A DNA stretch of 18,812 bases. Origin: Nitrospirota bacterium (GTDB taxonomy: Bacteria; Nitrospirota; UBA9217). A program made the translations under genes and the position numbers. The notes beneath the pieces were generated by a model that did no database searches, had not been told where the DNA came from, and saw only the letters and a program-made list of their open reading frames with translations. This document shows positions 1 through 18,812 of the stretch, piece after piece. Each line of letters begins with the position of its first letter. The first letter of the stretch is position 1. The stretch lies in the NCBI GenBank assembly GCA_963741205.1, contig CAVUHW010000003.1, positions 1 through 18,812 on the forward strand, in the 5' to 3' direction.

Positions 1-51
1 GGTCGCGGGTGTCGCAATGACCAATCTTGCAGCGCGAGCCGTCCTCACTCC

Positions 52-159
52 GCCTCATCCTGAGGAGGAGCGAAGCGACGTCTCGAAGGATGGGGCGGCC
101 ACCGGCTTTGCGGCCATGCTTCGAGACGCATCGCTGCGCAATGCTCCTCAGCATGAGGC
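52..159. repeat. Imperfect palindromic intergenic repeat (REP/MITE-like) of the kind common in Rhizobiales/Bradyrhizobium-like genomes
   Basis: Outer arms GCCTCATCCTGAGGAG (52-67) / CTCCTCAGCATGAGGC (144-159). Inner arms CGTCTCGAAG (79-88) / CTTCGAGACG (119-128). Family assignment from memory of the motif. Confidence 0.7.
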
Positions 160-208
160 CGGGAGGGGCGGGTTGAACCACGATCTGAATCGCGGCATCC
201 TTCGCGCC

Positions 209-483
209 ATGACCGATCAGACCGCAACGATCGAAGTCGACAAAGCCACCGCGGACTTGCTTGAAGCCCGCGCCGCCGAGCGCGGCATCAGCGTTGCTCA
301 ATTGCTGACCGAGATTGCGCGTGAGAGCGGACCGGTTCCGGCTGGCGCAGGCGAAATCGCCGAGCTTGACCGCCGGTGGGCCAAGGTGGCTGCGGGTGAA
401 GCGACCGTGTCGCATGACGATGTGGTGCTGCCGCGCTCGACACCTGGGGCACACCCACGTTCAAGCCGTTCCGCGAGCAATGA
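209..483 (+). CDS. Antitoxin (CopG/RHH-like N-terminus) of a RelE/ParE type II TA pair; apparent frameshift near 427-436
   Basis: MTDQTATIEVDKATADLLEARAAERGISVAQLL...TVSHDDVV continues in another frame as LDTWGTPTFKPFREQ*. That TGA (481-483) overlaps the toxin ATG (ATGA coupling). Confidence 0.7.
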
Positions 484-785
484 ACGTCGAGTGGTCACAA
501 GACGCTCTCTCCGACCTTGATCGCTTTGCCGCTTTTCTCCATGACAAGTATCCGGCGCTTGCACCGCGCGTGGCGCTGGAGATCAAAGCCAAGGCGCAAT
601 TTCTTGCCGACTTTCCGCGATCGGGCCGTCCGCTCGCCGGCCATCAGGAGTACCGCCAGATTGTGCTGGAGGTGCTCAATGCGCGCTATGTCTTCCAGTA
701 TCGCTACGACGGCAGCCGGTTGGTGTTACTGGGTGTCTTCCATGGACGCGAATCATCTCGATGGGGGACAAGCACCAAAGCGTGA
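480..785 (+). CDS. RelE/ParE-family type II toxin
   Basis: MNVEWSQDALSDLDRFAAFL...LADFPRSGRP...YVFQYRYDGSRLVLLGVFHGRE is a typical ParE/RelE pattern. The tail after HGRE is probably read-through into foreign DNA. Confidence 0.85.
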   Translation: MNVEWSQDALSDLDRFAAFLHDKYPALAPRVALEIKAKAQFLADFPRSGRPLAGHQEYRQIVLEVLNARYVFQYRYDGSRLVLLGVFHGRESSRWGTSTKA

Positions 786-910
786 CGGCAGCACTGCAGC
801 AGAACCTCCGCTTCACGACAAACACCAGCCTGTCTCTGGACGCGCTACGGGAGCGGAGCTTTGGTGTGTACAAGACCGATATCGTGCTGCGCGGGAACTG
901 GTATTACTGA
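752..910 (+). pseudogene. Probable C-terminal fragment of an outer-membrane beta-barrel protein
   Basis: A frame not in the ORF track reads IISMGDKHQSVTAALQQNLRFTTNTSLSLDALRERSFGVYKTDIVLRGNWYY*. It has alternating beta-strand patterning and a terminal aromatic residue (beta-signal-like). Confidence 0.45.
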
Positions 911-1002
911 GCTGGCGACGCTGATCAACCGCCCTTCTTAATCGTATACCTCCAGATACGCATTAATTAAGTTTTTAATGAAAACGTTTAAAATAACGAA
1001 AA

Positions 1003-1046
1003 ACTTCACATAATAGGTGTTATGTGGATTTCCACATAACACCTAT
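1003..1046. other. dif/Xer-like 11-6-11 site overlapping a perfect hairpin
   Basis: ACTTCACATAA-TAGGTG-TTATGTGGATT (1003-1030). ATAGGTGTTATGTGGA (1013-1028) is the exact reverse complement of 1031-1046. Confidence 0.45.
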
Positions 1047-1108
1047 AAGTCTGTATCGATAATTCTGAAACAATGGTCAATATTCCCTTCTCACCTCCCG
1101 AAATTAAG

Positions 1109-1179
1109 GAAGAAAGATAAAGCTCACCGGCGGCAATAGAGTAGATCGAAATTGCCGTCGGTGGAGCTTCTAGTCGGAC
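1109..1179 (-). mobile_element. Degenerate integron attC site
   Basis: - strand: R'' GTCCGAC, 5-nt spacer, L'' GCTCCACC, stem-loop, L' GGTGAGC, 6-nt spacer, decayed R' TTTCTTC. The opposite strand folds with one extrahelical G (1163/1164). Confidence 0.6.
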
Positions 1180-1897
1180 CTATCTCCGGTTAAACCGCCA
1201 CTGGTGCCGAAGTTCTGTTCACTACCGAGTAAGCGATATATCGATGCGCCAATGAGAGCACCAACAATTGGTGCCACCCAGAAAAGCCAAAGCTGTGAAA
1301 TCGCCCAATTGCCAACAAAGACGGCAACGGCCGTACTTCGCGCAGGATTCACTGACGTGTTTGTAACCGGTATGCTAATCAGATGGATGAGAGTCAGGCA
1401 CAAGCCAATTGCAATCGGCGCTAAACCTTGTGGCGCCCGTTTGTCAGTGGCGCCAAGAATGACAATGAGAAACATCATGGTCATGACCACTTCAGTTACG
1501 AGGGCAGCCAGTAAACTATACCCCCCGGTGAATGGGCACCGTAGCCGTTTGAAGCAAAACCTGCGGATAGCTCAAAGCCCGCCTTTCCACTGGCGATGAG
1601 ATACAGGACACCGCCTGCAACAACTCCCCCCAAGACCTGCGCAACGATGTAGGGCAGCAGTTCTCTGGCTGGAAAACGACCGCCGGCCCAGAGACCAAAC
1701 GATACTGCCGGATTTAGATGACAGCCTGATATGTGGCCGATGGCAAAGGCCATCGTGAGCACAGTCAGTCCAAATGCCAGTGCAACACCAAGAAGCCCGA
1801 TTCCAACATTTGGAAACGCAGCAGCTAAAACAGCACTACCGCACCCACCAAGAACCAGCCAGAAGGTTCCAATAAACTCTGCGCCATACTTGTTCAT
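1170..1897 (-). CDS. aqpZ: Aquaporin Z; one-base deletion in the C6 run at 1521-1526 splits it into two ORFs
   Basis: [33 protein letters not shown] and NTSVNPARS (two NPA boxes). Adding one G restores [27 protein letters not shown]. Confidence 0.95.
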
Positions 1898-1926
1898 AGT
1901 TTCCTCCTTTGCCTCGTTGATTAGCC

Positions 1927-1945
1927 GCTCGACATCTTATTAAGC
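1927..1945 (-). mobile_element. attI-like 7-5-7 core site just upstream of aqpZ
   Basis: GCTTAAT-AAGAT-GTCGAGC on the - strand, about 30 bp before the aqpZ ATG. The core is GTC rather than GTT. Confidence 0.3.
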
Positions 1946-2022
1946 GACACATATATATGTGCCACGCATACCGCAGTCAACAGCTGTGCCTGTTAATTAT
2001 TCTGGAGGCGCATGCTACTCGT

Positions 2023-3537
2023 CTACTGATTCTTGCCCGGCACGACCTGCTCGCGTGCCTTGTTCTGCTTCGCCTGGGCCTCGAGCATCAATTTGTAGGC
2101 GGCATAGTATTTGTATATGTTTCGAACGTAGGTCGTAGTCTCGATGCCTATCTTCTGCGCGGTCACAACCTCAACGTTGTTAAACCAGGTGTTCGGGTCG
2201 AGTCCGCGCTTTTCAGCTATCTTGCGCATCCTCGAGATTTTAGCCGGACCGGCATTGTAGCTCGCAAAGGCGAAGAGTGTGCGGTTCTGCTCGTCGAAGT
2301 CGGCATCGGGAAAGTAACGTGTCATGAGCTGGTTCATGTATTTCGCACCGGCCTGAATATTGGGCTCAGCTACCTTGATGTCTCCCACATTCAGTTCAGC
2401 TCCGGTTTCCGGCATGATTTGCATGATGCCTATGGCGCCGGCTTCGCTGCGCTTGCTCTGGTTCAGGGTGGACTCCTGGTAACCCTGAGCAGCAAGCATC
2501 AACGGGTCAAACTGGTACTTGTGCCCATACTTTTCAAACAGGGCGATTGTCTTTTCGAATCGCTTCCACGCCGCGGTGCCTGTAGGGTTCTTGAGCTGCT
2601 TAACGCGCTTATAGTATGACTGCAGGCGGTAGGCGATGATTCCCTGTTTCTTCACATAGTTCTTGTTGAAGTCACGGATTTCAGCTTCGAGCTTAGGACT
2701 GCCTTTTCGGACTGCCCAACCTATCCGTCCGCCGCTTCGGAACACGATGTCATCCCTTATCTTAATCTTCGGCAGGACTTGCGCCCAGATTCTTGCCATC
2801 CAGTCATCGACGACGATGAACTCAAAGAGTCCGGCGTTGAGCATCTCCATCATATCCTCATCCTCAAGGGCATCGGGAACGAGGACAATCTTGACCGGTT
2901 CTTTCTTCTCCTGCTCAAAACGCCTGTTGAGGGACACAAGGCTCTCGTAATAGCTTGAGGACCTGCGGACGTAGATCGTCTTGCCGGCAACGTCATCAAG
3001 ACCGCTGACAGCAGGCGATGTCGGCCCGGCCACCAGGACCTCGTTCACGCTCGGCAGGTCCTCCGGCACGACAAAGTCCACCGTCTCCAGGCGATCCTCC
3101 GTCACGGTGAGGTTGCCGGCGGCTATGTCAGAAAGTCCCTTTGCCAAGTCTGTGAGCAGTCTATCACGCGTTTCCGGAATGATAATCACTGTCAATGGAC
3201 GTTTGCCGATTTTCTTTTTGTATTTCTTGTTGAGGTAGTTCTCGAAGTCGCGTATTTGGTCCGCAGTAATACCGCGTTCGCGCCCCTTATCATTGAAGTA
3301 TAGAGTGCGGGTATACGGCACGAACACCCGTATCAACCGGGACTCCAGCATCATGTCGAAGTCCCCTGTTTTTTCTTTGTTAAGGAGCGGCAAGCCGCGC
3401 AGTTGCTTTTGATCTTCCTTGGCCGGCATCGCGGGCTTGCCAGCCTTTTGACCAAAAGTCGAGGACGGTACGACGAGGGCGACCAGAACAGCAAGCCCAA
3501 ATAGCAATCCGTATATGCGTCCTTTGCTTTCCACCAT
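2023..3537 (-). CDS. mltF: MltF-like lytic transglycosylase (substrate-binding domain + SLT domain)
   Basis: Signal peptide, DIAAGNLTVT and VRRSSSY binding-domain motifs, and SLT motifs QES...GAIGIMQIMP...ASYNAGP...ETTTYV. ATG at 3537 preferred over the upstream GTG. Confidence 0.88.
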   Translation of the reverse strand: MVESKGRIYGLLFGLAVLVALVVPSSTFGQKAGKPAMPAKEDQKQLRGLPLLNKEKTGDFDMMLESRLIRVFVPYTRTLYFNDKGRERGITADQIRDFENYLNKKYKKKIGKRPLTVIIIPETRDRLLTDLAKGLSDIAAGNLTVTEDRLETVDFVVPEDLPSVNEVLVAGPTSPAVSGLDDVAGKTIYVRRSSSYYESLVSLNRRFEQEKKEPVKIVLVPDALEDEDMMEMLNAGLFEFIVVDDWMARIWAQVLPKIKIRDDIVFRSGGRIGWAVRKGSPKLEAEIRDFNKNYVKKQGIIAYRLQSYYKRVKQLKNPTGTAAWKRFEKTIALFEKYGHKYQFDPLMLAAQGYQESTLNQSKRSEAGAIGIMQIMPETGAELNVGDIKVAEPNIQAGAKYMNQLMTRYFPDADFDEQNRTLFAFASYNAGPAKISRMRKIAEKRGLDPNTWFNNVEVVTAQKIGIETTTYVRNIYKYYAAYKLMLEAQAKQNKAREQVVPGKNQ

Positions 3538-3790
3538 AGGTTTTTCCTTCCACGTTTGTCGATTCTTTGGAACGATACTTTTCACATAATAATAATTATC
3601 TAGAATAGATATTTACTGAGATGGACATCGTAAATTCATGCTGCTGGTTTTGTAGTTTTGTAAATAGGAACAACAAAGATTCAGAAAGTTATATATTACC
3701 GAGAGACTCTATACATTCAGCAGTATAACAGAAATAATTTATTTTTTGTAATCTACTCAAAACAGCCCCCCCTGCTAAGGATATATCCCG

Positions 3791-5545
3791 TTAACCATCC
3801 TCTTTTAGCGGCGATGCGTCGTTTCGTGCTTTTAACTCAATACCTCCTGGATCTTTCGTAATATACATGGTCTGGGAAGGAAAGGCGAAACTGGTCCCAG
3901 TGGATTCTATAATGCCCATCAGACGGATGAGGAGGTCTTCCTGCACCGCCAGAAAGCCTTCCCAATTCGGCGTCAACACATATGCGAGAACATCAATATC
4001 GAGCGAAAAATCACCAAATCGAACAAAGCGTGTGCGGTGAGTTGCAGGCTCCACGCCGGGATATTCGGACAGCATTGTTCGAATCTCCTTAAGGACATGT
4101 TGCAGTTGCTCCGCCGTTGTTTCATACCGCAAACCGAATTTATGACGGAAAAGAAATTTATCCCGGTGCGCCAAATTCTCGATGTTCATTGCAGAGAATT
4201 GACCATTTGGAATAGTGACAAGGGTACGATTGAGGGTTCGGATGCGGGTGGAGCGAAGACCGATACTTTCCACGGTTCCCTCGATGTCGCCCGCCAGGCA
4301 GAAGTCGCCCACTCGGATGGGCTGGTCAGTGATCACCATAATGGTGCCAAAGAGATTCTCGATCGTCTTCTGTGAAGCGAAAGCAATGGCAACTCCACCG
4401 ATGCTCAGTCCTGCAATGGCAGTCGTTAATTCGAAGCCTAGCTGCCTCAAGATCAGCAGCAGGCCAAATACCACCAACAAACCCTGTACAAGCCACGTAA
4501 TTATTTCAACGAGAATGATCTGGTTCAGTAACTGGGTCTGTTTAATCCGGGCAATTTGTACTCTCCTCGCGAGCTTCGTCAATCGACTCAATAGCCACGT
4601 GAGAGCCATTATCATCAGCACGGTGCCGGCGCCAAACCAAAAAATGCGTAAATGAAGATATGCGCTTAACGGGGACAGGATGCGGAGCAAAAGGGCAAAT
4701 ATCAACACCGTGATCGGCATGGTCAACCATGCTGCATCGCTCTCGGTGAGATTGTTGATACGGCGCAGGACCGGCGGGCGAACAATTCTGACAATCACAC
4801 GGGCGAGCAGCCACGAAAACACCAGCAGGAGCGGTAATATAAACAAGATGAAGATCCAATGAGGGAGCGGTAAAAACGCTATTCGGGTTCCCCAAAACTT
4901 CTTAGGAAATATCCTTTCGACGAGGGGCGGATTGAGTTGCTCTGCCGCTTCGGGTATGCTGCGCAGAGTTTCAGAAGAAAACAACCAGATCGGTGCTGCC
5001 CCTTTTTGATCAACGCGGTGCAGCAGAAGATCCAGGCTTTCTTCCTCATATTTTGCCGTGCCCACCTTTTCCAGATTGGGGGAAAGACTGTCGTCCAGAT
5101 TTCCCTCCGGCTTTCTGCTCAAGGTGTCTGGGTTGATATTCGCGCCACGGTTCAATACGATGTTCAGAAGGCGGACAAGTTCTTCTTTTTTATCCTTGGA
5201 CAGCCGGCTCTCAAGGTACTCGGCGGCACGCTGATAATCCTCCTTTTCCGCTGCCATGAGAAAACCCATGACAGTACCGAAGGGCGTGCTCCGGCCGAAT
5301 GGATCCTCACTCACTGCTTGTGGTTCTGTCGGCTTATTGACCGGGCCTGATACCGATGCCGGGACGGGGGCCGCAAAAGTCCTTTCCGTGAAGAAAACGG
5401 TTAATAAAAACGACAGGATGCAGAAAAGGAGAGCGACGGATATAAAAGGTTGGACTATTTTCAAAAGGCGTTCACTGCGCGAAATGCGCCCTGTTTTTTC
5501 CCCATCGTAGCCGGTTGATATTCGCTTTATTTTACTGGAGTTCAT
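3791..5545 (-). CDS. MscS-family mechanosensitive channel with an extended periplasmic N-terminal domain
   Basis: AGLSIGGVAIAFASQKTIENLFG...PIRVGDFC...GTVESIGLRSTRIRTLNRTLVTIPN...FAFPSQT; several TM helices. Confidence 0.93.
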   Translation of the reverse strand: MNSSKIKRISTGYDGEKTGRISRSERLLKIVQPFISVALLFCILSFLLTVFFTERTFAAPVPASVSGPVNKPTEPQAVSEDPFGRSTPFGTVMGFLMAAEKEDYQRAAEYLESRLSKDKKEELVRLLNIVLNRGANINPDTLSRKPEGNLDDSLSPNLEKVGTAKYEEESLDLLLHRVDQKGAAPIWLFSSETLRSIPEAAEQLNPPLVERIFPKKFWGTRIAFLPLPHWIFILFILPLLLVFSWLLARVIVRIVRPPVLRRINNLTESDAAWLTMPITVLIFALLLRILSPLSAYLHLRIFWFGAGTVLMIMALTWLLSRLTKLARRVQIARIKQTQLLNQIILVEIITWLVQGLLVVFGLLLILRQLGFELTTAIAGLSIGGVAIAFASQKTIENLFGTIMVITDQPIRVGDFCLAGDIEGTVESIGLRSTRIRTLNRTLVTIPNGQFSAMNIENLAHRDKFLFRHKFGLRYETTAEQLQHVLKEIRTMLSEYPGVEPATHRTRFVRFGDFSLDIDVLAYVLTPNWEGFLAVQEDLLIRLMGIIESTGTSFAFPSQTMYITKDPGGIELKARNDASPLKEDG

Positions 5546-5785
5546 TTGCTTTGTTTCCTCCCTTTTCTAAAATTACGCTGCAGGTCCGGTTCTGCTGTAC
5601 TGTCTTGCTGCAGAGCAGCTAAATACGAGGGGTACTTCGGTCTAAGTGATTAGAATATAGCAAATACCACGAAAAAGTGCTGATCATAAGATAATAAATG
5701 GGGGTGCTATTAAGCTATATAAGTGCCGAGAGATCCATGCAATAAATACAAGATGCGACGTGCACCATTGATTGTTGCTACGAAT

Positions 5786-6002
5786 TGAGCCTCCCCCGAT
5801 TTGATGAACATTCCGGAAAGTTTTAACGTCGTACAAGGAGGCCGGCATGGGAGGAAAGATAGGTCATCGTCAGTTTAGTAGGGAGTTTAAAAGAATGGCT
5901 CTTCAACTGGTGATGAGAAAAGGCGTTTCCATGGGGAAAGTAGCCCGGGATCTTGGTATTCATCCGAATTTGATTCAGCAGCCGGTGGTTTCTGCCACAT
6001 AA
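5786..6002 (+). pseudogene. IS3-family remnant: left end plus truncated OrfA (HTH)
   Basis: TG-initiated end TGAGCCTCCCCCG at 5786, RBS AAGGAGG, and ORF 5847-6002 MGGKIGHRQFSREFKRMALQLVMRKGVSMGKVARDLGIHPNLI. Cut off at about 5985. Confidence 0.75.
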
Positions 6003-6007
6003 CCGTC

Positions 6008-6039
6008 AAAAAAAAGACCTATTCAATCGTGAATAGGCC
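6008..6039 (-). terminator. Intrinsic terminator downstream of tRNA fragment copy 1
   Basis: - strand GGCCTATTCA-CGAT-TGAATAGGTC followed by T8. Confidence 0.8.
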
Positions 6040-6056
6040 ATTAACCCTTGATTTTA

Positions 6057-6104
6057 TGGTGCCCCTGGGGTGACTCGAACACCCGGCACGCGGTTTAGGA
6101 AACC
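6057..6104 (-). tRNA. 3' half of tRNA-Arg(CCT), att core, not a functional tRNA (copy 1)
   Basis: GGTTTCCTAAACCGCGTGCCGGGTGTTCGAGTCACCCCAGGGGCACCA: anticodon CCT, T-arm GTTCGA, CCA end. No D-arm or 5' acceptor strand. Confidence 0.85.
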
Positions 6105-6153
6105 TGATTCTCTCATGCAAATCGTTGATTTCTCATGCTGGAAGCCGGCCGAG

Positions 6154-6466
6154 TTAGTCGGCCAGGATGTCGGCTTCCCCGGTCGCCGAAATCGTCTTCC
6201 ACAGCGTTACCTCTTGGAGAGAAATCAGATAGGGTTGCTGGACAGCAATTTGATCCGCCAGCAACCCGGCGCGGCCGGTGAAGTCGGAAGCCAGGAGTTC
6301 GTTATAGGTAAGTTGGGTCGTAAGAATCGGATCTGTGAACGGCAAAAAAGTACAGTAAGATCTGTTCCCGCATCCATGTTCTGGGTCATGACGTCTACCA
6401 CGCGCTTGTCGCTGTCGGCTACCGCAGGCGAAATGGTCAAGCTGAGCGTGAGGATCGCGATTAACA
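6154..6466 (-). pseudogene. N-terminal fragment of a secreted endonuclease/exonuclease/phosphatase (EEP) family protein
   Basis: Signal-like LLIAILTLSLTISPAVA, then VMTQNMDAGTDL...DFTGRAGLLADQIAVQQPYLISLQEV. No start codon, frameshift at about 6345, and it ends next to the att arm. Confidence 0.6.
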
Positions 6467-6489
6467 GCTACGCGTCGACCTATCCCCAG

Positions 6490-7065
6490 TTAGTGTACCA
6501 AGTGGAGAGTTGTATTTTGGGCTTGAATTGCCTCTGGAGCCGGGCGTTCCACCAACAATCTGGCGCGCTCAAGAACCTCGGGTGATACGGCAGCCATATT
6601 GTCCATTACACTCGACATCTGAACATCTGGGGATGTATAGATGCGGCTGAAACCGGACTGCAGTTGCAAGTAGAACTCGGGGCGCTCTTCCGCCGGAATC
6701 CTCAGTAGCTCGGCGAAGGCATCGAGTGTCTCGCCGCGGCCCTGGGCGATATCACGGGCCAGATTGTCCATGTTGGCCGCCATAAATTCATTTACCTGAT
6801 CACTGCTTGCAAACTTCTTTGGCTTCTGGCATTCAGCCGAACCAGCAGTAATGCCAACAGTAGGTACGACAGACAACGGCGGGAAGAAATTTAAGAATGC
6901 TTGGACCGCCTGGAGCAGAGCTGAATCATTGGCGTTGTCCTTGAACAGCATCGTCCCGAGACCGCATCCCGTGTTGTTCTGTGCTGTTCCTGCGGACGCC
7001 ACACTATCAAGCATGATCGAAACTACTGCAGCTGTCAAAAAAACCGCGACGATAAGCTTTTTCAT
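6490..7065 (-). CDS. DUF3015-family exported protein
   Basis: Signal peptide, TGCGLG, GITAGSAEC, FMAANMDNLARDIAQGRGETLDAFAELL. RBS AAGGAGG before ATG 7065. Confidence 0.85.
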   Translation of the reverse strand: MKKLIVAVFLTAAVVSIMLDSVASAGTAQNNTGCGLGTMLFKDNANDSALLQAVQAFLNFFPPLSVVPTVGITAGSAECQKPKKFASSDQVNEFMAANMDNLARDIAQGRGETLDAFAELLRIPAEERPEFYLQLQSGFSRIYTSPDVQMSSVMDNMAAVSPEVLERARLLVERPAPEAIQAQNTTLHLVH

Positions 7066-7124
7066 ATACGCCTCCTTTGCATTGGATAACGATAAAGACA
7101 TTGAAGCAAGACTGACCGTAGTTG

Positions 7125-7192
7125 TAAAGCCATGCTTCCCGGACCGTGTGCGCATGTGAACCCATCTCACAAGGGGTTTGGCTTTATCGGGG
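7125..7192 (-). ncRNA. Possible decayed c-di-GMP-I (GEMM) riboswitch upstream of DUF3015
   Basis: CGATAAAGCCAAACCCCTT-GTGA-GATGGG resembles the GEMM 5' half with a GNRA loop. The expected GACGNAAAGC and P3 are poorly preserved. Confidence 0.25.
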
Positions 7193-7525
7193 TCTAACAA
7201 TTGACGGATACTGAGAAATTGATCAGTAAAATATAACACAAATCATAAGCGGGCATCGATAATTAATGAAGGTATTTTTAGGGGATTGCACAAAGTGGTA
7301 ATATGTAGCAGATGAAACTTTGATTATTGCGAAGAATTGAAACTCCAACATTCCAGGAAGACTCACGCGCTGAATGTGAAGATAGACGATATCGATACAC
7401 CGGGTTGATACTAATCCCCGGTCTGCGGTGTTACAACCGCGTTCCTCCATAATTTATTTAGTTGATATTATAGAGCATTTTTGCAATTTTTATGATTTCA
7501 TGGCAGTTTCTGCCACATTATTTCC

Positions 7526-7557
7526 AAAAAAAAGACCTATTCAATCGTGAATAGGCC
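7526..7557 (-). terminator. Intrinsic terminator downstream of tRNA fragment copy 2
   Basis: Same hairpin and T8 as 6008-6039. Confidence 0.8.
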
Positions 7558-7574
7558 TTAACTAATTGATTTTA

Positions 7575-7622
7575 TGGTGCCCCTGGGGTGACTCGAACAC
7601 CCGGCACGCGGTTTAGGAAACC
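7575..7622 (-). tRNA. 3' half of tRNA-Arg(CCT), att core (copy 2)
   Basis: 48 bp identical to 6057-6104; 5' half absent. Confidence 0.85.
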
Positions 7623-7821
7623 TGATCCTCTCACACAAATCATTGATTTCTCATGCTGGAATCTCGTGGGAACTGATGGAATTTATCGTTTTTTAGCGTA
7701 AAGATGGCAGAAAAGTGGCAGAAACATTTGTTACAATATTCTGCAGTGACGATATCTTTTTAGCAACCCATGAACGCATCATTCGAGCAGCTGGCGAAAT
7801 AACTTAACCCTTAACTTAAAT

Positions 7822-9152
7822 CAGTAGTGTCCGGTTATCGTTTTTCTAATGTGTGATAACTCACTGTCATACAAAGATAAAAAAGCCTATATGCAACTTT
7901 TCGATTTGAACTCAATTTATCCAGAATCATCTTATAATCCACCTCATCACTGCATGAGGGGGGACCAGGATGAATTCCGGGAAAACGATCTTCGCTCAAC
8001 TGATCGAGCATCTACCACGATACGAGTTCAATCAATGCGTCCTTCGTTACCAAGGCAATCACAAGGTCAGGAGTTTCTCGTGTACGGATCAGTTTCTCTG
8101 CATGGCCTTTGCTCAACTGACCTATCGAGAAAGCCTACGCGACATCATAACGTGCCTCAATTCCCATCGACCAAAGCTCTATCACATGGGATTCCGAGGG
8201 AAGATCGCAAAGTCCACGCTAGCAGACGCCAACGAGCTTCGGGACTTCCGCATTTATCAGGACTTCGGCTATATACTCATCGATATCGCCAGCAAACTCT
8301 ACCGGAACGAGGAGCTTGGCCTCGATCTGAAGCTCGCGGTCTATGCGTTGGACTCAACGGTTATCGATCTCTGCTTGTCCACATTCCCGTGGGCGACGTT
8401 TCGAAAAAAGAAAGCAGCCGTCAAGATTCACACTTTGCTCAACGTGCAGGGATCAATCCCGACCTTTATTTTCGTGACTCCCGGCAGCGTTCACGACGTC
8501 AATATGATGGATGCCGTTCCATTCGAAGCCGATTCGGTCTATACGATGGACCGCGCCTATCTCGATTTCGAGCGGCTCTATCATATCAATCAGCTTTCGG
8601 CGTTCTTCGTTATTCGAAGCAAACACAACACCAGATTGCGCCGCATCTATTCCGCATCAGTGGACAAAACCATCGGCGTACAAGCCGATCAGACAGTTCT
8701 GCTCGTCGGCTACAAATCGCGTATGGCCTATCCCGATCCTTTGCGCCGGGTGCGTTATCACGATGCCGAACGAGACAAGCGTCTGGTGTTTCTAACGAAC
8801 AACTTCTTACTCCCAGCCAAAACGGTCGCCGATATTTATCGATCCCGATGGCAGGTCGAGCTGTTCTTCAAATGGATCAAGCAGCATCTTCGCATCAAGT
8901 CGTTCTTTGGAACATCACCCAATGCGGTCAAGACTCAAATCTGGACTGCGGTGAGTGTTTATCTGCTCGTGGCGATTGTCAAGAAGCGATTAAACCTTCC
9001 CGGCAGTCTCCATACGATTCTACAGATTTTGGAGGTCAACCTTTTCGAGAAAATACCCATTTCTCAGCTGGTTAACGAAACAATCAATCACGAAAACGAA
9101 CATCGTGATGATAACCAATTGAATCTATTTACGTAACAACCGGACAGGACTG
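7822..9152 (+). mobile_element. Complete IS4-family insertion sequence, 1331 bp
   Basis: IRL CAGTAGTGTCCGGTT versus IRR reverse complement CAGTCCTGTCCGGTT (13/15 identical). 9-bp target duplication AACTTAAAT at 7813-7821 and 9153-9161. Confidence 0.95.
7970..9136 (+). CDS. IS4-family DDE transposase (DUF4372 N-terminus)
   Basis: MNSGKTIFAQL...FAQLTYRESLRDI, ALDSTVI, MDRAY, and YRSRWQVELFFKWIKQHL (YREK motif). Confidence 0.96.
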   Translation: MNSGKTIFAQLIEHLPRYEFNQCVLRYQGNHKVRSFSCTDQFLCMAFAQLTYRESLRDIITCLNSHRPKLYHMGFRGKIAKSTLADANELRDFRIYQDFGYILIDIASKLYRNEELGLDLKLAVYALDSTVIDLCLSTFPWATFRKKKAAVKIHTLLNVQGSIPTFIFVTPGSVHDVNMMDAVPFEADSVYTMDRAYLDFERLYHINQLSAFFVIRSKHNTRLRRIYSASVDKTIGVQADQTVLLVGYKSRMAYPDPLRRVRYHDAERDKRLVFLTNNFLLPAKTVADIYRSRWQVELFFKWIKQHLRIKSFFGTSPNAVKTQIWTAVSVYLLVAIVKKRLNLPGSLHTILQILEVNLFEKIPISQLVNETINHENEHRDDNQLNLFT

Positions 9153-9421
9153 AACTTAAATCAGAAATGATCAGAAATAGCTGATTGAATCTGCAACCTG
9201 CACCTACTACTTTCACGTCCGGCACTACGATTGGCAAAGTGTGAAATACCAGTTTTGAAGTCAACAGAAGTATTCACTTTTTGTTTAATTTGCTCGACTT
9301 TATTGAACTGTGCATTGGAACAGCAAGCTCAGCTTTGCGAAGCAGCCGGCTGCAGGCTGGGCGAGCTGACTGCATAGAAAGGCACCATGGCACAACCATT
9401 CCAGAATTGGAATGCATTATT

Positions 9422-10168
9422 TCATGGTGCCTTGAAAATTTCCCCAACAGGACATCTCCACGGAATGAACATCGGGACCATGTTTTGATAGTGACGATAG
9501 CTCTCGCCAAATTCAGCAACAAGATCCTTCTCCTCAAGGCAAGAACCGAGAACGATCCAGAATGTCCAGAGCAAATTGAAGAGTAAGCGGTCTAAACTCA
9601 AGGAGGGAGTTGCCCAGATGAAAACCAACATGAAGAAATACAGTGGGTGACGAACCCAGAGATAGGGGCCTCGAACAACCAAGTGCGGCGCCTGCTGCTT
9701 GTTATTCAAGTGCGTTAAAATGGAGAGCCGGCCAAAGGGATCAAATTCTCCAAGCGTCCGAACGCCCCACACAAAACCGGCAACGGCAAAGAGGAAGGCG
9801 GCACGAAACGGTATCCGCAAAAGCCCCTGGACCTCAAAGAGAGTCGTGTGCGATGGCTTCCATAGAAGCACCACGGCTGTGAGGACTGTGCCGGATGCGA
9901 TTGCATACGTTGCTGAGTAGTAGTGGGCGGGTATAATGGACGAAAACCAGGTACGAAATGACGATCTTATCACCCCGCTATGCTGAAGGAAGAACACTGC
10001 GGACAGGAACCCGTCCCATAGCAACGCCTGCGGTTCCGAGATGTTCAAGTGGATAACGGTAAAAGGCCCGGCGATCAGGAAAGCACCGAAGATTAGCAAC
10101 GAGCCACCGCCAGAAAGAGTGGCTAGGACGATTACCAAATAAGCTGCAAATCGATTCGCTGACTGCAT
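9422..10168 (-). CDS. Membrane methyltransferase, isoprenylcysteine carboxyl MT superfamily (MddA/Nurim-like)
   Basis: FFLQHSG, GPYLWVRHPLY, WATP, LEEKDLVAEFGESYRHYQNMVPMFIP; multiple TM helices. Confidence 0.85.
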   Translation of the reverse strand: MQSANRFAAYLVIVLATLSGGGSLLIFGAFLIAGPFTVIHLNISEPQALLWDGFLSAVFFLQHSGVIRSSFRTWFSSIIPAHYYSATYAIASGTVLTAVVLLWKPSHTTLFEVQGLLRIPFRAAFLFAVAGFVWGVRTLGEFDPFGRLSILTHLNNKQQAPHLVVRGPYLWVRHPLYFFMLVFIWATPSLSLDRLLFNLLWTFWIVLGSCLEEKDLVAEFGESYRHYQNMVPMFIPWRCPVGEIFKAP

Positions 10169-10300
10169 CAGTCTGTCCTTACGTGGCCCAATGTGGTAAT
10201 GGGGGCAGCTTTCACGGCCCCTCTCGACCGTGGATGAAGGCCGTCCTTCTGCATTAGCTGGTTCGGCTTGTCCTGATACCAGTCGTAGGTGAGACTGCTG

Positions 10301-10837
10301 TTAGTTCGTCTTTCCCTGACTGCATGACACAATAGTTCCTGATCGGTACTCAAGCACTCGAATCACACTGGTTACTTCAAGCGATATAGTACAAGGGAGT
10401 TGAAACGACGGAATAACATTCATGATGCCATCAACTTCCATACCAGGGATAATCTTACACGTAGCAGATTCTATACAGTCCTCGGCGGTCTTTACAGCAG
10501 CACCACAGCCCAGTACTATAACAGCGTCGAACCCCGATGCGCGTTTTTTTAGGTCTTGCCGGCGTCCTGATGTCCACATGCAAACAACGAAGTGATGAGG
10601 CAGCCTGCTGTAAAATACTTCTGCTTTGATGCCGGCATGCTCCAGGCGGGATTTCAATTCCTTAATATACGATTCATATGCTTCGGTTTTTAGAAATCTG
10701 CTAAATAGCTGTATGAAAGGTTTCTTCTCTCTCACAGAGAGACTGGCAGCCGGGCAGAATCTGCAAGGTACAATCAGAGCAGAATGAACATTAGAGATGT
10801 CAGCAGATATATCACGATCTTTAAGAGAGAATGGCAT
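10301..10837 (-). CDS. Cys-rich hypothetical protein, resembling the N-terminal domain of MetV/MTHFR-C-like proteins
   Basis: IVPCRFCPAAS...VVCM...DAVIVLGCGAA. RBS GGAGG before ATG 10837. Confidence 0.6.
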   Translation of the reverse strand: MPFSLKDRDISADISNVHSALIVPCRFCPAASLSVREKKPFIQLFSRFLKTEAYESYIKELKSRLEHAGIKAEVFYSRLPHHFVVCMWTSGRRQDLKKRASGFDAVIVLGCGAAVKTAEDCIESATCKIIPGMEVDGIMNVIPSFQLPCTISLEVTSVIRVLEYRSGTIVSCSQGKTN

Positions 10838-11010
10838 TTGCAATACCTCCTCATACCGCCCGTATTAGGTGGCGGTTGCGCGTTCTTTCTCCTTAATCAT
10901 TACTGCCCGGGCATAACCACCTCCGTTTGTTTCGAATCACGCTTCTTTCTGATCCTATAGACGAAACGAAGAAGGGTGCAACGTGCCGGATGTTCATATA
11001 CCTGCTCTAT

Positions 11011-11583
11011 TCAGCTGCAACCGCAACCCGATTCTGTTGCTGGCCTCGGTGCAGCGCCCGGGACGGCAGCCCTACATCCCGTCTCCGTCGCGGACACAGC
11101 GGCTAGCACTGGCTCTTTTCCCAATTCTGCCAGGACGATGTTCGCCACTTTTCGCGCCGTCTCTCTGCGTTCTGTTTCCGGGACGGAATCAATATCAAAG
11201 AGGTCGGTATACTTCCCGTAAAGAGAAAGGGCATCGAACTGGACCAGGTTCTCTTTCCCGACCAGATTTTCAAGGATCCTGCCGTGACACCTGAGAAAAC
11301 ATCCGTCTATGAGCACGATTTTCTCCGCCTTCTTGATCCACTGCGCCAATGCCGATTGGGGTACGGAGAAAAGTTCCCCGTGGCAACCCCGTCGGTACGG
11401 CTCCTCCTTGGCTACGAGGTTTGCGGCAAGACGCGCGATCTCTCCTCGTATGCACGCCCCTTCGCAGGACAGGACCGGAATTTTCCCTTCTTTAAGATTT
11501 CTGGATCCGGCTATTTCTCCCGTTGGACAGCTCTTGCTGGTTCTTGAAACCTCAAGGGTGAAACTATTGATTAACTCTTTCAT
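11011..11583 (-). CDS. DGC-domain putative zinc-binding protein
   Basis: VLSCEGACIRGEIARLAA...GCH...VLIDGCFLRCH; C-terminal GCGCS; RBS GAGGAGG. Confidence 0.85.
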   Translation of the reverse strand: MKELINSFTLEVSRTSKSCPTGEIAGSRNLKEGKIPVLSCEGACIRGEIARLAANLVAKEEPYRRGCHGELFSVPQSALAQWIKKAEKIVLIDGCFLRCHGRILENLVGKENLVQFDALSLYGKYTDLFDIDSVPETERRETARKVANIVLAELGKEPVLAAVSATETGCRAAVPGAAPRPATESGCGCS

Positions 11584-11800
11584 TTTTCTCCTCCTCAGGC
11601 CCGGTATCCTTTGTTGTTGGCGCACAACAGGATTGGCTTTTCATTTTCTTGATCATGCCGTTCATTATGGTTGAGCAGTCAGGAAAGTCTCCTTCACCTG
11701 AGCAGCATTTTCCCATCATATCCAACATCCCGGACCTCATTGGACCCGAACCTTCCGATTTCGTCTTGTCTTCCTTCTTGTTTGATTCTTCAGCAGTCAT
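11564..11800 (-). CDS. Small Cys/Met-rich hypothetical protein (78 aa)
   Basis: RBS AAGGAGG; MLDMMGKCC...PDCSTIMNGM...SCC; overlaps the start of the DGC gene. Confidence 0.7.
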   Translation of the reverse strand: MTAEESNKKEDKTKSEGSGPMRSGMLDMMGKCCSGEGDFPDCSTIMNGMIKKMKSQSCCAPTTKDTGPEEEKNERVNQ

Positions 11801-11834
11801 TTCAGTTATCCTCCTTGCGATTTTTAGCCGACTA

Positions 11835-12095
11835 TTATGTGCGCCCCGCAATGCCTTTTTTTTTCTCTTCATACTCCTGCTTATTAATCTCTCCCTGATC
11901 ATTCTTTCTGTCCAGAATATCGGAAGGACGATCGGATGTACTTTCGCCGTGGCTGCCCGATCTGCCGAAACCCGGGCCGCACATCATCGAACCCGCATGT
12001 CCTCTCATCATGAAGATGCAAAGAACCATCATTGCGATCATAATGATCGGAAATATCCACCAATATCCGTAGCCAAAAGCTAAACACGGAAACAT
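11835..12095 (-). CDS. Single-TM SHOCT-domain protein
   Basis: WWIFPIIMIAMMVLCIFMM TM segment; DILDRKNDQGEINKQEYEEKKK SHOCT-like tail; RBS AGGAGGTG. Confidence 0.78.
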   Translation of the reverse strand: MFPCLAFGYGYWWIFPIIMIAMMVLCIFMMRGHAGSMMCGPGFGRSGSHGESTSDRPSDILDRKNDQGEINKQEYEEKKKGIAGRT

Positions 12096-12117
12096 ATGCC
12101 TCACCTCCTTTCGACCA

Positions 12118-12148
12118 TATAGACGAAGGGAGGGAGAAAAAAGATACA
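12118..12148 (-). promoter_or_regulatory. Putative ECF-type promoter
   Basis: TGTATC-N17-CGTCTA on the - strand, directly after the sigma gene. The 10-mer TTCGTCTATA recurs at 10956-10965. Confidence 0.4.
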
Positions 12149-12150
12149 TC

Positions 12151-12756
12151 TTATTTTTTGAGGAATTTTAGAGGAGTGGTCTTGCGGTCGCAGGAGAGTT
12201 CGTTTCGTTCATCGCGGTAGAAATTGCATTTCGCTTCAAGTGCCTTTCTGAGCTTCATCCTCGCGCGGTGCAGCCTGATCTTTACCGTGTCCAGAGATAT
12301 GCCGATGACTTCGGCAATTTCCGAATTCGTCAAACCTTCGAATTCACTCAAAACGAGCACGGTGCTGTAGTCGTCAGGAAGGCTGTCAACAACGCCCCGA
12401 ATACAATCATTCATGTCCTTCCGGATCAGCAGTGTATCGAGGAAAGGCGTGTTGTCGATGGGCCCGGCATCTTCATCTCCCGGAACATCTTTTTCTTCCG
12501 TGGGTCGCACTGATCGCTTCGAGGAGGGCCTGCGGAGATGATCCATTGCGGTGTTTGTTGCAATCCGGTAGATCCATGTGGACAGACTGGATTCACCACG
12601 AAAGCTGTCAAGCGAGTGATCTATTTTTACGAACGTTTCCTGAGCCGCGTCTTCTGCCTCTAACTCGCCAATCAGCCTTGTGAGATATCTGACGATCTTC
12701 GGATAATACTCATCGTATATTGTAGAAAATTCCTGTTTACTAAAAGACATGGTCAT
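12151..12756 (-). CDS. ECF sigma-70 factor with a two-Cys C-terminal extension
   Basis: AEDAAQETF, SLSTWIYRIATNTAMDHLR, EIAEVIGISLDTVKIRLHRARMKL, then CNFYRDERNELSCDRK. The true start may be ATG 12750. Confidence 0.93.
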   Translation of the reverse strand: MTMSFSKQEFSTIYDEYYPKIVRYLTRLIGELEAEDAAQETFVKIDHSLDSFRGESSLSTWIYRIATNTAMDHLRRPSSKRSVRPTEEKDVPGDEDAGPIDNTPFLDTLLIRKDMNDCIRGVVDSLPDDYSTVLVLSEFEGLTNSEIAEVIGISLDTVKIRLHRARMKLRKALEAKCNFYRDERNELSCDRKTTPLKFLKK

Positions 12757-13045
12757 CCTCTATTTATGCATTTGCAATATCATAACGCTTTGCTTTGTTT
12801 TTCGCCAGTGGGTATTGTCTAAAAGTTGATGATCGCGGCTCTGGGCATGCCGTGCGTGCTGCCAAACGATTCAATAGGTCTTCTGCGCTGAGATTGCGGG
12901 ACAGCTCGGTCGTCTTCCTGAGGAAGTTTTCAAGTATCTCCCCCGCTTCGATGAAGAGGACTTCGAGTAGCGTAATCCGGCAGCGTTCAAATTGCCGGGC
13001 AGAGGGGAGTTGCGAGGCAGGTTCATCAGATCGTCCGGGCCGGCA

Positions 13046-13069
13046 AGGGCGGCCCAAAATGGCCGCCCT
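13046..13069 (-). terminator. GC-rich hairpin after the oxidoreductase operon
   Basis: AGGGCGGCC-6 nt-GGCCGCCCT; no U-tract. Confidence 0.4.
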
Positions 13070-13093
13070 CACAGACACGGGAAAGGTTAACTC

Positions 13094-15685
13094 TTAATGC
13101 CCCGCCTTCAACTCCGCGGGAGGAAGCTTCTCCACTTTCACCTCGGGATGCATCTCCCGGTGTTTGTCGCCCGTGTACGCATACCGAAGGGTCTCCTTGA
13201 AGAACTCGAAGTGCTTCGCGTTGTCAAACATGACGTCGCCGAACTTGTCCCCGGGCTTTGCCGGAGCGACGGATGCGACGGTGTCGTACCAGCCCTGCGA
13301 GCCGCCGATCGGGTCCGCGGAGACCGGGATCACATAGTTCGGGTTCACCCCTTCGGCCTTCCACCAGATGTTCTTCAGGTCCGGCTCCTCCACACCGCCC
13401 CACATCGGCATGGGAGCGTCCTTGTCAGCCATGGCGACCCTGCCGAATTTCATCCCCAGGGTGTTGGAAACCGCCACGACGCGGGGGTGGATTCCCTCGG
13501 TGACCTTCGCGTAGGTCACCATATATCCCACGGGGGTCGTAATCCTGATCAGGTCTCCGTCCTTGATCCCGAGCTTTTCGGCGGTATCGGGATTGAGCCA
13601 GGCGGGATTCTTGTGCACGATCTCATTCATCCATTTCAGATTGGCCGTCCTGCTCTGCACATGGACGTTCCACTTGAAGGTGGTCAGGATCATCTGGTCG
13701 TCCTTGAGTTTTGAAGAGCCGTTCTTCTCCCAGTGCCACGGGTGCGCTTTGAACGTCGGAAGCGGGCTGAACCCGTATTTCTCGTAATTCGAAACATAGA
13801 TGTTGATCTTCCCGTCCGGCGTGCCGAAACCCTTGCGCTTCTTGCCGCCCACGGTTACCTTACCGTTCGGGTCTTCCTTCATGTAAAGGCCGTACTCCGG
13901 CTTGATCAGTTTGCCGTCCTTGCCCATGATCTTCCCGGTCGCGGGATCGAGGGTGCCGTATACGGGCCAGACGCCGTTCTTCTTGAGAAAGTCGTAGCCG
14001 CCCGCTTCCTTGAGGCCGGGAATGTTCTCGAACTGTCTGCGGAGATAATCCTCGCCGTCCTTGAACTCCCAGTACTGCCGCATGCCCTTCTTGCCGTCAG
14101 GGTCCACTTTGTGGATGATCATCTTGAGGATTTCCCTGAACTCGATCGCCTCTCCGAGGGGCTTCACGACAGGCTGCCTGATGCCGACCCACGGCCACAG
14201 GCTCGACGGCATGCTCTCGGGATCGTGCCGTTCGAGGTAGCTGCAGTCCGGCAGGACGAGGTCCATCAGCACGGTGGTCTCGTTCATCTGGTTCGAGAAG
14301 GTAACGCTGAAGGGGATGAGCTTTTCGTCCAGCAGCACTTCCCGCCAGTAGCTCGCGGCAGGGTTGGTGAACGCCTCGCAGGACATGTAGTTGAAATACA
14401 TCCCGATCTTCTGCTTTCCCTCCTTGATCCAGAAAGGCGTCAAGTGGCTCACCTTGTGGGCGCCAGGGGATAATCGGGCGGCGTGGAAAGGTAGCTCGGC
14501 TCCTTGGCCTTCGGGGGCGTGGGCTGGGGCTGGTCATAGCCCATGCCTCTCGGCAGGCAGTAGCCGCCCTTTACCTCGATGTTTCCCGTGATGATGGGAA
14601 GGAGCATCGTGCACCGCTCGTTGTAGGAGCCGTACAGGTGCTTGCACGGCCCCCGGTAGGTGTAGGTCGTCGCCGGCCGGACGCTTCCGAACTCGATGGC
14701 GATCCTCCTGATGTCCTTTGCCGGGACCCCGGAATATTTCTCCGCCATCTCGGGAGTGAACTGCTTCAAATGCTCTTCGAGCTTGTCCGCGGGATAGTTC
14801 GTCCAGGTGTTGATGAAGTCCCTGTCCGCAAGCCCTTCCTGCATGATGACATTAGCCATGGCGAGGGCCACGATGCCGTCCGTGCCCGGGAAGAGCGGGA
14901 GCCACTCGTCGCTCTTCGCGGCGGTATTGGAGAGCCGCACGTCAAAGGTGACGAGCTTCGCCTTTCCGTCCACGAGCGCCGTCCATGATCCGCTGCGAGT
15001 AGGGGTTCATGAAGTACCCGGCCTCGAGGATGTTGCTCCCGAAGTTGAGGATGTACTTGCTGTTCTCAAAGTCAGGGGTCTCGATGTCCGGCCCCCACGT
15101 GGGCTCCATGCCGATCTTCTTGGAAGCTTCGCAGGTGGATGTGTGGTTTACGATCGTGTTGGAGCCGAGGGTCGCCATGAACCGTTCGGCCGCGCCCCCG
15201 GAGCGGTTCCTGCCCCACTTCATCATGATCTCATTCGGATGCCCGCTGTCCTCGATCGCAGTGATCTTTGCGGCCACTTCTGCGATCGCCTCGTCCCAGG
15301 AGACCCGCTTCCACTTCCCGCTTCCCCGCGGCCCGGTCCTTTTCAGGGGATAGAGTATCCTGTCCGGATCGTAGATATGCCCGATGCCCGAATTGCCTTT
15401 TGCGCAGAGCCTTCCGCGCGTGGACACATGCTTGTCGTTACCTTCGAGCTTCTTCACCCTCCCGTTCTTGACAAAGGCGAGGCCACCGTCCTCGATGTTG
15501 CAAACGAGGCAGGTGTAGGGAACAATCTTGTCCCATTCCTCGCCGCTCACCTTGTCGTCCTTCACATGCACGCCCCGTCCGCCGAGTTCGGGTTCTCCCG
15601 CCTCGGCGAAATTGCTCATCCCGCCGGCGGCAACTGCGCCGGCCGCCATCCCCAGCTTCATAAAACTTCTTCGTGTGATATCCAT
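13094..15685 (-). CDS. DMSO-reductase-family Mo/W-bisPGD catalytic subunit (Psr/Phs/Arr/Arx-like), Tat-exported; indels at about 14460 and 14980
   Basis: TRRSFMK signal, CLVCNIED...GRLCAKG, RILYPLKR, NHTSTCE, PGTDG, DLVLPDCSYLER, and C-terminal WLNPDTAEKLGIKDGD. The three ORFs join by single-base corrections. Confidence 0.92.
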
Positions 15686-15697
15686 GGCTAGCGCCTC

Positions 15698-16452
15698 CTA
15701 TAGATATTGGGTGAGAATGCCCTTCTCGAAGTCCTGGGGATCCACCTGCCTGTTGCCCCTGATCGAGTCTATCTGGTGGCCTTCCGCGCCGATGTAGTAC
15801 ACTAGGCCGTCAGCGCACAGCTTTTTCGTCGGGTTCGAGGCGATGAGCTTTGAAACCACGCTGTCCGGGTCCGAAAGATCTCCGAAAACCCTCGCCCTCG
15901 GGATGCAGGTCTGGACGCAGGCCGGGACAAGCCCTTTTTCCACCCGATGGACGCAGAAAGTGCATTTCTCGGGAAATCCGGTGATGGGGTTCACGAAGAT
16001 CGCCTCAACCGGGCAGGCGGATATGACGAGGTCAGCCTCCGCCTTGATCTGGGCCGGCGTCTTCCCCTGTAATTTCTTGTAGTCGAAGACGACGATGCCG
16101 TCCTCCCTCCTGGAGAAGCTTCCGAGTCCCGCGCCCTGAGAGGCCTCGGCGCAGTTTCCGCAGTGGTTGCAGATCCACTGGAAGAAATACCGCTTCGCGT
16201 GGGGATACTTGCCCTTCTCGTAGGTCCTGATGTGGGTCCGCCACACGCCGAGGGGCACCTCGTTTTCCGCCTTGCAGCCGACGGTGCAGGCATGGCACCC
16301 GATGCATCTCCTCACGTCCATCACCATCGCCCAGCGTGGTTTTTTCGGCGTCTCGCCTGGACCGCGCCGGCGGAAGCGACAAGCGCGGCCCCCGCTGCCG
16401 CGGATAGTGTGAGGAATTCCTTCCTCGTCAGCTCTTTTTTGTCTTCACTCAT
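15698..16452 (-). CDS. PsrB/NrfC/TtrB-like Fe-S subunit with a Tat-like leader, 12 motif Cys; frameshift at about 16354
   Basis: MSEDKKELTRKEFLTLSAAAGAA joins to ETPKKPRWAMVMDVRRCIGCHACTVGC; also KCTFC...PACVQTC...FGDL. RBS AAGGAGG. Confidence 0.9.
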
Positions 16453-16511
16453 GGTTTTCCTCCTTCTCGGTCTGGAAGTCCGTTGAGCACGTCCTTCGCC
16501 AGGCTGTTCGC

Positions 16512-17146
16512 TCATCTTCCATGTAAGGTGCCGAGATGTTCTTTCTCTGTTTCCAGGAACCGTACGGTCAGGGAACCCAGCGTCTTGTAAAAGGGATGAA
16601 AGGCCAGTCTCTCAAGATCCCGCAGAAAAGCGAATGCCCACGACTGATATGGCTTTGAAAAAACTCCCTCTGTAATCCGAACCATTTCGCGGCCTCTTTT
16701 TCGTCCCCGTTCCTCCGCGCATCCCCCTCCTTCCCGGCCAGGTACCCCATGAATTCGAGCTCCATGCCGATATGGTCCGGCAGCATGCGGCTTTCCTCCT
16801 TGACCACAAGTCCGCAGCGCCGGTAAAATTCTTCCACCTCCCAGGAGGGTTTCTGGTTCAGCATGCCGTGCAGACGAACGGACTCGTAGGGAGGAATGCC
16901 GCCCGGCACGATGAACAACGCCGCGTATTCTTCGGCAAGATCGTTCAGCAGGATGTCTTGAGGTGTGTCGGGCAGCGCTCGGCCCAGGTCTATGCCAAGT
17001 TCCTGGAGCGCGTCCGCGGCCGCTTCGCTTTTCAATATGGCGAGGAACTCCGTTGTTACCTCTTTCAGGTAGGCCGCGGCGAGGAGATGGTAAACGCCGC
17101 TTCTGCCTTTTGTTATGCCTGAACTTTCCACTTTCTTTTCAAGCAT
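16512..17146 (-). CDS. TorD/DmsD-family molybdoenzyme chaperone; frameshift at about 16641
   Basis: EYAALF...PPYESV...PDHIGMELEFM. The corrected tail reads HISRWAFAFLRDLERLAFHPFYKTLGSLTVRFLETE. Confidence 0.9.
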
Positions 17147-17511
17147 GGTTCCTCCTGAAGTTTACAAATCAGGAGCCCGTCCTTTCCGCCCATAATAATA
17201 CTTTGGGGCAGAACCTGGGCAGTTATTAGCTAGAAGGAATAAAGAAGGACAATAAAATAAAGGCTATCACCGGGCACATGGTTGTCAAGTGAGATGCTGG
17301 GATGCGAGGTTATATTGAAATGGCAATTGGCGGCACGTCGACATGAGCGTGCAGAAAGGGTCGCTTTTTTTATCCCCCGATCTGCGACATCGAAGGAGTT
17401 GGCAGGATGGACTGAGGAACCGCCCTCCAAAGCACGCGGGTCGCTGAACAAAATCGCTGAAGGCTTTATTCTGATCCATCGATAAATTCGATGATGTGAT
17501 TTTCATAAAAT

Positions 17512-18587
17512 CTATCCCAGCTTCCCGAAGGGACAGACCGGGTACCTGCACACGTCGCATTTCATACACAGACCCCCATGGCCGAGAGCTCAACCTCTTT
17601 CCGTCCGATTTTCTCATTGGCAAGAACACGGGGTAGGATCAGATCGAAGATCGTGGTTTTCGCGTACATGCCGCAGGCGGGGATGCCGATTATCGGAATG
17701 GAATCGAGATAGGCGATAAGGAACATGGCTCCGGCAGAACGGCAGAGCCATAAGTATATCCGCAGCGCCGAGTTCCCTGATCGCGAACCGCGTTACGTCA
17801 TCGGGATCAACGGACATTCCTCCCGTGGTGATCAACAGATCAGCCCCGGCATTCAACAATTCCCGGAGCCTGTCTACGATGAAAGCCTTATCGTCCGGCG
17901 CGAAGTAGACCCCGCCAGCTCCCCACCGACTTCTTCTATTTTTTTCGTAATGACCGGTGCGAATGCGTCCTTGATCCTGCCGTGATAGACTTCATTCCCG
18001 GTTATAACGACGCCCACACGCGGTTTGCGAATCTCCCTCACCGCAATGATACCGGCCTGACGCGAGTGACGAGCAGTTTCCCCGATTCGAACAGCCTGGT
18101 CAACCACATCCTTCTTTACTACCAGAGGTATTGCCCTGGTGCCCGCGACTGTCCGGCCTTTTTTCACGACGGTATTGTCATGGAGTGTTGCGCACATGAC
18201 CTCGCCGAGCATATTGAACTCAAGGAGGGCCTCCCGGTCTATCTTGAGCAGTCCGTCCCGCTCGGCGACGATGTTGATCTTCCCCTCCTTCGGCTCGCCC
18301 TTGATCGCTACGCCATCGCCTAGGAGCGCCCTGGCGAGAGCGTATGCTGCGTCGTTTTCGTGCATTTCGTCATCAGCGACCTGAAGCACGAAGAGGTGTT
18401 CCTTGCCGAGCCGCTGAAGGTGACACAGGTCTTCTTCTTTGATGATATGCCCTTTTTTGAACGCACGACCTTTGAACTCTCCGGGACGTATCTCCGTAAT
18501 GTCGTGAGCGAGTACTGTCCCCACGGCCTGGCTGACGGGTATTGCCTTCATGGTGGAACCATGGTTTTCATGCGCGTCATCACACAT
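17512..18587 (-). CDS. MoeA-like molybdopterin-binding protein with a C-terminal Cys cluster; four apparent one-base deletions (about 17912, 17755, 17732, 17590)
   Basis: AVGTVLAHDITEI, TGNEV, TTGGMSVDPDDVT, restored YGSAVLPGAMF...GIPACG and GHGGLCMKCDVCRYPVCPFGK. Confidence 0.88.
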
Positions 18588-18810
18588 GGGACCCTCCCTT
18601 GAATATCGTCCTGAAACGTTCATCAACGAACTCTTGAATGCCTTTTTCCAACGCTTCGTATTTCTTCAAAAACTCGCGAGCGTCATTGGTGAGAATTGCA
18701 CCGCCGCCGTTCTTGCCCCCGGTCTGCCGCTCCACTAGCTTGACGCCCAGCCGGTCCTCCATCGCTTTTATATGGCTCCATGCCTTGCGAAAGGAGATAT
18801 CGACTTCCTG
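18580..18810 (-). CDS. modE: ModE-family winged-helix regulator, HTH only, 5'-truncated by the window edge
   Basis: ISFRKAWSHIKAMEDRLGVKLVERQTGGKNGGGAILT; stops with no Mop/TOBE domain. Confidence 0.85.
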   Translation of the reverse strand, partial: QEVDISFRKAWSHIKAMEDRLGVKLVERQTGGKNGGGAILTNDAREFLKKYEALEKGIQEFVDERFRTIFKGGSHV

Positions 18811-18812
18811 CG

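Follow-up and report, generated by a model that had tools for sequence, protein, structure and literature searches.

Tetrathionate reductase is encoded in the gene order ttrBCA, and the catalytic subunits of the arsenic enzymes are marked at one segment by the motifs (R/K)GRY in ArrA and GRGWG in ArxA. The arx genes have been described in the order arxB2ABCD (PMC6683785), and an XSR regulator trio has been described for arsenic systems (PMC5908839, PMC6683785). In the account given in PMC10100899, the sulfur enzymes PsrA, PhsA, and SrrA cannot be separated by phylogeny. The DNA compared here with these systems is a window of 18,812 nt, which is the entire contig CAVUHW010000003.1 (C3) of the source MAG (G000, 84% complete) and ends 2.5 kb upstream of the gene for subunit B. 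An earlier note, made from the letters of this DNA, had described an integrated system in which an anchorless periplasmic Mo/W oxidoreductase is combined with a downstream detoxification module. The best explanation, to which we assign a probability of roughly 45%, is that the DNA is accessory and carries two neighboring gene modules that are independent of each other.

The first module (13094-18812, minus strand) is probably a working operon for an exported Mo/W enzyme. Its features and the hairpin behind it, in the order read on the minus strand, are the following.

18580..18812, minus strand: ModE/LysR-type HTH, the C-terminal part of an FmdE + zinc-ribbon + HTH protein truncated by the contig end (TIGR00637, 64.6 bits)
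17521..18626, minus strand: MoCF_biosynth protein (molybdopterin-binding, MoeA-like; PF00994), in pieces 17874-18626 and 17614-17859
16568..17146, minus strand: TorD/NarJ-family maturation chaperone (PF02613, 96.7 bits)
15698..16327, minus strand: subunit B, ferredoxin-type Fe-S protein (Fer4_11, 71 bits)
13094..15685, minus strand: subunit A, TAT-exported Mo/W-bisPGD catalytic subunit of ~863 aa (domain matches, orthologue alignment)
13035..13080, minus strand: GC-rich hairpin directly past the A stop, without a U tract (-34.1 kcal/mol, z -3.3)

The co-oriented run that had been proposed was confirmed, with every gene on the minus strand and the ECF module following the hairpin. The gene previously read as a ModE-type HTH does encode an HTH, but as the tail of a fusion with FmdE and zinc-ribbon parts; an intact 346-aa paralogue on contig C6 contains the FmdE, zf-dskA_traR, and HTH_1 domains. 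When aligned with an intact 399-aa paralogue, also on C6, the MoCF protein was found to change frame near residue 240 and to have an in-frame stop at 17614. TorD slips frame near its C-terminus and is recovered in two frames when aligned to the TorD of locus L011. Subunit A is read in three frames (14942-15685, 14449-14973, and 13094-14452) with 1-bp indels near 14978 and 14460, and the Molybdop_Fe4S4 (PF04879), Molybdopterin (PF00384), and Molydop_binding (PF01568) domains are spread across the three pieces. It is 78-80% identical to intact orthologues of 858-866 aa, and its twin-arginine signal was detected by a TAT_signal match and by TIGR01409 (18 bits vs a cutoff of 16.7). Subunit B begins at its first Cys motif, contains 12 conserved cysteines (three clusters) without a signal peptide, and is best matched among the NCBIfam models by TtrB (135 bits vs a cutoff of 416). 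The three domains of A, its TAT signal, and the signal-less B fit the MopB superfamily of complex iron-sulfur molybdoenzymes. The hairpin was not called by a terminator scan; in a second copy of the locus, on contig C32, it is retained with compensating changes (-31.1 kcal/mol).

In the proposed scheme, A would carry a Cys-ligated Mo/W-bisPGD site and an N-terminal Fe-S site, would be matured by TorD, and would be exported together with B as a periplasmic A-B enzyme. The FmdE-HTH and MoCF-binding pair is the usual companion of Mo/W enzymes in this lineage.

A has two frame breaks, TorD has one, and the MoCF protein has one together with a stop, which could be taken to mean that the Mo operon is in decay, a pseudogene remnant that no longer functions and has lost the genes for its cytochrome or anchor. 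Such decay would also fit a 53-bp deletion within the C32 copy of subunit A, and the fact that c554, NapC, and a close NrfD homologue were found nowhere in G000, although this MAG is only 84% complete. We give this reading very little credence. Comparison across genomes and copies identifies the frame breaks of the three genes as assembly errors, because 30 of the 71 orthologous ORFs of at least 300 aa in G000 are likewise split over frames relative to the sister species G002, and because dN/dS between the C3 and C32 copies of subunit A is 0.073 over 842 codons. Moreover, single-base indels account for the breaks in the window, and those of the two A copies sit at different sites. The predicted subunit A gene does not need to be treated as broken, and frameshifts in this MAG should not be taken as pseudogenes.

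The previously noted motifs NHTSTCE and WGRNR (here KWGRNR) are present in A, and both are conserved across its family. The second segment reads K-W/Y-G-R-N/D-R in the family, RGRY in the ArrA-like references, and GRGWG in an Arx-type paralogue. The N-terminal Fe-S motif of the family is C-x2-C-x3-D, with Asp at the place of the third Cys in 8 of 8 family rows, and the canonical four-Cys MopB motif (C-x2-C-x3-C ... C) was absent from these eight aligned rows. In the phylogenetic tree, A of the window belongs to a clade of 8 rows (SH-aLRT 96) nested in an unnamed radiation of 53 rows (97). PhsA (95), the ArrA-like group (100), and TtrA all lie outside this radiation, and Proteus TtrA forms a long separate branch. 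The NCBIfam equivalog cutoffs were reached by none of 60 proteins (one intact orthologue and 59 representatives). The best match was PhsA (NF012032, cutoff 694), with 143, 96, and 92 bits for the three window pieces and 337 bits for the intact orthologue. The pieces scored 65, 66, and 40 bits with ArrA (NF041714, cutoff 1600) and 45, 25, and 40 bits with TtrA (NF011567, cutoff 1750). The closest solved structure is the polysulfide reductase from Thermus (2VPW, 176 bits).

The assignment of A as ArrA was rejected on its score, far below the cutoff, and on its segment, KWGRNR instead of RGRY. ArxA was rejected on the differing segment, the TorD-B-A gene order, and the separate clade in the tree, and the Arx-type paralogue was used as a comparator. 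By tree, profiles, and motif alignment, A is a Cys-ligated enzyme that falls outside the groups of PhsA, the ArrA-like proteins, and TtrA, in line with the earlier note's view of it as uncharacterized. On this evidence, A is placed in a widespread clade that has no name. The family comprises at least 120 clusters (90% identity) with at least 60% identity to the query orthologue; it occurs in bacteria of groundwater and soil, and the labels in the sources are generic only.

The previous statement that the locus contains neither an NrfD/PsrC-type anchor nor a cytochrome gene holds for the ORFs of the window, none of which matched the NrfD or cytochrome families and in which the sole CxxCH lies within a ferredoxin motif of B. 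It does not hold as a trait of the family. All 13 of the orthologous loci with enough upstream DNA to be assessed contain one or the other, NrfD in 8 and c554 with or without NapC in 5, and a gene for a multihaem cytochrome of 896 aa lies immediately upstream of the A copy on C32. The term anchorless therefore applies to the cut contig only, since the contig, covered in full by the window, stops shortly upstream of B. As for a PsrABC-type anchor, none is encoded in the window, and the only NrfD match in the 84% complete G000, on contig C30, is 25% identical. The partner that connects B to the quinone pool would be encoded outside the window; because an NrfD anchor or c554/NapC cytochromes serve this role in the relatives, we infer a periplasmic cytochrome c for the enzyme of the window.

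Clues to the substrate come from the gene neighborhoods of the relatives. All 13 proteobacterial loci that could be assessed encode, in divergent orientation to B-NrfD-A-TorD, a trio similar to AioXSR/ArxXSR, composed of a PhnD-like binding protein, a histidine kinase, and a sigma-54 regulator. Moreover, ars or arx genes adjoin family A in 5 of these 13, including that of the cultured Azoarcus sp. KH32C; the kin are not independent, and the locus counts overstate the support. ACR3 and ArsC are encoded within 14 kb in 3 of the 13 loci. An ArxA-type gene is adjacent to family A in G726, G1090, L021, and L022. In G726 and G1090, second X copies sit beside the arx-type genes found there, and these copies share 51% identity with the X protein of KH32C. 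The trio was not found in the window, L014, L016, L019, or L028, and the subclade of the window has Crp/Fnr or other regulators in its place. What is new here is that, in Proteobacteria, the family has its own XSR-like sensor trio and, in 5 of the 13 loci, an ars/arx neighborhood.

Because the trio occurs in 13 of 13 loci and the ars/arx neighbors in 5 of 13, an arsenic-type oxyanion (As or Sb) would be the leading guess for the substrate, held at somewhat below even odds, and the relatives carrying this arsenic link are only 60-63% identical to A of the window. The metalloid oxyanion idea of the earlier note is favored by the same context. The family resembles ArxAB and ArrAB in its periplasmic, TAT-exported, Cys-ligated A, its ferredoxin-type B, and its TorD chaperone, and the proteobacterial relatives resemble ArxXSR and ArrXSR in the divergent trio and the nearby ars genes. 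It differs in that A falls outside the ArrA-like clade, with 40-66 bits per piece vs 1600 for NF041714, and has its own K-W/Y-G-R-N/D-R segment, and in that the window lacks the trio. The family order B-(NrfD)-A-TorD also differs from arxB2ABCD as described in PMC6683785. Tentatively, the A family could be an unrecognized respiratory As/Sb oxyanion oxidoreductase, a further line beside Aio and Arr/Arx, of which the window would hold a cytochrome-coupled, anchor-free Nitrospirota version. If this were true, some of the metalloid cycling in aquifers and paddy soils would escape gene-based surveys limited to aioA, arxA, and arrA. The question is directly testable in a cultured carrier, Azoarcus sp. 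KH32C, through the gene for WP_015451713.1 on plasmid pAZKH.

Sulfur compounds come second to arsenic-type oxyanions as the substrate class. The A-B enzyme might be a Psr/Phs-type sulfur reductase for polysulfide, thiosulfate, or tetrathionate, supplied with quinol electrons via cytochromes or NrfD, which we consider possible and rather doubtful. For each of the three pieces of A and for the intact orthologue, no NCBIfam model fits better than PhsA, but scores are only about half of its cutoff and the tree puts the clade apart from PhsA. A rhodanese gene directly follows A in L015, but in just 1 of 29 loci, and the name thiosulfate/polysulfide reductase chain A given to relatives in the sources is an automatic annotation. 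The TtrB match of B, the 2VPW structure, and the inseparability of PsrA, PhsA, and SrrA reported in PMC10100899 also favor a sulfur substrate, whereas the XSR trio and the ars and arx neighbors indicate otherwise. PsrABC (Thermus, 2VPW) and PhsABC share with the family the best profile and structure matches, the Cys ligand, and, in 8 orthologous loci, the NrfD/PsrC anchor. They are set apart by the PhsA score (337 bits vs 694), the separate clade, the lack of an anchor in the window, the Asp in place of the third Cys, and a B subunit with three clusters instead of four. TtrBCA shares the best curated match of B (TtrB, 135 bits) and the B-C-A order of the NrfD-type relatives, but TtrA gives only 25-45 bits per A piece vs 1750 and lies on its own long branch.

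The second module (9422-12756) is composed of the following genes.

12151..12756, minus strand: ECF-type sigma factor (Sigma70_r2 + r4_2; TIGR02937, 109 bits, above the cutoff of 42.9)
11835..12149, minus strand: 104-aa small membrane protein with a SHOCT-like tail (weak SHOCT match)
11564..11902, minus strand: 112-aa Cys-rich protein (ORF and sequence)
11011..11625, minus strand: DGC-domain protein (PF08859, 52 bits)
10301..10843, minus strand: orf180, without a Pfam or NCBIfam match
9422..10168, minus strand: membrane methyltransferase of the ICMT/PEMT type, MddA-like (NF045656, 123 bits vs a cutoff of 270)

This module would be a self-standing ECF sigma stress unit with a core of the ECF factor, the 104-aa membrane protein, the Cys-rich protein, and the DGC protein, extended here by orf180 and the methyltransferase. 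The 104-aa gene is a conserved partner of the ECF gene and adjoins it in G1299, G1365, G1340, and L074. A 36% identical homologue of the Cys-rich protein occupies the same place in G1365, and homologues of the DGC protein (55-78% identity) are found in 6 other Nitrospirota genomes. Homologues of orf180 (40-55% identity) occur in 32 metagenome loci. The last gene product matches model positions 42-238 of 238 of the methanethiol S-methyltransferase MddA and has the same membrane ICMT/PEMT-type fold, but its 123 bits vs 270 make it a relative rather than an equivalog; G000 holds four copies of this gene.

In the integrated system of the earlier note, the ECF module with its methyltransferase would sense and detoxify the toxic product (such as sulfide, selenide, or arsenite) of an anchorless enzyme. 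Both diverged copies, C3 and C32, show the two parts next to each other and in the same orientation. In the congener G006, ~9 kb separate an ECF-DGC module from another Mo-enzyme cluster, and ars-like genes are found in this interval. ECF-DGC modules also have a TPMT/TehB-type methyltransferase nearby in G1340 and ChrA nearby in G1481, and methyltransferases recur beside orf180. This proposal is nevertheless highly unlikely. None of the 29 related A loci contained genes of the ECF module, orf180 was present in 0 of 9 A-holding genomes, and A, B, or TorD in 0 of 32 orf180 loci. Among ECF-DGC loci outside the window, family A was found in 0 of the 3 with ~10 kb on either side of the module, and the ECF-104-DGC core occurs without it in the other Nitrospirota G1299, G1365, and G1340. 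A gap of 337 bp with a strong hairpin separates A from the ECF gene, the GC contrast noted earlier was confirmed (0.56-0.62 in the Mo operon vs 0.46-0.52 in the ECF part, a difference of ~0.1), and the orthologues of A are not anchorless. By their distribution among these loci, the two modules are independent of each other, and the predicted system becomes two neighbors. A looser link through the same island may connect them.

The designation of the stretch as a tRNA-Arg island was correct as to accessory DNA, but no intact tRNA was found in the window. Three elements were located.

7575..7622, minus strand: 3' 48 nt of tRNA-Arg(CCT) with downstream flank, an att-like repeat
6057..6104, minus strand: second 3' 48-nt fragment of tRNA-Arg(CCT)
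7817..9162, plus strand: IS element with a DDE_Tnp_1 + DUF4372 transposase at 7970-9136

The two tRNA-Arg fragments support a putative island origin of the stretch. The first is identical over the aligned 48 nt to an intact tRNA on contig C34, the second matches DNA of five congeners at 98-100% identity, and the IS element is multi-copy in the genus.

The window is the whole of contig C3 (18,812 bp) in a MAG of 4.27 Mb in 50 contigs (84% complete, 4.9% contamination), and the genes of interest all lie on the minus strand. The co-oriented run described in the earlier note stands, and its members are given below with the family searches in which they were recognized.

Genes of the co-oriented run, reading down from position 18812
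First gene, minus strand: ModE-type HTH (Pfam and NCBIfam), cut by the contig end
After the ModE-type HTH, minus strand: MoCF_biosynth (MoeA-like) protein (Pfam and NCBIfam), in pieces
After the MoCF protein, minus strand: TorD chaperone (Pfam and NCBIfam)
15698-16327, after TorD, minus strand: subunit B, ferredoxin-type (Pfam and NCBIfam)
After B, minus strand: subunit A, TAT-exported molybdopterin protein (Pfam and NCBIfam), in three frames
After A, a hairpin and a gap, minus strand: ECF sigma factor (Pfam and NCBIfam)
After the ECF gene, minus strand: 104-aa membrane protein with a SHOCT-like tail (Pfam and NCBIfam)
After the 104-aa protein, minus strand: 112-aa Cys-rich protein
After the 112-aa protein, minus strand: DGC-domain protein (Pfam and NCBIfam)
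After the DGC gene, minus strand: orf180, without known family
Last of the run, minus strand: MddA-like membrane methyltransferase (123 bits against a cut-off of 270)

The ModE-type HTH claimed previously is present, as only the tail of a fusion of FmdE, a zinc ribbon and the HTH, with the MoCF protein next in line. Four such pairs are present in the MAG, adjoining other Mo/W enzymes, and the pair is also found in all congeners. At C5:56433-61043 and C6:2-1019 of the same MAG, another PhsA-like enzyme (285 bits), encoded with a B subunit, precedes a further such pair that spans the ends of the two contigs, which are probably neighbours. A GC-rich hairpin (-34.1 kcal/mol, z -3.3) lies 3' of the stop codon of A and is separated by a 337-bp gap from the ECF gene. 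The GC step noticed earlier is real (0.56-0.62 for the Mo operon versus 0.46-0.52 for the ECF part). Between A and the ECF gene, a 90-bp stretch (12876-12965) has copies of 85-90% identity at no fewer than 7 places in four congeners; it has no notable fold on either strand and may belong to a small conserved ORF or represent a repeat.

To restore the reading frame of A, one base has to be corrected near 14978 and another near 14460. A second copy of window 6159-18812 was found at C32:14132-26482 with 90-99% identity (90% in the Mo operon; 98-99% in orf180, the MddA-like gene and the IS); it is without window 7315-7824, which holds one tRNA-Arg fragment. In that copy, the breaks in A lie at different positions and consist of a 1-bp insertion, a 2-bp deletion and a 53-bp deletion. 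The dN/dS between the two copies of A was determined to be 0.073 (dN 0.017, dS 0.23, 842 codons). In a survey of 139 ORFs of at least 300 aa from 400 kb of a complete sister species, 71 were matched in the MAG by an orthologue at 60% identity or more, and 30 of these (~40%) were split over reading frames, two of them being repeat or paralogue cases. The window itself holds another split gene, an aquaporin-type MIP gene at 1170-1897 (1496-1897 and 1170-1490). No public sequencing run contained more than 0.08 of the sampled words, and the indels were judged indirectly. The genome-wide splits and the dN/dS together argue for assembly errors and against the reading of the Mo operon as a pseudogene, which was rejected; judged from these sequence comparisons, the frame breaks are a property of the assembly and not of the operon. 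Pseudogene calls in this MAG should be made with caution.

Intact orthologues of A (858-866 aa, 78-80% identical) are found in groundwater MAGs of Nitrospirota and "Deltaproteobacteria", and the proteobacterial orthologues are 60-63% identical. A scan of 1.84 billion representatives returned 13,053 matches, the nearest representative being 54% identical. None of 60 proteins (one orthologue and 59 representatives) reached a curated NCBIfam cut-off; the best model was always PhsA, with 337 bits for the orthologue against a cut-off of 694. The phylogeny proposed in the earlier note was run with PhsA, TtrA and ArrA-like references (70 rows, quick IQ-TREE, LG+G4, SH-aLRT support only). The window falls in a clade of eight rows (support 96) inside an unnamed radiation of 53 rows (97), which is separate from the group that includes Proteus PhsA (95), from the ArrA-like group (100) and from Proteus TtrA. 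The PhsA and TtrA references, from a Proteus record, passed their own curated cut-offs, and the ArrA-like references scored only 1155-1334 bits against the ArrA cut-off of 1600. The tree rows exclude named PsrA, SrrA, SreA, AnrA and ArxA, so the tree cannot place a true PsrA or SrrA. According to the passages available of one study, PsrA, PhsA, SrrA and archaeal SreA are phylogenetically indistinguishable (PMC10100899), and phylogeny alone would therefore not name the substrate. Among solved structures, the closest are those of Thermus polysulfide reductase (176 bits) and ArrA (155 bits). The antimonite oxidase NaoABC was considered and ruled out as the identity; it is described in the passages available as NapA-like with a Rieske subunit (PMC11521347), and is thus not of the family of A.

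The motifs reported earlier, the NHTSTCE loop and the WGRNR segment, hold across the family alignment as a ligand loop H-T-S-x-C-E and as K-W/Y-G-R-N/D/E-R at the place where the ArrA-like references have RGRY. At 15490-15520 (A residues about 59-66), the N-terminal Fe-S motif reads C-x2-C-x3-D, with Asp for the usual third Cys; this Asp is present in all eight aligned family rows and in representatives P0001, P0002 and P0005. The proteins of the family's sister clade (L020:6029-8446, P0001, P0002 and P0004) are without the Mo-ligand Cys, two of these rows also being without the Fe-S Cys, and they may, like QrcB or ActB, be subunits without a cofactor. At locus L020, one such protein, with its own B and NrfD, adjoins a family A gene.

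The enzyme had been claimed to be anchorless. In the window this is correct, as no NrfD or cytochrome gene was detected by the Pfam family search and the single CxxCH lies within the ferredoxin motif of B, but it is not a trait of the family. Among 19 related loci, 13 had enough upstream DNA to judge, the other six being too short; NrfD is encoded between B and A in 8 of the 13, and in the other five a c554-type cytochrome, alone or together with a NapC/NirT cytochrome, is encoded upstream of B-A. Close homologues of these partners were absent from the MAG, at 84% completeness, and the window ends 2.5 kb upstream of B. Upstream of the second copy, an 896-aa multi-domain cytochrome c is encoded at C32:9080-11770, and genes for three unknown proteins, a ferredoxin and another TorD are also located upstream. 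In the cytochrome-linked subclade (the window, L011, L015 and L020), B has lost one Cys group and retains 12 Cys for three clusters; in the NrfD-linked relatives L014 and L024, 16 Cys are kept. We infer that the A-B enzyme would exchange electrons with periplasmic cytochromes.

An orthologue of A (60.7% identical) is present in a cultured bacterium, Azoarcus sp. KH32C, on plasmid pAZKH. The genes there run arsR-arsC-arsD-arsA-ACR3, then a divergent trio encoding a sigma-54 regulator, a histidine kinase and a PhnD-like binding protein (X-S-R), then B-NrfD-A-TorD, three hypothetical genes and a ferredoxin gene. Only one further carrier came from a random sample of 400 Pseudomonadota, and nine came from 400 genomes of the order to which a MAG carrier (G745) belongs. 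At all 13 loci that could be assessed (the nine carriers, KH32C, L024, L026 and L029; L025 was too short to judge) the trio adjoins the cluster, and ACR3 with ArsC lies within 14 kb at 3 of the 13; these counts overstate the support because the carriers are kin. In the passages available, Aio, Arx and Arr are the only systems for which trios of this type are described (PMC5908839, PMC6683785, PMC6549141); AioX, ArxX and ArrX have been titrated with oxyanions by calorimetry (PMC5908839). In two carriers, G726 and G1090, the cluster is directly followed by a second trio together with an Arx-type gene (with GRGWG in G1090), and the X protein of KH32C is 51% identical to the X copies of these second sets. 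Loci L021 and L022 hold a paralogue in the same cluster as family A; that of L022 (435 bits on the ArrA model, GRGWG) groups with the ArrA-like references, and that of L021 was seen by tblastn only. A canonical arx cluster was rejected as the identity on its different gene order, as given in the passages available (PMC6683785, PMC6549141). No description of the KH32C-type cluster was found in the titles and passages searched. The trio is absent from the window's own subclade, whose members have Crp/Fnr regulators, ArsR (L020) and rhodanese (L015). In the proteobacterial clusters, the genes after TorD are always the same five (L098:12578-15711 in KH32C), encoding DUF309, His_biosynth-like, 156-aa, 368-aa ferredoxin and 132-aa proteins.

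The earlier proposal of an uncharacterised chalcophile-oxyanion enzyme on accessory DNA was borne out. We consider an As/Sb-type oxyanion to be the leading candidate substrate, with a probability of about 0.4; sulfur compounds and substrates of another kind are somewhat less likely, and equally so.

The further proposal, that enzyme and ECF genes form one integrated system, was not supported when co-occurrence was checked across genomes. Homologues of the ECF, 104-aa, 112-aa, DGC, orf180, MddA-like, MoCF and ModE proteins were found at none of 29 related A loci (E up to 1e-5), and A, B and TorD at none of 32 metagenome loci with orf180 homologues. None of nine other A-holding genomes (G023, G025, G030, G034 and G041-G045) has orf180, the A homologues of G023 and G030 being distant (39-44% identity). 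The ECF-104-(112)-DGC core recurs in G1299 (ECF 92% identical), G1365 and G1340, with no family A gene within about 10 kb. Something of an exception is the congener G006, in which about 9 kb separate an ECF-DGC module from a Mo-enzyme cluster of another kind (A 31-35% identical), with ArsP-type permeases, ArsR, an ACR3/SBF transporter, a cation-efflux (CDF-type) transporter and thioredoxin-like genes in between. Elsewhere, such modules lie near genes for a TPMT/TehB-type methyltransferase, for ChrA and a multicopper oxidase, and for multihaem cytochromes, among others; methyltransferases also recur beside orf180. A role in stress or detoxification is plausible for the ECF module, and a mechanistic tie to the Mo operon is not supported by these genomic comparisons.

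Close orthologues of A were absent from all 14 congeners and orf180 from all 40 relatives; the MddA-like gene has a weak match in one of the 14 congeners and in no other. The suggestion of a tRNA-Arg island is supported by two 48-nt copies of the tRNA-Arg(CCT) 3' end, each with downstream flank (6057-6104 and 7575-7622). No RNA gene was detected in the window (Rfam at E up to 0.1; ARAGORN) and no integrase was found; the intact tRNA-Arg(CCT) gene lies on contig C34. The IS (7817-9162) is present in multiple copies within the genus.

Follow-up and report, generated by a model that had tools for sequence, protein, structure and literature searches.

Loss of the FS4 ligands in the iron–sulphur subunit of a Psr/Phs/Ttr-like enzyme encoded without a membrane anchor gene in a Nitrospirota bacterium

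Four-cluster iron–sulphur subunits are the standard wire of a large enzyme superfamily, and FS4, the cluster adjoining haem bP of the membrane anchor, is their contact with that anchor. An operon from a Nitrospirota bacterium raises the question of what kind of enzyme remains when the ligands of FS4 and the gene for the anchor are both absent. The operon lies in the 18,812-nucleotide stretch of DNA analysed here (the window), which is the entire contig C3 of a 50-contig metagenome-assembled genome that is 84% complete. It is encoded on the minus strand in the order chaperone, iron–sulphur subunit (B) and catalytic subunit (A), and the enzyme belongs to the Psr/Phs/Ttr-like group. It is probably a soluble, Tat-exported periplasmic Mo/W-bisPGD oxidoreductase, in which B would carry FS1, FS2 and FS3 and a c-type cytochrome would replace the NrfD/PsrC anchor as redox partner. 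The features of the operon are, in window coordinates:

16568..17146, minus strand: TorD/NarJ-type chaperone gene, first in the operon (Pfam Nitrate_red_del, 1.5e-27)
16318..16453, minus strand: signal peptide of subunit B, Tat-like with the motif T-R-K-E-F-L; its frame differs from that of the mature part (translation)
15698..16327, minus strand: mature Fe-S subunit B, a 209-aa ORF with 12 ligand Cys (Pfam Fer4_11, 8.7e-20)
16013..16171, minus strand: stretch of B from Cys53 to Cys105, comprising group II minus its fourth Cys and the replaced group III
16139-16141, minus strand: Ser63 codon of B
14942..15685, minus strand: piece 1 of subunit A (Pfam Molybdop_Fe4S4, Molybdopterin and TAT_signal)
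15488-15511, minus strand: FS0 motif C59-x2-C62-x3-D66...C94 in piece 1 of A (alignment to 14 relatives and PsrA)
15131-15133, minus strand: candidate Mo-ligand Cys185 in piece 1 of A (alignment to 14 relatives and PsrA)
14449..14973, minus strand: piece 2 of subunit A; a 1-bp insertion near 14977 breaks the frame between it and piece 1
13094..14452, minus strand: piece 3 of subunit A (Molydop_binding domain); a 1-bp deletion near 14459 breaks the frame between it and piece 2

The gene for A starts 16 bp downstream of B. On the 3' side of A (10301-12756, minus strand) there are an ECF sigma factor gene (12151-12756) and small Cys-rich ORFs; a DGC-domain protein gene (11011-11625) and a 180-aa protein without a family match are also found downstream of A. 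The genes at 10301-12756 showed no conservation beside the operon among the relatives compared. A DDE transposase gene (DUF4372 and DDE_Tnp_1) occupies 7970-9136 on the plus strand, with near-identical copies on contigs C32 and C14. The window also contains a 157-bp direct repeat (5988-6143 and 7506-7661) to which sequences on C34 and C40 are related.

Groups I (Cys 8, 11, 14 and 18) and IV (Cys 122, 125, 137 and 141) of subunit B are complete. Group II contains Cys 53, 56 and 59 within CNHCGNCAEAS, with Ser63 at the place of the fourth Cys. The group III region reads KKLQGKTPAQIKAEADLVISACP, where YKKLQGKTPAQIKAEADLVISACP stands in place of the CxxCxxC motif and the sole Cys left is the last one (Cys105, in ...ISACP); Cys171 is one additional Cys. 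Over the replaced stretch, no Cys codon occurs in the other two frames of the coding strand. The preliminary description of this DNA had reported this state of the four groups and the lack of hidden Cys codons, and the Cys positions bear it out, the absence of hidden Cys codons holding for those two frames. It had further claimed that exactly the four ligands of FS4 are lost, with which two alignments agree. In a phmmer alignment of B with PsrB (2vpw_B, E 4.5e-32), the fourth Cys of group II and the group III CxxCxxC of PsrB face the lost positions. Residues 46-160 of B match residues 177-282 of NarH, for which the excerpted ligand table of PMC5338063 gives 184/187/192/227 as FS3 ligands and includes 196/217/223 among those of FS4. 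By that table, Cys53/56/59/105 of B correspond to the FS3 ligands, and Ser63 together with the replaced stretch to the FS4 ligands. The preliminary description had overlooked the out-of-frame signal peptide of B and the division of the A gene into three pieces.

With 12 ligand Cys, B falls outside the PsrB/DmsB/NarH-type four-cluster subunits, which have 16 (or 15) Cys in four groups, and it is predicted to bind three clusters. Its double-ferredoxin fold is that of the group, as seen from the Fer4_11 domain and the match to PsrB, and its gene adjoins that of a Mo/W-bisPGD subunit. The AlphaFold2 model of B has a mean pLDDT of 92.6, and Foldseek returned PsrB (2vpw_B) as its top match (TM 0.73/0.78, 38% identity), followed by ArrB and then by the beta subunits of Desulfovibrio soluble formate dehydrogenases and of transhydroxylase. 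The insert is modelled as a helix (residues 91-104), which would occupy the place of the former group III motif. The preliminary description had suggested the Lys-containing insert as a possible docking site for a soluble electron partner; Lys85, however, is also present at that position in many 16-Cys relatives.

Had the nearest homologues kept 16 Cys, the altered pattern could have been taken for a lesion of a single strain. They do not: among the best 120 of 2191 homologue clusters with E <= 0.001, the FS4 ligands are absent in 83 (P0001-P0083, 47-96% identity). These clusters lack the group III motif and have no Cys at the fourth position of group II, where Ser predominates and Ala or Thr is occasional, and their full-length members contain 11-14 Cys; the other 37 (P0084-P0120) keep 16 Cys. 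The loss of the ligands is not due to chance, since so many of the best clusters carry the same loss, and judged from these sequences it is a family trait rather than a lesion. Ser63 is invariant across a 23-sequence family alignment, and in family alignments neither a Cys nor any invariant residue was found in the insert. In a profile search of 1.84 billion representatives, the core of the family came down to no more than two or three clusters at 50% identity, namely P0036, P0065 and possibly P0121, below which the score falls sharply, to 16-Cys proteins. The FS4 ligands are also absent in six of 147 representatives checked (P0121, P0143, P0165, P0254, P0259 and P0264), which are TtrB-like proteins without family assignment.

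Whether the loss of FS4 goes together with the absence of an anchor gene was addressed in 163 classified loci, of which 80 came from genomes and 81 from metagenomes and a relative's genome, with the window and its second copy making up the rest; at least four of the 163 rows duplicate the same contigs (L010 = L104 = L108, L012 = L107 and L009 = L102). NrfD genes were sought with a profile and a transmembrane filter; an unfiltered iteration drifted onto Fe-S proteins (296 matches) and was discarded. Three-cluster B subunits were found in 33 loci, and the remaining 130 all have at least 15 Cys. Subunit A is visible in 28 of the 33, and in all 28 it starts at most 120 bp from B, the two genes standing in the order B-A without an intervening NrfD gene. 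Nor was an NrfD gene found within 1 kb of B in any of the 11 three-cluster loci that are flanked by 3 kb or more on both sides. In the 16-Cys relatives with at least 1.5 kb downstream, by contrast, an NrfD gene lies at most 400 bp from B in the order B-C-A in 104 of 105; the exception, L070, has the order B-A and a Cys-type FS0. In these loci, FS4 loss tracks the absence of the anchor gene, as had been proposed from the window by itself. An NrfD gene does occur 1.35 or 3.2 kb upstream in four of the 33 three-cluster loci. It always belongs to a distinct module that includes a 16-18-Cys Fe-S protein, and the enzyme may therefore be linked indirectly to an NrfD module. In the genome of the window, eight NrfD matches are spread over five contigs, with none on C3 or on C32, the contig that carries the second copy.

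The association has few independent events behind it. When the trait columns were left out, the B tree (148 rows) placed all 27 distinct three-cluster B sequences in a single clade (SH-like support 99, stem 0.38). On the A tree, the three-cluster state needs four changes. The locus L082 encodes a 15-Cys B together with an NrfD protein, and its A subunit falls within those of the three-cluster family. Independent pairs on this tree agree in four of four cases that FS4 loss goes with anchor loss (p 0.125). Both are unrooted FastTree trees without AU tests. The association is perfect in counts, but as it comes down to a single event in the B tree and at most four in the A tree, it has no statistical weight. 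In the anchored B subunits encoded at L082 9932-10657 and L069 8179-8901, group I is short of its fourth Cys (CIGCMACVLADK and CIGCMACVCADK, respectively), an FS2 ligand in NarH numbering. L069 had appeared to encode a 12-Cys B beside an NrfD gene, but this was rejected as a wrong-frame ORF; the real B has at least 15 Cys.

Both subunits carry export signals, as A has a normal R-R Tat signal beside that of B. Subunit A begins with MDITRRSFMKLG, which scores 21.6 bits against Pfam TAT_signal, slightly below the cut-off of 22.7, and all 15 aligned A subunits share the Tat motif. In intact relatives of B, which are 247-256 aa long (P0001-P0020), the signal peptide is in frame with the mature part; its motif there is S/T-R-K-E/D-F-L without twin arginines, and R-R is found in P0020 only. 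The FS0 motif of A is C-x2-C-x3-D, with Asp at the place of the third Cys of PsrA in all 15 aligned family members and in all 28 family loci in which A is visible. The preliminary description had raised the question of whether this Asp co-varies with the loss of FS4, which is not the case: the same Asp, as CNIED or CNIQD, occurs in 68 NrfD-anchored loci with a 16-Cys B. In a FastTree phylogeny of 95 A subunits, the Asp-type sequences form one clade of 66 rows (support 96), which holds both anchored and anchorless enzymes. For these two reasons the FS0 Asp is older than the loss of FS4 and not coupled to it, and the two unusual traits of the family can be separated. The anchored set with the FS0 Asp and the order B-NrfD-A (L045, L053, L116 and 65 further loci) comes from Beta- and Gammaproteobacteria, e.g. 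Aromatoleum, Hydrogenophaga and Sedimenticola, and none of these enzymes reaches a named NCBIfam family.

The name given to proteins of this family by JGI, 'tetrathionate reductase subunit B', is a mis-annotation. TtrB (NF011569) is the best NCBIfam model for B, yet the score of 135 bits is below the cut-off of 416, and the NrfD-type TtrC gene that lies between B and A in TtrBCA is found neither in the window nor in any of 28 family loci. Other named families are also not reached. Against PhsA/PsrA (NF012032, cut-off 694 bits), pieces of A from the window score 142.8 and 92 and intact relatives 312-333; against ArrA (NF041714, cut-off 1600), intact relatives score 163-180; against ArrB (NF041715, cut-off 450), the score is 104; and against FDH3_beta (NF038355, cut-off 240), B scores 52.6. 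The likeness of B to FDH3_beta subunits is one of design, not of descent.

PsrABC of Thermus thermophilus (2vpw) provides the best sequence match of A and the best sequence and fold match of B. As in the present family, its B subunit has the ferredoxin-type fold, and its A subunit has a Tat signal and a Cys in the position of the Mo ligand. PsrB, however, has 16 Cys and four clusters and is seated on the NrfD-type anchor PsrC, whereas the window family is without FS4 and without an anchor gene, has the order B-A and has Asp rather than Cys as third FS0 ligand. ArrAB of Shewanella ANA-3 (6cz7), the second-best match of both A and B, belongs to the same wider group; it is a periplasmic AB enzyme without an anchor and is fed by CymA, a cytochrome of the NapC/NirT family. 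It differs in its gene order (A-B) and in that ArrB is named as a four-cluster (4Fe-4S ferredoxin) protein, so the loss of an anchor does not force the loss of FS4.

The Ttr-like and 'Unk' enzymes resemble the window family in that B precedes A, and the 16-Cys B-NrfD-A relatives share with it the FS0 Asp and the A clade. The excerpted text of one survey describes a Ttr-like 'Unk' clade with the order B-C-A or B-A, including an anchorless subgroup that has a 60-kDa B and an A without a Tat signal (Duval et al., 2008; PMC2500031). The window family differs from the B-C-A enzymes in having neither the C gene nor the FS4 ligands, and the subgroup as described in that text (60-kDa B, no Tat signal on A) sets the family apart from it.

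Two further enzymes bear comparison. FdhAB of Desulfovibrio (6sdr, 1h0h) has one cluster in A and three in B, and donates its electrons to soluble cytochromes c. It likewise consists of two subunits without a membrane anchor, and its beta subunits are the third and fourth fold matches of B, but they are only 24-25% identical to B and the catalytic subunit is of another family. The excerpted text of PMC9774666 gives a total of four [4Fe-4S] clusters for FdhAB. The beta subunit of pyrogallol-phloroglucinol transhydroxylase (4v4c_B) also matches B in fold (TM 0.67, 24% identity). This subunit is related to the four-cluster proteins but has three clusters and no anchor; the enzyme is cytoplasmic and its beta subunit has an extra C-terminal domain. 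We know of no redox partner of this transhydroxylase. Three clusters without an anchor and with a cytochrome partner are a design already known from the soluble formate dehydrogenases, and the present enzyme would be a variant of that design. Our literature searches found no paper describing a three-cluster Psr/Ttr-like B subunit or the FS0 Asp.

The neighbours of the operon in other members of the family suggest what the partner may be. Outside the subclade of the window, genes for c554-like tetrahaem and/or NapC/NirT cytochromes occur in 13 of 22 family loci, and most of the others have short flanks. The usual order there is chaperone, double-ferredoxin/FlpD protein, c554, NapC, B and A. Seven family loci are flanked by 6 kb or more on both sides (two of them being one contig), and in six of these an ORF with at least three CxxCH motifs was found within 6 kb, as against eight of 60 other loci; this enrichment is a lead and not a test, as kin are not independent. 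A rhodanese gene lies 3' of A in one contig. In the c554-linked subclade, the chaperone gene adjoins that of a conserved double-ferredoxin protein (about 370-420 aa; one example also has an FlpD/MvhD-like domain), which may be a maturation or electron-transfer factor. It is encoded at:

L010, 7062-8324: double-ferredoxin protein
L011, 14234-15394: double-ferredoxin protein
L012, 1417-2631 and 8753-9871: double-ferredoxin protein

The subclade of the window comprises 11 loci, in which B has its own signal peptide. None of the 11 has a c554 or NapC homologue, and tblastn found none in the window's 84%-complete genome. Just upstream of the operon, L097 and L099 have a gene cluster for a tetrahaem cytochrome, an Fe-S protein, an NrfD-CBS protein, a Rieske protein, a cytochrome b and a pentahaem cytochrome; L098 has an octahaem cytochrome as neighbour, and an 896-aa cytochrome with 12 CxxCH motifs lies 4.8 kb from the copy on C32. 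No cytochrome was found in the available flanks of L094-L096 (5-10 kb on either side). A gene for an FmdE-domain protein with a DksA/TraR zinc finger is found beside the operon on C32 (13344-13976, L089) and in L096 (13294-14007).

Together with the synteny of B and A, the enrichment in cytochrome c genes supports the earlier proposal of a putative three-cluster wire that matches the missing anchor and serves a soluble partner. Electrons would pass between the Mo-bisPGD and a c-type cytochrome by way of FS0 (three Cys and an Asp), FS1, FS2 and FS3, in that order from the Mo site. For B relatives without a signal peptide, the partner genes would mostly be those of the c554-like tetrahaem protein and the NapC/NirT-type membrane cytochrome. 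For the subclade of the window, conserved synteny offers no partner, and the candidates are the 12-CxxCH cytochrome on C32 and the five- and eight-haem cytochromes beside close relatives.

The same neighbours allow another reading of the direction of electron flow, which is unlikely though it is the strongest of the alternatives: the enzyme would be a dehydrogenase and not a terminal reductase, passing electrons through the cytochromes to the quinone pool, as in the series hydroxylamine oxidoreductase, c554 and cM552. In ammonia oxidisers, a pair of c554 and NapC/NirT-type proteins carries electrons from a periplasmic oxidase to quinone, and the gene pair beside many of the relatives matches Nitrosomonas c554 (CycA; 302 bits against an NCBIfam cut-off of 400) and the NapC/NirT family. 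Proteins of the NapC/NirT family, however, more often pass electrons from quinol to periplasmic reductases, and the closest named families of A are reductases, namely PhsA, followed by a DMSO/selenate-family reductase and ArrA.

A further alternative is that the operon is a decaying pseudogene in this organism, with the altered Cys pattern as part of the decay. A four-way DNA alignment revealed four 1-bp indels that are specific to the window: near 16642, a deletion that shortens the chaperone (192 aa, versus 195-239 aa in relatives); near 16350, a deletion that puts the signal of B out of frame; and the two that split A. A second, syntenic copy on C32 (L089, L090) matches window positions 6159-18812 at about 91% identity, with 61 gaps in 5.6 kb, and carries different indels, including a 53-bp deletion. 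Transposase genes are near, and searches of 14 other genomes from the genus and 24 from the family did not find the gene. The Cys pattern, however, is common to intact relatives at 73-96% identity. Between the two copies, B and the three pieces of A have a dN/dS of 0.03-0.08 (dS 0.15-0.5), so both lineages have been under strong constraint and the frameshifts in the operon are, on this comparison, most likely assembly errors. Other genes are split as well, in line with a general rate of indel errors: a MIP-family channel gene (1170-1897, minus strand) and a MoeA-like gene (17285-18626, minus strand) are each in several ORFs, and the NrfD genes on C8 and C18 look split. Such errors are not everywhere, as rpoB on C13 is intact. 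Decay of the operon is accordingly very unlikely.

Identity between the two copies rises to 97.8% over window positions 9198-10914 and to 99% over the transposase (7825-9162), and the pair is therefore a mosaic; it could stem from two strains that were binned together or from a recent duplication. Each of 12 public sequencing runs contained 5-7% of the sampled words, and none of the 12 is the source sample. The G+C content of C3 and C32 is below that of the large contigs; together with the nearby transposases and the absence from the 14 same-genus genomes, this makes a recent acquisition, or mis-binning, possible.

The least probable alternative, to which we give very little credence, is that B keeps a fourth cluster or docks on an NrfD-type anchor encoded elsewhere, as an ordinary membrane-bound three-subunit complex: the eight NrfD matches in the genome, the invariant Ser63 and the NrfD genes within 3.2 kb in four of 33 family loci would fit it, but the insert, without Cys or other invariant residue, is confidently modelled as a helix, A directly follows B in 28 of 28 loci where anchored relatives place the NrfD gene between them, and the nearby NrfD genes accompany Fe-S subunits of their own.

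The preferred reading remains a soluble periplasmic enzyme with a probable cytochrome partner. Beyond it, we suggest tentatively, as a possibility that we hold with considerable doubt, that the family is a new clade in which FS4 and NrfD were removed as a unit and replaced by a c554/NapC-NirT-type relay, the electron-entry end being an exchangeable cassette. Catalytic subunits that are close relatives can be combined with either module, as the A subunit of L082 is nested within the family although its locus encodes a 15-Cys B and an NrfD protein. The joint loss of FS4 and the anchor gene, with cytochromes as neighbours, provides a clean comparative case for rewiring between quinol-coupled and cytochrome-coupled enzymes. 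If the tentative cassette reading is true, the presence of a c554-type relay may point to members that, in the manner of hydroxylamine oxidoreductase, oxidise a substrate in the periplasm and pass the electrons to the quinone pool.
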